This document shows positions 1 to 47,901 of a DNA stretch of 47,901 bases, one piece after another. Positions within the stretch are counted from its first letter, which is position 1, and the number at the start of each line of letters is the position of its first letter. The stretch spans positions 1-47,901 of the forward strand of contig VGKP01000004.1 in NCBI GenBank assembly GCA_016866975.1, written 5' to 3'. Under the pieces are notes generated by a model, which saw only the letters and a list, made by a program, of their open reading frames with translations, did not search any database and was not told the origin of the DNA. The translations under genes and the position numbers were made by a program. The stretch is from Candidatus Pacearchaeota archaeon. GTDB taxonomy: Archaea > Nanobdellota > Nanobdellia > Pacearchaeales > GW2011-AR1.

Positions 1-2
1 CT

Positions 3-74
3 GGGGGCTCTGAGAACTGAAAGTTCTCAGGGACTTCAACACTTACGTGATTGAAGTGAATTGAACAATTCCCC
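3..74. repeat. Multi-hairpin structured element (three stem-loops closed by GGGG/CCCC); may be truncated by the window edge
   Basis: Hairpins ctgagaact/agttctcag (10-30), cttcaacac/gtg-a-ttgaag (34-56) and gaattg/caattc (58-71). The gttctcaggga segment resembles the P/Q elements at 33.8 and 43.3 kb. Confidence 0.55.
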
Positions 75-88
75 TTTTGTGAAGAAAA

Positions 89-175
89 GCCTCTGGGGGG
101 AATTGAACCCCCGACCTCAAGTTTCTTCGACAACTGATACGAAACTTGCGCTCTGACCAACTGAGCTACAGAGGC
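89..175 (-). tRNA. tRNA-Thr(CGU) with a 14-nt intron at canonical position 37/38 (124-137)
   Basis: Reverse complement folds as a cloverleaf: acceptor GCCTCTG/CAGAGGC, D stem GCTC/GAGC, anticodon stem CAAGT/ACTTG around TT-CGT-A, T arm GGGGG-TTCAATT-CCCCC. Intron CGAA pairs with TTCG (positions 32-35), giving a bulge-helix-loop splice motif. No encoded CCA. Confidence 0.95.
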
Positions 176-274
176 ATCAAAAAATGCAATACCTGACTCA
201 TTATAAATCTTTCAATAAAGGTGGTACTGGAAACCGGCAATCATTATAAAGAGACCTTTTTTTGCATCCTACCT

Positions 275-520
275 ATGCATAAAACAAGAGGTACTTATAT
301 TAGCACTAAGCATCTAAACCTTAGAGAGATACATGACAGAGGACATATATTCTTACAATATTTCGTTTTAATGTTCTTCATTATACTGGCCGGGACAATA
401 TTGGGAAATGTATTGTCTGAGTTTAATGCCTTGGTCTGGGTAGGAGCATTTGGATTGCTGATATTTGTTGCGATATTTGCACATTGGTTAAGGCTGGCCA
501 ATGGGCAGTTTTATAAATAG
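275..520 (+). CDS. Small 2-TM membrane protein
   Basis: Two hydrophobic segments. ATG 275 preferred over GTG 221 because a TATA-like TTATAAA lies about 25 nt upstream. Confidence 0.6.
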   Translation: MHKTRGTYISTKHLNLREIHDRGHIFLQYFVLMFFIILAGTILGNVLSEFNALVWVGAFGLLIFVAIFAHWLRLANGQFYK

Positions 521-3235
521 ATGGTGCCTATGGATAGAAAGATGAAAGTGGTGTTTAGTAGGTTTAAGTTTTGTTATTTGGTTTTGTTAGTATCTTTTAT
601 CTTCTCCTTATCATGTGTTAGCGCATTTAATTTTAATGGGACTGTTTATGATATCAATGGGAATCCTCTTGCCAATGCGACGATCAATATTACTACAAGG
701 AGTGTTGTCGATTGGTCGATTGTTGCATATAATGCGACGACAAGCAATGAATCGGGATGGTTTAATATTACTATGCCTGATGTTGCAACTTGGCTCTATT
801 CTCCGCAGATAACTCATAAAAATATTTCAATTCCAACAGCAAACTATACTGATTATGTGGGGCAGTCGCTTCCTGCATTTCCCTCATTTATGTTTGATAC
901 CCTTGGGAGCTTGAATTCTTATTTACGCGAAGCAGGCAGTTTTAATCTCACAGCTATTAATGCGAGCGGGGGAAGAATTGCGTTTAACTATCAGATCAAA
1001 GATACTTCACTCGGTTATCCTATTGCAGAAAGCTTTAATTGGGCAAGTGGAGGGATTTTTGAGGCCAATGTTGTCGTTCCTGCAAATCGCAATTATTCTG
1101 TTATGATTTTCCCCAACCAAAGCTTGCGCGTCAGTTTTGAATGGAATAATTTTACTTCTCGCGCGACATATAATATAACAACTCTTGCAAGTGGAAATAA
1201 TATCTCCCATTACAATGGAACTACGCGAACAGTGCACAAGCAAGTAAATATCACTTTAAGCATGCCTCGTGTCAATGGAACAATCAACTTTACAAGTGCA
1301 ATCAATGTTGCTGGACTTGATAACCTTTCTGTCATCGCCTATCTGATGGAAAGTGGCAATATGATCCATGCTTCTATGGGGGGTATGTTTGCTAATATGA
1401 GCGCGTTTACCAATAGCTTTACAGATCTTTTTAATACTACAACAGGAGTTTACAATATGTCTCTTCCTGCATCTGCTGAGAGTACTTCTTATATGCTTTT
1501 CGCCACAGGAAGAAATGGGACAAATTATCTGGGGGCGTTTGCAAATCTTACCATCCAATATGGTGCTGCCCCGGTGAATATTGATTTTGTCCTTCGGGGC
1601 TTGATAGGAAATCTCTCCTATATCGGCCTTGATGTTGCTGGTGATTTCTCAGCAAAGAAACTTTTTGCCACTGCAAAACAAACATTCCAACTTGTCAATA
1701 AGTCCAATCACAGCATTAGCCAGGCATTCTCGCATATGGAAGTAACGGTAAACTATTCTCAATGGGGTGCTCCAGAGTTCACCTGGATAGAAGATGTCCC
1801 TCAAACAGGAAATGGCAATTTCTCGCTGCCCCTCTTGAATGTCACAGGAATAAAAGAAATGAATATATTTGTTGGAGGGGACAACTATGCCCCCAAAAGA
1901 ATATCTCCTCGAATCGATCAGATACTTTCGGCAAGGCATCTGCAAGGAGGAACCAATAACAATCTTAGCGCGTATAACATAACTATTAATTCATTCAGCC
2001 CAGGAGATATCGATGGGCAAGTAGCTGCAACTAGTATTTCTATGAGTCTTTACATCTCCAATTCAAGCTGTGACGTTCCAAGCCCTGCAAGCACTTGCCT
2101 TATTGGGGGAAGTGGACAGAACATGAGTAGTTTTAATCCCATGGGGGCGATCATGGGTGGTGGAAAACTAAGCTTTAGGATGGGGACAGGCAATATAAGC
2201 GTCCATTACGTCAATGTAGATATGATGGCCTCTGGACCTCCAGATGCGTTGTTTGATGACTCAACAACAGATAGAACGAGTGGGAGTTCTTTTGACCAGG
2301 CAGTGAGATTCGGTTCTGGAGGGCCTAACGTATATGATTTTATTCTAGTTTCTATACCTTATACCGAAACCGCAGGGAGTGGTCTTAATGATGCTAATGA
2401 TGTCAATATGACTATTCCTACGCTCTATGATGACGATTGGAAAGTAATGTGGAATACAACTGCTAATGGGTCTGCTGCAAGTTCTTTGTCAGGAAACTTT
2501 AGCCACTATGTGGCCAAACAAACGGAATGGAACTATCTTCTTGGACAGACTAACTGCACTACTACGGCAAGCGAGTTGAATGCCTCCCGCCCATGCTACA
2601 TCGATAAAACAGGCAATGTTATTTGGATTCGTTTGCCTCATTTCTCCGGAACCGGGCCAAGCATAGTTGGTACCACCGTTGCTTCAACTACAACGCCTGC
2701 TGCAAGTACTGATGGAGGGAGAGCTACAACCACTAATACATGGAAACAGACAATTATTTTGAGTGAGACACAAGTCATTAATGGATATAGTGCAAACCTT
2801 GGCTCCAATGAGAGAGTTAAGTTGACCGTTAATAATGAAGAACATTCGGTAGGAGTGTTGGCAATATCTGCGACAACTGCGACAATACAAGTAGCTTCAA
2901 CTCCTCAGAATGCTACACTTACTATAGGGGAGAGCAAGAAATTCGAGGTGACAAATGATTCATATTATGATTTGAAAGTAACTCTCAATTCCATAACTGG
3001 AAACAAAGCCAACTTTACTATAATTTCTATCAGAGAAGAAATGTCTTCTGCGCAGAAAGTTGCCACACCTAAGGCAGACGATGTTCCTGGAGAACAAAAA
3101 CAACAACAAGTCACTAAAGATCAGCCGATACAGACAAGGAATACTGAAAATAATAACTGGTATTGGGTGCTGGTCGTTGCGATAGTCCTTGTGATTGTAA
3201 TAATCGTAGCGGTGTCAAGATCAAAAAGACACTAA
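521..3235 (+). CDS. Large secreted, C-terminally anchored surface glycoprotein (S-layer/adhesin-like, 904 aa)
   Basis: N-terminal signal peptide, many N-x-S/T sequons, Thr-rich linker, C-terminal TM followed by a basic tail. Confidence 0.85.
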   Translation: MVPMDRKMKVVFSRFKFCYLVLLVSFIFSLSCVSAFNFNGTVYDINGNPLANATINITTRSVVDWSIVAYNATTSNESGWFNITMPDVATWLYSPQITHKNISIPTANYTDYVGQSLPAFPSFMFDTLGSLNSYLREAGSFNLTAINASGGRIAFNYQIKDTSLGYPIAESFNWASGGIFEANVVVPANRNYSVMIFPNQSLRVSFEWNNFTSRATYNITTLASGNNISHYNGTTRTVHKQVNITLSMPRVNGTINFTSAINVAGLDNLSVIAYLMESGNMIHASMGGMFANMSAFTNSFTDLFNTTTGVYNMSLPASAESTSYMLFATGRNGTNYLGAFANLTIQYGAAPVNIDFVLRGLIGNLSYIGLDVAGDFSAKKLFATAKQTFQLVNKSNHSISQAFSHMEVTVNYSQWGAPEFTWIEDVPQTGNGNFSLPLLNVTGIKEMNIFVGGDNYAPKRISPRIDQILSARHLQGGTNNNLSAYNITINSFSPGDIDGQVAATSISMSLYISNSSCDVPSPASTCLIGGSGQNMSSFNPMGAIMGGGKLSFRMGTGNISVHYVNVDMMASGPPDALFDDSTTDRTSGSSFDQAVRFGSGGPNVYDFILVSIPYTETAGSGLNDANDVNMTIPTLYDDDWKVMWNTTANGSAASSLSGNFSHYVAKQTEWNYLLGQTNCTTTASELNASRPCYIDKTGNVIWIRLPHFSGTGPSIVGTTVASTTTPAASTDGGRATTTNTWKQTIILSETQVINGYSANLGSNERVKLTVNNEEHSVGVLAISATTATIQVASTPQNATLTIGESKKFEVTNDSYYDLKVTLNSITGNKANFTIISIREEMSSAQKVATPKADDVPGEQKQQQVTKDQPIQTRNTENNNWYWVLVVAIVLVIVIIVAVSRSKRH

Positions 3236-3270
3236 TAAGATACACAAATCTCTTTAAATATAGTATTTGA

Positions 3271-4998
3271 ATGTTCATTATGCAAAAAGAGATAATAGAT
3301 TTCATAGAGGAGAAAGGATTATCTCCGTTTTATCCTAAAGGAGTATCATCTAGACCAAATTCTTCTATATTCAAGAGTACCGATGCGAAATCTGTTTATC
3401 TTAGAGTAGTCAATGCGTTGTCCAAGCATTTCGTGTTTGACGATACAGCCCAGATATGGCAGTGTTTTCCCGTAGGTGCCTCAAATAGCGAGATTTTGAG
3501 AAGACAGGATTTCTTCAGGAAAATTCCCCTTGACTTAAGCAATCATCAATTCAAAGATTTCGTTCTTCCTAAACCTTATTGGAACCCGGCCTATGGAGTG
3601 ATAGTAGTTACAGAAGATGAGAAAATATTTTTAGAATTGAAAGAATTAGACTGTCCTGTCAAATACTTGATCAACGAACAGGACGTCCTATCTCTAGAAA
3701 GTTATGACCTTATCCAAGCCATAGAATGTGAGAACTTCTCCAGAGCAATAGAACAGCTACCGCAGAGCATATTCCTTGATAGCGTAGAAGAAGCTTATCT
3801 AGAGAGGCATGTACGGACATTATCTGGATGGAAAAATATAATAGAAAACCTTTCAACTGGAGAAGGAGAAATTGCAGATATTGCAAAAGAACTTTTGCCT
3901 TTGCTACCTCTTGCTAGATCAGTGCAAGTAAAAAACCTGACTTATGAAGACATGCAAAATTTACTCTCAGATATAAATGACGGCGTCTCTGAACATATCA
4001 AATCCTTGACATTGTCTGGAGAGGCTCTTCTGGCGATGCTGCATAAATCGGCGCTTCCTTCTTCATTGAAGGTACATTTAAGACAAGAAATAATTAAAAC
4101 GGGCCTACCTGATAGTCTATTTATTGAAAGCTTTCCAGTCGTTCTGAACGATGAAGAATGTGCTAGATATATAAAGAAACAGAATGCCTCTCAAAGCACA
4201 AGCCTAGCGGAAGAAATAAAGAGAAACTCTGATCAGTTAACTAAGGTCTCAGATAAGATAAAGAAACTCTCTGAAATGCTTTTGCTTGAAGATTTTAAGG
4301 CAGGGATATCTATGTATCTTAGGACTGCAAACCATTATCCTCAGTTAAGTGAAGACTTTTCAATGGTCTCTTCTAGAAACCTCTTCTTGGAGAATGCCCA
4401 GCCCATAACATTTAATTTGGGGCAAGGTCAAAACTGTTCCATATTAACTGGAGCCAACAGTGGGGGAAAGACAACCCTTATAGAGCATGTAATCCAGATG
4501 ATATCCTTGCTTCATCTTGGGCTACCCACTAGGGGAGAGACCAAGATACCTGTATTCCAAGAAGTGTATTATTTTGCAAAAAACAAGGGTTCTATGAGCA
4601 AAGGTGCGTTTGAGACTCTTTTAACCCAACTGTCTACAATAAAACCTGGAAAGTCTACAATGATTCTTGCTGACGAGATAGAATCTGTAACTGAGCCCGG
4701 AGTTGCTGGAACCATAATCTGCGCTACAGCGAAATATTTTATTGAAAAAAACTGTTTTATGATACTTGCGACTCATCTTGGAAGAGAGATGCAAGGCCAA
4801 TTGCCTTTGGGTGCAAGGATAGATGGAATAGAAGCAAAAGGACTGACTGAATTGTTTGAGCTCATTGTAGACCATAATCCCATAATGGGAAAACTTGCGC
4901 ACTCCACCCCTGAATTGATAATTGAGAGGCTAGCATATTCACAAAAAGAACCTTACTTTATCCATCTTCACGACTATCTTAAGAAAAGAAAGGATTAA
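3271..4998 (+). CDS. MutS domain V ATPase (archaeal MutS2/MutS5-like; no mismatch-recognition domain evident)
   Basis: Walker A LTGANSGGKTTL, Walker B ILADEIES, MutS-type ATH motif and C-terminal STPELI. Start may be 3280. Confidence 0.8.
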   Translation: MFIMQKEIIDFIEEKGLSPFYPKGVSSRPNSSIFKSTDAKSVYLRVVNALSKHFVFDDTAQIWQCFPVGASNSEILRRQDFFRKIPLDLSNHQFKDFVLPKPYWNPAYGVIVVTEDEKIFLELKELDCPVKYLINEQDVLSLESYDLIQAIECENFSRAIEQLPQSIFLDSVEEAYLERHVRTLSGWKNIIENLSTGEGEIADIAKELLPLLPLARSVQVKNLTYEDMQNLLSDINDGVSEHIKSLTLSGEALLAMLHKSALPSSLKVHLRQEIIKTGLPDSLFIESFPVVLNDEECARYIKKQNASQSTSLAEEIKRNSDQLTKVSDKIKKLSEMLLLEDFKAGISMYLRTANHYPQLSEDFSMVSSRNLFLENAQPITFNLGQGQNCSILTGANSGGKTTLIEHVIQMISLLHLGLPTRGETKIPVFQEVYYFAKNKGSMSKGAFETLLTQLSTIKPGKSTMILADEIESVTEPGVAGTIICATAKYFIEKNCFMILATHLGREMQGQLPLGARIDGIEAKGLTELFELIVDHNPIMGKLAHSTPELIIERLAYSQKEPYFIHLHDYLKKRKD

Positions 4999-5022
4999 AT
5001 AGAGTCATTTATCAAAGATTTA

Positions 5023-5484
5023 ATGATAGTAAAACAAGGCTCTTCTGTGACTGTTGAGTATGAAGGAAGATTTGAGAACGGAGAAATCTTCGACTCGTCC
5101 ACTCATGGAGATCACTCCCATCCACTTACTTTTGAAGTGGGAAAAAAGCAAGTTATCGAGGGTTTTGAGAAAGCGGTGATTGGAATGAGAGATGGAGATG
5201 AGAAGACATTCAGTGTAGAACCAAAAGAAGGATATGGGTTGCCCGATGAGAGGTTATTCAGAGAGATTCCAAGGAAATCCCTTCCCATTAAACCAGAGCC
5301 TGCGCCCGGGATGACTCTTGCAATAAATACTCCTGAGGGAGGGCAGATTCCTGTAACTATAGCAAAAGTAGAAAAAGATATTGTCACGTTAGACTTCAAT
5401 CACCATCTTGCAGGAAGAAAATTATTATTTAAGATAAAAGTGATTGGAATAGATAAAGACCCTCCAGTACATAATCACTCGTAG
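5023..5484 (+). CDS. slyD: FKBP-type peptidyl-prolyl isomerase
   Basis: VEYEGRFENGEIFDSS, VIEGFEKAVIGM, YG, and DFNHHLAGRKLLF motifs with an insert-in-flap domain. Confidence 0.93.
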   Translation: MIVKQGSSVTVEYEGRFENGEIFDSSTHGDHSHPLTFEVGKKQVIEGFEKAVIGMRDGDEKTFSVEPKEGYGLPDERLFREIPRKSLPIKPEPAPGMTLAINTPEGGQIPVTIAKVEKDIVTLDFNHHLAGRKLLFKIKVIGIDKDPPVHNHS

Positions 5485-5519
5485 AAATATATATATAGGG
5501 TAAAACACTTTCTCACATT

Positions 5520-6263
5520 ATGAAAATGAGTGTTTATTTTATTTCCTTTTGTTTAATGATCTTGATGGTTTCCTTCATCTCTGCTTTTAACGAAAATATA
5601 TCGAATTCTACTGGAACAGAATCCAATATAACTTTCTCTGTAAACGCCTCATTAAATAACTCTAACAGCACTCCTACTTTTTATAATAATCGAACTTATA
5701 ATAATAGTTTTTCAAATAGAACTCGTCAAATTTTTATTGAAAATTTTACTTCACCTCAACTTCCTAAAAACGATACTTCCCCATCTTTTTCTAATGGTAC
5801 TACCTCCTCATGGAAGGAAGATAATGAAAGCAACTACTCATATTTTCTGCATCGAGTAAATTACACCTTAAAGGTCACTGAAGAATCTAATTATACTTTC
5901 TCTTTTTATTATAATGAAAGTAATACCTCTTCGTACTACTCTAATGTGAGCAATTTCTCAGTTTATATCAATAGTTCTTATTCTATCAATGTCTCAATTT
6001 CTCCAAGGGTAACTAATTTTTCCTCATTTAATATTTCTCTTAAGGCTGCCTTAAATGCCTCGCAATATGTACGAACTGTAAACGAAGTGACCATAAACGT
6101 GGATCTAGGAAGGGCCATTTACGTAGTCAAAGGAAAGAAATCTGGGAAGCTCTTCTGGATTATTCCAGTTTCAGCAGAAGTAGTGCAGGAAGTGGATGCC
6201 ACTTCAGGTGAAATAATTAATACTCGCTCTCCTTGGTGGAGTTTTCTTGCTTCAGAGATTTAA
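5520..6263 (+). CDS. Secreted Asn/Ser-rich protein with a PepSY-like C-terminal domain
   Basis: Signal peptide, dense N-x-S/T sequons, C-terminal KLFWIIPV...VDATSGEI...PWW. Confidence 0.7.
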   Translation: MKMSVYFISFCLMILMVSFISAFNENISNSTGTESNITFSVNASLNNSNSTPTFYNNRTYNNSFSNRTRQIFIENFTSPQLPKNDTSPSFSNGTTSSWKEDNESNYSYFLHRVNYTLKVTEESNYTFSFYYNESNTSSYYSNVSNFSVYINSSYSINVSISPRVTNFSSFNISLKAALNASQYVRTVNEVTINVDLGRAIYVVKGKKSGKLFWIIPVSAEVVQEVDATSGEIINTRSPWWSFLASEI

Positions 6264-6312
6264 CATATTTTTATTTGATAATGTTCTTCTTGTCCATCGC
6301 CATCATCACTAA

Positions 6313-7863
6313 CTATTTCTTTTGAACCTTCTTTATATAAGACCTTAGAATATCAAGCACCCTATCTTTCTGTGCAGGAACAAACCTTAATGCTCCTGCC
6401 TGCTTGTGGCCGCCACCTTCTGGAAATGCTTCTGGTGCGTTCTTTAAAATCTCATTTAAGAAATCATGAACAACAAAGTTGGAGTCATCTCCCGCCCTTA
6501 TAGTCACTAAATCACTCAATACCCCTATAGACACAACATTTCGAGTCTTTTTTTCTTCTTGATAAAAGTCATGAATCATTCCTACAACTTGTCCGGGCTT
6601 TGGATAAGCGTTCCTTGAGAAGGTCTCCTCCACAAACAATAATTGGAGAGTGGTTTTCCCGATAGTTTCTCTTTTAACTGTAGTTTTTGCTATATTTATG
6701 CCCCTTGCCTGCAACCCTCTGATGTGAGGATTCATAAGAGAGACTAGGGCTTTTTGCTTGTCAATTGGATCTCCAAAAACAACTTCAATATACTCTCTTG
6801 CTTCCATAAATCTTAATTTTGTTGAAACGTAGTCTATCAATGCGGCAATATCGTGCAAGAGCTCCTTTGTATACCCTTTCTTCTCTGCAATCTTGAGATA
6901 TTCAATCATCACAGAAGGATTATCTATCCTATCGGCCATTCCAGATAATGCTGGAAGATGATCTATTGCTATATCTGGGTTTATGAATCTTGCAAGTTCA
7001 GTGCAAAGCATGCCTGCAGAAAATGTCGAACCATCTTCTTTAACAAGAAAAGGATTTATGTGGACCAAAACCTCTGGAGAAGTAACATCTTCCTCAAAGA
7101 AGTGGTGGTCTACGACGATAAAATCGGCACCATGAATCTTTCCTTGTTTGATCCCTAGAATGCTTTCAGAACCCGATCCTGTGTCTACGATGACTACTAG
7201 AGGCATCTTATTTGAGAATTTTGCTACGTCTGAAAGGGAATGTGCTGTGTCTTTGATGGAATCTTCTATTTCGTAGAAAGGAGCGGCACTTGGGGCGCGA
7301 GTGTAATATTCCCAAGGGGCTTTTCCCCCGCCATGTTGCTTGATTATTAGAGGGATTATTGCACGTTCCAAAGAATATCCTGAAGAATAGCCGTCACAAT
7401 CATTATGGTGCCTTACAATTATTGGCCTATTCTTAACAATTGCAAGCCTTATTTCTGTAGCTGCCTGGATATATCTTTCCTTTAGTTTTTCCAAGACCGG
7501 ACTTTTTACGAGAAATGGGACTGGATGAACTGTTGCTATCTTTCTTTCCTCTGCCTCGATGTTTTTTCTAAGACTAGAAGCCTCATTTCCTTCCAATTTC
7601 ATTATCTTTCTTATCTCTCCTTCTAACGAGCCTTGAAATTCATTTATCTGGACAGTCACTTTAACTGCGTCTCCTTCTAATATATGTGGATAAGCTCGAA
7701 CACCTGCTCCATCAAAGCCCTTTAACATGAGTGTACCAGAACCATCTACTAGAGAAAACAGTGTTGGTCCGGTTGTTTGTGCCACGCGGTCAATTACTCC
7801 AGCTAGAGCTATTGTCTTTCTTTCATGCTGTTTAAGACTTATCTTCGCTATAGGTAGCTCCAT
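6313..7863 (-). CDS. RecJ-like DHH phosphoesterase with N-terminal OB fold
   Basis: HHNDCDG, VDTG, VVDHH and DHHA1-type GGGHKQAG motifs; N-terminal OB-fold-like beta region. Confidence 0.88.
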   Translation of the reverse strand: MELPIAKISLKQHERKTIALAGVIDRVAQTTGPTLFSLVDGSGTLMLKGFDGAGVRAYPHILEGDAVKVTVQINEFQGSLEGEIRKIMKLEGNEASSLRKNIEAEERKIATVHPVPFLVKSPVLEKLKERYIQAATEIRLAIVKNRPIIVRHHNDCDGYSSGYSLERAIIPLIIKQHGGGKAPWEYYTRAPSAAPFYEIEDSIKDTAHSLSDVAKFSNKMPLVVIVDTGSGSESILGIKQGKIHGADFIVVDHHFFEEDVTSPEVLVHINPFLVKEDGSTFSAGMLCTELARFINPDIAIDHLPALSGMADRIDNPSVMIEYLKIAEKKGYTKELLHDIAALIDYVSTKLRFMEAREYIEVVFGDPIDKQKALVSLMNPHIRGLQARGINIAKTTVKRETIGKTTLQLLFVEETFSRNAYPKPGQVVGMIHDFYQEEKKTRNVVSIGVLSDLVTIRAGDDSNFVVHDFLNEILKNAPEAFPEGGGHKQAGALRFVPAQKDRVLDILRSYIKKVQKK

Positions 7864-7985
7864 TGTAAGTGTTTACAGAAAAAACTTGTTTGTTTTCCTT
7901 CTGAATATAGATTAAAACAGTTGTTTGTTTAAATATCTTTCTAAATGTGGTTGTTTAAACGGCTGTTTTATGGATTTAGAAGATT

Positions 7986-8054
7986 ATAAACCCATAAGAG
8001 GAGGTCCCATCCTTCAAAAAGAGTGATGAAGCGTCCTCTTCTGGGGAAAAGAGG
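7986..8054 (-). ncRNA. 69-bp direct repeat copy 1; candidate small RNA gene or attachment site
   Basis: 67/69 identical to 11238-11306. Minus-strand TATA (plus tatttaag 8080-8087) lies 26 nt from the repeat edge, the same spacing as copy 2. 5' hairpin CCTCTT/AAGAGG. Confidence 0.5.
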
Positions 8055-8156
8055 TGTTATTATAATGATGGAAATTGGCTATTTAAGGGTTATGGAGGAT
8101 GAATCTTGAGGAGAAATCTTGGTTAAAAAGAGGTTTTGAAGATTAAACGAACTATT

Positions 8157-8447
8157 TTAATCTGAACCGGTCTCATCATGTCGCCAAATTTTTTCTCTAG
8201 ATCTAGATTTAAGGATTTTTCCGAGAGGGCTCTCGGGAGGAACACGAGAAAGTTCGTCCTCTGCAGCGAGGGGAAGAGAGCCTATTCCACAATCAATGCA
8301 GCACCATCCTCCGTAATACTCTCCAGTATGAACATTATAATAAGTTCCGTAGAGAGTCATATTTTCAAAACGTGTAGGGTGAAAAAATTGTTTTCCATCA
8401 TCCGACTTATAAATTGATCTTAGAGGATGTTCTGGACTGTTTGACAT
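8157..8447 (-). CDS. Hypothetical protein (96 aa, CxxC)
   Basis: ORF with TATA (plus tatttaaa 8470-8477) 23 nt upstream of the ATG. Confidence 0.65.
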   Translation of the reverse strand: MSNSPEHPLRSIYKSDDGKQFFHPTRFENMTLYGTYYNVHTGEYYGGWCCIDCGIGSLPLAAEDELSRVPPESPLGKILKSRSREKIWRHDETGSD

Positions 8448-8529
8448 TTTACTTTTATTAATGAAGGAGTATTTAAAGTTTTAGATAACGGTCTATGCTT
8501 TTTTGAGATTAGGGAATTTTTATTTGGTG

Positions 8530-8585
8530 TCAAGAATTGCTATTCTTGATCGTGATCAAGAACTGAAGAATCTGGCGGTTCTTGA
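8530..8585. repeat. Twin TCAAGAA/TTCTTGA hairpins (Q-family related)
   Basis: tcaagaat-tgct-attcttga (8530-8549) and tcaagaac...gttcttga (8556-8585). Confidence 0.65.
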
Positions 8586-8600
8586 CGTTAAACGAACTAT

Positions 8601-8963
8601 TTATTTTGATTCTTTGAAAGGTGCTGAGTGGCGATCTAAGAAGGTCGCTTTGTAAAATTGAACTGTGTATGTGGTTTGTGTTGGGCCGTCTTCATAAGAG
8701 CCTTTAGAACAAGTATAGGCATTAACTGTCCGAGGCGATTTTCCAGATTTTTGCTCTGCCCATCGCGCTAATGAGTTCAATCTTTTTCTCAAGGTCTTTC
8801 TATTTGCTTCAAGTGTTGGTTCGTGGTCGAGACTAAAAGATTCTGGGAATCCTACTGGAGTGGCAAATGCAAAGATTTCTTCTCCTTTTAGATTTTCGGC
8901 AAAGAAGTAATTTCTATCTCCACTTGGGTAGATAATCTCTCTAAGTCTTGGTGTTCGATGCAT
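8601..8963 (-). CDS. Hypothetical protein (about 120 aa)
   Basis: The ORF-track start 8993 lies inside a repeat element; ATG 8963 (MHRTPRL) is more plausible. Confidence 0.65.
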   Translation of the reverse strand: MHRTPRLREIIYPSGDRNYFFAENLKGEEIFAFATPVGFPESFSLDHEPTLEANRKTLRKRLNSLARWAEQKSGKSPRTVNAYTCSKGSYEDGPTQTTYTVQFYKATFLDRHSAPFKESK

Positions 8964-8970
8964 GATTTTA

Positions 8971-9094
8971 TCATCAAAAAAACGATGCGCCACTGTGGCT
9001 TAAACGCCGCAGTTTGATGCAGGCGCTCGTTTTTTGGATGCTCAAGGAACAACTCCAGCTTAAAAGCTGGAGTTTTAGTCAAGTTCCTTGACAT
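8971..9094 (-). repeat. R-family bipartite structured element, divergent copy
   Basis: Same architecture and linkers as 33907-34025 and 39730-39848, with compensatory stem changes. Confidence 0.85.
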
Positions 9095-9183
9095 AAAAAT
9101 TGCCTATTTAAGTTTTTCTGTTTGAAAAATAGCTAAAAATTGGTTAAAACGGCGGTTAATATAGATTATGCGAACTAATTGGT

Positions 9184-9408
9184 TTATTTATGATTAACCG
9201 AGAAAATTTGTAGCAAATTATTAAGATGATACTTAAGAATACCTTCTCTCAAATCATTCCCCTCTTCTCCGTCAAGATCCTTGCTTCCTGCTTGTTTACG
9301 AAAAGCAATAATATCTTGAAAGTGAGCATCGGCTAATTTTGTTCCTGTCTCTAGAATATTCAAATATATTTGAAAGGTTTGCTTTTTAGGGGCAATAACC
9401 TTTATCAT
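9184..9408 (-). CDS. Hypothetical protein (74 aa)
   Basis: ORF co-oriented with its neighbours and followed by the array motif; no recognisable domain. Confidence 0.55.
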   Translation of the reverse strand: MIKVIAPKKQTFQIYLNILETGTKLADAHFQDIIAFRKQAGSKDLDGEEGNDLREGILKYHLNNLLQIFSVNHK

Positions 9409-9470
9409 CTCTGCTAAACCCTTAAATATAGAATGATGAATTTTCTAATTTATTTAAAGATTTGTATGAT

Positions 9471-9553
9471 CGGGCGTGTTCGGCGCTTCGCGCCTCACCT
9501 ATGTTTGAGGTTATTGTTTTAGACTTTGCCTGAGCCTTATACTTAAACGAACC
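9471..9553. repeat. S-family element: GC hairpin + TTGARGTTATTGTTTTAGA + TTAAACGAAC
   Basis: Collinear with 10535-10616 (83 vs 82 nt). Confidence 0.7.
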
Positions 9554-9592
9554 TTGTTGTTATGCTGAAAGTTATTGTAGATAGCTAAAAGA

Positions 9593-9769
9593 TTAAGCGG
9601 AGTGATTTCTACGGTAAAGATCGAGAATTCCCGTAATCAAAAGAAAAAGACCAACAGTGATCGCGAGTATATTTGGCCATATGAGGATGATTAATCCAAC
9701 AATGATTGAAAGTACAGACGTTAAATCTTGAGTGTTTGTGCTGTTTGAGTTGTTTGTTTTTTTAGGCAT
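9593..9769 (-). CDS. Small 2-TM protein resembling DUF3096 (58 aa; absent from the ORF track)
   Basis: Hand translation MPKKTNNSNSTNTQDLTSVLSIIVGLIILIWPNILAITVGLFLLITGILDLYRRNHSA; TATA (plus tttttata 9791-9798) 22 nt upstream. Confidence 0.75.
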   Translation of the reverse strand: MPKKTNNSNSTNTQDLTSVLSIIVGLIILIWPNILAITVGLFLLITGILDLYRRNHSA

Positions 9770-10040
9770 AGGTGTTTAAGAAAAAGAAAGTTTTTATACT
9801 TTTTGACGATTATGTATAAACACCATCTACTTTCATGTCTTATTGCTAACTTTTTCCGATGCAGTAAAATAATAGGTGATGCTATTGGTGTTCAAAGGCG
9901 TTTAAGATTTGGTAATTGCGGCGTTTTGAGCGAGAGGTTTATACTGAGGAGAAGAGAAAGGCATCATCGTTAGGTTTAATGTCTGCATAAACGAGGCAAT
10001 CGTGTCTCTGATGCAATTAATGCGAACTTATTTATAAAAG

Positions 10041-10068
10041 AGTTCGTATAAGGTAGCTTGTACGAAGT
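10041..10068. other. dif/lox-like tyrosine recombinase site (11-6-11)
   Basis: AGTTCGTATAA-GGTAGC-TTGTACGAAGT; the arms are inverted repeats (9/11 match). Confidence 0.6.
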
Positions 10069-10094
10069 ATTTTTTGGTTTATTAATGCGAATTT

Positions 10095-10496
10095 TTAGAA
10101 ACCGAGATTTTTCATATCTGTATATCCCCAATATCCGTTTTGCTTGTCTTCCTGTACTAATTGAGGAATTATATTTTCTAGAGAACGTGCAAGAGCTCTT
10201 CCTGAGTCTGTAAGGAGATAACCTATCTTATCCTCGCTTTCTCTCGCGCCCCGTATTCGTGCTTGACTCGCCATCCCTCGCCTTACTGCCTCTTGCAACA
10301 TGAATGCGCAATCCATATACTCTCGTTTATTTTTTGTTTCCCTGTATTTATTTAATCCTAACAGCTCCACTTTAACGCTGCCTGGAAAGTACGCCTCGTG
10401 AATAAATTTCTGAGTTGGTTCTTCTTTGGCTTTTTGCTCAAGACAATGGAGTGCATAAATACACGCATTAAATTTCTGCTGGTTGGTGTTAATCAT
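10095..10496 (-). CDS. Hypothetical protein, possibly winged-helix
   Basis: C-terminal GYLLTDSGRAL resembles a wHTH wing; TATA (plus tatttaac 10518-10525) 22 nt upstream. Confidence 0.65.
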   Translation of the reverse strand: MINTNQQKFNACIYALHCLEQKAKEEPTQKFIHEAYFPGSVKVELLGLNKYRETKNKREYMDCAFMLQEAVRRGMASQARIRGARESEDKIGYLLTDSGRALARSLENIIPQLVQEDKQNGYWGYTDMKNLGF

Positions 10497-10534
10497 TTTT
10501 TTAGAGATAAGGGGAGGTATTTAACTCTTTCTGT

Positions 10535-10616
10535 CGGGCGCGGTCGCGCCTGCGGCGCTCCTGGAGTTGAAGTTATTGTTTTAGATGTGGGGTGTGAGGA
10601 GAGATTAATACGAACT
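10535..10616. repeat. S-family element, second copy
   Basis: cgggcg + ggcgcggtcgcgcc hairpin + ttgaagttattgttttaga + ttaatacgaact. Confidence 0.7.
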
Positions 10617-10868
10617 TTAATGCTTGTAAATGTTCTTTCTATGCCCTATTTCGATGAGAAGAATGATAAGATTGCTCTCAATGATATCGAGAATTATTCG
10701 ATAGTCTCCTACGCGCAACTTAAATCCTGGTTCTCCGACTAGTTTTTCAACAAAATCTTGTGGACGAATCTTGATGCGTTCAAGGACAGAGATGATTCTT
10801 TCTTGGATTGATTTGTCCAGGTTTTTTAGTTGCCTTTCGACTTTATTAGGTATAATAATACTATACAT
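10617..10868 (-). CDS. relE: RelE/StbE-family type II toxin
   Basis: 83 aa with KLRVGDYRII and IEIGHRKNIY; start overlaps the antitoxin stop (TAATG). Confidence 0.92.
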   Translation of the reverse strand: MYSIIIPNKVERQLKNLDKSIQERIISVLERIKIRPQDFVEKLVGEPGFKLRVGDYRIILDIIESNLIILLIEIGHRKNIYKH

Positions 10869-11089
10869 TATGGGTCTAGATCTTCCTTCACTTGCTCGAA
10901 GGTTTTGTATTTGCCCTCGTTATATTCTTGTCGAGATTGAGCGATGCTTTTTTTCGTTTCTTCTGATAATTCAAGGCGATCTTCGATGAGATCCCAGAGA
11001 AGGTCTTCATAACTTTCCTTCTCGTGTAGTTTCATTACTTTGAGTTTGGCAAGGAGCTCAGTGCTCACTTGGATGGTGGTTTCTGCCAT
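10868..11089 (-). CDS. Cognate antitoxin (N-terminal RHH-like)
   Basis: TTIQVS N-terminal strand, acidic C-terminus, directly upstream of the toxin. Confidence 0.85.
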   Translation of the reverse strand: MAETTIQVSTELLAKLKVMKLHEKESYEDLLWDLIEDRLELSEETKKSIAQSRQEYNEGKYKTFEQVKEDLDP

Positions 11090-11094
11090 AATTA

Positions 11095-11119
11095 ATATAT
11101 ACTTGGCTATAGTATATAT
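11095..11119. promoter_or_regulatory. Inverted-repeat operator over the TA promoter
   Basis: atatatact-N7-agtatatat immediately upstream of the antitoxin ATG, overlapping the TATA box. Confidence 0.6.
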
Positions 11120-11237
11120 AGTTTTCTCTCGTGCTTAAGAATTCTGGTTGTGCTTAAAAGATTGAGCTTGATTTTTGACGTTAATGTTTGTGGTGTTTAA
11201 AAAAATAGTAGTGGCCCTGATGACTACAATAGGCGTC

Positions 11238-11306
11238 ATAAACCCATAAGAGGAGGTCCCATCCATCAAAAAGAGTGATGAAACGTCCTCTTCTGGGGAA
11301 AAGAGG
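11238..11306 (-). ncRNA. 69-bp direct repeat copy 2; candidate small RNA gene or attachment site
   Basis: TATA (plus tatttaaa 11332-11339) 26 nt from the repeat edge; a T-run follows on the minus strand near 11200. Confidence 0.5.
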
Positions 11307-11574
11307 CGATAAGATATCTAAGAATAGGTATTATTTAAATCTTATGCTGTGTTTATAGTTGTCGACGATAGAGAGAGTGTTTTTGAGTGTTTTTTGCTGT
11401 CTAAACAGATGTTTATATCTTAATATGTGGTGTTTGAGTAAATTAAATTGCTGTTTGAGGTGTCTTGCCCGAGTTTTTTGAAGTGTTTATGGGGTGTTGG
11501 AATGGTGTTTTTTATGCTTTTTTATCCTCGCTGATGTAGAAAGGTTTATAAAGTAGAGGTGTTGGTATACTATT

Positions 11575-12219
11575 ATGTTTGGTTGGTTATTCAAAAATAG
11601 AGAAAAAGAGAATGGTGATGAAATTCGAGAAAGCTTTTCTGCTGTAAAAAAAGACATGGATGTTGTAGGAAAGTGGATCAAACACCTTGATGGAGCAGAT
11701 AAACAGCTGTTTTCTATATTAAATTCAATAAAGTCTGATTTATCGAATATAAAAAATGAAATTGGAATAATAAGGGAAGAGGTTGATGCGATGAAGGAAG
11801 GCCATAATCATCAACAGGTGTTTGAAAATTTGCCTGTTTTAGGTAAACAAACAGGTGATGAAGATGTTTATACGGCTGTTCAAACGCCTGTTCAAACAGG
11901 TAATTTTTATGAGATTTTTAAGGGTTTAACCCCTCATGAGAGAGCATTGATATTTACATTAATGAATAGTGATCTAAAACTAAGTTATGAAGATTTGGCT
12001 TTGTTGATGGGGAAGGAAAAGTCAACGGTTAGAGGGCAAATAAATGCAATAAAGCAGAAGAGTGAGGGGCTGATTGAGGAGATTACAGAGAAAAATGGGA
12101 AAAAAAGAGTGTTTGTACCCCTAGAAATTAAGGAAAAACTGTCAAAATACGCAAAAGTGAGAGTTGGTAAAAAGAAGAAAGTTCGCGTTAATGCTGTTTC
12201 TGAGGAGAATTTGTCATGA
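11575..12219 (+). CDS. Coiled-coil / winged-helix DNA-binding protein (paralog A)
   Basis: N-terminal heptads, VQTPVQT linker, C-terminal HTH (LSYEDLALLMGKEKSTVRGQINAIK) plus wing. Confidence 0.8.
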   Translation: MFGWLFKNREKENGDEIRESFSAVKKDMDVVGKWIKHLDGADKQLFSILNSIKSDLSNIKNEIGIIREEVDAMKEGHNHQQVFENLPVLGKQTGDEDVYTAVQTPVQTGNFYEIFKGLTPHERALIFTLMNSDLKLSYEDLALLMGKEKSTVRGQINAIKQKSEGLIEEITEKNGKKRVFVPLEIKEKLSKYAKVRVGKKKKVRVNAVSEENLS

Positions 12220-12416
12220 AAAACAGAAAAGTGAGAGTTAAAGAGAGTGAATTTAGAGAAGTTTTTGGAGATTTTAGTCAAAAAAGTGAGGGAAGATGGG
12301 AGCATAAGAACGATCTTCCTGATGAGACAAGAAGTGAGTGCTTTGTGAAGAAAAATGGAAGGGAAATTTGGTTAGGAAAGGGTTAGTTTGCCGTCGCTAG
12401 ACTAAAAAAGTGAGTG
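12153..12416 (+). repeat. Five A(A/G)AAGTGAG iteron-like direct repeats
   Basis: Copies at 12153, 12227, 12282, 12330 and 12406. Confidence 0.55.
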
Positions 12417-12508
12417 CAAATAAATGATTTGATTGACCTTAATCGGATAACCGAATATCTATATCATTTTTAAGAGAGTTAGAGAGAGAAAATTGGTTAA
12501 ACGTACTT

Positions 12509-13429
12509 TTAGATGTCTCTGAGCTGGAAAATTGTGGGAAGAGAGGCTATTTTTTTAAGATCTGGAGAGATCTGAAGTATAATCTTCTTGTTATTTTCCT
12601 TAGTTTTAAGAATAGGTGAGCCTTTTTTAATGAGTTTTTGTACGTAATCACGTATAGAGCTCTCGGTCAAAGAGAGTTTTTGGGCTAAGAGAGGATAATC
12701 TACTGTAAATCCTTGTTCTTCTAATTGATAAATTGCAGAGAATACTTCCATCTCTTGTTTTGTGAGCCTCTTGAATTTTAAACGAACTTCTTTCTTTGCT
12801 TGATCTAGAGTCTCTAAGGCTTCTGAGATCTCGAATAGGTGCTGGAATGTGTGTTCTTGAGGGGTTCTAGAACCGATTTTTGTGTGTAAATGGATGTGCT
12901 GGTCTGTCTGCTGGTCTGTCTGTCTGTCTGCTGGAACCCCATCATTTCCACTGGAAACCATTGATTTTATGCCTTTTAGGACGTATTGATGTGGTTTTTG
13001 TGCTGGAATGCTGGAATTGGTGTGCTGGAATGCTGGGTTTTCTGGATTTTGTGCTGGAATAAGTGTGTTGGTCTGTCTGTCTGCTGAAGAGAACCTAGGT
13101 TCTCTCTCAACACTCTCCTCTTTTGATGAAGGGAAACTAAAATCTTTCTCAACACTCTCCTTCCTAAGGAAACCTTGGTTTCCTTGTGGGTCAACCTTCC
13201 TTTCAACAGGCCCTCCTGAAGGGAAACTAAAATCTTTCTCAACACTCTCCTTCCTAAGGAAACAAAGGTTTCCTTGTGGGTCAACCTTCCTTTCAACACT
13301 CTCCTCTTTTAGGATATCATCTAGTGTCTGTCTTAAGAAAGAAGTTTCTTCATTGAGAAAGGCTATTTGATCTTTGAGGTATTGAATATCTGCCTTTGCT
13401 TTCGCGAAGGCTTCTTTGATTGGGTCCAT
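12509..13429 (-). CDS. Coiled-coil / winged-helix DNA-binding protein (paralog B) with an in-frame repeat insertion
   Basis: N-terminal heptads, QTD-rich linker, C-terminal HTH (YPLLAQKLSLTESSIRDYVQKLIKKG); same layout as paralog A. Confidence 0.8.
   Translation of the reverse strand: MDPIKEAFAKAKADIQYLKDQIAFLNEETSFLRQTLDDILKEESVERKVDPQGNLCFLRKESVEKDFSFPSGGPVERKVDPQGNQGFLRKESVEKDFSFPSSKEESVEREPRFSSADRQTNTLIPAQNPENPAFQHTNSSIPAQKPHQYVLKGIKSMVSSGNDGVPADRQTDQQTDQHIHLHTKIGSRTPQEHTFQHLFEISEALETLDQAKKEVRLKFKRLTKQEMEVFSAIYQLEEQGFTVDYPLLAQKLSLTESSIRDYVQKLIKKGSPILKTKENNKKIILQISPDLKKIASLPTIFQLRDI
12936..12958 (-). promoter_or_regulatory. ORB-like box (origin recognition box) inside the CDS
   Basis: GTTTCCAGTGGAAATGATGGGGT: TTCCAGTGGAA dyad plus G-string, matching the archaeal ORB consensus. 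Confidence 0.65.
13084..13308. repeat. P-family hairpin mosaic inserted in frame in the CDS (contains a 90-bp period duplication)
   Basis: Modules gaagagaacc-NN-ggttctc, tcaacactctcc and ccttgtgggtcaaccttcc also occur intergenically at 33.7-33.9 and 43.3 kb. Confidence 0.85.
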
Positions 13430-13514
13430 TAGTCTGTGATGAGGTATTAGATTATAAGGATTTAGGTAGAGAAAAGAAAGGAGAATTTATATAGAAGCCA
13501 ATTGATAATAATAT

Positions 13515-13784
13515 ATGGATTGGTGGTTGGCAGCAAGCCTGGGTGTTGTGGGAGGACTTGCACGAGCGTGCTTTGGTCTTCTTCGAGCCCTCTCAAATCG
13601 AGAGAAGATAAGGGGAGAGTATTTTCTGACCTCTGTGGTAATTGCTGCACTTTTGGGAGGCATCCTGGGAACATTTCTAGATATAGATACCCGAGTTGCG
13701 GCACTCGCGGGATATGTTGGAACGGATATCTTGGAGAACCTTATCCCTGCGGCTGTTCCTAAAACTATCACTCTTAAACCATGA
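13515..13784 (+). CDS. Small 3-TM Gly-rich membrane protein (holin-like size and topology)
   Basis: Three hydrophobic segments and an AGYVGTD motif; ATGA overlap with the next gene. Confidence 0.7.
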   Translation: MDWWLAASLGVVGGLARACFGLLRALSNREKIRGEYFLTSVVIAALLGGILGTFLDIDTRVAALAGYVGTDILENLIPAAVPKTITLKP

Positions 13785-14065
13785 ACGAAGTCATCAATCA
13801 TCTTTTGATCTCGGCTCTCTTTGGAGTCTTGGGCGCGGTCCTGCGTGTTATTGTTACTGTCAAGAAAATGCAAGGCAGTGGAAGAAGTTTTGAGAGGGGA
13901 GCCTTCCTTGTTTACTTCCTCTGTGCATTAGTTATAGGTGCTTTTTCAGGGATTATTCTAGATTTCGGGAGAACCGGAAGCTTTCTTGCAGGATATGCGG
14001 GCGTTGATTTAATGAAGGGGTATGCTACTGCATTTAAGCGGACAAAGATTCAAGTTAAACGATAG
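13781..14065 (+). CDS. Paralogous small 3-TM membrane protein
   Basis: AGYAGVD motif and the same layout as the upstream gene. Confidence 0.7.
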   Translation: MNEVINHLLISALFGVLGAVLRVIVTVKKMQGSGRSFERGAFLVYFLCALVIGAFSGIILDFGRTGSFLAGYAGVDLMKGYATAFKRTKIQVKR

Positions 14066-14314
14066 TTAGAGGTCGATGTCTTTGCCCTTCTTACTAAAGG
14101 GGAGCCTGTGAGAAATAATGTAAGCTTCATCGATATCTTTTGGTCTTCCCCGCTTTCCTTTTTTTGGTTTTTTGTTTTGATTGTTCAAAAAGCAGTGCTC
14201 TCTCAAGGCATCTAATATGACTTGCTGCAGGGAAGAATAAGCGTAAACCTCTTTTTCGTGTTTGAGATAGGTATGAATCTGTTCTGGAAGGCTTAACAAT
14301 ACCTTTTTAGGCAT
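14066..14314 (-). CDS. Small RHH-like DNA-binding protein with an AT-hook-like KRGRPK
   Basis: N-terminal KKVLLSLP strand-helix pattern; RGRP core. Confidence 0.65.
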   Translation of the reverse strand: MPKKVLLSLPEQIHTYLKHEKEVYAYSSLQQVILDALREHCFLNNQNKKPKKGKRGRPKDIDEAYIISHRLPFSKKGKDIDL

Positions 14315-14447
14315 ATATCTTTTAATATCTTATTATATATAAATATATCCTCATTTCCAATGGTTATTGAGTTGCGTCGATAAAAATTACAAAATTAAAG
14401 GTATTTTAATTCTGGAATAAATGAATTAATTGGGAATTAATGGGGTC

Positions 14448-14738
14448 TCAAAGGATGCTTGGTTTGGTGTCCTGTTTCTTTTTATAGATATCATAGACCT
14501 CATTTGAAAGGCGCCAACGTCTGCGTTTCTTGTAATCTGTGCCATCTTTGTTCTTTGCAATCTCGATTATGAGGTGCTTCTTTTTGAGGTCTTGAAGAAG
14601 GGAAAGAGTAAACTCTTCATCTCGAGCTATTTCTCTGCTTATTTGGACAGTAAAGGCCGATTGAGGGGAGAGGGTAAAGAGATAGTGAAGTATTAGTTCT
14701 TGAATCTTATCTTTTTTCTGCTGAGATAGGGGAGGCAT
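14448..14738 (-). CDS. Small winged-helix protein
   Basis: FTVQISREIARDEEF...LQDLKKKHLI...RRRWRL pattern. Confidence 0.65.
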   Translation of the reverse strand: MPPLSQQKKDKIQELILHYLFTLSPQSAFTVQISREIARDEEFTLSLLQDLKKKHLIIEIAKNKDGTDYKKRRRWRLSNEVYDIYKKKQDTKPSIL

Positions 14739-14848
14739 AGAATAAAATAGAGAGTTGATTATATAAAGATTGTAGGTAGAGGGATAACTAAGAAAGAGAT
14801 AGTTTTATATAGAAATGAGCAAGAAAGTAATTACATTATTCTATTTTT

Positions 14849-17443
14849 ATGACAGAGAAAAACAATGGAAGTATATCTTATATGGGGGCGCATGGGAGCG
14901 CAGAGGTAAAAGGTATTCTGCATCCACTTGTTAAAGAGTGGTTCTTTGGAAGATTTGCCGATTTTTCTTTGACACAGCTTTATGCTGTCAAGACAATATG
15001 GGACAGGAAAAACATATTGGTTAGCGCCCCTACTGGAGGGACAAAGACATTATCGGCTTTTCTTGGAATCCTCAATTATCTTGTAGGATTGGCGGCAAAA
15101 GGGGAGTTGGAGGATAAAATATATGCTGTGTATGTCAGTCCTCTCAAAGCATTAAGCAACGATATATTTGTGAATCTTGTGCAACCCCTGCAAGAAATAA
15201 AGACTTTGGCTGACAAAAAGGGAGTCAAGATGCAAGAAATAAGGGTTGGGCTTCGTACAGGAGATACAGATGCAAGCGAAAGAGCAAGGCAAGCACGGAA
15301 GATTCCGCATATCTATGTGACGACTCCGGAATCGCTTGGCATTGTGCTGGTGACGCCTAAGTTTTCAGAGAATGTAAAGAAGCTGGAGTTTGTTGTTGTA
15401 GATGAAGTGCATGCAATGACGAACAAAAGAGGAGTTTTTTTGAGTTTGGTACTGGAACATCTGTGCAGCATGTGTGTATTGGATCCTGTACGTATTGGAT
15501 TGAGTGCAACTATATCTCCGCTAGAAGAGATTGCACGATTCCTTGTTGGAAAAGGAAGAGATTGCTTGATTGCAGATGTAAAGCTGATAAAGGGTATTGA
15601 TATCGGGCTCGATTTCCCTGGAAAGAGCATATTAGAGGCTGAAAATGCAGAAAGCCAGAAAAAACTATATCACCTTCTGGACGGACTGATACAAGAACAT
15701 AAGACTACTTTGATATTCACAAACACGAGAGCGGCTACTGAAAGGATAGTGCATTATCTAGATTTACACTTCCCTGGAAAATATGCTGGAATCATTGGAG
15801 CCCATCATAGCAGCATGAGCAAAGAGCAGAGGTTCATAATTGAAGATCAGCTGAGAAAAGGAGAATTGAAAGTGGTTGTAAGCTCAACTTCCCTTGAGTT
15901 GGGAATAGATATAGGGAACATAGACCTTGTAGTGCTACTTAGGTCCCCAAAGTCGGTCTCGAGAGCATTACAGAGAATTGGCAGGGCGGGACACCAGCTG
16001 CATTCTCAACCTAAGGGGAGATTCCTTGTGCTAGACAGAGACGACTTGGTAGAATGTGCTGTCTTGATGAAAGAAATGATTGAGAAACATATAGACAGAG
16101 CTCAGATACCTAAAAATTGCCTTGATGTGTTGGCACAGCAAGTATTTGGAATGGCAGTTAGCAGAGTTTGGGATGCTGAGGATATGCTTGCTACTGTGAG
16201 GAGGAGCGCGTGCTATATGTCATTGACAAAAGAAGATTTCTATGATGTATTGAGTTATCTGGCAGGAGATTATGCTCTTGAGCATAGAAGTGTATATGCA
16301 AAAGTATGGTACGATCCTGTGACGAGGCAGATTGGAAAGAAAGGAAAACTTGCACGTGTGCTATACATGACCAATATCGGGACAATTGCTGAAGAAGGAT
16401 TTATATCAGTCGCAATTGGGGCAGGAGAGGGAAAGGGAAATGTTGTTGGGAAGATAGATGAAGGATTCCTTGAAAGAATGAAGAGAGGAGATATCTTTGT
16501 ACTAGGAGGAAGGAAGTATCAGTTCCTCTTTTCCAGGGGAATGAAGGCATTTGTAAGAGCAAACGTTTCCAGAAATCCTACTATCCCATCTTGGTTCTCT
16601 GAGATGTTGCCTCTTTCTTTTGATGTTGCAATGGAAATAGGGAGGTTTAGAAGATTGATTAAAGAAAGATTAGGCGACAAGAAGAAATGTGTTGAATTTG
16701 TAAGAGAATATGCTCGCTGCGATTCAAAAGTCGCAGAGACAGTATACGAATATTGCAGAGAGCAAGAAAAGTTTGCGGCAATACCTGATGATAAGACTGT
16801 TGTTGTAGAAAAATTTAAGGAGAGTAAAGAATTCATGGTATTCCATAGTATGTATGGGAGAAGAGTAAATGATGCACTTGCAAGGGCGTATGCTTATGCT
16901 GCCGCAAGATTGAGGCATAGAGATGTTGAAATGGGGATAACAGACAGTGGTTTTTTTATCGCAGCGGAAAATCTTGATGGAGAGAAGATATTGAAGTTTG
17001 TCGAGTCTAAAAACCTGAAAGAGATATTGAAGGAGGCACTTGAGAGAACAGATGTGCTTCGCAGAAGATTCAGGCATTGTGCTGGGAGGAGCCTGATGAT
17101 TCTGCGGCAGTATAAAGGTAGAGAGAAGAGCGTGGGGAAGCAGCAAGTGCATTCTGAGTTCTTATTTAGTGCAGTCAAGAAGCTAAGTAATGAATTCCCT
17201 ATATTGAGAGAAGCGAGAAGAGAGGTGTTTGAGGACCTGATGGATGTAGAGAATGCGGAAGAAGTATTAAGATGGATTGAGAGCGGGAAAGTAAAAGTGA
17301 AAAGAGTAAATACTCCTCTTGTCTCACCGTTTGCTGTGAACTTGATGATGCAGGGGAGAAGCGATTTAATCAAGATGGAAGACAGGGCGTCATTCTTGAA
17401 GAGGATGCATGAATTGCATTTGAAGGCGATAGGGGAAAAATGA
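14849..17443 (+). CDS. lhr: Lhr-family (Lhr-core) SF2 helicase
   Basis: APTGGTKT, TTPESL, DEVH, SLELGIDIG and QRIGRAGH motifs plus an Lhr-type C-terminal region. Confidence 0.93.
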   Translation: MTEKNNGSISYMGAHGSAEVKGILHPLVKEWFFGRFADFSLTQLYAVKTIWDRKNILVSAPTGGTKTLSAFLGILNYLVGLAAKGELEDKIYAVYVSPLKALSNDIFVNLVQPLQEIKTLADKKGVKMQEIRVGLRTGDTDASERARQARKIPHIYVTTPESLGIVLVTPKFSENVKKLEFVVVDEVHAMTNKRGVFLSLVLEHLCSMCVLDPVRIGLSATISPLEEIARFLVGKGRDCLIADVKLIKGIDIGLDFPGKSILEAENAESQKKLYHLLDGLIQEHKTTLIFTNTRAATERIVHYLDLHFPGKYAGIIGAHHSSMSKEQRFIIEDQLRKGELKVVVSSTSLELGIDIGNIDLVVLLRSPKSVSRALQRIGRAGHQLHSQPKGRFLVLDRDDLVECAVLMKEMIEKHIDRAQIPKNCLDVLAQQVFGMAVSRVWDAEDMLATVRRSACYMSLTKEDFYDVLSYLAGDYALEHRSVYAKVWYDPVTRQIGKKGKLARVLYMTNIGTIAEEGFISVAIGAGEGKGNVVGKIDEGFLERMKRGDIFVLGGRKYQFLFSRGMKAFVRANVSRNPTIPSWFSEMLPLSFDVAMEIGRFRRLIKERLGDKKKCVEFVREYARCDSKVAETVYEYCREQEKFAAIPDDKTVVVEKFKESKEFMVFHSMYGRRVNDALARAYAYAAARLRHRDVEMGITDSGFFIAAENLDGEKILKFVESKNLKEILKEALERTDVLRRRFRHCAGRSLMILRQYKGREKSVGKQQVHSEFLFSAVKKLSNEFPILREARREVFEDLMDVENAEEVLRWIESGKVKVKRVNTPLVSPFAVNLMMQGRSDLIKMEDRASFLKRMHELHLKAIGEK

Positions 17444-18153
17444 CTAAATTAGAGTTTGTTGGAAAGTGTGTGTTTGTGGAAGCTAAGGGAAAGAAGATTT
17501 TAGTTGTTGGGGACTTGCATTTGGGATATGAAGAGGCGCTGAACAAAGCAGGGATTGGTGTGAGCAGGAGATTATTTGGGGAGATGATGGATGATTTTAA
17601 AGAGATATTTGGAAAAATAGGGGATGTTGATGAAGTTGTGCTGCTTGGAGATGTAAAACACGTATTTGGAACTGTATTGGGGCAGGAGAGGGAAGATTTC
17701 AGGAAGTTACTCGAATATCTTAGAGAGAGATGTAGGAAAGTAGTAATAGTGCAAGGCAACCACGATTCGATAGTTGGTTTCCTTATAAGAGAAAATACTG
17801 AAGTGAGGGATTGCTATTGCTTTGATGGCGTCTGCTTCTTGCATGGAGACAAAGATTTTCCCGAAATCCATGAGAGCAATAACGACGTATGGATAATTGG
17901 ACATGCGCATCCTGCAGTGATATTAAATGATGGAGTAAAGCATGAGAAATATAAGTGCTTCCTGGATGGATATTTTGGGGGAAAAAGAGTAGTGATAGTG
18001 CCTAGCTTCGTAGATCACAGCCCTGGAGTTGATGCTAGGAGCGGAGACCTGGGTCTTGCATGGGACATAGACTTGAGAAAATTCAGAGTGAAAGCTGTAG
18101 GAGAAAAATTAGAAGTATTTGATTTTGGTGAATTGGGAAAAATAAAAGAATAA
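17440..18153 (+). CDS. Calcineurin-like metallophosphoesterase (Lhr-associated)
   Basis: GDLHLG, LLGD, GNHD, HG and GHAHP motifs; overlaps the lhr stop. Confidence 0.9.
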   Translation: MTKLEFVGKCVFVEAKGKKILVVGDLHLGYEEALNKAGIGVSRRLFGEMMDDFKEIFGKIGDVDEVVLLGDVKHVFGTVLGQEREDFRKLLEYLRERCRKVVIVQGNHDSIVGFLIRENTEVRDCYCFDGVCFLHGDKDFPEIHESNNDVWIIGHAHPAVILNDGVKHEKYKCFLDGYFGGKRVVIVPSFVDHSPGVDARSGDLGLAWDIDLRKFRVKAVGEKLEVFDFGELGKIKE

Positions 18154-18156
18154 ATA

Positions 18157-18594
18157 TTATTTCTTAAACTCTAACAGAGGAATATTGATATGGAGAGGTA
18201 AGCCCAATTCTTCTTCTAGGGGGATGGCGCGAAGAGTGCATCTTCTTAGAAGAGTGTTGAATAATGGCTGCCTGAGATGATCTGGAATCTCATTCTTCTT
18301 CCAAGATTTCAAAAGATCCTTTGCCTCTTCCTTATTTGCTGAGAGCACAAGTGTGCCTTCAAAAGAGATCTCTCCTTGTTTTTGGCCCTTCTTGTTTTTT
18401 TCATTCTCATTAATCTCAATGTAGTTTAGAGAAAACTTAAAAGAGGCGGTGATTGGTTCGACCTCTTTCAATATTTCCAGCTTTTCCTTTTCAATCGATG
18501 TAAACTCTATATTTGTATCGATGGTGAAGGGGGTCTTGAATTTCTTTGACTTCTCACCAGTTATTTTAGTAAAGTTAAATCCTATAATGTTCAT
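18157..18594 (-). CDS. Conserved archaeal hypothetical protein (possible SecB-like fold)
   Basis: IIGFNFTKI N-terminus, four-strand/helix pattern and LPLHINIP C-terminus; the fold call is inference. Confidence 0.6.
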   Translation of the reverse strand: MNIIGFNFTKITGEKSKKFKTPFTIDTNIEFTSIEKEKLEILKEVEPITASFKFSLNYIEINENEKNKKGQKQGEISFEGTLVLSANKEEAKDLLKSWKKNEIPDHLRQPLFNTLLRRCTLRAIPLEEELGLPLHINIPLLEFKK

Positions 18595-18641
18595 GTAAGA
18601 GTGTAATAAAGATGGTTTTTAAAAGTTGTTATAAATGAATA

Positions 18642-18902
18642 TTATATTAGGTCTTCTTCGGAGATAACTACGAAGTCGCCAATCGCAATTATGGTGTTGT
18701 AAGGTACGAGAGCTTCCTTAGCTGGGGAAAGCTCGAGATTTAAGTTCCTTGTATAAGGGGTAGGGTCCTTGAGGATGAGTTGGATAAGCTCCCCGGTCCT
18801 AGTCTCAAAACTAAGATCTTTGACAAATCCCAATCTTCTTCCTTCTTTTGTGACGACAAGTTTTCCTATAATGTCTTTTAATGGCCTCTTTTCTAATCCC
18901 AT
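18642..18902 (-). CDS. PRC-barrel domain protein
   Basis: IIGKLVVTKEGRRLGFVKDL...VPYNTIIAIGDFVVI. Confidence 0.88.
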   Translation of the reverse strand: MGLEKRPLKDIIGKLVVTKEGRRLGFVKDLSFETRTGELIQLILKDPTPYTRNLNLELSPAKEALVPYNTIIAIGDFVVISEEDLI

Positions 18903-19019
18903 AGATGTTTGAGCTACCTTTTGTATATAAACTTTTCTCTGCTGGAGTGGGGTGTCACCCTATGGTTTCGCATGGAGAATTGAGAAAGATTTAAAAAGAA
19001 AGTAGGAGGTTTTTTCTTT

Positions 19020-19231
19020 CTTATTTTTATTTATAAATTTTTCTATAGTATAGTATATAGTATATTATAATATATATTTTACACTAGGTATAAGTTCGTG
19101 TTATTATTTTAGTTATTGTTTGTTTTAAATAAATTTCCATTGGAAGTCAAGGTGTCTGTGTTTTAATTAAAATATAGATATAAGAAGAGATTTTACAATG
19201 AAATTCAAGTTGTTTTCAGTGGAAATAAAGG
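19020..19231. promoter_or_regulatory. Candidate oriC: AT-rich unwinding tract plus ORB-like boxes upstream of cdc6
   Basis: Nearly pure A/T tract at 19020-19080; TTTCCATTGGAAGTCAAGGTGT (19134-19155) and TTTCAGTGGAAATAAAGG (19214-19231); adjacent to orc1/cdc6. Confidence 0.7.
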
Positions 19232-19291
19232 CTAGAATATCGATATGTTTATAAGAATGATAGACTAGCAAATATGATAAAAGGGTGTAAT

Positions 19292-20494
19292 ATGGATAAA
19301 TTAGATAAGATATTTAGTTCTTTCATTTCGAATAACTTATTTAAAAATAAATCAGTATTGCAATCTAATTATAGTCCCGAGCAGATTACTCATAGGGAAG
19401 CACAAATAGAATCTGTTGCTTCAATATTGGCCCCCGCATTACGAGGGGAGAGAGTTAGCAACTTGTTCATATACGGGAATACTGGAAGCGGAAAAACTCT
19501 AAGTGTAAGATATGTGAGAGATAAAATACTTGAGAAATTGCAGGAGCTTGGAGGAGATTATCTACAGTTCATATATGTAAACTGTAAATTGAAGAAGGTA
19601 GCAGATACGGAGTATAGGATCGTTGCAGAGATGATACATGAGTTGAAAGGAAGCATTCCTGCAACAGGATTGCCAACCGACCAAGTATATCTTAAATTTA
19701 TTGAAATGATAGATGTTAAAAAGCAAGTGATAATAATTATATTAGATGAGATTGACGAAGCAGTAAAGAAGATATCTGATAGGTTCATATATACTCTCAC
19801 TAGATTAAACTCTGAGTTGAAAAATGCGCAGATAAGCATAATAGGTATAAGCAATAGTCTCACATTCATGGACCATTTGGATCCTAGAGTGAGAAGTTCT
19901 CTGAGTGAAGAAGAACTTGTCTTTCCTTCCTATAATGCGTTGCAGCTACAAGATATTTTGAGAGTAAGAGCGGAGCAGGCGTTCAAGGAAGGAGTGCTGG
20001 AAGAGGGAGTGATAGAAAAATGCGCGGCTTATGCCGCGAGAGAGCACGGAGATGCGAGAAGGGCACTTGATTTATTGAGGGTCGCGGGAGAAATATCAGA
20101 AAGGGAGGAGGGGACCAAGATAAAAGTAGAACATATAGACTCTGCAAACCAGAAAATAGAGAAAGACAAGATGCTTGATATAGTGGAGAAAGTTCCCAAG
20201 CAGTTTCAATTAGTTTTGGCTGCGGCACTCTCACTGCATAAAAATAAGATTGAGGAGATATTTACAGGAGATGTATACAACACTTATCAGGATCTGTGCC
20301 AAAAGACCAGAAATGAGGTCCTTACGCAGAGGAGAGTGTCTGATATTCTTGCTGAGTTCGATATGCTTGGCTTAATAAACACAAGAGTCATAAGCAAAGG
20401 CAGGCAGGGAAGGACACGAGAAATAAAACTTATGCTGCCTGGACCAATTCAAGATAAAGCGGAGGAGATACTTCAGAAGTCTTTGTATCTATAA
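19292..20494 (+). CDS. cdc6: Orc1/Cdc6 replication initiator
   Basis: Walker A GNTGSGKT, Walker B LDEID, GDARRALDLLR and a C-terminal wHTH. AAGGGTG SD favours ATG 19292 over 19274. Confidence 0.96.
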   Translation: MDKLDKIFSSFISNNLFKNKSVLQSNYSPEQITHREAQIESVASILAPALRGERVSNLFIYGNTGSGKTLSVRYVRDKILEKLQELGGDYLQFIYVNCKLKKVADTEYRIVAEMIHELKGSIPATGLPTDQVYLKFIEMIDVKKQVIIIILDEIDEAVKKISDRFIYTLTRLNSELKNAQISIIGISNSLTFMDHLDPRVRSSLSEEELVFPSYNALQLQDILRVRAEQAFKEGVLEEGVIEKCAAYAAREHGDARRALDLLRVAGEISEREEGTKIKVEHIDSANQKIEKDKMLDIVEKVPKQFQLVLAAALSLHKNKIEEIFTGDVYNTYQDLCQKTRNEVLTQRRVSDILAEFDMLGLINTRVISKGRQGRTREIKLMLPGPIQDKAEEILQKSLYL

Positions 20495-20497
20495 GAC

Positions 20498-22060
20498 ATG
20501 CATGAAGAATTGCTCCATCTTATAAGAGAAAAAGGCTTATTGTTAGAGAGAGAAATATTTGAATTACTCAATAGTTTTGATAACTTGCAGGCAGCAAAAG
20601 ATTTTTTGGAAGGGATTGAGAGATATTCTGGGCAAAAAATGATAACTCGATCTCTATTACACAACAACTCCTCTTATATCCAACAAGTAGTCTCAAAACT
20701 TCCTGGAAAAGATAAGGCTATGGTTGAACATACATTTGTAAATCTCGGAGTACACCTCGAAATAAGAAAAGAACAAGTAGTCGTCCCATATTCCTCAAAT
20801 CTTAAAGCGAATAAGTATCAGATATTTACTGCAGACACGAAAACTGATAAGAAACTAGCCGTGTCAGATTTTGTAGGAAACCTCAGGGCGAGATACAGCC
20901 AGATGCAGAGGATATTGATGCAGAGGCCTGACCTGACTAACTTGATGTCAATAGGCAAAATATCTAGCAATAGGCAGCAAGTCAGTGTAATAGGAATGGT
21001 GAGAGAAAAGAGAATTACAAAAAACAAGAATATTGTTCTTTTGATAGAAGACTTGACTGGAGAGATACAAGCATTAGTAAGAGCAGACAAAGAAGAGTTG
21101 GCGACTATTGCAGGAGAGATACAGTTAGATGACGTAATAGCGATAAAGGGATCTGGAAACAGAGATCTGATATTTGCACAAGAGGTCTATTTCCCTGATG
21201 CATTCATCCATGAGAAGATTAAATTTGAAGAAGATATGTGCATTGCCTTTCTTTCTGATTTACACTGTGGAAGTGATAGACATCTTGGAAAAAGCTTACA
21301 GAATTTCTTAGACTGGATACAGAGCGATGATCCGCTTGCGGCAAAAGTTCAGTACATTTTTTTCGTGGGAGACAATGTGGACGGTGTGGGAATATTTCCT
21401 GGGCAAGAAAGTGTTCTTAAACTCAAAAGCATGAAAGAGCAATACGCGTTGTTGGCTTCGTATTTGAGGCAGATACCTAAAAGGATAACAATGTTCATGT
21501 GTCCTGGACAGCACGATGCAGTGAGAGTCGCAGAGCCTCAACCAATCATAGCAAAACATTATGCTCCAGAACTGTATGAAATTGAGAATCTGGTACTTGT
21601 AACAAATCCTACATTAATCAAGTTATTAGAAGCAGAAAAAGAGTTTAAGGTTCTTATGTATCACGGGGCCAGCATACATACATTCATAAGCGAGATACAA
21701 GAGCTTAGACTCATGAAGGCACACAAGACGCCAGCCAAAGCAGTAAGGCACATGCTGAAAAGGAGACATCTTGCCCCAACACATTCTTCTGTGGTATATA
21801 TTCCTTCCCCAGAAAAAGATCCTCTTGTTATAACGGAAGTTCCCGACGTCCTCTGCACAGGAGAGGTTCATAGACTGGATATAGAAAATTATAATGGGGT
21901 GCTTATAGTAACTGGAAGTTGCTGGCAGGCACAAACTCCCTTTGAAGAAAAAGTCGGGAATATACCTGATCCTGCCAAGGTGCCTGTGCTAAACCTTAAA
22001 ACAAGAGAACTAAGAGTATTGGATTTTGGAGATGTTAGCGAGGTGCAGCGTGAAAACTGA
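20498..22060 (+). CDS. polD1: DNA polymerase D small subunit (DP1, proofreading exonuclease)
   Basis: OB fold; SDLHCGS, GDNVDG, PGQHD, HG and HLAPT phosphoesterase motifs; lies between cdc6 and DP2. Confidence 0.95.
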   Translation: MHEELLHLIREKGLLLEREIFELLNSFDNLQAAKDFLEGIERYSGQKMITRSLLHNNSSYIQQVVSKLPGKDKAMVEHTFVNLGVHLEIRKEQVVVPYSSNLKANKYQIFTADTKTDKKLAVSDFVGNLRARYSQMQRILMQRPDLTNLMSIGKISSNRQQVSVIGMVREKRITKNKNIVLLIEDLTGEIQALVRADKEELATIAGEIQLDDVIAIKGSGNRDLIFAQEVYFPDAFIHEKIKFEEDMCIAFLSDLHCGSDRHLGKSLQNFLDWIQSDDPLAAKVQYIFFVGDNVDGVGIFPGQESVLKLKSMKEQYALLASYLRQIPKRITMFMCPGQHDAVRVAEPQPIIAKHYAPELYEIENLVLVTNPTLIKLLEAEKEFKVLMYHGASIHTFISEIQELRLMKAHKTPAKAVRHMLKRRHLAPTHSSVVYIPSPEKDPLVITEVPDVLCTGEVHRLDIENYNGVLIVTGSCWQAQTPFEEKVGNIPDPAKVPVLNLKTRELRVLDFGDVSEVQREN

Positions 22061-25000
22061 GGAATACTTCAATCATATCGAGACAGAAGTTCAGAGATAT
22101 TTTGCTGTCGCAAGACAGGCGAGAAAAGTTGGGATAGATCCTGTGAGCGATGTAGAGATACCTATCGCTATGTCTCTTGCTGAGAAATCCATAGGTCTAA
22201 TATCCACAATATATCCTCAGTTGCAAGATAAAAGAATAATCGACAGAATAATTGAATTAGAGAAGCAATATGGGCAGTTAGATATTGCAGTGGCTTTTGA
22301 GATTGCGGAGGAAATAGCAAGAGAGAAATTCTGTAAGTTTGAAAGCCTTCTTCAAGCAATGGATGCAGGGATAAGAGTCGGTTTTTCATATATAACATTG
22401 GGAGTTGTCTCCTCCCCCATAGAGGGATTTACCGAATTGAAAGTCGGGAAGACAAGAAAAGGGGAAGAGTATCTACAAGCTTATTTTTCAGGACCGATAA
22501 GGAGTGCGGGAACAACCGCTTCTTGTGTAGTGTTAATGCTGATAGATTACATGAGGGAGACATTTGGTTTTGCAACATTTGATCCAGATGAACAAGAAGT
22601 TAAGAGATATGTGACTGAGAACTATGATTATCATGAGAGAGTAAACAACCTGCAATACCTTCCTACAGAGGAAGAGATTGCCTTTCTCGCTGCAAGAATA
22701 CCTATACAAATACATGGAGAGCCAAGCGAAGATAGAGAAGTATCAAACTATAAAGACCTCCAGAGAGTTGAGACCAATTTCATAAGGGGAGGAATGTGCC
22801 TTATTTTTTCTGAAGGCCTTGCACAAAAAGCACAGAAGGGATTTGGATTGTTAAAAGGATTACAAGGAAAAGGATTCAAAGCTACAGGATGGAATTTTTT
22901 GGCAGATTATATAACTCTGCATAAGAAGAGGGAGAAAGGAAGTAGTGAGGCTACTGCAACTTATATTAAGGATCTTGTAGCTGGAAGGCCGGTTTTCGGC
23001 CATCCATCCAAGAGAGGAGGTTTTAGATTCAGATATGGCCGGAGCAGAGTCGGAGGATTCTCTGCAACATCTATTCATCCAGCAACAATGGCATTGTCAG
23101 ATTGTTTTCTGTCTGTAGGTACGCAACTAAAAATAGAGAAGCCCACTAAAGGATGCGCAATATCGATATGTAACAAGATGGATGGGCCAATAGTAAAGTT
23201 GAAGAATGGTAGTGTAAGAAAGGCAGAAGATTTTGAAGAAGCAAAGAAATTGTATGTAGAGACAGAGGAGATATTACATTTCGGAGATCTGCTTGTGTCT
23301 TTGGGTGATGTGATGAATAGAAACTATGAACTTCTTAAGCCAGGATATGTAGAAGAGTGGTGGGATTTGGAGGTTAGAAAAAAAATTGAGGAAAACCCTA
23401 TATTGAAGGCTGCAGAAGATACGTGGAAAGTAACAATTGAAGAGGCTGAAGAGTACTCCTTGAAATTAGGGGTACCTTTGCATCCAAAGTATATCTATTT
23501 CTGGAAAGAGCTTGAATTCCAGCAGTTTTTCTCATTGTTACAATGGATAGGGGAAGGAAAGAATGAAGATGGAAAAATAGTGCTTCCATATAATCAGATG
23601 TTAAGGGAAACAAGATTCAAGGAAAGCAAGAGGGCTCTTGAACTCATTGGATGTGAGCATGAGGTGTTAATAGAACATGTAGTAATATCTAGAGAGAGCA
23701 GCAAAGCCCTTGCATTAAATTTGGGCTTGAATCTTGACGCAGAGAAATTTGGGGCAGACAATATTCTGGCAAAAATAATGGAAGGGGAAGTGCTTGAGCA
23801 AGTGCAGAAAGTGTCTTCATTTATTATAAAAGATAAGTCTGGGACATATATTGGGGCAAGAATGGGCAGACCTGAGAAGGCTAAATTGAGAGAACTTACA
23901 GGCAGCCCACATGTTATATTCCCAGTGGGAGAAGAAGGCGGGAGACTAAGGAGCCTGCAAGCAGCAGTGGAAGTTGGAAATGTGACTGCTGAATTTCCTA
24001 TTTATTACTGTAGCAAATGTACCGAACAGAAAATATATCCGAAATGCGATAAATGCAAGGAATTGTGTCTTAAACTTAGATATTCCCCAAGCCAAGACAA
24101 GGTATTATTTGAAACAAACGAGGTGGAAGGCAGGACGTTAGAATTCAAAGAACAGAATGTAGATGTAAAAACATTGTTTGATCAGGCAAGGAAATTACTC
24201 CAATTAAGGAATGAGGATGTGCCGATGGTAAAGGGAATAAGAGGGACTTCGAGCAAAGACCATAGTTGCGAGTATCTTCCAAAAGGGCTTCTGAGGGCAA
24301 AACATAGACTAAACGTTAACAAAGATGGTACAATAAGATATGATATGACTGAGATGGCAATTACGCATTTTAGGCCAAAGGAGATTGGGACTAATGTTGA
24401 AAAACTGAGAGAGCTAGGCTATGAAGAAGATGTGTATGGGAAAAAGCTAGAGAGTGATGATCAAGTATTGACATTGTTCCCACATGATGTGATACTTCCC
24501 GCATGTCCTGCATCTGATGATGAACCTGCAAATGAAGTGTTTTTTAGGATAGCGAGTTTTGTAGATGACGAGCTTGAAAAACTATATGGGTTGCCAAGGT
24601 TTTTCAATGCATCGACTAAGAACGATCTTGTCGGCGCATTGCTTGTAAACATCGCTCCACATATATGTACTGCCACTGTTGGAAGACTTATAGGATTCTC
24701 AAAAACCCAGACTCAATTGGCGAGTCCTTTCATGCATGCTGCAATGAGAAGAGATTGCGATGGAGATGAAGCCGCATCAATGCTCTTGATGGATTTACTC
24801 CTAAATTTTTCAAGAAAATTCTTGCCTGCGCACAGAGGGGGAACACAAGATGCCCCATTGGTTTTAAATGTTAGGATAAGGGCAGGGGATGTGGATGATC
24901 AGATATTAGACTTTGAGCTTGGAAAGTATCCTTTAGAACTCTATCAATATGCTGAACAAGGGAAACATTCTTCTGAAATGAGGATGATAGTAGATACCGT

Positions 25001-25508
25001 AAGAGGAAGGCTCAAGAATGGTAAAGATCCCTTCTCAAATGTAGATTTCACTCACGATGTAGAAGATTTTAATGGAGGAGTTTTGAATTCTTCTTATAAG
25101 AGACTTCCAACAATGCAGGAGAAAGTAGAAGCAATGATGAATTTATGCTCTAAAATAAGGGCCGTTGATGTGAAAGATGTAGCACGTCTAATAATAGAAA
25201 GGCACTTTATAAGAGACACAAGAGGTAACTTGAGAAAATTCTCAATGCAGGCTTTCAGATGCGTCGGGTGCAATGAAATATACAGGAGACCTCCTCTTGC
25301 AGGCAAATGTCTGGAATGCGGAGGAAGGTTAATATTCACCATATCTGAAGGAAGTATTTTGAAGTATATGCAACCTGCACTGGACATAGCGAGAGAATAT
25401 GAGGTAAGTACTTACTTGTTAGAGTCATTAGAGCTTAACGAAATGTACATACAGAGCATATTTGGGAAGGACAAAGAAAAACAAGAGAGCATTGCTAAAT
25501 GGTTCTAA
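22026..25508 (+). CDS. polD2: DNA polymerase D large subunit (DP2)
   Basis: GPIRSAGTT, catalytic RRDCDGD, Zn fingers and C-terminal PIP box QESIAKWF; no intein; exact start uncertain. Confidence 0.97.
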   Translation: MEMLARCSVKTEEYFNHIETEVQRYFAVARQARKVGIDPVSDVEIPIAMSLAEKSIGLISTIYPQLQDKRIIDRIIELEKQYGQLDIAVAFEIAEEIAREKFCKFESLLQAMDAGIRVGFSYITLGVVSSPIEGFTELKVGKTRKGEEYLQAYFSGPIRSAGTTASCVVLMLIDYMRETFGFATFDPDEQEVKRYVTENYDYHERVNNLQYLPTEEEIAFLAARIPIQIHGEPSEDREVSNYKDLQRVETNFIRGGMCLIFSEGLAQKAQKGFGLLKGLQGKGFKATGWNFLADYITLHKKREKGSSEATATYIKDLVAGRPVFGHPSKRGGFRFRYGRSRVGGFSATSIHPATMALSDCFLSVGTQLKIEKPTKGCAISICNKMDGPIVKLKNGSVRKAEDFEEAKKLYVETEEILHFGDLLVSLGDVMNRNYELLKPGYVEEWWDLEVRKKIEENPILKAAEDTWKVTIEEAEEYSLKLGVPLHPKYIYFWKELEFQQFFSLLQWIGEGKNEDGKIVLPYNQMLRETRFKESKRALELIGCEHEVLIEHVVISRESSKALALNLGLNLDAEKFGADNILAKIMEGEVLEQVQKVSSFIIKDKSGTYIGARMGRPEKAKLRELTGSPHVIFPVGEEGGRLRSLQAAVEVGNVTAEFPIYYCSKCTEQKIYPKCDKCKELCLKLRYSPSQDKVLFETNEVEGRTLEFKEQNVDVKTLFDQARKLLQLRNEDVPMVKGIRGTSSKDHSCEYLPKGLLRAKHRLNVNKDGTIRYDMTEMAITHFRPKEIGTNVEKLRELGYEEDVYGKKLESDDQVLTLFPHDVILPACPASDDEPANEVFFRIASFVDDELEKLYGLPRFFNASTKNDLVGALLVNIAPHICTATVGRLIGFSKTQTQLASPFMHAAMRRDCDGDEAASMLLMDLLLNFSRKFLPAHRGGTQDAPLVLNVRIRAGDVDDQILDFELGKYPLELYQYAEQGKHSSEMRMIVDTVRGRLKNGKDPFSNVDFTHDVEDFNGGVLNSSYKRLPTMQEKVEAMMNLCSKIRAVDVKDVARLIIERHFIRDTRGNLRKFSMQAFRCVGCNEIYRRPPLAGKCLECGGRLIFTISEGSILKYMQPALDIAREYEVSTYLLESLELNEMYIQSIFGKDKEKQESIAKWF

Positions 25509-25509
25509 C

Positions 25510-26727
25510 CTAGAAAAGATAATAAATTATAGTGGGAATAATCAATGCACCCATGAGTTGTATTCTTCTTGTACCTGAAAGGATGCAGAAAATTCCTAGA
25601 GAAGTAGCGGCCAAGAGTATTACTAGATGGATGATAGAGATTAAGATATCTGAATATGCCAAGAAAGCAAAATTAAGATTTATAGCAAACAGTAAATAAA
25701 ATATTAAGATGGAAAGAGACCGATAATCTATCTTGTTCATCAATAAACAGAATCTTCTTGATAGAAACAAGGAAATAGATGCGGAAAATATTATCGATAG
25801 GAATATAGCTGACAAAATTGTAAATGTGAAATCTGAAGGCTTTGAAAGAAGAGAGTCTACTGCGAGAGCGGTTCCCGATCGGGACTTATGTATTGCAATC
25901 ACGGTGATGTATGAAAGAGCCATGACTGACACACTTGTCATTCCTGTAAGAAAAAGAAATCCCTTTCTTGACTGAGAGAAAAGTTCTGAGCCGAATGTTG
26001 AGGCATGACTAGACCCTATGCCTGGAAGGAAAGAGAATAAAGGTATGGAAAAAAATCCCGCTGCGAAACCTTTCATAGTCTCTTTCCTAGAAAGTCTTAG
26101 CTTTGCAAGAGGAATAAATCTTTGTTTTGCAATCTTGTCGCTGCTTTTTATGGACAGAGCTAGAGATGAAAGGCCAAAAAGGCCAGTAAGGAGAGGGAAT
26201 AAAGGATCAAGGCTAGGCAAGCTGAAAGAAACATGGCCTAAAACCCCTGCTAAAATAAATACGAACCCCGATTTTAGAAAATCTTTCTCCCTAAAGATAA
26301 GATAGAGAGATAGAAAGACAAGAACGAATGGGATGAAAAATCTTAGAGAATTGTAAAGTGAAGGCAAGAAATAGAGATATACTGGAGAGATAAATAGGAT
26401 AATGGGGATCGAAGCTAGAGCACCAAATGAGGTCATGGCTACAGCTTCTTGACCTCTGCCTTCCTTAAGCATCTCGTGGCCTGGAAGAATGGATAAAAAT
26501 GTGTCCTCTTCTGGCGCTCCAAGGAAGATTGAGGGTATGAAATCAATGCAGGAATGGGAAATAGACATGGCTATAATAAAGATGGAAGCGGGGAGCAGTA
26601 GAGACTCTGGAGGAGAGAGGAAAAGAAGGAATGAAGCTACAAGATTAATGTGGATTCCCGGGGCGAGGCCTGTGAAAACTCCTGCCAATATCCCCAAAAC
26701 AAACGCTATAGACAACTCTAGGAGCAT
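25510..26727 (-). CDS. tctA: TctA/DUF112 tripartite tricarboxylate transporter family membrane protein
   Basis: TGLAPGIHIN, DFIPSIFLGAP, LPGHEML and LPGIGSS motifs; probable start 26727. Confidence 0.85.
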   Translation of the reverse strand: MLLELSIAFVLGILAGVFTGLAPGIHINLVASFLLFLSPPESLLLPASIFIIAMSISHSCIDFIPSIFLGAPEEDTFLSILPGHEMLKEGRGQEAVAMTSFGALASIPIILFISPVYLYFLPSLYNSLRFFIPFVLVFLSLYLIFREKDFLKSGFVFILAGVLGHVSFSLPSLDPLFPLLTGLFGLSSLALSIKSSDKIAKQRFIPLAKLRLSRKETMKGFAAGFFSIPLFSFLPGIGSSHASTFGSELFSQSRKGFLFLTGMTSVSVMALSYITVIAIHKSRSGTALAVDSLLSKPSDFTFTILSAIFLSIIFSASISLFLSRRFCLLMNKIDYRSLSILIFYLLFAINLNFAFLAYSDILISIIHLVILLAATSLGIFCILSGTRRIQLMGALIIPTIIYYLF

Positions 26728-26764
26728 GGAAAAGATAACGTAGAGGATTAGATAAGTCTTTTCT

Positions 26765-27352
26765 CTATATCTTTTGGATTCTCCAGAATAGGACTGCTTG
26801 TACAATCGCAATAGCTATAGAGAATTCTAATAATCTAATTGGAATCCAGAAGGTGGAAAATATCACAATGCTCTGAAGTATGTAAAGAATGCCTAATGAT
26901 CTTGACATCATGTCCCAAGAAGATTTAATTTTTGAAAGAGATATCCCGAAAATTATTCCAATGATACCTGTCGCTAAAAATATCCATTTATCATTTAGTG
27001 CAATATGGAGAGAGAGGAGGGGGAGTAAGATATTAAGTGCGGGCAATAAAACAGCAATTGCGAAAATAGATGCCGAGACCCTTAGAAAAGTCAATCTCTT
27101 AACCTTAGCAATCCTTTCAAAAGCAAATAATACAAATGCCATCAGGATGGCTTCCAGAACAATCAGTATCCTAGTTACAGATGTGAAGTTTTGCAATATA
27201 AAAGTCATTGAAGACTTTAAGCTTTCAGGAATAGACTCGAGAGTTATGGCTTGATTTGTCACAGCAAAACCAATTAAGTTGAGAATAGTATGCAGGAAAA
27301 AAACAATTGCGAAAATTACCGATAAGACACTTCCTACCTTAAGAATATTCAT
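26765..27352 (-). CDS. Multi-pass membrane protein
   Basis: About six hydrophobic segments. Confidence 0.7.
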   Translation of the reverse strand: MNILKVGSVLSVIFAIVFFLHTILNLIGFAVTNQAITLESIPESLKSSMTFILQNFTSVTRILIVLEAILMAFVLFAFERIAKVKRLTFLRVSASIFAIAVLLPALNILLPLLSLHIALNDKWIFLATGIIGIIFGISLSKIKSSWDMMSRSLGILYILQSIVIFSTFWIPIRLLEFSIAIAIVQAVLFWRIQKI

Positions 27353-27376
27353 GGTTTTCTTAAGAATATTTGGTAT

Positions 27377-27703
27377 TTAACGCTTGTGATTGAAAACAAC
27401 TCGGTGCACAATAATTGAATCTCCAAAATAAGATTCCTTATGCCCATATAACCTAACATCTTCGTCTTTAAGATAAGGAGATGTCTTTTTATAAATCGCA
27501 GTAATATTATTGTCCAACTTCAACAAGATTTTTTTATCCTTTATGGACATAGATATTATCTTACCTGAAACGGTTAATTTTTCGTTATCTACAGACTGTC
27601 TCAGCTCTTTATCTGAACTTATGGGCTTGTAAGGCATCCAAAATAGGAGGAAGAAAAGTAGAGCTATACAAAAAATAGCAAGAATGATAGATAACCTAAT
27701 CAT
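27377..27703 (-). CDS. Membrane-anchored OB-fold-like protein
   Basis: N-terminal TM followed by a TVSGKIIS...LKLDN...VRLYG beta pattern. Confidence 0.6.
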   Translation of the reverse strand: MIRLSIILAIFCIALLFFLLFWMPYKPISSDKELRQSVDNEKLTVSGKIISMSIKDKKILLKLDNNITAIYKKTSPYLKDEDVRLYGHKESYFGDSIIVHRVVFNHKR

Positions 27704-27773
27704 CCAAGTCTTATGTGCCTAGATTATTTATTCATTTGCCAAGATTTAAAAGCTAGGCTAACTTGATTAAGAC

Positions 27774-28403
27774 ATGGAGTTGGCAAAGTTCATTGCTGCT
27801 TTCAGCATAGCGCTATTCGTATCTTTCTTTGCAGTTGAGTTGTTGTCTCTTGCATATCAGGCGCCGGAAGCGTCAGGTCTCTCGTGTACTTCTTCATCTC
27901 AATGTAGCTCATTAATAGAAAAGAAATGCGGGAAGGCGCCATTGGATTTCGGTAATGGTGAATATTATTCTTGCCAGTCTGAGGTCTATTCTTCTGAAGA
28001 TTACAAGCGGTGCAACCTTGAAGCTGTGAAGGCGGGAGAGACTTGTCAAAAGAACCTTGCAGTACAATATCAGAATTATCAATTGATATCTTTCCTTCTT
28101 TATGGATTGGTAGGAATATTGTTTATAGTTGGAGGATTTATATTCCTAGGGTATAGGAGCATAGGTTCTGGACTTCTACTTTCTGGAGTTTTTGTAATAT
28201 TATTCTCAGGATATATCTCATTGTTCTCAGCGATAACCTCGTATAGTACATTGTTTAGAGGCCTTATTGGAGGGAGCGAGGGAATCTCTCCTCAAACGTT
28301 CCAGTTGATGAGGACGTTGCTCTATTTTGTGGTAAGTGTCTTGTTGATAGTAATGAGTTATTTCAGGCTTGATAGACCTGGATTGAAATCTGAAGAATAT
28401 TAA
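27774..28403 (+). CDS. Membrane protein with a Cys-rich extracytoplasmic loop
   Basis: N-terminal TM, six Cys, then three TMs. Confidence 0.75.
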   Translation: MELAKFIAAFSIALFVSFFAVELLSLAYQAPEASGLSCTSSSQCSSLIEKKCGKAPLDFGNGEYYSCQSEVYSSEDYKRCNLEAVKAGETCQKNLAVQYQNYQLISFLLYGLVGILFIVGGFIFLGYRSIGSGLLLSGVFVILFSGYISLFSAITSYSTLFRGLIGGSEGISPQTFQLMRTLLYFVVSVLLIVMSYFRLDRPGLKSEEY

Positions 28404-28416
28404 ACCTGTTTTTTGT

Positions 28417-30030
28417 TTATTTTGTAGTTTCAGTGTACTTTTTAATTTTATATGCAATAAACATGATTGTGCTCGCTATACATGATAATATTATAAGAAG
28501 CCATATTTGAGGAATTATATTTTTAGTTTCTGAATTAAAGATGAGAATTTTGTTCATTGCTCCCTCGCTTACAACTAGAGGAGAATAAGAGGCTATTTTT
28601 TTAGCAAGAGGAGGTAGAGACTCCAAAGGACTTATTATTGATGAAAATACAAGTAGCGCTATTGCAATGAAAAGAGAAGTAGCAAGAGAGGTCTCTTGAG
28701 ACTTGAAGAGGTATCCAATAGACATACCTAGAATGATAAAACAAGTAGCCGTTAGAATAATGATGGTTATGCTCTTCCCTAATTCTGGAAGGATATTCAA
28801 ATTAAGAAAATACTGCCCTAGAAAAATAATAAATATGGTCTGTACGATAACAAGTATAAAAATTGTTAAGAAAATTCCCCCCACAAATATCAAGCCGTTT
28901 GTCTTACTTGCAATATTGCGCAAGTAAGCGTTTGAATTTCTTTCTCGTACAACAAGAAGTGTTGAAAATATTAGAGATGTAAACATAATAAATATCACAA
29001 TAAAGCTTGGAAAGAGATAGTCTATAAATTCAAATCTTTCCTTTCCTTTTCCAATACTTTCTTCTGAAACTGGATAGTGGCTGATTTTTACTGGATTAAG
29101 GGCTTCTTCTACATTTGCATTCCTTATTTGTTCCAATCCTTTATCTATCTTTTCGAGTTCTGCTCTGAAGACAGAAACTTCATTTTCTGCCCTTTCAAGG
29201 TTTTTTCTTATTTCATTTAAACTAGTGTAAATTTGGTCTGTTTTATTTTCACTTTTTGTAATTTTTATTAAACCTAAGCTATATTTAGCCTTCTTTGTAG
29301 TTTCAGAGATTTTAGATACGGCAATTTTTAGGGGTTCACTTTGGTTTGAAGAAATAATTTTATTTTCCATTTCATTACTTAATCGTATTGCTTCGTCTAG
29401 GTCTTCTTCAATGTTTTTTATTTGTAATTCTCTTTTTTGAATTTCTTGTTCAATTATAGGCAGGTTTTCATTTACTCTCTGGATATTCTGTAGAATAATA
29501 TCTGTCCTTCCGATAATTTCCTTTACCTTTATTTGATAAATTTCTAGATTGTTTTTTAAAAAATTAATTTTTCTTTCTCGCATTTCTTTCGATAATTCTT
29601 CTCCCATGCGCTCTATCGAATCTGCAATTCTCCATACAACGTTCTGTTTTGAATAATCTAGGTAAGTTTCTAGATCATAGGTATTCTCATTTATTTTATT
29701 TTTATCTGAAGAAGGTACACTTCTTTTTATTAAAGCTAGACATACTTCGCTACTAGATGAAAGTACACTATTTCTACATTCCTCCATAGTATCTATTTTT
29801 ATAACATTATATGATCTTGCTTTAAGCATTTCTATCAGTTTCACACCCGATTCTTCGTCTGCTTGAATGTATAGCGCAACTCCGACATTCTTTAATTCTG
29901 CCCCGCCGAGCCCAAAGTTTAAGAGTAGAATTAGTGCAAGAGGACCTATAATTAATGTTAGGGCTGAGAACCTTGAGTGGAGGAGAACGAATAAGTTCTT
30001 TTTAATAATCGCATTTGTCTTTTTAAACAT
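28417..30030 (-). CDS. ABC-2 type transporter permease with a coiled-coil insertion
   Basis: GPLALILL first TM, long heptad region, PSFIV...ERNS and PLESLP C-terminal TM bundle. Confidence 0.85.
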   Translation of the reverse strand: MFKKTNAIIKKNLFVLLHSRFSALTLIIGPLALILLLNFGLGGAELKNVGVALYIQADEESGVKLIEMLKARSYNVIKIDTMEECRNSVLSSSSEVCLALIKRSVPSSDKNKINENTYDLETYLDYSKQNVVWRIADSIERMGEELSKEMRERKINFLKNNLEIYQIKVKEIIGRTDIILQNIQRVNENLPIIEQEIQKRELQIKNIEEDLDEAIRLSNEMENKIISSNQSEPLKIAVSKISETTKKAKYSLGLIKITKSENKTDQIYTSLNEIRKNLERAENEVSVFRAELEKIDKGLEQIRNANVEEALNPVKISHYPVSEESIGKGKERFEFIDYLFPSFIVIFIMFTSLIFSTLLVVRERNSNAYLRNIASKTNGLIFVGGIFLTIFILVIVQTIFIIFLGQYFLNLNILPELGKSITIIILTATCFIILGMSIGYLFKSQETSLATSLFIAIALLVFSSIISPLESLPPLAKKIASYSPLVVSEGAMNKILIFNSETKNIIPQIWLLIILSCIASTIMFIAYKIKKYTETTK

Positions 30031-30031
30031 A

Positions 30032-30664
30032 TTATATCACTTTATTTCTTAGATCTCCTTTCTTAATTTCTAGCAAGGCTCCATTTTCCATAAGGAAAAA
30101 TTTTGTACAGAGCCCATCTATTGTCTCTAGAATATGGGAAGTGATAATGATTGTTTTTCCTTTATTATGCAAATTTATAAGGAGAGATGTTAGTTCTTTT
30201 GTTAGTTTGCTGTCTAATCCAGTGAATGGTTCGTCTAATACTATTGTTTCTGGGTCGTTTATAAGAGCACAAGCAATATCCACTCTTTTTTGAGTCCCCC
30301 CAGAGAGGTTGTTAATTGTTATATTTTCATACTGCTTGAGAGAAAGTTCTTGCAAGATATTATCAATTACTGCCCCTTTATTTCTTACTTCATAAATTGT
30401 GGCGAAATAATCCAGATTCTCCCTTACTGTCAGGGATTGATATATGGCATTATTCTGCATTGAAAATCCTAGCTTGGAGTAAATATTAATTTTTCCACTA
30501 GTGGGTAGCAGGGATCCAATAATGATCTTTATTAATATAGATTTTCCACAACCGCTTTCGCCAACTATCCCTATGATGCCTGGAGAATTTATTATAAAAT
30601 TTAGATTTTTTATTACTTCTTTTGACCCATATTTTTTATAAAGACCTTCTATTTCCAGCAACAT
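30032..30664 (-). CDS. ABC transporter ATP-binding protein
   Basis: GESGCGKS, LSGG and VLDEP motifs plus H-loop. Confidence 0.93.
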   Translation of the reverse strand: MLLEIEGLYKKYGSKEVIKNLNFIINSPGIIGIVGESGCGKSILIKIIIGSLLPTSGKINIYSKLGFSMQNNAIYQSLTVRENLDYFATIYEVRNKGAVIDNILQELSLKQYENITINNLSGGTQKRVDIACALINDPETIVLDEPFTGLDSKLTKELTSLLINLHNKGKTIIITSHILETIDGLCTKFFLMENGALLEIKKGDLRNKVI

Positions 30665-30703
30665 CTTTTATGCTAGTCTTTTTTACTTTAAAATAGTATG
30701 TTT

Positions 30704-31492
30704 TTAATTTTGTTTTGGCTCTTCTGCAACATAAGTGTCCAAGTGCCATAGGCCTCTGCTACCTCTCGGCTCTAGATTTTCATATAGGCCTGAAGAAAGG
30801 GACAAAACAACGGCGCATAGCTCCTTTGATAATGGCAGAGAGGTCCTTTTTACCCTCTCTATTCTATCAAAATATTTGTGAGCTGCAGCCAAAATCTTAT
30901 CACCATCTGAAAAATTCACAACTATAGGAAAATATAATCTGCCTGAAGTTTTTAGAAATTCTCCTGACTGAACTATCAGGGGAACAATCTTATCCGTACC
31001 ATCGGTGCCTCCAGAAGGTATATGAGTAGGGTACCATCCTAGTTTTCTTGCAGGCTCTTCTGCCATGCCTGAGATATCAGAAACAATGAAGTCTACTTCA
31101 AGTCCAGGATGATTTTGTCTTATTGGTTCAAATAGGTCTCCATTGTAAGGAGTCACTTTATTCTCTAAGCGGTATTTTGCGAGATTTTTCTTCGCTAACG
31201 ACCATTGGTCTTCTACTATCTCGGTAGTATATAGATGCGTGAGCAATGGATTTGAGGCGAGAATTATTGAGATGGGCCCTATTCCTGCGCCAAGTTCAAT
31301 TCCTATATCTCCAGAGCTGACTCTGACAGACTCGGCCACTGCGGCAGTCGTTTGATTTGGCATGAAAAGCTCATCCGAGATCTCAATAGTCAAGCAAGAA
31401 TCTCTTATATTTAGAAACTTAAAAGTTTTTTCTATTGTTCTTGTCATCTTTTTGGAACTGGTAAGGGTTATAAAAACTTTGGGGTGATGCAA
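30704..31492 (-). CDS. Class I SAM-dependent methyltransferase (PrmC/HemK-like)
   Basis: IELGAGIG motif I and GDLFEP; start may be 31447. Confidence 0.8.
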   Translation of the reverse strand: MHHPKVFITLTSSKKMTRTIEKTFKFLNIRDSCLTIEISDELFMPNQTTAAVAESVRVSSGDIGIELGAGIGPISIILASNPLLTHLYTTEIVEDQWSLAKKNLAKYRLENKVTPYNGDLFEPIRQNHPGLEVDFIVSDISGMAEEPARKLGWYPTHIPSGGTDGTDKIVPLIVQSGEFLKTSGRLYFPIVVNFSDGDKILAAAHKYFDRIERVKRTSLPLSKELCAVVLSLSSGLYENLEPRGSRGLWHLDTYVAEEPKQN

Positions 31493-31504
31493 AGCAACTA
31501 TGGT

Positions 31505-32413
31505 TTATACAGTATGGAATTCTACTATGTCTTTGTCTTTCAGGATGTGAGAAAGACCAACTCTCTGATTTGGAAACTTGCTACTAGGACCAGTTATTCT
31601 GGTCTCTTTGATCTTCAAAGAGAATCCTTTTGCTATCTTTTCTGCGGCATCCTTTACAGTCAGACCATTAGCTATGACAAGAGGAATCTGTGATGGCAAT
31701 TTGCCTGGTTCTTTAGTATATATTCTCATCATATTCATCCCTTCTAATATTTTATGCCTAAGTTCGTCAAGACCATGATTTGTAATGTTAGAAACCAAAA
31801 CTGCAGGGATCTTCTTGCTCCTTATCTTCTCCTGAAGCCTTCTGAACTCATCCTGAGACAACAGGTCAGATTTAGTGTAGGCGTATAACCGTCTTCCATA
31901 TGACCTCGCTAGAATCGGAGAAATCTTATCTATCTCTTCGAGATTATTTATGACAATCAGTATGCAATCTGCAGTATTCACAATTCCAATGTCAAAGGTC
32001 TCTGCTCCTATCGCGGGCAGATCTACAACTTGCGCCTTTACACCTTGATAATAGAAAGTGCCTAGCTCTGGTTGATTAGTGGTGAAAGGGACAGGACTTA
32101 TACTCGGTCTTGCATTGGTCAAAACAGACAGAAGGGAAGATTTACCCACGTTTGGAAAACCTAACAAGACTATCTGATAACCTTCTTTCCTTACAGTTTT
32201 CTGCGTTGTCTTGCCTACTTTCTTGTTCTTTTCTTTCTTCTCAAGAAATTTTTTTAACCTTGTCCTGAGGAGTGCAAGGAGATTCTCAGAGGACTTATGT
32301 TTAGGCGCGGCCCTGATCATATCTTCAGTAGCGATTATACGTTCTTCTAGAGTTTGCGCTTGCAGATATCTTTTCTCGGCTTGAACATACTCTGGTCCTG
32401 GGTTAACTGGCAT
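31505..32413 (-). CDS. drg: DRG/OBG-family GTPase with TGS domain
   Basis: PKHKSSE N-terminus, GFPNVGKS, PFTT, DLP and C-terminal TGS (LKDKDIVE). Confidence 0.9.
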   Translation of the reverse strand: MPVNPGPEYVQAEKRYLQAQTLEERIIATEDMIRAAPKHKSSENLLALLRTRLKKFLEKKEKNKKVGKTTQKTVRKEGYQIVLLGFPNVGKSSLLSVLTNARPSISPVPFTTNQPELGTFYYQGVKAQVVDLPAIGAETFDIGIVNTADCILIVINNLEEIDKISPILARSYGRRLYAYTKSDLLSQDEFRRLQEKIRSKKIPAVLVSNITNHGLDELRHKILEGMNMMRIYTKEPGKLPSQIPLVIANGLTVKDAAEKIAKGFSLKIKETRITGPSSKFPNQRVGLSHILKDKDIVEFHTV

Positions 32414-32462
32414 GAATCTACTTAATCAGAGGGTTTATTAAGTATTTTCATTATATCCGGAA

Positions 32463-33659
32463 ATGAGGTTCGTGAGAAGAGAGCTTAAAAATGGGATGAC
32501 TGTGGTTGCGGAACATAGAGACTTGCCAGTCGTATCATTTAGTATAGCCAACAAATTTGGAGCAGGATATGAAAAAGATCAGATAAAAGGGATCGCTCAC
32601 TTTATAGAGCATCTAGTTTTTACAGGGACCAAGACCAGAAGCCATGAAGACATAAGCAGAGAGATAGAAAAAAGAGGAGGAGTGGTAAATGCATTTACTG
32701 CCAATGAAGTCACTTGCTTCTGGTTCAAATTGCCAAGTGAGCATCTCTATCGAGGCATGGAAATATCGCACGATATACTTACTCATCCCACATTTGAGAA
32801 AAAAAAATTTGAGAAAGAGAAGAAAGTCATACTTGAAGAGATAAAGATGTATCATGACGATCCTGGCAGAAACGTGCATGATAAGATAGTCGAAAACATG
32901 TTTGAGAAACCATTCGGCACCGGAATAATAGGCAATGCTAAAACAGTATCTGCTCTGAAAAGAGATTTTGTCTTAAAGTATTTCAAAAAGAATTATTCGC
33001 CTGAGAACTATATCGTGTCCTTAGTGGGGAAATTTGACATGGATAAGCTCTGCTTGTGGTTGGAACAGAAATTTATTAGAAGAGGAAAGAGAGAGAGCAT
33101 TTTACCCATTAAGATAAGAAATTCTGAAAGTGTAGAATCTCGAGAAGGAATCGACCAAGCACACCTAATATTTGGAGTACATGCCCCATTGATGAACTCT
33201 AAGGACTATGTATCTCTAGAAATATTAGATGCCTATCTTGCTAATGGAATGTCTTCAAAACTCTTTCTAAAGATAAGAGAAGAGAAAGGATTGGCTTATA
33301 GTGTAAATAGTTCTCTCAACTCTGAGAGAAGCTATTCTTACTATACCATATATGCCGGCACAACAAAAAAAGCTGTGCCAGAAGTCAAAAAATTGATTAT
33401 TGAAGGATTCAGAGAAGTCTCATCAATGACTGAGAAAGATTTGCAAGAAGCCAAAGAGAGGCTTATAGGGCTGCAGCAGATCTCACGAGAGGAGAGTTTG
33501 AGAGTAATGCAAGAACTTCTTTTTTATGAGCTAGCATCTAAGGCAGAGAATTATTATGAAAGACAGAAGTTTGTTCAAGCTGTCAGGCTTGGAGATGTAA
33601 AGAGACTTGCAAAAGAGATGGTCTTGAAGTATTCTACAGCAGCGATAGTGCCCAAGTAA
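32463..33659 (+). CDS. M16 (pitrilysin/insulinase) zinc peptidase
   Basis: HFIEH inverzincin motif; downstream EE; SSKLFLKIREEKGLAY. Confidence 0.93.
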   Translation: MRFVRRELKNGMTVVAEHRDLPVVSFSIANKFGAGYEKDQIKGIAHFIEHLVFTGTKTRSHEDISREIEKRGGVVNAFTANEVTCFWFKLPSEHLYRGMEISHDILTHPTFEKKKFEKEKKVILEEIKMYHDDPGRNVHDKIVENMFEKPFGTGIIGNAKTVSALKRDFVLKYFKKNYSPENYIVSLVGKFDMDKLCLWLEQKFIRRGKRESILPIKIRNSESVESREGIDQAHLIFGVHAPLMNSKDYVSLEILDAYLANGMSSKLFLKIREEKGLAYSVNSSLNSERSYSYYTIYAGTTKKAVPEVKKLIIEGFREVSSMTEKDLQEAKERLIGLQQISREESLRVMQELLFYELASKAENYYERQKFVQAVRLGDVKRLAKEMVLKYSTAAIVPK

Positions 33660-33701
33660 GAACCAAGGTTCTTACTAACTCCTGTGAATTTAATAACCTT
33701 C

Positions 33702-33835
33702 CTGAAGAGAACCAAGGTTCCCTCTCAACACCTTCCTTCTGAAGAGAACCAAGGTTCCCTCTCAACACCTTCCTTCTGAAGAGAACCAAGGTTCCCTCTC
33801 AACACCTTCCTTCTGAAGAGAACCAAGGTTCTCTC
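33702..33835 (+). repeat. Tandem array of 37-bp P units (three full plus one partial), without spacers
   Basis: ctgaagagaaccaaggttccctctcaacaccttcctt starts at 33702, 33739, 33776 and 33813. Confidence 0.9.
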
Positions 33836-33905
33836 AGGGATTCATAATCCCTGATGACCGTCAAGAATCAGCAGATTCTTGAGGCCTTGTGGGTCAACCT
33901 TCCTT
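33821..33905 (+). repeat. P/Q composite double-hairpin element, copy 1
   Basis: 85 bp identical to 43270-43354. Confidence 0.92.
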
Positions 33906-33906
33906 A

Positions 33907-34025
33907 TGTCGGGAACCGATGAAAACCACACCTTTCAAGGTGTGGTGGTTCCCGAGCATCTCCAAAAACGAGCGCCTGCAACAAACCTCGGCTTTTAAGC
34001 CGAGGTGGCGCATCGTTTTTGTGAT
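33907..34025 (+). repeat. R-family bipartite structured element, copy 1
   Basis: 119 bp identical to 39730-39848. Confidence 0.92.
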
Positions 34026-34173
34026 TAAGAAACATTATCTTTCACTTATCAAATTTAAGAAAGGCAGATATCTAAAATGGGTTTTCTTTGGTGACATCAG
34101 TTAAATATACAAGCTCTTGTCAAATAAATTTTCAAAAATAAGAAAACAAGAGCTTTCTCAGAGAGAAAAAATC

Positions 34174-34215
34174 TTATCTTCTCTTCTTTTTCTTTGAAGC
34201 TTTCTTCTTTGGCAC
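34174..34215 (-). CDS. 13-aa Lys/Arg-rich micropeptide (GTG start) MPKKKASKKKKRR
   Basis: TATA (plus tatttaaa 34261-34268), SD AAGAGGAGG 7 nt before GTG, T-tract after TAA. Confidence 0.65.
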   Translation of the reverse strand: MPKKKASKKKKRR

Positions 34216-34379
34216 TTTTTAATCCTCCTCTTTTTGGTTCAGATTAGTAAGACGAGCTTATATTTAAAACTTTACCAAAATTTCTTGAAAAATTTTCTGT
34301 GAAAAATCTCCTTATTGTTTTTTTCTACGATAAGGGAAAAACAAAAAATTTAATAATAAAAGATGAATATTTTCCTTTA

Positions 34380-34940
34380 ATGGTTAAAAAAATTACAAAA
34401 AATCTGACTAGAGCATTTTTATGTATAACTTTTCCTGATGAAGTGATTAAAGAGATAGCCAGAATCCAGGAGATTTTGTCAGACATAAAGTTTACAGGTA
34501 AGCTTACTGAATTGGAAAACCTTCATCTTACCTTGAAGTTTCTTGGAGAGATTGAAGATGGAAAAATTGAAGAGATAAAAAATAGACTTTCGAAATTAAA
34601 ATTTGATGCTTTTGAAGCAAAACTCCTAAATATGGGCACTTTTTGCAATAGAAGCATGCCCAGGATAGTCTGGGTTAAAATAGGTGGAGCAGGCATATTT
34701 GAACTTCAGAAGCAAGTTGATGATATATTGGGTGATCTTTTCAAGAAGGAAGAGAGATTCATGTCCCATATGACTATCGCCAGAGTCAAGCATGTCTCAG
34801 ATAGCAGGAACTTTAAAAATTATATTAAAAATATGGCTCTGAGAGAAGTAAGATTCAATGTCAGTAGCCTTGTATTTATGAAGTCTGAGCTTGGAAGGAC
34901 CGGGCCCAGATATACTGAGATGTACAAGGTGAGTCTATAA
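34380..34940 (+). CDS. thpR: RNA 2',3'-cyclic phosphodiesterase (2H family)
   Basis: RAFLCI, HLTL and HMTI 2H motifs, PRIVW; ATG 34380 preferred over GTG 34299. Confidence 0.92.
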   Translation: MVKKITKNLTRAFLCITFPDEVIKEIARIQEILSDIKFTGKLTELENLHLTLKFLGEIEDGKIEEIKNRLSKLKFDAFEAKLLNMGTFCNRSMPRIVWVKIGGAGIFELQKQVDDILGDLFKKEERFMSHMTIARVKHVSDSRNFKNYIKNMALREVRFNVSSLVFMKSELGRTGPRYTEMYKVSL

Positions 34941-35047
34941 TTAGAAACATACCTAAAAAGGTTATAGCGTATTTATAATTCTGTTGTTGTGCAAAAGATA
35001 TATCCCATAAACATGATATTTTTAATAGGGCGCCGATTTTTTCTCTC

Positions 35048-35461
35048 ATGAAGCGCAACGAATACTCTATACTCCAAGCTTATCAAAAAAGATTTGGAGA
35101 CTTGTCCTGGCCTTGGCAGTACCGCGATCTGGCCAAACAGATTACATATGATTTTCTACACGACTACAAAGAATTTCCCCAGCAATTGGAGAATGCAACT
35201 CATTGGGTGCTAATTGGAAGTGACAAAAATAAGTTGAAGACACTTGCCCGCTATACCTCTGCAGCATTACATTTTTCGGGAGTGAAGAATGCTAGAGTAA
35301 ATGTGGCAGAATCATCTGAAGAAGCGACCTTTGGAAAAAATGGAGATGATTCATACTTCATTTCTGTCGATTCTTATATACTTCCTGCTAGAGGAGGAAT
35401 TGGAAAAAATCTTGCCTCTATATGCCTGAGACCCCTCGAGATCATTTTTCGCAGATGTTGA
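35048..35461 (+). CDS. Hypothetical protein
   Basis: 137-aa ORF only; no recognisable domain. Confidence 0.55.
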   Translation: MKRNEYSILQAYQKRFGDLSWPWQYRDLAKQITYDFLHDYKEFPQQLENATHWVLIGSDKNKLKTLARYTSAALHFSGVKNARVNVAESSEEATFGKNGDDSYFISVDSYILPARGGIGKNLASICLRPLEIIFRRC

Positions 35462-35469
35462 CATTGCAG

Positions 35470-36132
35470 TCATGAATTCAAAATGCGGACAAAGGCATCT
35501 GTCTTTTTTCCGATGACTGATCTTAAATCTTCTTCTGAAGCCAGAAAAATCTCTTTTAGAGACTTGAAACGAGAGAGCAATTTATGTGCTGTTGCTGGAC
35601 CAATGCCTGGAAATCCTTCGAGAATAAATTGCATTTGCTGATGTTTTGAGATTAAAAGGGGCTTTGGGCGTAGAGGCGCAGGAGAGGATTTATCTTTTTT
35701 TAGAGCAAGGATGCATAGATATTTTGCAGTGTCTTTATAATCATGAGTGAAGATTATGTGAACTCCATGTTCCAGTGCAAGAGAGAGGAGGAAACCGCGG
35801 AATGCGTTCTCATGGAGCCCTCTCGAATACACATCTTCTTCGATGATGCCTTCCAAGATAAGAAGATGCTTCTCATATTGCTTCAAATTATTAATCTGAT
35901 CAAAAATTCTCCTGTTTATTATAGAGGATTTGAGGTCTGAGACGGTCTTTCTTTCTATCGCAATATCTCTTATAATATAATCTGCTATGGGTAGCTGTTC
36001 AAAATGTAATTTCACAGGCTTTAAAAGCAATTCTGCAATTACTGATGAGGACTTTTCACGATGGTCTATGCGAATCAATGGTTTTTCATCCACATAAGTT
36101 CCTTTTTTAGAGAAAATGTCATAAAATTTCAT
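35470..36132 (-). CDS. ERCC4/XPF nuclease + HhH (nuclease half of Hef)
   Basis: IDHRE, ADY, IERKT catalytic motif, (HhH)2 GFPGIG. Confidence 0.92.
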   Translation of the reverse strand: MKFYDIFSKKGTYVDEKPLIRIDHREKSSSVIAELLLKPVKLHFEQLPIADYIIRDIAIERKTVSDLKSSIINRRIFDQINNLKQYEKHLLILEGIIEEDVYSRGLHENAFRGFLLSLALEHGVHIIFTHDYKDTAKYLCILALKKDKSSPAPLRPKPLLISKHQQMQFILEGFPGIGPATAHKLLSRFKSLKEIFLASEEDLRSVIGKKTDAFVRILNS

Positions 36133-36260
36133 TTCTTATTATACATTGTCAATAATATAATGCTTGTGGAATGCAAGATGGTAATTACAAGAGAGAAGAT
36201 AGATAGAATAAAGAGTTCTTCAGAGGCATCCTCTCTCTTCTAAGTATCTTGGAATATGCT

Positions 36261-37820
36261 TCATGCAAATTCATTCAATGTGGGGTTTTTCTTTTGGTCT
36301 TTCATTTCTTCTTTTACGGACTGAATAGTTTTATACATCTTTCTTTCTCTTGCGGATGATGCATAGTGATTAATTTCATCTTTGGTGTCTTTGGTGATGA
36401 GGATGAAGAGCTTACCAGGAGCAAGTCTTGCTGTTCTACCTGCGCGCTGGATCTTTCTTATTGCACTTGGGACTGGCTCATAGAAAAATACCGCATTCAC
36501 TTCTGGAATGTCAAGACCTTCTTCGCCTATCGAAGTAGCTATCAAAATATTTACTTCTCCAACTTTAAATTGCTCTATAATTCTTTTCTGATCTTTCTGA
36601 GATAAGCCCGTAACTCCTCCGTGTTTTGTGGTCTTTTTTGCCTGACCGACAAAAATCACCGGTCTCGCGTTATTTATAATAGAAAGCCTATGGCAAATAA
36701 GAGATGCAGTGTCCCTAAATTGAGTAAATATAATGGTCTTGGCTTTTGGATTATCTTGGAGCTCTTTTTCTATGAGTGAAGACAACTCTTCTACTTTTGG
36801 ATGTTCCATCTTATTTGTCAGAAGATGTTCCAATGAGATAAAACAGGCATTGAATTCTGATGACTTTACCAAAGATTGCACTGCCTTGCTCTTCTTATCA
36901 ATTGCCTGTTGTTGCAATCCCCTGAGATAAGTATGTAAGCCTGAAAGAGTTTGAGTCTCTAGAAGTTCAAGCGCGTGAGATATTTTGATTGCTTGAGCGG
37001 TGAGAGACATTCCGTGCATTGCAGCAAAGTTCCTGCATTGTACCTGCATCGCAAGCCTGTTCTGAAGCTTGAGAAGAGTAATCTTATTTGCAGGCTCATG
37101 AAGAAAACGACTCTTTCTCAGTTTGTCTACACAAGAGTCAAAGATTCTTTTGAGTAACACTCGCAACTCAATAAACTCTTTTGGGAAAGGCACCTCTATC
37201 TTCTGGAAATCTAACTCATGAAGGTATTGCCTGACATCTTCTGATGATCTTTGCCTTAATTCTATCTCTTGAATAGAAAGATGTTCACAAATCTGCTTTA
37301 TAATCTCTGATGACGTGCCTGGAGAAGCTGTAAGTCCCAATATCCTTTGTTGCTCTATTGGTGCTTGTTGCTTGTATTTAGCAACCACTTTAGTGTAATC
37401 GTAGTTCTTCAGGCATCTATGTGCTTCGTCGATAACGAGCAGAGCAACATCCTGAGAAGTGTAGAGCTCCTGATGTAGATCGTTAGCTATGCATTGAGGT
37501 GTTGAAAAAATGACTTCGGCTGTCTGGTAAATTTTTTTTCTCTTTTCTGCTGGAACTGAGCCCGTGAAGAGTTGAAGGTCTGCAAAAAGTTCAGGAAGAT
37601 TCTTTTGAAAATACTGATAATGTTGCTCAGCCAAGGGTTTTGTCGGTGCAAGGAAAAGAATTTTCTTGGCGGGAAATGATTTTAGGCGCTCTACTGCAAG
37701 CAATAGAGCTATGAGGGTCTTGCCTAAACCCGTTGGGAGGACAACAAGAGTGTTTTTTGATTTTGCTGTTTCAAATATTCTTTGTTGGTATTCTCTGGGA
37801 ACAAGGTTTAATATTGTCAT
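36261..37820 (-). CDS. hef: Hef/FANCM-like DEAH helicase (helicase half of Hef)
   Basis: LPTGLGKT, DEAH, LTASPG, EEGLDIP and QRAGRT motifs. Confidence 0.92.
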   Translation of the reverse strand: MTILNLVPREYQQRIFETAKSKNTLVVLPTGLGKTLIALLLAVERLKSFPAKKILFLAPTKPLAEQHYQYFQKNLPELFADLQLFTGSVPAEKRKKIYQTAEVIFSTPQCIANDLHQELYTSQDVALLVIDEAHRCLKNYDYTKVVAKYKQQAPIEQQRILGLTASPGTSSEIIKQICEHLSIQEIELRQRSSEDVRQYLHELDFQKIEVPFPKEFIELRVLLKRIFDSCVDKLRKSRFLHEPANKITLLKLQNRLAMQVQCRNFAAMHGMSLTAQAIKISHALELLETQTLSGLHTYLRGLQQQAIDKKSKAVQSLVKSSEFNACFISLEHLLTNKMEHPKVEELSSLIEKELQDNPKAKTIIFTQFRDTASLICHRLSIINNARPVIFVGQAKKTTKHGGVTGLSQKDQKRIIEQFKVGEVNILIATSIGEEGLDIPEVNAVFFYEPVPSAIRKIQRAGRTARLAPGKLFILITKDTKDEINHYASSARERKMYKTIQSVKEEMKDQKKNPTLNEFA

Positions 37821-37875
37821 GTAAATCGCCTGTCTTTCAAGTCATTTAGAAATCACGTTCTTCTTTATATAATTA

Positions 37876-37930
37876 TGTCAAGGATTTACATTCTTGTGGT
37901 TCAGTCTGAGGCGGCGCGTCGTTTTTTTGA
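37876..37930 (+). repeat. Internally deleted R-family element
   Basis: Starts TGTCAAGGA and ends GGCGCGTCGTTTTTTTGA, matching the two termini of the 9-kb copy. Confidence 0.55.
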
Positions 37931-37933
37931 GAT

Positions 37934-38731
37934 TTATACTAGAAGAAGGGTGTAGAGGAAGAAGATGACTGTGATGGCCACAAGAACTGTCCAGATTGTT
38001 TTTGACCCGAACAAAATCTGGGTGCCGTCAAGATTAGAGAATGGAATCAGGCTAGTGATAGCGTAAAATGTCGCGAATTTTGCGAGAGGTTCCTCGTTAA
38101 AGAAGTAACTTGCCACTGCCAAAAAAAGTGACGCGATAACTCCCGATGTACCAATGAGGCCATTGTGCCAATCTGTGACTTCAGAGAAACTATAAAATCC
38201 ATGCCTTTTTGCGGCGCGGTGTCTTAATGCTCTCGCCTCAAAAGTCAATATGGTCATAAGGAATAGTTTGCCTGCAGTAATTAATGAGGTCACAAGAGGA
38301 AGGATGATTCCTGTAGGAACTTCATTTTTAAAATAAGCAGTAGGACGGAATCCGAAACGCTCCATATGCCAGATGCGGTGCTCTGCCCTTATGTCAAGAG
38401 AAGCAGCGACAAGTTTTTTTGCGCCTACTGAAACAACCAAAATAATCAGAGCGTAATATGCTGCCTGAGATATAGATGTCCAGCTCTGGTTTAGTATCGA
38501 AGGCATGGCTATTACGACAGACAGGATAATCCCCGCTCCCAAAAGATTTTTAATTTCCTCAGTTTCCATGCATCTCTCTAGAGAATGTTTTATATAAACA
38601 TTATGCGAGTAGTGTGCAAGCATAAAGTATAAATACTCATACGCATAAATCTTGTAATGTTGAGAGTAAAAAGAGTGAGTGAAGTTATTGGGAAGAAAGC
38701 TTATACTTCGGAAGGTGATTTCTTTGGACAA
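37934..38731 (-). CDS. Multi-pass membrane protein (M50 peptidase-like, catalytic motif degenerate)
   Basis: Several TMs; LIPFSNLDG resembles the M50 NLxPxxxLDG motif but no HExxH is present; real start is probably downstream. Confidence 0.6.
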   Translation of the reverse strand: MSKEITFRSISFLPNNFTHSFYSQHYKIYAYEYLYFMLAHYSHNVYIKHSLERCMETEEIKNLLGAGIILSVVIAMPSILNQSWTSISQAAYYALIILVVSVGAKKLVAASLDIRAEHRIWHMERFGFRPTAYFKNEVPTGIILPLVTSLITAGKLFLMTILTFEARALRHRAAKRHGFYSFSEVTDWHNGLIGTSGVIASLFLAVASYFFNEEPLAKFATFYAITSLIPFSNLDGTQILFGSKTIWTVLVAITVIFFLYTLLLV

Positions 38732-38965
38732 GTAGAAGAAGTCAATCTGGTAGACAATAAGATAGAAGGATGGAGAATAAGAGTAGGAAGCGGTTTTGTA
38801 AGTTCATTGGGCGGGGCCAGAGGGGTTGTGATACCTCATCAGTTCGTTAAAGCCATAGGAGATGTCTTTGTAGTCAATAAGGCCTCTTTACCTGCAAGAG
38901 ACGAGAGTTCTGCGATGATAGAAGAAATGCCTGCAAGCGATGGTTCTAGAGAAGAGCTGATGTAA
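38657..38965 (+). CDS. PRC-barrel domain protein
   Basis: VSEVIGKKAYTSEGDFFGQVEE...IPHQFVKAIGDVFVV. Confidence 0.88.
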   Translation: MLRVKRVSEVIGKKAYTSEGDFFGQVEEVNLVDNKIEGWRIRVGSGFVSSLGGARGVVIPHQFVKAIGDVFVVNKASLPARDESSAMIEEMPASDGSREELM

Positions 38966-38982
38966 TTAGGTTAAGCTATAGA

Positions 38983-39177
38983 ATGCTCAGGAGAGCTGTA
39001 AGAGAGTTAAGTCGTTTTGTTAGTGATTCAGAAGATAGCCGCTACTCATCTGAGGAATATTCTGAAGGAAGAGGAGGTGAATTGGCGGTTAAAACTTATA
39101 GGTATATTCTGCCTGGAAGAAGAGTTGAGGCAGTAAGGTCTGGAGAAGGAAAGAGAGATTTATCTACGGAAGTCTAA
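38983..39177 (+). CDS. Hypothetical protein
   Basis: Short ORF in operon position; weak support. Confidence 0.35.
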   Translation: MLRRAVRELSRFVSDSEDSRYSSEEYSEGRGGELAVKTYRYILPGRRVEAVRSGEGKRDLSTEV

Positions 39178-39247
39178 AGATTGGAATTCTTTAATCCATT
39201 TTGGCTCCGACGCAGCTAAAGGTTTAAATAATAGGAAGATATATTCT

Positions 39248-39745
39248 TTGATTATGGCCTATGAGACGATTTTTAACAGTGAACTAGCACAAACGGCGCT
39301 TGTCTTCGTTTTGGTGTTTACTCTTGTCAACGCAGTCTTGCAGAAGTCAAAGATTCTGGGAGATGGAAAGAATAGCGCAGATGCTCTTGTGGCGCTTGCA
39401 GTAGGCCTTTTAGTATCTACGGTAGGATATGCTACTGACATAATAAGAAGACTTGTACCTTTCTTAGGGGTATCTCTAGTTGTGATACTAGTTTTCTTGT
39501 TATTAGTGGCGATATTCTTCTCAGAAGGAAAGTTTGAGTTGCATAGTGGGGTCCTGATTGCATTTGGGATTATAGCATTTGTTGCAGTAGTAATAGCCGT
39601 CGCTAATATAACGGGGGCGTGGACATATGTCAAGGACTTCTTTGCTGGAGGAGATGACAATTCTTTTGCAGCAAACTTGATATTGATATTGGTAGTTGTT
39701 GGAGCAGTATTTTTCGCATTAAAATATTCTGTCGGGAACCGATGA
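39248..39745 (+). CDS. Membrane protein, paralog 1 of a local trio; stop codon lies within an R element
   Basis: FVLVFTLVNAVLQKSKILG...ALAVGLL...VPFLGV motif shared with the two downstream paralogs. Confidence 0.8.
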   Translation: MIMAYETIFNSELAQTALVFVLVFTLVNAVLQKSKILGDGKNSADALVALAVGLLVSTVGYATDIIRRLVPFLGVSLVVILVFLLLVAIFFSEGKFELHSGVLIAFGIIAFVAVVIAVANITGAWTYVKDFFAGGDDNSFAANLILILVVVGAVFFALKYSVGNR

Positions 39746-39848
39746 AAACCACACCTTTCAAGGTGTGGTGGTTCCCGAGCATCTCCAAAAACGAGCGCCT
39801 GCAACAAACCTCGGCTTTTAAGCCGAGGTGGCGCATCGTTTTTGTGAT
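39730..39848 (+). repeat. R-family element, copy 2
   Basis: Identical to 33907-34025; overlaps the last five codons of the upstream CDS. Confidence 0.92.
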
Positions 39849-39873
39849 AAATAATGTCAAAATAATGTCAAAA

Positions 39874-40410
39874 TCAGGCTTCAAGAAATCCTTTTAATTT
39901 TTTTAATGCTTCTCTGCGCATGCTAATATCATTCTTTTCTGATTGAGTCATCTGGGCAAAGGTCATCTGACAACCTTTTGGCTTAAAGATTGGGTCCCAA
40001 CCAAACTTTTTGTCTCCTTGCGGCTGCACAATCTCGCCATCAATAGAACCTTCAAAAAAATGGATCTCGGCAGGAGAAGCAGCGTAACCTATGACTGTTG
40101 TAGCCTTTGCAAGAGGGTTTTGAAGTCTAGAGACCAAGGAAGAGATTCCTTCTAAACCCAAAGATTCCATAAACCATTTTATAAAAGGGCCTGGAAATCC
40201 ATTCAAGGCGAAAAGTGAAAGAGAGGTATCTTCGACTATACATGGGCCTTTATGATGTTTTAAGGCTTCCTTTAGCTTGGCAGTTATGATCTCACGAGAA
40301 TCCAGACTTTGTAACTCTGGAAGATCCATTTCTAGCTGCTCTACATCTCCAATAATCTCTTTAACCTCTAAAAATTTGTTTTTATTACCTGTTATGAAAC
40401 AAAGAGCCAT
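39874..40410 (-). CDS. rdgB: Ham1/RdgB non-canonical purine NTP pyrophosphatase
   Basis: FITGNKNK, PELQ, EDTSL, GFPGPFIK, FGWDPIF and EKNDISMR motifs. Confidence 0.95.
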   Translation of the reverse strand: MALCFITGNKNKFLEVKEIIGDVEQLEMDLPELQSLDSREIITAKLKEALKHHKGPCIVEDTSLSLFALNGFPGPFIKWFMESLGLEGISSLVSRLQNPLAKATTVIGYAASPAEIHFFEGSIDGEIVQPQGDKKFGWDPIFKPKGCQMTFAQMTQSEKNDISMRREALKKLKGFLEA

Positions 40411-40538
40411 ATTTTTGGAAATTTAGAGAAGTATAAATATCCTCTTGTATTGATCTTCTTTGCTGATAAATAGTATATTCATGCCTTATCGATGTATTTA
40501 TTCGAAACATATTTAAATAGCCTGAGGATAAGTAAGGT

Positions 40539-41066
40539 ATGGTGTATACGATTGGACAATTTCTCTCTCAGTGGCAACAGGCAGGCGTGTTCGACTATCT
40601 TCTACCTTTCCTACTAATATTTGCAGTTGTTTTGGGAATACTTTCTACGACTAATATCCTTGGTCTCAATAAAGGGATTCATGTGATAATTGCGCTTGTA
40701 ATCGGGATGCTTGCCTTACAGTTGAATTTTGTCCCCGATTTCTTCAGAGAAGTGTTTCCAAGACTCGGAGTTGCTTTAGCAGTGATACTAGTCATAATGA
40801 TATGTATAGGTCTATTCATACCTGATGAGGAAAAGAGGTATTGGTTCTGGGGATTGGGGGCGATTGGGTTTGTAGCGGCGTTAGTGGTTCTTTCCCAGTC
40901 ATTTTCATCATTCGGGTGGTATTCATCGCTGGCATATGATGATTATGTGGGGTGGATTGTAGGTGTTGTGCTGATAATAGGAGTAATAATTGCAATCGCT
41001 TCAAGTGGATCGCATACAGGTGGCAATCATGATGGAAGAGTCACTTTGCGGTCACTAAGAGAATAG
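40539..41066 (+). CDS. Membrane protein, paralog 2
   Basis: LLPFLLIFAVVLGILSTTNILG motif. Confidence 0.8.
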   Translation: MVYTIGQFLSQWQQAGVFDYLLPFLLIFAVVLGILSTTNILGLNKGIHVIIALVIGMLALQLNFVPDFFREVFPRLGVALAVILVIMICIGLFIPDEEKRYWFWGLGAIGFVAALVVLSQSFSSFGWYSSLAYDDYVGWIVGVVLIIGVIIAIASSGSHTGGNHDGRVTLRSLRE

Positions 41067-41067
41067 T

Positions 41068-41595
41068 ATGGCGCAGATAAACTTATCGGGAATTGAATAT
41101 TTTGTACCTCTTATAGGATTTATACTCGTATTTGTAATCATATATGCAGTATTGAATAAGACAAAAGTATTTGAAAATCTTTGGCTTGAATTGTTCATCT
41201 CTTTCTTGGTATCTACATTATTTATATCAGTCATAGGGCCCTTGGAGTATATACAGGCGATAACTCCCTGGTTTGCAATATTGTTAGTAAGCTTGTTCTT
41301 CATATTAGTACTGACAGGTTTCATAGGGGACAAAGATGATGCCTTGAAGAAGTGGGTTGGACAGGCATTTGTCTACATTCTCCTGTTAGTCTTCATTATT
41401 GCCGCATTTTTTGTATTCTCATCAATGATAACGCCGTATATACCCGGATCTGGAAATTATGGAAGTGGTGCTAATAAAGATGTATTAAAATTAATTTCTT
41501 GGGCTTATGAATCAAAGACTGCCGGTGCGTTCTGGCTGATTTTAGTCAGTGCCCTTGCAAGCTGGATCCTTGTGAGAAGCGGAAAGAAAAAGTAA
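41068..41595 (+). CDS. Membrane protein, paralog 3
   Basis: FILVFVIIYAVLNKTKVF...TPWFAILL motif. Confidence 0.8.
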   Translation: MAQINLSGIEYFVPLIGFILVFVIIYAVLNKTKVFENLWLELFISFLVSTLFISVIGPLEYIQAITPWFAILLVSLFFILVLTGFIGDKDDALKKWVGQAFVYILLLVFIIAAFFVFSSMITPYIPGSGNYGSGANKDVLKLISWAYESKTAGAFWLILVSALASWILVRSGKKK

Positions 41596-41626
41596 AATTT
41601 ATTAATTATCCTTCTGATTCTCTGAA

Positions 41627-42262
41627 ATGAAAATAACCAAATTAGGACATTGCTGTCTGTTAATAGAAACAAAAGGATTGAGAATACTTACTGATCCAGG
41701 CAATTATTCTACCCGACAGAATGAAGTAAGAAATATTGATTTGGTATTGATAACTCATGAACATCAAGACCATCTTCATATGGAATCATTAAAGATAGTA
41801 TTGAAAAATTGTCCAAAGGCAATCGTTGTGACTAATGATGCAGTAGGTAAGATTCTTGAAAGAGAAGGAATAGATTATGAGATTTTAGAGCATGGAGGCC
41901 AGAGGAAATATGGAGGTATCATGCTTGAGGGCTATGGAGAAGAACACGCAGAAATTTACAGTACAGTCAATCCTGTCCAAAACACAGGCTATTTCATTGA
42001 CGGTCGCCTTTTCTATCCTGGTGATGCATTTACTGATCCTGGAAAAAACATTGATGTCCTCGCATTGCCTGTAGCGGGACCGTGGATTAAAATAAGCGAG
42101 GCGATAGAATATGCATTAAAGCTACGTCCAGCCAAGGCATTTCCTGTTCATGACGGAAATCTTAAGAGTCCTGGAATAGCGCATAGATTGCCTGGAGAGA
42201 TCTTAAATAAGGAAGGAATAAAGTTCATTGTGCTGGAAGAAGGTAAAGAGTGTGAATTATAG
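41627..42262 (+). CDS. MBL-fold metallo-hydrolase
   Basis: LGHCC, TDPG, THEHQDH, GD and PVHDG motifs. Confidence 0.92.
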   Translation: MKITKLGHCCLLIETKGLRILTDPGNYSTRQNEVRNIDLVLITHEHQDHLHMESLKIVLKNCPKAIVVTNDAVGKILEREGIDYEILEHGGQRKYGGIMLEGYGEEHAEIYSTVNPVQNTGYFIDGRLFYPGDAFTDPGKNIDVLALPVAGPWIKISEAIEYALKLRPAKAFPVHDGNLKSPGIAHRLPGEILNKEGIKFIVLEEGKECEL

Positions 42263-42287
42263 AAACAGGACAAGCCCCGCACATTAT

Positions 42288-42941
42288 TTATGGCTGTGAA
42301 GATTCAGGGGCCGGAATTTTATTAGAGGGTTGCGCCTGCTGCTTGTTTGGAAGCTGAGGCAACAATGCTTTGAAAGATCTTTGGGTCTCAACTATTTCCT
42401 GCTTTATGTCCTCTACATTTGTCATGTAGTCTCCCACTTTCTGCAATACGGAGAGCTGAAGGCGGTCAATGGTCCTCTCAATCTTCTTGAGGCGCTCATC
42501 TATGTATTCTACCTTAGTATCTATGATGTTCTTGAAGTCGAGCGCACGTTCAATCTTGTCTTTCAAAGGAGTTAGCTTTTCGACTATTATCTGCTCTGCA
42601 ATCTCATTGACAACATCTGAGCTTATATTTCCAGTGTATGGCTCGTATGCAGGATATTGATATTCCTGCTGTTCCTGCTGGTTGCCATATGCAGACTGGG
42701 AAACGGCGGCCTGGGAAGGATTAGTGTTTTCCTTAGTTATCATTGATGGCTGCATCTGTGTTTGTCCTGAATCTGAAGATACATCCATCGCAGGATTTAT
42801 CACTGCCTCCTTTATCTTGGATTGAGCCAGAGCTTCCCTCGCTTCTGATTCCGAGATTCCCTGGCTCACAAGAGATTTCTCAATTTCCTGCTCAGATATT
42901 CCCTGTTCCTGCATTCTCTGTATTTCTTCTATAGTGCCCAT
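42288..42941 (-). CDS. Coiled-coil hypothetical protein
   Basis: Small helical N-terminal domain, Q/P-rich linker, long heptad region. Confidence 0.75.
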   Translation of the reverse strand: MGTIEEIQRMQEQGISEQEIEKSLVSQGISESEAREALAQSKIKEAVINPAMDVSSDSGQTQMQPSMITKENTNPSQAAVSQSAYGNQQEQQEYQYPAYEPYTGNISSDVVNEIAEQIIVEKLTPLKDKIERALDFKNIIDTKVEYIDERLKKIERTIDRLQLSVLQKVGDYMTNVEDIKQEIVETQRSFKALLPQLPNKQQAQPSNKIPAPESSQP

Positions 42942-43228
42942 TATGTTTTCCTAAAAAGATTTAATTGTCTTTGAAGTATCGCCAATTCCTCTTTTCTGGC
43001 CAGAGTCATCAATTGTTCTGCAATCCTTTGCAGGAGCTCTCTCATGCGAAAATGGTCTTCTTTCAGAATGATTATGTCTCGCTTAATCTCCTGCAACTCT
43101 CTGATGTTCTTCTCTTTTTCCTCGACAAGAGACTTGCCTATAAGGAGAAGGCGGTCTTTGAGGAGCCTAAGTTTTTCCTCAAGATCGTGCATTTGTAATG
43201 AAGATTCTGGAGGTGAGAGAGTATCCAT
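42941..43228 (-). CDS. Small coiled-coil protein
   Basis: Heptad pattern; ARKEEL motif; stop overlaps the next ATG. Confidence 0.75.
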   Translation of the reverse strand: MDTLSPPESSLQMHDLEEKLRLLKDRLLLIGKSLVEEKEKNIRELQEIKRDIIILKEDHFRMRELLQRIAEQLMTLARKEELAILQRQLNLFRKT

Positions 43229-43269
43229 CGTAAATAAAAGATGATTGGGTTTAAAATCCTTCCTAAGGA

Positions 43270-43354
43270 AACCAAGGTTCTCTCAGGGATTCATAATCCC
43301 TGATGACCGTCAAGAATCAGCAGATTCTTGAGGCCTTGTGGGTCAACCTTCCTT
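43270..43354 (+). repeat. P/Q composite double-hairpin element, copy 2
   Basis: 85 bp identical to 33821-33905; lies in a divergent promoter region. Confidence 0.92.
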
Positions 43355-43436
43355 TCAATAAACTCTCCTATCAAAATAAAGGAGCACCTATAGAAACCTA
43401 TTTAATATTTGGTCTGCGTGGAAATGATGAAAGAAC

Positions 43437-45698
43437 ATGTTTTTTACTGAAACCTCTCCTTTGTACGCCACAGAAGTGCAGCGCAAACAAGGAGAGGAAA
43501 TATTATTTGTAAATTTCCTTAAAGCTCCTTTTGTTCCAAGCATTGCAGAGAATCCAGACGTAATGGCCAGGCTGATAGACATACTTGTCGAGAACCCTGC
43601 AATTTCCAGAATAGTTTTTGTGCAGCAGAGGAATTATCATTACTCATTTGAACAGACTGCGACATTACAGGAGATTGCCAGAATATTCAACTATTTCACC
43701 AAGCAGGAATCAATACTCTCTCCTGTAAAACTTGCATTCTTTGGAGATGTACAAGAAGTGTATGCCGAACTGAATTACCTATTTCTTCTTCTAAGGCAGG
43801 ATCCTCTTCTTTGCTTCACCAAGCTGAAGAGGAGGATAGCTACTTTAAGAGAACAACTAAGTCTGCAAGAAGGAGACAATGGGAGAAGGAATTATTTTCT
43901 TTTTCTTGAGAGATTCGCTAGCATGCTGGAAACTACGAGGCTTTTCATACTCTGGAATCAACATGGAGCACCAATACTTGGCAGAGAGTTTTACAGTACA
44001 GTCTTCAGACCAGACATATTGCCTAACTTCACTTTTACAAGGCTTGTCGCGCAATTTCCCGAGAAGGCGCGTCTTGTAGATCAATATCTTATCGTATCTG
44101 AAGGAGAAGAGATCCCTGTAACAATACTCAAACATGGGGAAGAGTCAAAACATTTTTACCATATACTTCCACCCGAGTTTACTTTGAGTGAAGAACATCA
44201 TACTCTACTTCATCTTGCAAGAAATGTACTTATAGAACATAGGCCAAAAGCAGAGGAGTTCACCGACGCTGAAAAAACAAGACAAGTATTTTTCAATATC
44301 TCACGCGACTTACTTTCAGAGCTTGGTCAGAGTAAAAAAATCCCTCTCACACACAGAGAACTTATGAGACTCGCGCGTATCTTAGTCAGGTATACCATAG
44401 GATTCGGACTCATAGAAATTTTGTTGCTCGATTCTAAAATACAGGACCTTGTTTTAAATGCACCGATTGCACAGAATGCAATGTACGTCAGGCATGAGAA
44501 CTATGGAGAATGCGTTACAAATATCATACCTAGTTATGAAGATGCAGAATCGTGGGCGGCAAAATTAAGATTGCAATCTGGGAGACCTCTTGACGAAGCT
44601 AATCCTGTGCTTGATACCGATTTAGTATTCGGCAATGTTCGAGCTAGAGTGGCTGCGATAAAAGAACCACTTTCTCCTGCAGGATTAGCTTATGCTTTCA
44701 GAAGACATAGGGACAAACCTTGGACGCTGCCTCTTTTTATGGAAAAAAAGATGCTTAACTCTTTTGCAGCAGGGCTATTGAGTTTTATTATCGACGGTAA
44801 CAGGACATTGCTTGTCGCCGGTACAAGGAGCAGCGGCAAGACCAGCCTTCTTGGAAGCCTTATGTTGGAGATACTGCCAAGTGTCAGAACTATAGTGATT
44901 GAAGATACACTTGAATTGCCCGTTGATTCTCTCAGACAGTTAGGGTATGATATTTTGAGAATGAAAGTGAGAAGTGCATTGACTTCAGGCACAACTGAAG
45001 TAGAGGCGTCAGAAGGAATAAGGACAAGCTTAAGACTTGGAGATTCCGCACTTGTAGTAGGCGAAGTAAGGAGCAGCGAAGCGAAAGCATTGTATGAAGC
45101 AATGAGAGTAGGTGCCCTGGCAAATGTCGTCGCAGGTACAATTCACGGTGATTCACCTTATGGAGTTTTTGACAGAGTTGTGCACGACCTTGATGTGCCA
45201 GAGACAAGCTTTAAGGCAACGGACATAATAATAATAACAAATCCAGTGCGATCTCCCGACGGGCTTCATGCACAGAGAAGAATAGTTCAAGTAACAGAAG
45301 TCAGGAAGCACTGGCTGAAGGATCCTTTACAAGAGAAAGGATTTGTAGATCTCCTGAGATACAATGTAGATCATGACCAACTTGAACCGACGCCAGAATT
45401 AATCAATGGAGACTCAGATATATTGAAACAGATAGCCTCTGGTGTGAAAGGGTGGGCTGGAAATTGGGAAGCGGTATACGATAATATACTTCTTAGGGCA
45501 AAAATAAAACAGGAATTATTAGAACTTTCTATCCATATGCAAAAACCTGAGATACTGGAAGCACCATTTGTTGTCAGATCCAACACAGTATTTCATGCAA
45601 TAAGCGAAAAAGTGACAAGAGAAAGAGGACTGCCCTTCCTTGAATATGTCCTCCCACTTTGGAGACAGTGGGTCACAGAAGCGGTAAGAATTCTATAA
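43437..45698 (+). CDS. Type II/IV secretion system ATPase (FlaI/TadA/VirB11 family)
   Basis: Walker A GTRSSGKT, Asp box IEDTLEL, Walker B VVGEVR, His box GTIHG. Confidence 0.92.
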   Translation: MFFTETSPLYATEVQRKQGEEILFVNFLKAPFVPSIAENPDVMARLIDILVENPAISRIVFVQQRNYHYSFEQTATLQEIARIFNYFTKQESILSPVKLAFFGDVQEVYAELNYLFLLLRQDPLLCFTKLKRRIATLREQLSLQEGDNGRRNYFLFLERFASMLETTRLFILWNQHGAPILGREFYSTVFRPDILPNFTFTRLVAQFPEKARLVDQYLIVSEGEEIPVTILKHGEESKHFYHILPPEFTLSEEHHTLLHLARNVLIEHRPKAEEFTDAEKTRQVFFNISRDLLSELGQSKKIPLTHRELMRLARILVRYTIGFGLIEILLLDSKIQDLVLNAPIAQNAMYVRHENYGECVTNIIPSYEDAESWAAKLRLQSGRPLDEANPVLDTDLVFGNVRARVAAIKEPLSPAGLAYAFRRHRDKPWTLPLFMEKKMLNSFAAGLLSFIIDGNRTLLVAGTRSSGKTSLLGSLMLEILPSVRTIVIEDTLELPVDSLRQLGYDILRMKVRSALTSGTTEVEASEGIRTSLRLGDSALVVGEVRSSEAKALYEAMRVGALANVVAGTIHGDSPYGVFDRVVHDLDVPETSFKATDIIIITNPVRSPDGLHAQRRIVQVTEVRKHWLKDPLQEKGFVDLLRYNVDHDQLEPTPELINGDSDILKQIASGVKGWAGNWEAVYDNILLRAKIKQELLELSIHMQKPEILEAPFVVRSNTVFHAISEKVTRERGLPFLEYVLPLWRQWVTEAVRIL

Positions 45699-45715
45699 AT
45701 TTAATGTATCTATTG

Positions 45716-45731
45716 GTATACTTAAGTATAC
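45716..45731. promoter_or_regulatory. Perfect 16-bp palindrome, putative operator
   Basis: GTATACTTAAGTATAC between the ATPase gene and the large surface protein gene. Confidence 0.5.
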
Positions 45732-45814
45732 TTGTAATGTAAACAATGGGCCTTGAAAAATGGCTCTCAGAAAGCCTTATATAGGTAATTTTGCTCTTTT
45801 ACAGTACGAAAAAG

Positions 45815-47901
45815 ATGGTATATAAGAGGTATATTACAGTACATGGCAAGAGGTATGGGCCCTATCTGTATGAAAGCAAAAGAATAGGCAGAAAAACTGT
45901 CTCAAATATTGTCAAGAATTCTAAGAAAAGCTCATTTTCACCGACGGTATTTTCTTACATTGGTTTTTCCCTGCTTGTTTTTACAGCACTGGCCCTGCTT
46001 TTTTTACAGCACTCGAGTTTTACCGGAAGAGCGATATTAGACCTTGAAGACCTTTACAGCACTGGAGAGAACCTGAGCGGGAAAATAGTACTCAAGCTGC
46101 AAAAAGGAGAATTGCTTCCGCTAGAAAGCCAATTTGATGTCTCCCTAGGCAGTCAAACTGCCTTCTTCCCTATTTCTAAAGTAAATTCTTCGCTCATCTC
46201 AAGTGGAAATTATTATATCAAAGATGAGAAAATCTCAGGTTCGGGCTTTGGGCTTGGAGTCCCAGGCGAGATCAAGGTATACCCTAATATAAGTTTTCAA
46301 CTAAGACTGATAAAAACCGAATTAAATAAAAAACCTGAAGCTCAACCTGAAAAAGATTCTCCTGCTGAAAACGAATCTTCGAGTGATGAGAACCGAAAAA
46401 ATGGAGTTGCACTTGAAGAAAAAAAAGATGATGAATATAAAAAAGAAGATTTTGAAAGCGAGAGTGAAGAAATTAAGGTACACCCAAGTATACCTGTAGA
46501 TTTGCCTTCTGAGAAAGATACAAAGTCTGTTAAAACAACTGAACCTTCAAATAAAAATAAACCTGCTGGAGAAGAGCAGACTGCAGAATCGCCATCGCCC
46601 GTCGAGACTCCTCAATTATCCCAAGAATCTCCTGAAATATCGTCCATAACCGGTGCAGCTATATTTGAAGATGAAGAATTAATCTCAGGAATAGTATCTT
46701 TTGGAAATGAATTCAATTATGAATTGTCCAAGCATGATGGAGTAGAAATAGTAAGCGGCAGTGTAAATATCGACGGAAGAGAGCTAAACAATTCTGTAGT
46801 CAAAGTCGATGTCTCAAGTGGAAAAGTAATAGTCAGCACTTCTTACTTTGAGACTGAGAGAGGATTTGGAGAGAGATACATAAGCAATGATATTGTAAAT
46901 GTAGAGATTGATATATCAAGATGGGGAATAAAATCTGAGAATGGCTTGCTTAAAGTGGCTCTTAATTCTCAGGGAGAAGAACTACTATATCTGCAGAAAG
47001 AAATAACTGTATCAGAAAATAAACCTGAGAAAAAGACATCTTCAGGAAATGCAACTTTTGCATTGAATGAGACCCTCCCAGGAAATGTAAGCGTAAAGAC
47101 TCTTAGAAAAGGCATTCGTCTAGGAGAGAAAGTCAAATGGACAAAGAACGTGACATTAAGTGAGATAGGAAATTTCACAATTGAACTCCCCAAGGAAGCT
47201 GAGAACATAACTGTAAAGAAAGTTGAAGAGAGTGGAGAGACATTTGCTATAGTATCTATGAACGGGATAACTGGAAATGTTGTTTCAGGCAGAGTAAGTG
47301 CAGAGTTGAATTTAGAGAGAGACAACGGTGGAGGATTGCTTAATTGGATAAAGAGTTTCTGGAGCACTATTACTGGAAGGGCAGTGAGTGATGCTGGCGC
47401 TATGCTTGTTGAATCAAGTAATAGCAGTGTTGTTCAAGTTACTCTTGCAGATAATGTCACTCAGTATACTATTGAATATGAAACACAGGCACCTAAAGCT
47501 TTTGAGAGCAATATTTCTAGTGGAAAGCAAGTCATAATCTCAGGGCCGGATTCTTTGAATTATACTGATGTGGTTTCGTTCACGGTGATACCAGAGATTT
47601 TGAGTGTGGGACAGGAAGCGGGAATACGAGTGTATTGGCAGGAAAATCAGAGTTTTGTGCCGTTCACGGCGTTGGACACAGACAACTCAACAAAGTTGGA
47701 TTATCTGGAGTGGGTGACTCCTCACTTATCGAATCAGACGTTCAATATTACGTTTGGAGGGCAGAATGTTTCCAATCAGCCGTATAACAACATCACTTTA
47801 GACAATGATTTCTGGCACCTGACTGTTAACGACCAAGCGCCGTACAATTCTCTTGTTGGCTATTGGAGCTTTGACGGCGATAATGCGACGACGGCGATGG
47901 A
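45815..47901 (+). CDS. Very large membrane-anchored surface protein, running off the window end (probable LamG-like domain beginning)
   Basis: Frame from ATG 45815 (MVYKRYITVHGKRYGPYLYESKR) read by hand as open to the window end; one N-terminal TM, acidic linker, sequon-rich beta regions, ending LVGYWSFDG, which is typical of LamG starts. Absent from the ORF track because it has no stop. Confidence 0.85.
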   Translation, partial: MVYKRYITVHGKRYGPYLYESKRIGRKTVSNIVKNSKKSSFSPTVFSYIGFSLLVFTALALLFLQHSSFTGRAILDLEDLYSTGENLSGKIVLKLQKGELLPLESQFDVSLGSQTAFFPISKVNSSLISSGNYYIKDEKISGSGFGLGVPGEIKVYPNISFQLRLIKTELNKKPEAQPEKDSPAENESSSDENRKNGVALEEKKDDEYKKEDFESESEEIKVHPSIPVDLPSEKDTKSVKTTEPSNKNKPAGEEQTAESPSPVETPQLSQESPEISSITGAAIFEDEELISGIVSFGNEFNYELSKHDGVEIVSGSVNIDGRELNNSVVKVDVSSGKVIVSTSYFETERGFGERYISNDIVNVEIDISRWGIKSENGLLKVALNSQGEELLYLQKEITVSENKPEKKTSSGNATFALNETLPGNVSVKTLRKGIRLGEKVKWTKNVTLSEIGNFTIELPKEAENITVKKVEESGETFAIVSMNGITGNVVSGRVSAELNLERDNGGGLLNWIKSFWSTITGRAVSDAGAMLVESSNSSVVQVTLADNVTQYTIEYETQAPKAFESNISSGKQVIISGPDSLNYTDVVSFTVIPEILSVGQEAGIRVYWQENQSFVPFTALDTDNSTKLDYLEWVTPHLSNQTFNITFGGQNVSNQPYNNITLDNDFWHLTVNDQAPYNSLVGYWSFDGDNATTAM

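Follow-up and report, generated by a model that had tools for sequence, protein, structure and literature searches.

Sequence features of a putative XerA-associated array of small gene cassettes in a DPANN archaeon

A block of small co-oriented genes, each ending near the same short motif, raises the question of how such an array is built and by which enzyme. One such block is present in Candidatus Pacearchaeota archaeon, in a 47,901-nucleotide stretch of contig VGKP01000004.1 (the window). In the initial annotation of this DNA, positions 7986-11306 were proposed to be an array of promoter-carrying, single-gene cassettes that had been captured by a XerA-like recombinase acting in trans. In the literature, no publication describing XerA-linked cassette arrays in archaea was found.

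Distribution of the motif

The motif has the pattern AGTTCG-Y-N-T(T)-AA on the minus strand and is situated 3′ of six stop codons in the window. Its copies are as follows.

8143-8153, minus strand: AGTTCGTTTAA, 3 nt 3′ of the stop codon of the 96-aa gene; last motif of the array
8588-8598, minus strand: AGTTCGTTTAA, 2 nt past the stop codon of the 120-aa gene
9166-9176, minus strand: 7 nt past the stop codon of the 74-aa gene; left arm of the site at 9149-9176
9543-9553, minus strand: variant GGTTCG, 39 nt past a stop codon
9543-9595, minus strand: longer stretch that includes the preceding copy, with the stop codon, then a pyrimidine-rich L element with CTTTCAGCA, then the motif GGTTCGTTTAA
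10017-10028, minus strand: single-arm copy AGTTCGCATTAA, flanking the complete site at 10041-10068
10041-10051, plus strand: left arm of that complete 28-bp site
10082-10093, minus strand: AATTCGCATTAA, an AATTCG variant, 1 nt past the stop codon of the 133-aa gene
10605-10616, minus strand: AGTTCGTATTAA, abutting the RelE/ParE stop codon (gap of 0 nt)
12180-12191, plus strand: inside the 214-aa gene
12497-12507, minus strand: variant AGTACGTTTAA, 1 nt past the stop codon of the wHTH gene F2
12778-12788, minus strand: inside the wHTH gene

Every coordinate and gap given earlier for the six stop codons, the extra copy at 10017-10028 and the variant at 12497-12507 was confirmed; the copies at 10041-10051, 12180-12191 and 12778-12788 are additions. 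The stretch at 9543-9595 is the only one in the window that keeps the longer element found in relatives.

A scan of both strands of the 806-kb genome returned ten matches to the strict pattern, eight of which lie in C4:8143-12788, i.e. within 4.7 kb. The chance expectation, estimated from base composition, is approximately 6 genome-wide and 0.04 per 4.7 kb, and a sub-pattern of the motif was matched three times in the window as against 0.23 times expected from shuffles. It is apparent that the motif is specific to this locus and clustered far beyond chance. The cluster is also longer than the block first delimited, since the motif runs past 7986-11306 into a conserved pair of HTH genes.

The same arrangement was observed throughout the genus, with one co-oriented motif cluster per genome, always beside the same platform. 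At 80 platform loci, 78 copies were on the array strand versus 17 on the opposite strand. Among 11 loci of the genus, 33 of the 56 intergenic copies were no more than 60 nt past a co-oriented stop codon, and the distance to the next ATG was broadly spread (median 145 nt). The proposal that the motif follows each small gene held for the six stop codons of the window, but not for some cassettes of relatives, which are without it. Genomes G008 and G016 have a copy at the position equivalent to 8143-8153 as well, just upstream of the promoter of the copy-B RNA gene listed below.

Cassettes, linkers and platform

The genes and other elements of the array and the adjoining platform are listed below.

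7986-8054, minus strand: hairpin RNA gene (approximately 70 nt), copy B, at the array end that faces RecJ; TTAAATA lies exactly 25 nt upstream
8157-8447, minus strand: 96-aa cassette gene, no Pfam family, own TATA box
8601-8963, minus strand: 120-aa cassette gene of family F20, common to G008
8973-9099: 125-bp MITE between the TATA box and the ATG of the 120-aa gene
9184-9408, minus strand: 74-aa cassette gene, no Pfam family
9469-9523, minus strand: S element, a GC-rich hairpin module between the motif and the next promoter
9593-9769, minus strand: 58-aa cassette gene of family F5, DUF3096 membrane protein
10095-10496, minus strand: 133-aa cassette gene, no Pfam family
10533-10584, minus strand: second S element
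10617-11089, minus strand: two-gene type II toxin-antitoxin cassette, with a 73-aa antitoxin (DUF7557/VapB-like) and an 83-aa ParE/RelE toxin (PF05016, E value 1.8e-8)
11238-11306, minus strand: hairpin RNA gene, copy A; platform-side end of the array
11575-12219, plus strand: platform gene F3, 214 aa, coiled coil and HTH, conserved across the order, with an inverted motif copy in its 3′ end
12497-13429 (CDS 12509-13429), minus strand: platform gene F2, 306 aa, coiled coil and wHTH
14448-14738, minus strand: platform gene F1, 96 aa, no Pfam family found; adjoins F2 in all loci of the genus

As had been reported, the array genes are co-oriented, a RelE pair of toxin-antitoxin type sits at one end, and most genes have their own TATA-like box, read from the sequence at approximately 20-25 nt before the ATG. 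The cassettes had been proposed to carry a single gene each, but several hold two. Most array modules encode either type II toxin-antitoxin pairs or very small membrane proteins, and adjacent toxin and antitoxin genes of known families were found in the window, G008 and G016. The type II pairs of the latter two genomes are Fic/Doc with RHH, PemK/MazF with DUF7557 and DUF4258 with DUF2283; their PIN toxins have a small upstream partner, which is MazE/AbrB-like in one of two pairs.

Cassette families recur among congeners in different number, order and content. The 58-aa F5 gene takes third place here, opens the arrays of G008 and G016, and closes the set of ORFs found in the stretches examined from G001 and G010; the ParE/RelE cassette is first here and last in G008. 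Metagenome contig L170 carries two cassettes that are 80-81% identical to those of G008 and in the opposite order, with a recJ identity of 68%. The comparison genomes are all at least one species apart, so that recent events are beyond view.

The linkers between cassettes vary in make-up. The stem of the S element covaries between copies (GGCGC-GAA-GCGCC versus GCGCC-GCA-GGCGC). An alignment of 15 L-plus-motif elements yielded no common fold (consensus energy 0.0), and taken singly the elements fold with energies no lower than those of shuffles. The array's neighbours in the genus are conserved: a platform with three HTH genes, and the gene for the 70-nt hairpin RNA. The motif copy inside F2, at 12778-12788, codes for EVR with a rare CGY Arg codon; this codon is used at the F2/F3 motif in 8 of the 8 genus genomes that match the coding pattern, versus a genome average of 15%.

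Complete sites, breakpoints and the link to xerA

Two 28-bp sites in the window consist of 11-bp inverted arms around a 6-bp central region, the layout of Xer/dif sites.

9149-9176, minus strand: asymmetric site AGTTCGCATAA-tctata-TTAACCGCCGT, the left arm being the motif
10041-10068, strand not assigned: complete inverted 11-6-11 site AGTTCGTATAA-ggtagc-TTGTACGAAGT, arms symmetric at 9 of 11 positions

The second of these, inside the array, is a candidate for an active site of the Xer type. The first has an identical counterpart in G016 and matches E. coli dif at 18 of 28 positions, and the motif as left arm agrees with the E. coli XerC arm at 9 of 11. The suggested likeness of the motif to the XerC arm of dif/pdif sites was borne out by this arm match and by the full 11-6-11 sites. 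When the genus loci were searched for inverted partner arms (at least 8 of 11 positions), five were found at a 6-bp spacer and 0-1 at every other spacer from 0 to 15; full sites number about one per array. A separate cluster on contig C5 has complete sites around gene blocks. Judged by these sequences, the motif appears to be an arm of a Xer-type site, and neither a general terminator nor an attC.

The genome encodes no more than two tyrosine recombinases (279 and 271 aa), neither of them in the array locus. Both pass the XerA_Arch cut-off of 220, with 253.8 and 234.3 bits; against the integron integrase model TIGR02249 they score approximately 202 bits (cut-off 265) and match in two separate stretches. 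A XerA-like recombinase acting in trans stands as a candidate, with two XerA-type proteins outside the locus and no IntI.

The core type-A xerA of this genome is on contig C7, and a copy of the motif with one mismatch is located 27 nt before its ATG. A motif between the TATA box and the ATG of xerA was found in at least seven genera (among the genomes, G092, G079, G025, G029, G071 and G033), and the xerA genes concerned belong to two XerA clades with no more than 45-50% identity to each other. By their coordinates, motif copies end 28 nt (G002) and 56 nt (G003) before the type-A xerA matches. The locus of G022 is 'empty': the platform is followed by AGTTCGCATAA-tatacc-TTATACGAACC and then by xerA, with no cassettes. 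Loci L078, L097, L102 and L104 likewise have a single site each between platform and xerA; the sites of G022 and L078 are symmetric at 9 of 11 positions. In the genus studied here, xerA is unlinked from the array.

Breakpoints had been predicted to fall at motif edges. In the pair L055/L058, whose F3 region is 87% identical, homology spans a gene, the motif, the L element and a second motif, and ends exactly at the 3′ end of that motif; beyond this breakpoint lie unrelated sequences of 535 and 1345 nt. Xer recombinases cleave at spacer edges (PMC8371274). In the comparison of G008 with G016, HSPs that span nothing but the L-plus-motif repeat stop 1-3 nt past the motif, and between G000 (the present genome) and G016, blocks of motif plus downstream sequence begin 1-3 nt before the motif, the upstream genes being unlike. 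The prediction failed for an 860-nt two-gene insertion in L055, which has a duplicated 5′ piece of the L element, and not the motif, at its borders; homologous recombination between linkers therefore contributes.

Proposed explanation, alternatives and known systems

On balance, the motif is probably the conserved arm of a recombination site of the lineage's core XerA (type A, contig C7), and this site would collect cassettes. The observed confinement of the motif, architecture of the sites, link to xerA, variable content and order, and one breakpoint at an arm-spacer edge could be accommodated as follows. The ancestral layout, kept in other genera, would be three HTH genes, then (mostly within the genus) the hairpin RNA gene, one 28-bp 11-6-11 site and xerA. 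In the genus, the site would have turned into a collecting point for small own-promoter modules arranged head to tail, most of them followed by a single site arm, with one or two complete sites staying inside the array. Most likely, circular modules that carry an arm-plus-spacer site are recombined in trans by XerA with a chromosomal site, which would leave hybrid sites with one conserved arm, as in bacterial IMEX of the TLC/GGI type; recombination between co-oriented sites could then delete or reorder modules. Binding of XerA to the motif and XerA-catalysed insertion and excision are what we infer from the sequences.

Several observations count against this reading. The motif is 11 or 12 nt long, and such length variation is unusual in a rigid recombinase arm. 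Most array junctions are one-armed, and we know of no Xer reaction that uses bare half-sites. In the alignment of motif copies, the 11 nt past the spacer contain no conserved TTA and no partner arm, and the central region at one-armed copies is weakly conserved (T-T--A). In G002, G003, G006 and G008, an L element without the motif joins some cassettes. Finally, the locus, at which the GC skew changes, is approximately 9 kb from the only orc1/cdc6 gene (in a fragmented assembly), a position unlike that of a classical dif.

The motif could instead be a protein-binding boundary or operator, bound by XerA or a platform HTH protein that represses, insulates or terminates the modules and xerA, with variation of the array left to illegitimate or homologous recombination of the ordinary kind, in a region that tolerates it. 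This is possible but rather unlikely. At xerA promoters the motif lies between TATA box and ATG, the classic position for an archaeal repressor; in the arrays it is near stop codons (0-7 nt in G000, approximately 45 nt in relatives) and not promoters. At half-sites it has stayed intact, although a scar left by recombination should decay there, and the rare CGY Arg codon of the F2/F3 copies points to a regulatory circuit with the platform. Such an operator leaves unexplained, however, the complete 11-6-11 sites with their fixed 6-bp spacer, the lone full site next to xerA in relatives without cassettes and the homology that ends exactly at the motif edge in close relatives. The operator role and recombination are not mutually exclusive.

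Improbable, though deserving consideration, is that the linkers (L, motif and S) are selfish or concertedly evolving repeats, and that the array is shuffled by homologous recombination or gene conversion without a site-specific recombinase. L-plus-motif copies are more alike within a genome than on the same cassette family across genomes, and the motif behind the same RelBE cassette is 0, 20 or 40 nt away in three genomes, so the linker is host-specific and not cassette-specific. The duplicated L sequence around the L055 insertion fits as well, as does the MITE, which is abundant in this genome. The repeats are only 11-56 nt long, however, which is short for efficient homologous recombination; the 11-12-nt core is kept where L has been lost (G000) and is common to xerA promoters and full inverted sites; and the motif is confined to one locus and xerA, unlike a dispersing MITE.

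The 69-bp direct repeats said to bound the block are real; they are 97% identical and enclose 3.2 kb of accessory genes, a toxin-antitoxin pair among them, which might suggest the attL and attR of an integrated plasmid or provirus. That reading is largely refuted and most improbable, given that the repeats are hairpin RNA gene copies and not att sites: they bear promoters, show compensatory base changes, are conserved across the genus and have a third copy on C7. In addition, G008 has an array without copy A, G001 has RNA gene copies inside its array, the motif extends past the repeats, and the block contains no integrase, replication or structural gene.

Least probable of all, and refuted on the defining features that were checked, is a classical integron array without integrase (CALIN) and with divergent attC: integrons have been reported in DPANN MAGs (PMC9668308) and co-oriented, small, TA-rich cassettes with a repeat after each ORF are present, but the repeat has no conserved hairpin or Rfam match, inspection found no R′′/R′ core sites, and neither IntI (only the 271-279-aa XerA-type proteins), folded attC nor the promoterless cassettes that predominate in true integrons were found, the cassettes having their own promoters.

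The XerA reading can be set beside known systems. Sedentary chromosomal and archaeal integrons (PMC9668308) share a platform with a variable, co-oriented, TA-rich array and repeats homogenized per genome, but here a common Pc promoter is lacking, cassettes have individual TATA boxes and the recombinase gene is unlinked. In IMEX of the TLC-phi and GGI types (PMC5357621), as is proposed here, the host Xer acts in trans, the XerC-side arm is kept, the other arm diverges and elements stack in tandem at the chromosomal site. In the arrays, one-armed co-oriented copies follow the cassettes, with one breakpoint at an arm edge and another in the L element. The present array differs in its archaeal XerA, its 0.3-0.8-kb modules without phage, plasmid or transfer functions (up to approximately 10 units per array), many junctions without a recognizable second arm, an L element, the HTH/RNA platform and a position near the origin.

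Acinetobacter pdif modules, which are shuffled between replicons or positions (PMC13141974, PMC6449649, PMC12907356), are likewise TA-rich, located at Xer-type sites and without a recombinase of their own. Their complete 28-bp XerC/XerD sites alternate in orientation, mainly on plasmids, in contrast to the mostly one-armed, co-oriented, chromosomal, XerA-associated sites seen here; modules framed by a pair of complete, oppositely oriented 28-bp sites (C/D, D/C) were not found in the array. Archaeal XerA/dif, which resolves chromosome dimers (PMC2958812), shares the XerA family and the 11-6-11 layout, and the 18/28 match to bacterial dif is of the order of that of Thermococcales sites. The known archaeal dif is single, lies in the termination region and is not beside xerA (PMC2958812), whereas the site described here adjoins xerA in many relatives and occurs as several sites and half-sites. 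Our analysis suggests that, in this very small DPANN archaeon, the gathering of gene cassettes may be a further role of XerA.

Confinement of the motif and its likeness to Xer sites

The MAG that contains the window (contig C4) comprises 806 kb in 31 contigs, with 39% G+C, and its relatives are labelled Nanoarchaeota, Pacearchaeota or Woesearchaeota, i.e. DPANN archaea. The initial annotation had described a motif, AGTTCG-Y-N-T(T)-AA, following the stop codons of small genes on the minus strand. When that strand was read against the ORF table, all of its motif coordinates and stop-to-motif distances proved correct. The motif is either 11 or 12 nt long. A regular-expression scan revealed three further copies, at 10041-10051 (+), 12180-12191 (+) and 12778-12788 (-), the latter two inside neighbouring HTH genes.

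The motif had not been seen after stop codons elsewhere in the window, and genome-wide eight of the ten strict matches lie within C4:8143-12788. The motif therefore marks the locus and is not a genome-wide terminator; with two strict matches outside the locus in 806 kb, a general terminator or 3′-UTR signal was rejected. Outside the clusters, motif counts in the family genomes were no higher than those of a reversed-pattern control. A genus-wide pattern search found a single co-oriented motif cluster per genome, always adjoining the same platform, which consists of three HTH genes (F1, F2 and F3) and a gene for a hairpin RNA. On the array side of 80 platform loci from public genomes, 78 strict copies were on the array strand versus 17 on the other.

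In a set of 78 motif instances, inverted partner arms with at least 8 of 11 matching positions were observed five times at a spacer of 6 bp, versus zero or one time at each other spacer from 0 to 15. Two sites of the 11-6-11 form lie in the window:

10041-10068, near-symmetric 11-6-11 site
9149-9176, asymmetric 11-6-11 site

Xer sites, dif among them, share this layout (PMC2958812). The left arm agrees with the XerC arm of Escherichia coli in 9 of 11 positions, and the complete site agrees with E. coli dif in 18 of 28. Most motif copies have no partner arm in the 11 nt beyond the spacer. When a palindromic-core pattern was searched genome-wide, a spacer of 6 was not commoner than others (9 hits vs 6-12); these nine hits were clustered, two in the array and five on contig C5. 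The motif is probably a XerA site arm.

Full sites were also observed elsewhere in this genome. At C5:36933-39801, five 28-bp 11-6-11 sites with arms of the form nnnnCGyyTAA, e.g. ACTGCGTTTAA-tcaccc-TTAAGCGCACC, surround three gene blocks in what looks like a full-site, dif-module-type arrangement. On contig C22, positions 9948-9977 form a near-perfect palindrome, ATGGTATCATAA-atgtaa-TTATGATGCCAT; the genome has no second copy with both arms. The palindrome is situated approximately 55 nt upstream of an accessory xerA paralog (C22:9078-9893), which adjoins the SRP54 gene, and is a candidate cognate site of that paralog.

The trans-acting, XerA-like recombinase supposed by the initial annotation has two possible counterparts in the genome. 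Both of its tyrosine recombinases score as archaeal XerA, with 39% mutual identity, and neither is inside the array locus. The type found on contig C7 (type A) is core in the genus, being present in at least 13 of 17 MAGs, and the C22 type is accessory (7 of 17).

C7:16846-17685, type-A XerA gene

The C7 gene is preceded by a TATA box and then by a one-mismatch copy of the motif, ending 27 nt before the ATG. In genomes of other genera (G092, G079, G025, G029, G071 and G033) the motif likewise stands between the TATA box and start codon (ATG) of xerA, and the association covers two XerA clades with a mutual identity of only 45-50%. In the relative G022, 800 nt without genes separate the platform from a single, nearly perfect 28-bp site, beyond which lies xerA; this locus is an 'empty' version of the array locus. 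One site each, between platform and xerA, was found in loci L078, L097, L102 and L104. The motif copy inside F2 has CGY as its Arg codon in 8 of the 8 genus genomes matching the coding pattern, versus 15% genome-wide. A regulatory or insulating role would also fit the motifs at xerA promoters and the conserved copies within and near the platform genes.

Linker elements, cassette content and breakpoints

Loci syntenic with the array were found in two congeners, G008 and G016, by a DNA search of 60 relatives. Their flanks are the same as in the window: HTH genes border one side, and the hairpin RNA gene together with a RecJ/HAN-like nuclease borders the other. In these genomes the motif forms the 3′ end of an element of approximately 56 nt that begins at or near the stop codon, and whose pyrimidine-rich part, the L element, contains CTTTCAGCA. 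No conserved secondary structure was found on folding the L-plus-motif element, so it is not attC-like; attC or another folded site was therefore rejected, which bears out the earlier statement that the system does not use attC. Rfam gave no known RNA family at either gathering or E-value thresholds. A coding role for the opposite strand of the L element was rejected on reading the sequences, one copy being open and the frame lost in the others. In relatives, the link between some cassettes is an L element that lacks the motif. Copies of L plus motif resemble one another more closely inside one genome than across genomes, as do the attC sites of sedentary chromosomal integrons. Between the motif and the next promoter there are also S elements (9469-9523 and 10533-10584), with a conserved AACAATAACYTCAA box and a GC-rich hairpin whose stem is swapped between copies, i.e. 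covaries. They also occur in the arrays of relatives, and a third genomic copy of this GC-hairpin element adjoins the C5 site cluster.

Pfam identified a ParE/RelE toxin with its antitoxin and a DUF3096 membrane protein among the window cassettes; the four remaining cassette proteins had no family in Pfam or NCBIfam, and the platform proteins gave nothing above Pfam's curated cut-off. The array holds 7 small genes in the window versus approximately 12-13 in G008 and G016, where it is rich in toxin-antitoxin pairs (Fic/Doc-RHH, PemK/MazF, ParE/RelE, PIN-domain toxins with a small upstream partner, and DUF4258-DUF2283). The shared families differ in order, as the initial annotation would have it: DUF3096 is third in the window and first in G008 and G016, and RelBE is first in the window and last in G008. 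The array is very probably a variable cassette island. A MITE-like element of approximately 125 bp, with two hairpins, was also observed at 8973-9099, inserted so that it separates a cassette gene's ATG from its TATA box; it has dozens of genomic copies at 92-99% identity, as well as half-length copies, and several contigs end in it.

Most of the available genomes are a species or more apart, and intergenic DNA is in consequence largely randomised. The sole close pair with arrays is L055 and L058, which are 87% identical in the F3 region. Their homology spans a gene, the motif, the L element and a second motif, and ends exactly at the 3′ end of the latter; beyond that point the two loci have unrelated stretches of 535 and 1345 nt, until homology returns at the promoter of the next cassette. 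Xer recombinases cleave at spacer edges (PMC8371274). The proposal that indel breakpoints coincide with the motif thus holds for this break, but a second difference between the two loci, an 860-nt two-gene insertion, has at its borders a duplicated 5′ part of the L element and not the motif. Where HSPs between G008 and G016 cover nothing but the L-plus-motif repeat, they end 1-3 nt past the motif, and between the window's genome and G016, blocks of motif plus downstream sequence begin 1-3 nt before the motif despite differing upstream genes. In three genomes that share the RelBE cassette, the distance from it to the motif behind it is 0, 20 or 40 nt.

In locus L170 (metagenome contig Ga0209211_10000306, reverse-complement 871-2113), the RelBE and Fic/RHH cassettes share 80-81% identity with their G008 counterparts and stand in the opposite order, whereas the adjacent recJ is only 68% identical, which hints at exchange between lineages. 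This was the only hint of recent inter-genome transfer; in an all-against-all comparison of 81 loci, no array segment was much more similar than the platform gene. A scan of IMG/VR for viral vehicles with the L-plus-motif pattern gave 57 single, unclustered hits, approximately the estimated chance number. For strain-level variants, an exact-match metagenome scan with the RNA copy specific to the window's genome gave no match, and a scan with a broader pattern gave two contigs.

The hairpin RNA gene and the genomic setting

The 69-bp direct repeats had been taken as the bounds of the block. They were rejected as att sites, because they are promoter-bearing copies of a hairpin RNA gene with homologues genus-wide, and a third copy lies on C7:

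7986-8054 (-), hairpin RNA gene copy
11238-11306 (-), hairpin RNA gene copy
C7:36456-36530, hairpin RNA gene copy

All three have TTAAATA exactly 25 nt upstream. The RNA, of approximately 70 nt, has a conserved single-stranded 5′ tail, CACCUCUUUUUCCC, and in a 14-sequence alignment its consensus hairpin has 17 pairs, five with compensatory changes; only 2 of 238 pair cells are mismatched, with 2 more at alignment gaps. No C/D or H/ACA boxes of a guide RNA were found by eye. The homologues adjoin the platform across the genus, and in G001 copies lie within the array with motifs on either side. As to the rest of the platform, the F2 gene in the window carries a 90-bp tandem duplication (13127-13298) coding repeated peptide units, and similar sequence is also present on contigs C10, C5, C7 and C2.

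The only orc1/cdc6 gene, followed by those for PolD DP1 and DP2 (19274-25508), is 7-9 kb from the platform and approximately 9 kb from the array locus. At the array (approximately 8 kb in the window), GC skew shifts from near 0 to +0.2-0.4. The proximity of orc1/cdc6 and the change in skew argue against a classical terminus dif. At 11320-11560, upstream of the gene for the 214-aa HTH protein, there are AAACAC iteron-like repeats and AACAGCTGTTTAAAC palindromes, and the equivalent place in G022 (L030 4372-5160) is an 800-nt AT-rich, repeat-laden stretch without genes. Taken together, these data suggest a candidate oriC adjoining the array. At the window's edge, 88-175 (-), an 88-nt tRNA was detected (Rfam tRNA, 63 bits), which ARAGORN labels 'tRNA-???' and to which it assigns an anticodon string of four letters; the tRNA may contain an intron or be atypical in some other way.

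Comparison with known systems and significance

The closest systems in their working are bacterial IMEX stacking at dif, among which TLC/GGI-type sites keep one arm (PMC5357621), and the dif modules of Acinetobacter (PMC13141974). The layout is similar to that of chromosomal integrons (PMC9668308), but the array falls outside both integrons and pdif modules by their own defining tests. No paper on Xer-site cassette arrays in archaea was found in the literature. The array was rated a new variant within a kind already known, Xer-exploiting gene modules.

The initial interpretation, an integron-like system of promoter-carrying cassettes captured by XerA, is thus supported in part. The chances that XerA itself moves the cassettes appear evenly balanced. 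The full scheme of an attC-independent, XerA-based integron analogue is offered tentatively and is rather unlikely as a whole. In it, a one-armed dif-like site and a pyrimidine-rich L element would serve as the cassette-borne recombination site; the platform, with its three HTH proteins and 70-nt hairpin RNA beside a probable replication origin, would supply accessory factors; and the housekeeping XerA, licensed by those factors, would capture, excise and reorder self-expressed cassettes.

If true, DPANN archaea, and possibly other archaea too, would have a system dedicated to gene capture. To our knowledge, archaeal XerA is known solely for chromosome dimer resolution, and the known archaeal integrons depend on IntI and attC. 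A chromosomal accessory-gene array based on arms of the XerA site would provide archaea with a second gene-capture route, one of their own, and would give DPANN genomes a defined hot spot for gaining toxin-antitoxin and other accessory genes. It offers testable substrates in the 11-12-nt arm, the complete 28-bp sites, the accessory element and a candidate recombinase with a putative autoregulatory site. As the locus lies beside orc1/cdc6 and a conserved HTH trio, it may also show how XerA is controlled in organisms without FtsK.

Follow-up and report, generated by a model that had tools for sequence, protein, structure and literature searches.

The window, by which we mean the whole stretch of 47,901 nucleotides analyzed here, belongs to a 0.8-Mb, 89%-complete archaeal assembly (G000). 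It carries a 69-nt sequence in two direct copies, at 7986–8054 and 11238–11306, which differ at two positions and whose identity decays right beyond the edges (repeat family D7). The duplication had been reported in the first-pass annotation and was reproduced in our analysis; a 97% match over 69 nt lies well outside what chance would produce in 48 kb, and the family recurs, conserved, across hundreds of genomes. Each copy is preceded by a TATA box when read on the minus strand. Both boxes, which the first-pass annotation had placed 26 nt from the repeat edge, lie exactly 23 nt before the sequence C(A/G)CCUC (starting at 8056 and 11308), in agreement with that placement, and the two 23-nt spacers are non-conserved and unrelated to each other. 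On another contig of the assembly (G000:C7:36459–36535) there is a third copy, which is 90% identical and has its TATA box at the same distance. These three are referred to below as copies A, B, and C, and the coordinates of the features are collected in Table 1. In our interpretation, to which as a whole we assign a probability of approximately 0.6, each 69-nt repeat is the body of a stand-alone, non-coding gene of approximately 75 nt for a structured small RNA (sRNA) on the minus strand, and the two genes are paralogous.

Table 1. Positions of the predicted sRNA genes with their parts and neighbors in the window, and of the copies on virus contigs
Feature	Position	Strand	Remarks
OB-fold/DHH (RecJ-like) gene	6313..7863	−	123 nt downstream of copy A; synteny in G016 and G008
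Predicted sRNA gene, copy A	7983..8058	−	approximately 76 nt; CM R1 85.7 bits; predicted fold −24.1 kcal/mol, z −3.2
Copy A, 5' tail	8058–8047	−	AACACCUCUUUU
Copy A, clamp	CCC 8045–8043 with GGG 7993–7991	−	
Copy A, hairpin	8040–7996	−	
Copy A, 3' end	7990–7983	−	UUUAUAAU
TATA box of copy A	8080..8087	−	CTTAAATA; 23 nt upstream of CACCUC
Same-strand small-gene run between the copies	8157..11089	−	Pfam scan; outside the RNA
DUF3096 membrane peptide	9593–9769	−	Pfam scan
ParE toxin	10617–10868	−	Pfam scan
DUF7557 antitoxin-like gene	10868–11089	−	Pfam scan
Predicted sRNA gene, copy B	11236..11310	−	CM R1 83.4 bits; predicted fold −28.3 kcal/mol, z −3.6
Copy B, 5' tail		−	AUCGCCUCUUUU; A-to-G within the otherwise invariant CACC; body A-type
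TATA box of copy B	11332..11339	−	TTTAAATA; 23 nt upstream of CGCCUC
214-aa HTH gene	11575..12219	+	divergent from copy B; marker of the conserved B locus
Viral copy	L255:4979–5035	−	IMG/VR contig
Viral copy	L256:5468–5529	−	IMG/VR contig
Viral copy	L282:1413–1463	+	IMG/VR contig
Viral copy	L287:2712–2787	+	IMG/VR contig
Viral copy	L274:982–1049	+	IMG/VR contig

Copy A was found upstream of the OB-fold/DHH gene in three genomes, with positional orthologues in G016 and G008; the Pfam DHH, OB, and DHHA1 matches of this gene were all below the Pfam curated cut-offs. The locus of copy B beside the HTH gene is shared with the copies G016c, G005b, G010, G015c, and G025b, and occurs in six genomes of two genera. 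At the locus of copy C, the sRNA is divergent from scpA; this arrangement was represented by 15 loci from four genera in the first sample, and copy C, at this widely shared locus, is probably the ancestral one.

The common flanks (the DHH gene and the HTH gene) enclose small genes, all on one strand, over 3.2 kb in G000, 5.1 kb in G016, and 6.1 kb in G008. The enclosed genes mostly differ among the three genomes; a DUF3096 peptide, a ParE pair, and a 130-aa gene are among the shared ones. G016 has both sRNA copies, 5.1 kb apart, and G008 has the variable gene run with copy A and without copy B. The flank-enclosed region (8157–11089 in the window; L247:4700–9700; L248:1700–7600) resembles a variable cassette-like region, for which the first-pass annotation had noted a candidate post-gene motif, TTAAACGAACT. 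Among the other dispersed repeats of the window (families D1–D6 and I1–I2, at 12970–13316, 33702–34031, 39727–39854, 43257–43378, and 8966–9034) are tandem units of 37 nt and two 128-nt sequences that are 98% identical; one of the repeat arms falls between the two sRNA copies.

The body of copy B in G000 differs by a single indel from G016a, the A copy of G016, and is only approximately 85% identical to its positional orthologue, G016c. Because the 69-nt block of identity is sharp-edged and copy B is closer to G016a than to G016c, we infer that A and B are nearly identical because gene conversion or replacement took place recently between two old paralogous loci. Such a tract would explain the duplication without an integration event.

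Structure and conservation of the predicted RNA

Copies A, B, and C were each predicted to fold as one long hairpin, with a 5' tail of approximately 12 nt and a short 3' tail left unpaired (−24 to −31 kcal/mol; z = −3.2 to −5.8 against shuffled sequences). The single-stranded 5' tail, (A)UCACCUCUUUUU, is invariant across the family and is followed by a C-G clamp of 3–4 bp (CCC/GGG), a conserved A-containing mismatch, and a hairpin whose sequence and length vary freely, with pairing maintained by compensatory changes. In the aligned relatives, the elements are arranged in the order of a BRE-like CCGAAAG, the TATA box at −31 to −24, a conserved T-A-T, the invariant CACCUCUUUUU, one variable base, CCC, (A/G)G, the variable hairpin, a short pyrimidine-rich stretch with a conserved A, and the 3' end GGGUUUA(UAAU). 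Of these, T-A-T-CACCUCUUUUU, CCC, and GGGUUU were invariant or nearly so in 208 sequences, in which the position of the TATA box was the same. Conservation is strongest in the 5' tail, the helix base, and the 3' GGGUUUA, and the hairpin between them is variable: RNAs of the Woesearchaeota type are 45–55 nt long and commonly have UUCG loops, and those of the Pacearchaeota type are 68–73 nt long with U-rich loops.

The helix was examined in an alignment of 73 diverse sequences, in which 94% of the cells were paired, compared with 69% for shuffled partners and 31–57% for slid partners. Compensatory changes were found in 16 of the 18 helix pairs; this alignment was fitted to the model, and identical swaps are visible in the raw sequences. 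Cells with G-U or U-G numbered 109 versus 12 with A-C or C-A, and the structure was therefore assigned to the RNA read from the minus strand rather than to the complementary strand or double-stranded DNA. Among the hairpins named in the first-pass annotation, the helix AAGAGGA/UCCUCUU is supported by compensatory changes; the pairing CCUCUU/AAGAGG is likewise present in the sequence of the window, but it is lost in relatives where the stem changes.

Transcription probably starts at the purine directly preceding CACCUC. If, as the promoter geometry suggests, the start is the A of UAUCACC, the canonical RNA would begin with AUCACCUC. The starts near 8057 and 11309 that had been predicted for the two copies fit this conserved geometry, and the first-pass view of an sRNA with its own promoter is upheld for a predicted minus-strand gene, the transcription of which is deduced from sequence. 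We consider it very likely that the sRNA represents a real family of structured RNA genes.

Upstream of the sRNA, the stretch GTTACAAC...CCGAAAG-N-TTTAWATA is conserved across orders (in G000:C7 upstream of 36459 and at most C-type loci), where it separates the sRNA from the divergent scpA. At the C-type loci, the TATA box is near-palindromic and might drive transcription in both directions.

Distribution in genomes and head-tailed viruses

The sRNA was detected by BLAST in 14 of 16 genomes of the genus. In the family, 145 of 151 genera were positive with a covariance model (CM R1), as were all 30 high-quality genomes; in the order, CM R1 matched 146 of 151 genomes, with all nine families represented (68 of 69 high-quality genomes). 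A wider model built on class-wide sequences (CM R2) gave 52 positive genomes among the 151 of an evenly drawn class sample and 110 among the 151 of a phylum sample with at least 85% completeness. The E-values of both covariance models are rough, and a negative genome may carry a diverged form. Some families were consistently negative (for example 0/17, 0/16, and 0/9), and at the four scpA loci examined in genomes of such CM-negative families there was no sRNA beside scpA. Outside the Pacearchaeota-type order, approximately a quarter to a half of the sampled genomes of the other orders were without a detectable copy. Most genomes have one copy and some have two or three, at times in tandem. The sRNA is thus near-universal and mostly single-copy in the Pacearchaeota-type order and widespread in the rest of the Nanoarchaeota (Woesearchaeota-type).

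When named genomes were scanned with an exact pattern, at least 120 contigs matched, almost all labeled Woesearchaeota, Pacearchaeota, or Nanoarchaeota. Genuine members were also seen on short contigs named as Bacteroidetes, Methanosarcinales, or Thermococci MAGs, such as L192 (JADFGB010000187.1); contigs so named are probably mis-binned or misnamed Nanoarchaeota DNA, and the match in L158 (Gemmataceae) looks like chance. Tandem sRNA pairs 0–40 nt apart occur in several Woesearchaeota-type genomes (G298:C5:57077–57205, G474:C28:6797–6915, G481:C14:7833–7948, and G408:C15:8544–8690), and a longer paralogue class of 82–85 nt with a bigger insert was noted in G333, G353, and G383. In a 0.5-Mb single-contig genome of the class sample, CM R2 detected no sRNA. 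The cultured Nanoarchaeota presumably belong to lineages of this kind, without a detected copy, so transcriptome studies of these organisms would miss the sRNA.

Five contigs of head-tailed viruses in IMG/VR carry the sRNA (38–54 bits) with a TATA-like box upstream; they are the convincing matches to the model among 37 raw pattern matches in viral contigs, which were mostly due to chance, and L285 was set aside. The GenBank phage records gave no match. Terminase and portal genes are present on three of the five contigs: in two of these, the sRNA is located between the large terminase and portal genes, and in the third it is just upstream of RusA, terminase, and portal genes. A fourth contig has a baseplate-like gene. 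Two of the virus genomes are near-complete, one of 37.9 kb (98% completeness) and one of 31.6 kb with terminal repeats; each has a single sRNA copy, and neither tyrosine integrase, tRNA, nor other Rfam RNA was found in them. Genes for an RNA ligase and a DNA methyltransferase are further present in one of the two. The hairpins vary from virus to virus, whereas the tails and clamps are canonical, which argues that selection keeps the sRNA in the viruses, and not as an attachment site. Its viral carriage fits a role in core gene expression.

Possible roles of the RNA and competing explanations

The canonical tail, AUCACCUC(U)U, is identical to the 16S rRNA 3' end, GGAUCACCUCCU, over eight consecutive bases, a match that was noticed post hoc; copies A (AACACCUC) and B (AUCGCCUC) deviate within this 8-mer. 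The first-pass annotation had been right that the RNA bears a likeness to the 16S rRNA, but had placed it at GGACCUCCUCUU, which is the 3' strand of the freely varying helix (for example UCUGC or AUCUCC elsewhere in the phylum) and not a conserved anti-SD tract. We tentatively propose a trans-acting RNA or RNP in which the hairpin would be a stabilizing clamp only and the free 5' tail would do the work, the canonical tail mimicking the last bases of the organism's own 16S rRNA (AUCACCUC). Because it repeats the 16S 3' end, the tail would bind the partners of the 16S tail, and the candidates are SD-like purine tracts or a protein that recognizes the 16S 3' end or U-tracts, for example an Sm-like protein. 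Judged on sequence, such a trans-acting look-alike of the 16S tail is possible rather than probable.

The search for RNA partners gave little. In the organism's own genome, complements of the tail of at least 10 nt were restricted to the genes' own antisense strands and one 10-mer on contig C26, and a genome-wide duplex scan yielded a few isolated tail sites, none of them persuasive. A G-U-tolerant search and RNAduplex analysis of the 16S and 23S rRNAs, spacers, leader, trailer, SRP RNA, RNase P RNA, and 5S rRNA showed nothing above background. An SD precedes only approximately 10% of the genes here, most of which are leaderless, and few genes would be reached by a general role directed at SDs. 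Among SD-like sites with extended complementarity in the organism's own genome and 121 genomes of the order, there was no recurrent gene and one homologous pair. With respect to seed-type antisense action, an invariant seed is present, and a crude search of the own genome and the 121 genomes gave no recurrent target.

These results bear on a second explanation, namely that the sRNA is a protein-bound scaffold or decoy that acts without base pairing. The binding platform, for instance for an Sm-like protein, a KH protein, or a nuclease, would then consist of the tail together with the clamp mismatch and the 3' UUUA, and the likeness to 16S rRNA would be coincidental. Invariance confined to the single-stranded tails and the helix base, with a hairpin free to vary, is consistent with such a platform, as is the lack of a conserved RNA target in the searches above. 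The tail is followed by U5, which adjoins the terminal hairpin in an Sm-site-like layout, and the genome has an LSM (Sm-like) gene. Against this, the presence of LSM does not track that of the sRNA; since LSM is near-universal (140/151 in the class), this evidence is neutral. Nor was a conserved RNA-binding gene seen among the neighbors. The frequent ones are the divergent scpA (52 of 120 loci), a convergent S24e/Rpo7/PIN cluster (19–39 loci each), and a Lon-like gene (35 loci). We regard the scaffold or decoy as a serious possibility, if still the lesser chance.

A more specific proposal is that a phylum-wide housekeeping RNA displays a free 16S tail, AUCACCUC, and competes for or delivers the readers of the anti-SD, which could be SD-led mRNAs or a late 30S maturation or initiation factor. 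The viral copies would then tilt initiation toward the virus. We consider this unlikely in its full form.

Copies A and B could also act in cis, each as a portable strong promoter with a stable 5' leader, for the DHH gene and for the ParE/antitoxin run. Both point into same-strand genes 123–149 nt away, no long T-run lies behind either copy, and copy A has been kept upstream of the DHH gene in three genomes. The genes downstream of A and B are unrelated to each other, however, and the gene run occurs in G008 without a B copy. Across the family, the nearest downstream ORF is convergent at 68 of 106 loci, from which it follows that the sRNA is not generally a leader, and the canonical copy itself faces a convergent gene. 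A role in cis therefore appears improbable to us.

According to the first-pass annotation, the sRNA might be an integration target, so that the two copies would be att-type direct repeats produced when the 3.2-kb island entered the sRNA gene and restored its 5' part and promoter. Direct repeats do flank variable, accessory-looking genes including a toxin-antitoxin pair, but Pfam scans of seven of the larger ORFs between the copies revealed no integrase or recombinase. Neither repeat is partial: both are full genes, whose promoters differ and yet are equally spaced. The loci are shared with relatives, B with six genomes of two genera and A with three genomes. Of the relatives, G008 has only copy A, with the variable run in place, and G016 has both copies at a distance of 5.1 kb around other genes. 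The two near-complete viruses that carry the RNA are likewise without a tyrosine integrase, and the sharp edges of the identity block favor gene conversion over integration. The claim of an integration target thus fails on several counts, and we hold it to be very improbable.

Still less can be said for membership in a described class, whether as a guide RNA of the C/D or H/ACA type, as a tRNA or half of one, or as a piece of rRNA, SRP RNA, or RNase P RNA. The size is tRNA-like, the strong promoter is typical of stable RNAs, and the plus strand of G000 reads GUGAUGA, which resembles a C box. The first-pass annotation had suggested an Rfam and covariance-model check: models from relatives detected the family widely, as described above, whereas Rfam 15, searched at gathering and relaxed thresholds with the window, copy A (E up to 10), and 19 diverse members (E up to 1), gave no match for the sRNA. 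For box C/D sRNAs, the sense-strand consensus has neither a C nor a D box, the Rfam C/D models gave no match on the sRNA, and GUGAUGA is antisense, not conserved, and confined to some Pacearchaeota-type copies. For H/ACA sRNAs, both the ACA box and the guide pocket are lacking; the helix runs almost unbroken, with mismatches of only 1–2 nt, many loops are plain UUCG, GAAA, or GUAA, and the RNA ends in GGGUUUA on its 3' side. The consensus forms one hairpin and not a tRNA or split-tRNA half, and ARAGORN reported nothing at the sRNA copies; ARAGORN and Rfam reported only the tRNA at 88–175 in the window. Complete rRNAs exist elsewhere in the genome, the 16S covering model positions 1–1478 and the 23S positions 1–2987, and the SRP RNA, RNase P RNA, and 5S rRNA were also located elsewhere. 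Assignment to a described class is accordingly a very remote prospect, and the sRNA, by its sequence features, appears to match no known RNA class and is undescribed in Rfam and in the literature searched.

Three side observations were made on the known RNA genes. The tRNA gene at 88–175 (minus strand, 88 nt; Rfam 63 bits), for which ARAGORN gives an undetermined four-base anticodon, probably holds an intron. The 23S rRNA gene (G000:C6:2670–6513) is 3844 nt long against a model of 2987 positions and therefore has approximately 850 nt of inserted sequence, probably one or more introns. A tRNA-like stretch was seen in the 16S-23S spacer of G000.

Finally, a micropeptide encoded at the sRNA locus, either the 8-codon MGPPLMGL (minus strand) singled out in the first-pass annotation or MKRPLLGKRG... 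(plus strand), can be practically dismissed: both ORFs are present in the G000 copies and the three A-versus-C differences are synonymous in the plus-strand frame, but relatives have lost the start codons (AUG becomes AUC or AUU, for example), conservation tracks base pairing and not codons, and the class-wide consensus has no AUG.

Significance and comparison with known systems

To our knowledge, the Pacearchaeota and Woesearchaeota, archaea with tiny genomes, are abundant and uncultured, and their RNA biology is almost unknown. An sRNA that is found almost throughout an order, has 11 invariant single-stranded bases, and is preceded by a strong promoter very probably belongs to the core machinery of the cell. 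The covariance model is ready for annotating Pacearchaeota and Woesearchaeota genomes, and the sRNA can serve as a marker linking viruses to these hosts. The RNA is short and defined, and pull-downs or metatranscriptomes offer ways of seeking its partners. A likeness to the 16S tail, if functional, would represent a new mode of translation-initiation control.

In layout, the sRNA matches the U7 snRNA and minimal Sm-class snRNAs, which consist of a short 5' guide rich in CUCUUU, a U-tract, and a terminal hairpin (often with UUCG) within approximately 60 nt, and the genome encodes an Sm-like protein. There is neither sequence homology nor an Rfam match to these snRNAs, and we do not claim membership; in contrast to them, the U-tract of the sRNA is flanked by C and not by purines, the promoter is of the archaeal BRE/TATA type, and there is no known target comparable to the histone downstream element.

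Among bacterial trans-acting sRNAs, RybB, OmrA/B, and RsaE/RoxS have a conserved 5' or C/U-rich seed, and their families span a genus to a class with identifiable mRNA regulons. The sRNA resembles them in having a conserved single-stranded pyrimidine-rich 5' seed, complementary to SD-like purines, and a stable hairpin. It differs in the reach of its seed, which does not vary across a phylum, in the lack of a recurrent target among the sites searched, and in a genome of mostly leaderless genes. The 16S 3' tail itself differs from the tail of the sRNA, which stands at a 5' end and outside the ribosome, is followed by U5 instead of CU, and deviates in the shared 8-mer in paralogues A and B.

Phages are known to carry parts of the translation apparatus, such as bS21. 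The closest parallel to the viral copies is virus-borne tRNA genes: the sRNA is not a tRNA, and the two near-complete viruses carry it and no tRNA, but here too a gene for a host housekeeping RNA is carried with its promoter by head-tailed viruses. As with tRNAs elsewhere, this viral carriage points toward the core machinery.

Follow-up and report, generated by a model that had tools for sequence, protein, structure and literature searches.

IS200/IS605 insertion sequences and their gene-less derivatives share several hallmarks, namely, a target tetranucleotide that lies outside the element on the left, a similar motif inside its right end, subterminal hairpins, and the lack of both terminal inverted repeats (TIRs) and target-site duplications (TSDs) (PMC3201880, PMC3119063, PMC10055086). 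The PATEs of Haloquadratum walsbyi and the PATE-like elements of Geobacillus stearothermophilus are non-autonomous derivatives of this kind (PMC3119063, PMC10055086), and in Haloquadratum, the PATE palindromes are themselves targeted by SMR-A repeats (PMC3119063). For DPANN archaea, a TIR-based census has reported a high density of MITEs in a Woesearchaeota genome (PMC11602168). Here we analyze a dispersed repeat of about 120 nt, denoted R, no description of which was found in the literature. We argue, with a probability that we put at roughly 0.7, that R is a PATE-like, non-autonomous, IS200/IS605-style single-strand transposon of DPANN archaea (Pacearchaeota/Woesearchaeota, GTDB Nanoarchaeota). 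R is thus most likely a new family of a known kind, a gene-less IS200/IS605-type element, and not a new RNA.

The window, that is, the whole 47,901-nt stretch of DNA analyzed, is contig C4 of a 31-contig, 0.806-Mb assembly (hereafter G000; 38.8% G+C, 89% complete). A covariance model of the repeat (R1), run without filters across the whole window, detected three full copies and nothing else, with scores of 119-135 bits (Table 1). The two plus-strand copies, placed at 33907-34025 and 39730-39848 in the preliminary description of this DNA, are identical, as claimed there, and the divergent minus-strand copy that it located at 8971-9094 is real: this copy is 81% identical to the plus-strand ones over positions 16-119, carries left and right module variants other than theirs, and has two private substitutions, both in the right inner hairpin. 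All the compensatory stem changes that had been listed are present, and the coordinates of the ORFs agree with the reported settings of the copies in a 5' leader, across a stop codon, and in intergenic DNA. Thus, the minus-strand copy ends 10 nt upstream of the ATG of ORF 8601-8963, the second plus-strand copy contributes the final 14 nt and the stop codon of ORF 39254-39745, and the first one is intergenic.

The boundaries of the element required some revision. Of the TGTC start proposed previously, GTC is indeed the start of the element, but the leading T is part of the target TTAT, because R copies that are 100% identical differ in those four bases. The left boundary is placed before the G of GTC also because contigs from other samples have loose ends at 33903-33906 and 34025-34027. 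The segment 37876-37930, originally described as an internally deleted copy keeping both ends, shares with R only about 8 nt on the 5' side and about 19 nt on the 3' side, and obtains no score with the model. In its full extent, it consists of TTAT followed by GTCAAGGA at the 5' end, an unrelated middle part, and a degenerate B tail at the 3' end; it folds no better than shuffled sequences (z -0.4), and on its 5' side it is similar to a small hairpin that belongs to another repeat family of the genome. We treat it as a probable R-related remnant or mosaic, not as an established deletion derivative.

The assembly contains many copies of R. BLAST with R across the assembly yielded 71 segments, of which 51 are near full length, and a strict pattern search identified the 47 complete copies, 117-123 nt in length, that are analyzed below. 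At least ten copies in the genome are 100% identical to the plus-strand copies of the window, each with unrelated flanks; several contigs of the assembly begin or end inside R; and, in contigs from four other lake samples, the contig depth summed over the R bins exceeds the flank depth by a factor of 10-20. The identity of copies with unrelated flanks, the contig ends in R, and the high depth imply that R is a recent, high-copy repeat. A chance origin of these repeats is excluded by the copy number, the contig depth, and the DNA fold z-scores of the window copies, which range from -7.5 to -10. The copies are single, dispersed between housekeeping genes on nearly all contigs, and intergenic in 46 of the 47 cases. 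With respect to the neighboring genes, the order is ++ for 17 copies, +- for 11, -- for 7 and -+ for 5. The lone copy within a long ORF, of the A2+B3 type, is found in a DDE transposase ORF (G000:C8:20620-21891; L350:321-1592, minus), where it provides 40 in-frame residues at the end of the DDE domain (Pfam DDE_5, DDE_Tnp_2, DDE_Tnp_1).

Table 1. R copies, parts of the minus-strand copy, and a related segment in the window.
Feature	Position	Strand	Remarks
R copy, variant A2+B2, 120 nt	8973..9092	-	model R1, 135 bits; DNA fold z -7.5
Target motif TTAT, flank 5' of the element, proposed left cleavage site	9093..9096	-	TTAT in 37/47 copies
Left module A	9041..9092	-	helices 1 and 2: compensatory changes at 14/16 pairs
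Invariant linker GAGCATC between the modules	9037..9043	-	equals C-terminal codons of IS200-type tnpA genes
Right module B	8973..9036	-	helices 3-5: compensatory changes at 21/25 pairs
R copy, variant A1+B1, 118 nt	33908..34025	+	TTAT at 33904-33907; at least 10 further genomic copies match it at 100% identity
R copy, variant A1+B1, 118 nt, identical to 33908..34025	39731..39848	+	5' flank TTCT
R-related remnant or mosaic (treated as such)	37876..37934	+	no model match, no significant fold

R is modular, with two variants of the left module (A1 and A2) and three of the right module (B1, B2 and B3), and chimeric copies, such as A2+B1 and A1+B2, exist. Each module consists of an outer stem, a one-sided 5' bulge of 7-9 nt with an A-rich end, and an inner hairpin of 8-9 bp with the loop TTTA, TTCA or TTTTAA. 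In the minus-strand copy of the window, the 5' bulge of the left module measures 9 nt, the last three being AAA, and its inner hairpin has 9 bp and a TTTA-type loop; in the right module, a single A bulges out of a long outer stem, the 5' bulge measures 8 nt, with CAA as its last bases, and there is again an inner hairpin. The 5' end of the element is GTC and the 3' end is (T/G)TGAT; the end motif is kept in the 47 copies and across genera, and the target, end and linker motifs hardly vary. We propose that the right cleavage site follows the GAT of the terminal TTGAT. In the consensus and in DNA folds, GAGCATC is predicted to base-pair at two places, namely, at the left junction (the AT of the target plus G1, and TC with GA) and at the terminal GAT.

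In A2-type copies (window 9073-9092, minus strand), the opening hexamer of the element, GTCAAG, is complementary to the CTTGAC bulge located 3 nt downstream, and this pairing would form an alternative small hairpin competing with the outer stem. The module A bulge and the first bases of the element change together in variant A1 and in the genome G045, a pattern in the sequences that suggests an alternative hairpin or a guide-like contact. The ends of the bulges differ, A-rich on the left and CAA on the right, as do the target TTAT and the end TGAT; by analogy with IS608, the guide rule applied to these bulge ends would give T:A and G:C at the second position, a comparison that involves two motif classes only. 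A peptide-coding role was considered and rejected: A2+B2 is open in one frame, but the stem changes keep no residues, and A1+B1 has stops.

The covariance model was built from 13 sequences of 11 genomes. In this first alignment, which was not fitted to the model, 97.0% of the cells are paired and compensatory double changes occur at 25 of the 41 pairs. In a larger alignment of 50 distinct sequences from about 35 genomes, which was fitted to the model and therefore favors structure, 97.7% of the 1902 cells are paired and double changes are observed at 35 of the 41 pairs (369 cells), values that none of the 500 shuffles reaches. When the partners are slid by 1-3 columns, pairing falls to about 40%. 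The preliminary description had regarded a larger alignment as the place to check its covariation, and there the covariation is significant; hence, the fold of R is under selection.

The preliminary description left it open whether this selection acts on DNA or on RNA, and proposed an ncRNA or ribozyme class as one of its two options. R would then be a structured ncRNA gene or a cis-acting RNA element (an sRNA, a ribozyme, or a hairpin-plus-T-run terminator or stabilizer) that was duplicated and kept for its RNA fold. The invariant unpaired segments within the conserved fold fit such a role, and so do the co-oriented upstream gene (30 of 44 cases) and the run of five to seven T residues at the end of the top strand, a possible archaeal terminator. 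Archaeal RNA polymerase reads such T-runs as terminators. The substitution pattern argues against an RNA: stem changes pass directly from one Watson-Crick pair to another, and, with 23 G-T/T-G cells (1.2%), 16 A-C/C-A cells (0.8%) and 27 others among the 1902, G-T is about as rare as A-C. Furthermore, the two strands of R fold equally well as DNA (z -9.3 and -10.1), the flanks contain no shared promoter, and seven copies are antisense to both neighboring genes; with GC skew taken into account, no co-orientation with genes is left (see below). Finally, dozens of copies are 100% identical and follow a fixed 5' tetranucleotide, and positions differ between species.

Comparison with Rfam assigned R to no RNA family. 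At gathering thresholds, the window contains tRNA only, without a match on R; with permissive filters, the best match on R was HgcC, at 17.6 bits vs the cut-off of 50, and PsrR1 also scored far below its cut-off. The weak, sub-threshold HgcC-like similarity involves the right module (window 33942-34028, E 0.055) and is probably due to chance, HgcC being an archaeal family that was found by its G+C-rich hairpin content. Taken at the level of sequence, the Watson-Crick-only pairing, the equal folding of the strands, the lack of an Rfam match, and the presence of copies in all gene orientations point to a fold that is used in DNA. The ncRNA or ribozyme option is accordingly unsupported, and we consider it very unlikely that R is an RNA gene or RNA element.

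The flanks of the copies bear on how such DNA might move. The four bases 5' of R are TTAT in 37 of the 47 copies, TAAT, TGAT or TCAT in 8, and TTCT and CTAT in one each, so that the 5' flank ends in AT in 46 of the 47; TTAT is expected at less than 1% of random positions. Beyond the target tetranucleotide, the upstream flank is T-rich, and the 3' flank is variable. The same pattern of target and end holds in about 35 other genomes. No TSD had been noticed in the preliminary description, and, throughout the 47 copies, there is neither a TSD nor a TIR, the AT of the target and end motifs being all that is shared between the two ends. The classical MITE was rejected for these reasons.

Comparison of orthologous sites, which had also been suggested as a check, yielded one filled/empty pair, in a related lineage. 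Among 80 metagenome loci around relatives of the neighboring helicase, R-family elements are present in 10, at differing positions. One of these loci, L195, contains an R-family element of about 167 nt that is absent from L204 and L202, the flanks of which are 88-90% identical. To within a few diverged bases, the left break-point follows a TGAT-type motif and the right one follows the terminal TTGAT; the pair, which comes from a related lineage with 10% flank divergence, is not base-perfect. Two other candidate sets, L159/L155 and L215/L190/L192, turned out to be replaced or composite segments rather than clean pairs. In the same-genus genome G045, which carries at least 12 R copies on other contigs, R is absent from the M16-LigT spacer syntenic to the 33908 site, the syntenic genes being only about 65-73% identical, too distant for base-level empty sites. 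Within the near-identical population (JGI, ENA and Logan contigs), no empty sites were found, the contigs either carrying copies or breaking inside them; likewise, no joint across R was found in contigs of four other lake runs.

The orientation of the copies follows local GC skew. Neighboring copies are co-oriented in 22 of 27 cases, and the mean GC skew is +0.063 for plus-strand copies vs -0.038 for minus-strand ones, which places the top strand of R on the G-rich strand (Mann-Whitney p 6e-5; the p-values for skew are overstated because R copies are clustered, with nine on C3 alone). Gene-strand bias correlates with skew; when it is regressed out, the skew association persists (p 0.001), and the gene-strand bias residual has p 0.83. 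This pattern is the one expected if the top strand enters the lagging-strand template (PMC5027513), and, considering the clustered copies and the fragmented assembly, we take it as supportive, not decisive. Because both strands fold equally well, the strand specificity of R rests on the one-sided target motif together with the skew.

A candidate for the enzyme is encoded in the same assembly: an intact IS200-type Y1 transposase, TnpA, of 155 aa (G000:C10:122-589; 77 bits to PF01797), with HLH and Y-x3-Q motifs. TnpB was not found in the assembly. The IS200-type element with the intact TnpA occurs in two different upstream contexts (G000:C10:1-615 [L031], the end of C2, and the start of C21), and fragments of a second, unrelated Y1 transposase are located at the start of C6 and the end of C12. 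Homologs of this TnpA are encoded in 61 of 200 genomes of the family, and conservation of the IS ends extends across genera. On the left, the IS begins behind T-rich flanks, the last four bases of which are often TTAT or TGAT, and contains a hairpin with a TTTA loop, preceded by AATC; at the right end, GAGCATCA at the C-terminus of tnpA is followed by AAAC, a hairpin with a TTTA loop, and the terminus GTCAT about 10 nt beyond the hairpin.

R and the IS ends have in common the TTAT-type T-rich flanks, AAAC or AATC in front of the inner hairpins, and the TTTA loops; GAGCATC is found upstream of the right hairpin in both, and the terminus of the IS reads T-C-A-T. In addition, the A2 stem of R nearly matches the left-end stem in locus L075. 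In the IS copy at the C21 end of G000, an R-type tail with TGAT as its last bases takes the place of part of the left end; the two families thus interact or recombine. We infer that this TnpA is the enzyme acting on R.

An autonomous element with R ends was not found. The preliminary description had suggested looking for Y1 genes with R at their ends, and none exist at 30 TnpA loci, where the model has 0 matches within 1.5 kb of the tnpA genes. Model R1 gives no score for the IS ends, the termini of all Y1 genes examined are unlike those of R, and 7 further Y1 loci of R-rich genomes have IS-1-type ends. R could therefore be a mobile single-strand or hairpin DNA that is moved by an enzyme other than an IS200-type TnpA, for example, an unrecognized HUH or other nuclease, a recombinase, or a virus or plasmid enzyme not binned with the MAGs. 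That the termini of R are unlike all IS ends seen and that no TnpA gene is flanked by R modules speak for another enzyme, as does the failure to find PF01797 in 7 of 10 other R-rich MAGs (81-91% complete); the R-rich MAGs without this domain include G045, G056, G091, G047 and G150. Some of the Y1 genes may be missing because the MAGs are incomplete and multi-copy ISs assemble poorly, and old copies can outlive their transposase. PF01797 is present in 3 of 5 further R-rich MAGs, and, across 150 genomes, the co-occurrence of R and TnpA is weakly positive (both in 19, R only in 29, TnpA only in 25, neither in 77; odds ratio about 2). G000, G058, G125 and G201, in which bursts of identical-scoring copies are clearest, all have Y1 genes.

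The genome also holds a DDE transposase, but a DDE enzyme would give TIR-bounded insertions with duplications, and R has neither. A virus-borne enzyme gains nothing from a scan of viral contigs with R, which yielded three matches, all chance, in coding DNA. In contrast, the target motif, the one-sided architecture, the hairpin type, GAGCATC and the skew bias all match IS200/IS605 elements and the co-resident IS. Mobilization by another enzyme is therefore unlikely.

How closely does R follow the described single-strand elements? Like PATEs, R has a 4-5-nt targeting sequence on its 5' side and a related 3' motif, forms homogeneous bursts alongside heterogeneous older copies, and has palindromes into which other small repeats insert, as SMR-A does. 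It is also too short for a transposase gene, and its stem changes keep no reading frame. The near-terminal palindromes of a PATE resemble those of IS200/IS605 transposons in its host or in related genomes; R shows this resemblance in part, having the hairpin type, the TTTA loops, the AAAC context and GAGCATC in common with the IS but different termini. Unlike PATEs, R is without a known parent IS of the same termini, its inner hairpins are set inside covarying outer stems with a one-sided bulge, its right hairpin is 19 nt from the end, and its module variants recombine and chain. The setting differs as well, the host being a DPANN archaeon and the partner an IS200-only element that lacks TnpB.

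With IS608 and ISDra2 (PMC3201880, PMC5027513), R shares the insertion 3' of a tetranucleotide outside the element, the similar motif at its own 3' end, the subterminal hairpins, and an orientation consistent with targeting of the lagging-strand template. The foot of the left hairpin is 17-19 nt from the cut site in R and 19 nt in IS608. In contrast to IS608 and ISDra2, R contains no transposase gene, and its regions between cut site and hairpin are base-paired; the outer stems and the 19-nt right-end spacing set R apart from IS608.

Bacterial REP/BIME-RAYT systems (TnpA-REP; PMC8266576) resemble R in being high-copy extragenic palindromes that form mosaics with small repeats, are linked to a Y1 HUH enzyme and undergo processing in single-stranded form. 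However, R is bipartite and 120 nt long vs about 35 nt and has no GTAG-type 5' tetranucleotide; no R1 match occurs at the tnpA loci, and the co-resident Y1 gene belongs to a multi-copy IS with ends of its own. Membership in REP/RAYT was rejected, given that no Y1 gene is flanked by R and that the GTAG-type tetranucleotide is missing. The Rickettsia palindromic elements (RPEs) also are palindromic repeats of about 100-150 nt that proliferate in a reduced genome, and one R copy is in-frame within an ORF, but R is otherwise intergenic and has a defined target motif and an IS200-type signature. We know of no sequence relationship between R and RPEs.

The folded, imperfectly palindromic modules of R, the stems of which vary while extrahelical or bulged bases stay conserved on one strand, also call to mind attC-like recombination sites of integron-like, Xer-type cassette systems, all the more so as the left outer stem of several variants has the form ...AAC / GTT.... 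Integron attC sites are defined by R''/R' core sites and by a location at the 3' ends of cassettes arrayed next to an integrase. The AAC/GTT pair is not conserved across genera, though, and the copies are single and dispersed, not organized in cassette arrays beside an integrase; nor do the bursts of identical copies and the fixed TTAT flank fit. Hence, it is extremely unlikely that the modules are recombination sites of this type.

Several other repeats occur near R. A 'P/Q-type' family, made up of a pair of small hairpins (about 19 nt each), numbers about 21 copies genome-wide, including 33835-33905 and 43284-43354 in the window. Eight P/Q-type copies are located in the loop of the right inner hairpin of R, and inserts like these are found in the right-end hairpins of IS200-type elements of other genomes; the P/Q-type inserts resemble the SMR-A repeats (PMC3119063). 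Directly upstream of the P/Q unit and R, window positions 33702-33835 consist of perfect 37-bp tandem units, each with an AACC..GGTT hairpin, so that a BIME-like mosaic of 37-bp units, P/Q unit and R follows the M16 peptidase gene. In L039, an ENA contig from the same strain, the number of 37-bp units is lower by one. Related tandem units occur at 13084-13316, and a pair of 79-nt direct repeats with 92% identity is found at 7986-8064 and 11238-11316.

R is widespread among related archaea. Of 200 genomes sampled from the same GTDB family, 35 contain relatives detected by BLAST, and the covariance model identified R in 48 of 150 genomes of that family, each representing a different genus (Pacearchaeota/Woesearchaeota-type DPANN), the number of scored copies in a genome reaching 23 or more. 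When the exact pattern of the R tail was sought across 185,579 species genomes, more than 119 stretches were returned; among the 80 listed, 78 are in MAGs titled Pacearchaeota, Woesearchaeota, Nanoarchaeota or 'archaeon', and 2 are in bacteria.

Taken together, the TTAT flank, the TGAT end, the absence of TIRs and TSDs and the Watson-Crick-only covariation support the other option of the preliminary description, a non-autonomous, fold-selected ssDNA mobile element of the HUH/Y1 style. The orientation by GC skew, the filled/empty pair and the co-resident IS200-type TnpA with similar hairpins lend it further support. The label 'REP/MITE-like' that was attached to this option is too loose, R having neither the inverted repeats of MITEs nor the REP/RAYT arrangement, and the closest described kind is the PATE (PMC3119063).

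On this basis, the following mechanism can be envisaged for R as a PATE-like element. The top strand, once single-stranded, would fold into two similar Y-shaped modules, each with an inner hairpin inside a bulged outer stem. A Y1 (HUH) transposase acting in trans, likely the IS200-type TnpA described above, would bind the inner hairpins and cut 3' of the flanking TTAT and 3' of the terminal TGAT of R itself. R would be released as a single-stranded circle that re-inserts 3' of another TTAT in single-stranded DNA at a replication fork, without target duplication; both the circular intermediate and the bases that would act as guides are predictions. Selection on hairpin geometry would maintain Watson-Crick pairing while stem sequences drift and modules recombine.

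A variation on this scheme assigns a more active role to the linker: GAGCATC would be a cis-acting guide that, by pairing with both junctions, joins the two cut sites at the foot of the Y-shaped hairpins, unlike the arrangement in IS608, perhaps with a non-Y1 enzyme involved, given that most R-rich MAGs lack a detected Y1 gene, or else R would have been co-opted in the gene-dense genomes of its hosts, for example, as a hairpin-plus-T-run terminator. We rate these possibilities as rather improbable. If true, the cis-guide reading would make R a self-organizing ssDNA element, more than a passive PATE.

As a PATE-like transposon, R has implications for the biology and genomics of its hosts. DPANN archaea are among the cellular organisms with the smallest genomes, yet about 0.7% of the present one consists of a single, recently active, gene-less element, and the family is spread over about one third of the genera sampled in its GTDB family. 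R accounts for many of the assembly breaks in R-bearing MAGs. Covariation alone should not lead to such repeats being classified as new RNAs. With 41 covarying pairs, module swaps and fixed unpaired motifs, the family represents a rich natural mutagenesis set for what a single-strand transposase reads, and R insertions are useful markers of strain-level dynamics and replication direction in uncultured archaea.

Follow-up and report, generated by a model that had tools for sequence, protein, structure and literature searches.

An origin recognition box within a coiled-coil/winged-helix gene near cdc6 of a Pacearchaeota archaeon, a candidate accessory Orc1 site

In a Candidatus Pacearchaeota archaeon, an origin recognition box (ORB) is located inside the coding sequence of gene B, which together with its convergent neighbor, gene A, lies close to cdc6. 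Judged from sequence comparison, the element is best explained as a DNA site of the kind recognized by Orc1/Cdc6 that is accessory to an origin upstream of cdc6, a reading to which a probability of roughly 0.6 is assigned, and it would probably represent a high-affinity Orc1 site outside the origin proper. The window, i.e., the whole stretch of DNA that was analyzed, comprises 47,901 nucleotides, and its relevant features are collected in Table 1. A first-pass annotation of the window had regarded the A/B module as a candidate origin or centromere module whose cis sites overlap its own genes and which lies 6 kb from cdc6 (5.8 kb as measured from B). All sequence features listed there were found again at their coordinates, and the coding regions of A and B do carry cis elements, but the canonical origin appears to lie upstream of cdc6 instead, both here and in nine relatives. 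The linkage of the A/B locus to cdc6 is conserved.

Table 1. Positions of genes, boxes and repeats in the window
Feature	Position	Strand	Description
(G/C)TGTT(T/C) array, 7 one-strand repeats	11349-11510	plus	upstream of gene A
gene A, 214 aa	11575-12219	plus	coiled coil 4-76, disordered linker 77-108, winged helix 111-195
tandem 12-nt units nnTGTTCAAACr	11872-11901	plus	in A linker, VQT repeats; TRF period 12, 2.2 copies
hairpin, 10-bp stem	12279-12330	plus	flanked by AAAAGUGAG and CUGA, in 3'-3' gap between A and B
gene B, 306 aa	12509-13429	minus	coiled coil 3-45, disordered linker 46-191, helix 192-220, winged helix 224-305
fifth ATTCCAGCA copy	12840-12848	minus	downstream of box
(GACA)n-type microsatellite	12897-12935	minus	directly after box; protein DRQTDQQTDQ; GTCTGTCTGCTGG repeats on plus strand
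origin recognition box (ORB)	12936-12958	minus	dyad TTTCCAGTGGAAAT, spacer GAT, G-string GGGGT
upstream repeat arm	13001-13086	minus	four ATTCCAGCA in three frames, then (GACA)3 block 13071-13086
dispersed palindromic repeat element	13084-13308	minus	in-frame insertion including 90-nt tandem duplication
small 96-aa gene	14451-14738	minus	directly upstream of B and co-directional in 18/19 order-level relatives
predicted canonical oriC	18957-19234		ORB-like boxes and AT-rich stretch
oriC ORB-like box	18957-18977	minus	
oriC AT-rich stretch	about 19000-19125		
oriC ORB-like boxes	19135-19155, 19214-19234	plus	
orc1/cdc6, sole copy	19274 to about 20494	plus	followed by PolD DP1 and DP2

The box in gene B and the selection on its bases

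On the minus strand the ORB reads GTTTCCAGTGGAAAT GAT GGGGT, which in the reading frame of B encodes V-S-S-G-N-D-G-V (residues 158-165), within the part of the gene that codes for the disordered linker, where the box peptide has a pLDDT of about 55 in the AlphaFold2 model. It had been singled out at first pass as the closest ORB match, which was confirmed. Its 14-mer, GTTTCCAGTGGAAA, has a single occurrence among the 805,708 bases of the genome. The second-best match to the 14-mer, with 1 mismatch, is found at 19212, upstream of cdc6, and the full pattern of dyad plus G-string has its single genome-wide occurrence in gene B. The dyad is of the mini-ORB form TTCCAGTGGAAA(C/T), and the G-string GGGGT, which is invariant among 35 orthologs, follows 3 nt past it. 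The box fits the euryarchaeal ORB consensus GTTCCAGTGGAAAC-AAA----GGGGG (PMC1868953), in which the corresponding spacer measures 7-8 nt, and ORB1 of Pyrococcus furiosus (PMC1904270) has 15 consecutive bases, TTCCAGTGGAAATGA, in common with it. A literature search with the exact box returned nothing but unrelated mammalian primer sequences, and one on DPANN origins returned nothing relevant.

In a codon alignment of the homologs, as suggested in the first-pass annotation, the ORB bases are invariant at synonymous sites. Among the 35 orthologs, the box codons are TCC in 35/35, GGA in 32/32, AAT in 33/35, GGG in 34/34, GTT in 35/35 and CCA in 28/28 sequences, counts that, like those below, are drawn from related genomes and are not independent samples. 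In none of the 29 remaining conserved degenerate columns of this alignment does the share of the top codon exceed 0.83, and at other conserved serine columns of B, TCC is used by 1/30 and 4/34 sequences. Homologs at the level of the class retain TCC, GGA and GGG in 24/24 sequences, and the third base of the valine codon varies precisely where the box ends. In two more distant lineages (L080 and L082), a different frame runs through the single box, which there encodes VPQE..G. A degenerate 20-nt ORB pattern is present in 37/41 related genomes, compared with 0 for the reversed control, nearly always as a single copy per genome inside B, with extra copies 140-500 nt upstream of cdc6 in four genomes. 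One genome of the same family (G136, 95% complete) has neither B nor the box, which suggests that the element may be dispensable, assembly gaps being possible. The codon pattern indicates that the box is held by purifying selection on the DNA and that the peptide S-x-G-N-x-G-V is a mere translation of the DNA site; a conserved peptide motif was rejected because of the frozen synonymous sites and the box kept in another frame. An mRNA hairpin formed by the dyad (5-bp stem, 3-nt loop) was also considered and rejected, since it leaves the invariant G-string and the noncoding copies at cdc6 unexplained.

The box is accompanied by repeats, for which the earlier annotation had proposed repetition at the DNA level. 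Of the GTCTGTCTGCTGG repeats that it placed at 12902-12934 and 13071-13086, copies were located at 12902, at 12922 and, with 1 mismatch, at 13075 (0.03 expected). TGCTGGAAT occurs at 13001, 13009, 13023 and 13052, with a fifth copy at 12840, and is present 7 times in the window vs. 0.54 expected; relative to gene B the five copies fall into frames 0, 1, 2, 0 and 2, so that the claim that they span all three reading frames holds. A sixth TTCCAGCA adjoins the G-string (12929-12936). In 44/63 loci the heptamer next to the G-string is found again two or more times within 200 nt, at a density 9 times that of flanking DNA. Every ortholog has a short tandem repeat beside the box, with a unit of 4, 8, 11 or 12 nt depending on the lineage. 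TGCTGGAAT and (GACA)n are DNA-level, non-3n repeat arms, and the presence of box-flanking repeats seems to be conserved, with their sequence evolving in concert within each lineage. B is about 75 aa longer through the palindromic insertion, which the orthologs lack; other copies of this element are found on contigs C2, C5, C7 and C10, and in the window at 33.7 and 43.3 kb. In every lineage the coding sequence contains tandem repeats of tetranucleotide and 11-nt units, which could be taken to mean that the microsatellites make B a contingency (phase-variable) gene, with the box as a conserved peptide or slippage by-product. However, 63/63 orthologous frames are intact from coiled coil to winged helix (in consensus assemblies, which hide minority alleles), the box itself is not repetitive, and the frozen synonymous sites together with the other-frame box exclude a peptide motif, which leaves this explanation highly improbable.

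The origin upstream of cdc6

A matrix derived from the B boxes alone finds boxes just upstream of cdc6 in 9/9 cdc6-bearing loci, arranged as an inverted pair in 8/9, and in this window the boxes are separated by AT-rich DNA. Since the relatives thus have ORB pairs in front of cdc6, the most likely start of replication is the canonical origin at about 18.95-19.24 kb, with the B box as an outlying accessory site, 2-15 kb outside the origin and always in the same orientation as the cdc6-distal origin box. The cdc6-upstream boxes of this genome are weak, scoring 9.6-18.4 compared with 31.6 for the B box, a comparison that is biased because the matrix was built from B boxes; a strict matrix with small pseudocounts missed these weak boxes and a milder one recovered them. 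Given such weak origin boxes, it could be argued that the B box is the principal Orc1 site here. A search of positions 11000-19400 against Rfam found nothing.

The GC skew of the window is dominated by the gene strand, with no turn at 19 kb, hence a 511-kb contig of a relative (G018) was used instead. On this contig AT skew and MK disparity reach their maximum at 308.8 kb and stay on a plateau as far as about 324 kb, and A, B and cdc6 are located at 312.1-316.3 kb, so that the maximum falls within 4-6 kb of both B and cdc6. The two are 2 kb apart in this relative and are not separated by the skew switch, which would also agree with the A-B module itself being a second or the true replication origin, with Orc1 loaded at the box and repeats and with A and B as auxiliary initiators. 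For such an origin it can further be said that the B box is the best ORB in the genome, that it is always accompanied by repeat arrays and microsatellites, and that B contains a second ORB in several lineages, which is inverted in five loci (L036, L041, L045, L047 and L051) and also in L057 and L061. However, the AT-rich element flanked by inverted ORBs that is present at 18957-19234 has no counterpart at B, where local GC is 0.37-0.44 and no second inverted box was found in this genome, and most genomes, this one included, have a single box in B. Moreover, transcription and translation pass through the site, a complete canonical origin is present upstream of cdc6 in every relative examined, and A and B each have one generic MarR/Lrs14-type winged helix and no AAA+ or Rep-type build. 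An origin within the module is accordingly considered doubtful.

The same cdc6-upstream boxes bear on whether the box could be an operator of B or A, with its likeness to an ORB arising from a common mode of recognition by winged helices. Neither the recognition helix of B nor the box varies within the order, hhalign pairs the box peptide and the following QT repeats with the VQT repeat region of A, and GGGGTTCCAACAG resembles GGTGTTCAAACAG in DNA. Yet all nine cdc6-bearing loci have the motif upstream of cdc6, eight of them as an inverted pair, which is the defining context of Orc1 sites, and the B box matches published Orc1-bound ORBs, so that an operator of this kind is rather improbable and an accessory Orc1 site remains the preferred reading.

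Genes A and B, their neighborhood and the repeats at gene A

Gene A is present in 36/41 and gene B in 38/41 relatives, and homologs of B are also found in other families of the class. A common layout of the two proteins had been noted from the sequence, and the AlphaFold2 models agree with it, as both are modeled with a long N-terminal helix, a disordered linker and a C-terminal winged helix, i.e., a fold of coiled coil, disordered linker and MarR/Lrs14-like winged helix. The top Foldseek matches of the winged helices are AbfR2, MepR and MarR (E = 7e-5 and 7e-4 for the C-terminal domains of A and B), while searches of Pfam, NCBIfam and PDB sequences gave generic helix-turn-helix (HTH) or coiled-coil matches under the gathering scores. 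The proposal that A and B are paralogs draws no support from BLASTP alone (E = 58), but profile-profile comparison (97% probability, E = 3e-11) identifies them as true paralogs at that level. The recognition helices of both are invariant.

The order A> <B <small gene (Lhr> MPE>) <g18160 oriC cdc6> DP1> DP2> is kept across the taxonomic order, the A/B locus is linked to the origin in all relatives that carry both genes on a single contig, and the A-B pair is linked to cdc6 in 3/5 genomes from other families of the class. In one relative (G032) cdc6 is at a contig end, and the absence of A and B there is thus uninformative. From its position, the 96-aa gene is likely an operon partner of B; here the two are separated by inserted small genes. 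The hairpin in the gap between A and B is found in 10 genus-level relatives, with compensatory changes at 2 pairs and no Rfam match. A small ORF at 12216-12386 has just one weak homolog and is probably not a gene.

The repeats of the array upstream of gene A are spaced by 28, 10, 43, 21, 32 and 22 nt. Its 7 copies make it the densest 300-nt (G/C)TGTT(T/C) window genome-wide (mean 0.26, sd 0.53), and the top eight windows are all at the gene A locus. Related arrays together with a TGTT(T/C)AAACA palindrome occur 100-200 nt upstream of A in 21/32 orthologs. The 12-nt units in the A linker are partly palindromic (CTGTT..AACAG), and their codons GTY, CAA and ACA hardly vary among 33 orthologs (ACA 28/28 and 29/29, CAA 31/33), whereas other threonine and glutamine columns of A vary. 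The upstream repeats and the 12-nt units of the linker together would make up a separate cis array of gene A, which is the most plausible candidate target of the winged helices of A and/or B. This could point to an origin-proximal centromere or chromosome-organizing system, in which coiled-coil-dimerized A and/or B would bind the repeat arrays in and around their own genes, in the manner of ParB at parS or AspA at its site, and the Orc1 box would tether the complex to the origin. Such a system would be in line with the uniqueness of the array in the genome and its spacings of mostly whole helical turns, with the clustering of 6/7 TGTYCAAACA sites of the 511-kb contig within 2.3 kb at gene A, with the invariance of both the repeat sites and the recognition helices, with the position of the pair next to the origin, like that of parS sites, and with a weak, near-full-length match of A to ParB-HTH (E = 0.026, under threshold). 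On the other hand, a Pfam scan of the ORFs at 0.5-28 kb (all of at least 130 aa and several smaller ones) found no ParA/SegA-type ATPase, the extended upstream array is mainly seen in one family, and plain autoregulation fits the same data, hence a centromere is considered unlikely.

A tentative origin-coupled circuit and its relation to known systems

If the accessory-site reading is correct, Orc1 on the B box may act as a roadblock or operator, which would tie the output of full-length B to initiator occupancy; alternatively or additionally, Orc1 bound there could join a higher-order origin complex. More tentatively, A, B and the embedded DNA signals could form an undescribed origin-coupled control circuit of DPANN archaea. 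In such a circuit, Orc1 on the box inside B would physically gate the synthesis of B, which would pair with A via the coiled coils and bind the repeat arrays of gene A, and perhaps also GTGTTT tracts beside the origin boxes, and the A-B complex would organize, license or segregate the origin region. Tiny cells would then own a cell-cycle switch made of overlapping coding and cis information. DPANN archaea are as yet without a pure culture, and in a class of uncultivated archaea the best-conserved candidate Orc1 site appears to lie off the origin, in a neighboring regulator-like gene. The B box is a clear-cut natural example of bases that serve both as a DNA signal for a protein and as part of a reading frame, and STGNEGV, an apparent conserved protein motif, is an artifact of selection at the DNA level, which calls for caution in the motif-based annotation of disordered regions.

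Of the known systems, MarR/Lrs14 regulators, like AbfR2 of Sulfolobus acidocaldarius (6cmv), have the winged helix in common with the C-terminal domains of A and B. Both proteins additionally have a coiled coil at the N-terminus and a long disordered linker, and they differ in forming a conserved convergent, origin-linked paralog pair that reaches no family threshold. The module resembles parS in or beside parB and the AspA site of pNOB8 in that, next to the origin, the DNA-binding proteins are encoded by genes which themselves overlap or border the putative cis sites. It differs in that no ParA/SegA partner was found among the scanned ORFs and that A and B have no ParB fold. The canonical ORBs of Sulfolobus oriC1, Pyrococcus oriC and Haloferax oriC1 (PMC1868953) share with the B box the dyad core TTCCAGTGGAAA and a downstream G-string, and the type of motif that flanks the AT-rich region upstream of cdc6 is the B-box type in the relatives; in contrast to them, the copy in B is coding, solitary and without an unwinding element, and has the shorter spacer (3 nt vs. 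7-8 nt).

The closest precedent of the B box is the cluster of ORB3 and mini-ORBs inside dp1, which encodes the small subunit of PolD, in Pyrococcus and Thermococcus (Matsunaga et al., 2007; PMC1904270). In Pyrococcus this cluster is bound by Cdc6 in vivo and in vitro, with an affinity comparable to that of oriC (PMC1904270). Both are ORB-type elements in a protein-coding gene, a few kb from a cdc6-adjacent origin and conserved within an order, and in both cases two ORB sites flank or accompany cdc6. Unlike the dp1 cluster, the B box is one full box rather than a cluster with mini-ORBs, its host is the uncharacterized coiled-coil/winged-helix gene B on the opposite side of cdc6, and no matrix hits were found in DP1 of this window (20498-22057). 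The B box further differs in being situated in a disordered linker, always with non-3n repeat arms and a microsatellite, 2-15 kb away, and in its conservation up to the level of the class, with frozen codons and frame switches. Taken together, the B box and the dp1 cluster of Thermococcales suggest that origin regions of archaea repeatedly include accessory Orc1 sites outside oriC and that these sites are of functional importance.

Genes A and B and the order of the locus

The genome holding the window, which is its entire contig C4, comprises 806 kb in 31 contigs (89% complete), and public-record labels of window-gene homologs are Pacearchaeota or Nanoarchaeota. In the structure models of both A and B, a long helix at the N terminus is followed by a disordered linker and, at the C terminus, by a winged helix, which is the shared layout (coiled coil, linker, wHTH) read from the sequence by the first-pass annotation; closest in structure are AbfR2 (Lrs14 family), MepR and MarR. 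No family reached threshold in a curated-family search with either protein. The paralogy that had been proposed is invisible to BLASTP, which gave no match of A to B, and is borne out by profile-profile comparison (97% probability, E = 3e-11, over linker and winged helix), by which A and B are classed as paralogs.

Across the order, relatives share the arrangement A> <B <small gene [Lhr> phosphoesterase>] <g18160 oriC cdc6> DP1> DP2>, with 2-15 kb between B and cdc6. Of five genomes taken from other families of the class, four have A, B and cdc6 on one contig, 8-32 kb apart, and two have A and B convergent with B pointing away from cdc6, as in the window. The small gene directly upstream of B is uncharacterised, has a fixed place in the origin block throughout the order and is likely an operon partner of B; g18160, also small and uncharacterised, is likewise fixed, between the Lhr-phosphoesterase pair and oriC. 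Searched genomes of the window's own order mostly have a single Orc1/Cdc6, and a second, divergent paralog (~31-37% identity) accompanies the origin-linked one in G043, G063, G109, G161 and G173, from other families of the class. Elsewhere in the window, ARAGORN calls a tRNA with a four-base anticodon (cgta) and no identity assigned, which may contain an intron or be otherwise unusual.

Features of the window, with strand where assigned
Feature	Position	Strand	Remark
tRNA call	88-175	minus	
(G/C)TGTT(T/C) array	11349-11510		seven one-strand repeats, upstream of A
Gene A	11575-12219	plus	convergent with B
Hairpin	12279-12330	plus	between 3' ends of A and B
Gene B	12509-13429	minus	convergent with A
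ORB in B	12958-12936	minus	reads GTTTCCAGTGGAAAT GAT GGGGT
Insertion in B	13084-13308	minus	225-nt block
Small gene	14451-14738	minus	
Weak ORB-like match	16626-16646	plus	TTGCAATGGAAATAGGGAGGT, within Lhr helicase gene
g18160	18160-18594	minus	
oriC box	18957	minus	weight matrix; boxes lie around AT-rich ~19000-19125
oriC box	19135	plus	weight matrix
oriC box	19214	plus	weight matrix
G/T tract	19150-19165		
orc1/cdc6	19274-20491		single gene, then PolD subunits DP1, DP2

An origin recognition box under selection within gene B

The box, the repeats and the frame spread listed in the first-pass annotation were all found in the window sequence. The 14-mer GTTTCCAGTGGAAA of the box occurs once in the genome, its sole one-mismatch match lies upstream of cdc6 (19212), and the 12-mer core has a one-mismatch match in the same region (19134). 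The published euryarchaeal ORB consensus is GTTCCAGTGGAAAC-AAA----GGGGG (PMC1868953), while the reverse complement of the Pyrococcus furiosus ORB1 oligo includes TTCCAGTGGAAATGA and has 15 bases identical to B's box (PMC1904270). A degenerate 20-nt pattern (dyad plus GGGGT) is present in 37/41 related genomes, nearly always as a single copy within B, and its reversed control in 0 of 41; G037, G013, G035 and G039 have extra copies, 140-500 nt upstream of cdc6. Taken together, the pattern counts, the cdc6-upstream boxes and the match to published ORBs identify the motif, at the level of sequence, as the ORB of this lineage. Extra full ORBs were also seen at 3118 in L110 (G013:C9) and 1655 in L111 (G015:C107), in AT-rich noncoding DNA that has GTATAC-containing repeats on its flanks and no origin-region gene (A, B, cdc6, Lhr and others) in its neighbourhood; plasmids or viruses using host Orc1 may have their origins there.

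Codon usage was compared in 35 B orthologs from across the order, with six motif columns set against the alignment's 29 other conserved degenerate columns. The motif codons are nearly frozen (TCC 35/35, GGA 32/32, AAT 33/35, GGG 34/34, GTT 35/35, CCA 28/28), whereas the top-codon share in the other columns is 0.35 to 0.83, with TCC in 1/30 and 4/34 at conserved Ser columns and GGG in 2/31 at one conserved Gly. Homologs in other families of the class keep TCC, GGA and GGG without exception (24/24), and the Val codon is free (T, G, C or A) at its third base, which falls immediately after GGGGT. The synonymous-site test suggested in the first-pass annotation hence gave invariant ORB bases in both samples. 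Moreover, the single box of L080 and L082 is read in another frame, giving VPQE..G instead of SxGNxGV, as are the second boxes of L060 and L066, and the encoded peptide lies in a linker of pLDDT ~55 in the structure model. Frozen codons, the free Val base, the frame switch and the low-pLDDT linker show together that selection acts on the nucleic acid; a conserved peptide motif is ruled out by the frozen synonymous sites and by the boxes read in other frames.

The DNA around the box is repetitive. GTCTGTCTGCTGG is present in three copies (0.03 expected) and TGCTGGAAT in seven in the window (0.54 expected), five of them within B in frames 2, 0, 1, 2, 0 relative to B, so that all three frames are used, as had been claimed; a sixth TTCCAGCA adjoins the G-string. 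Every ortholog has a short tandem repeat directly after GGGGT, with a unit that differs by lineage ((GACA)n in the window, elsewhere (CAAC)n-like, (ATTC)n, (AATC)n, 8-mers or 11-mers) and a period that is never codon-compatible. The heptamer at the G-string (TCCAGCA in the window; TCCAACA, TTCGACA or TTCGGCA in other lineages) recurs at least twice within 200 nt in 44/63 loci, at 9x the density of surrounding DNA. Lineage-specific units and the recurring heptamer indicate concerted evolution of the arms within each genome, whereas the possession of such arms is conserved. The arms may serve as low-affinity half-sites or as sites for A or B, or they may arise by mutation as a consequence of a protein bound tightly there. 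With all 63 reading frames intact, there is no support for a phase-variation switch. Specific to this genome is an in-frame insertion in B's linker (~75 extra residues, absent from orthologs), a dispersed palindromic repeat that includes a 90-nt duplication and is also present on contigs C2, C5, C7 and C10 and, within the window, at 33.7 and 43.3 kb.

A second set of repeats at gene A

Tandem 12-nt units, nnTGTYCAAACA, encode the VQT repeats of A's linker and have nearly frozen codons (ACA 28/28 and 29/29, CAA 31/33, Val only GTT or GTC); codons vary in Thr, Gln and Val columns outside these repeats. The array upstream of A is the genome's densest (G/C)TGTT(T/C) window (7 copies; mean 0.26, sd 0.53), 21/32 orthologs carry a TGTT(T/C)AAACA palindrome 100-200 nt upstream of A, and in the related genome G018 six of the seven TGTYCAAACA sites of 511 kb are clustered in a 2.3-kb stretch at gene A. 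Both A and B have invariant recognition helices, which fits invariant targets, and we infer a pairing of these helices with the repeats.

The hairpin in the A/B gap, flanked by AAAAGUGAG and CUGA, has a stem of 10 bp and is kept in 10 genus-level relatives with compensatory changes in two pairs. Rfam gave no match to it, and it could be a small RNA, a 3'-UTR element or a protein-binding hairpin resembling a K-turn. The remaining AAAAGTGAG copies between the two genes resemble partial copies of its 5' flank.

The origin upstream of cdc6 and the role of the box in B

A weight matrix built from B boxes only finds matches just upstream of cdc6 in all 9 loci that include this gene, as inverted pairs in 8/9, which places the predicted canonical origin there. 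The weak match within the Lhr gene scores 16.8. An extended G/T tract, GGGGTGAGGGTGTGTTTT, often follows noncoding origin boxes (L053, L054, L056 and the window) and includes the GTGTTT core that also occurs in the gene-A repeat array. On a 511-kb contig of a relative, the AT-skew and MK-disparity curves are globally highest at 308.8 kb and keep a plateau to ~324 kb, and A-B-cdc6 occupies 312.1-316.3 kb. The curves support a replication switch point at the locus, at a resolution that does not separate B from cdc6.

The origin or centromere module of the first-pass annotation stands as an origin-linked locus, but the canonical origin is upstream of cdc6. That A and B form a second origin is unlikely, as B's box is without an unwinding element and a further box inside B, usually inverted, is found in just seven of the loci examined. 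A centromere is possible, although no partner ATPase was found among the ORFs scanned around the locus. Best supported is that B's box is an accessory predicted Orc1 box outside the origin proper. Its orientation is always that of the cdc6-distal origin box, and its fixed position in B, fixed orientation and survival with 4-13 kb of other genes before oriC point to a link to B itself. Orc1 bound there may act, for example, as a roadblock or operator of gene B, or might add to origin architecture. An analogue, as an ORB outside the origin, is the dp1 ORB cluster of Thermococcales, which Cdc6 binds in vivo with an affinity comparable to that for oriC (PMC1904270).
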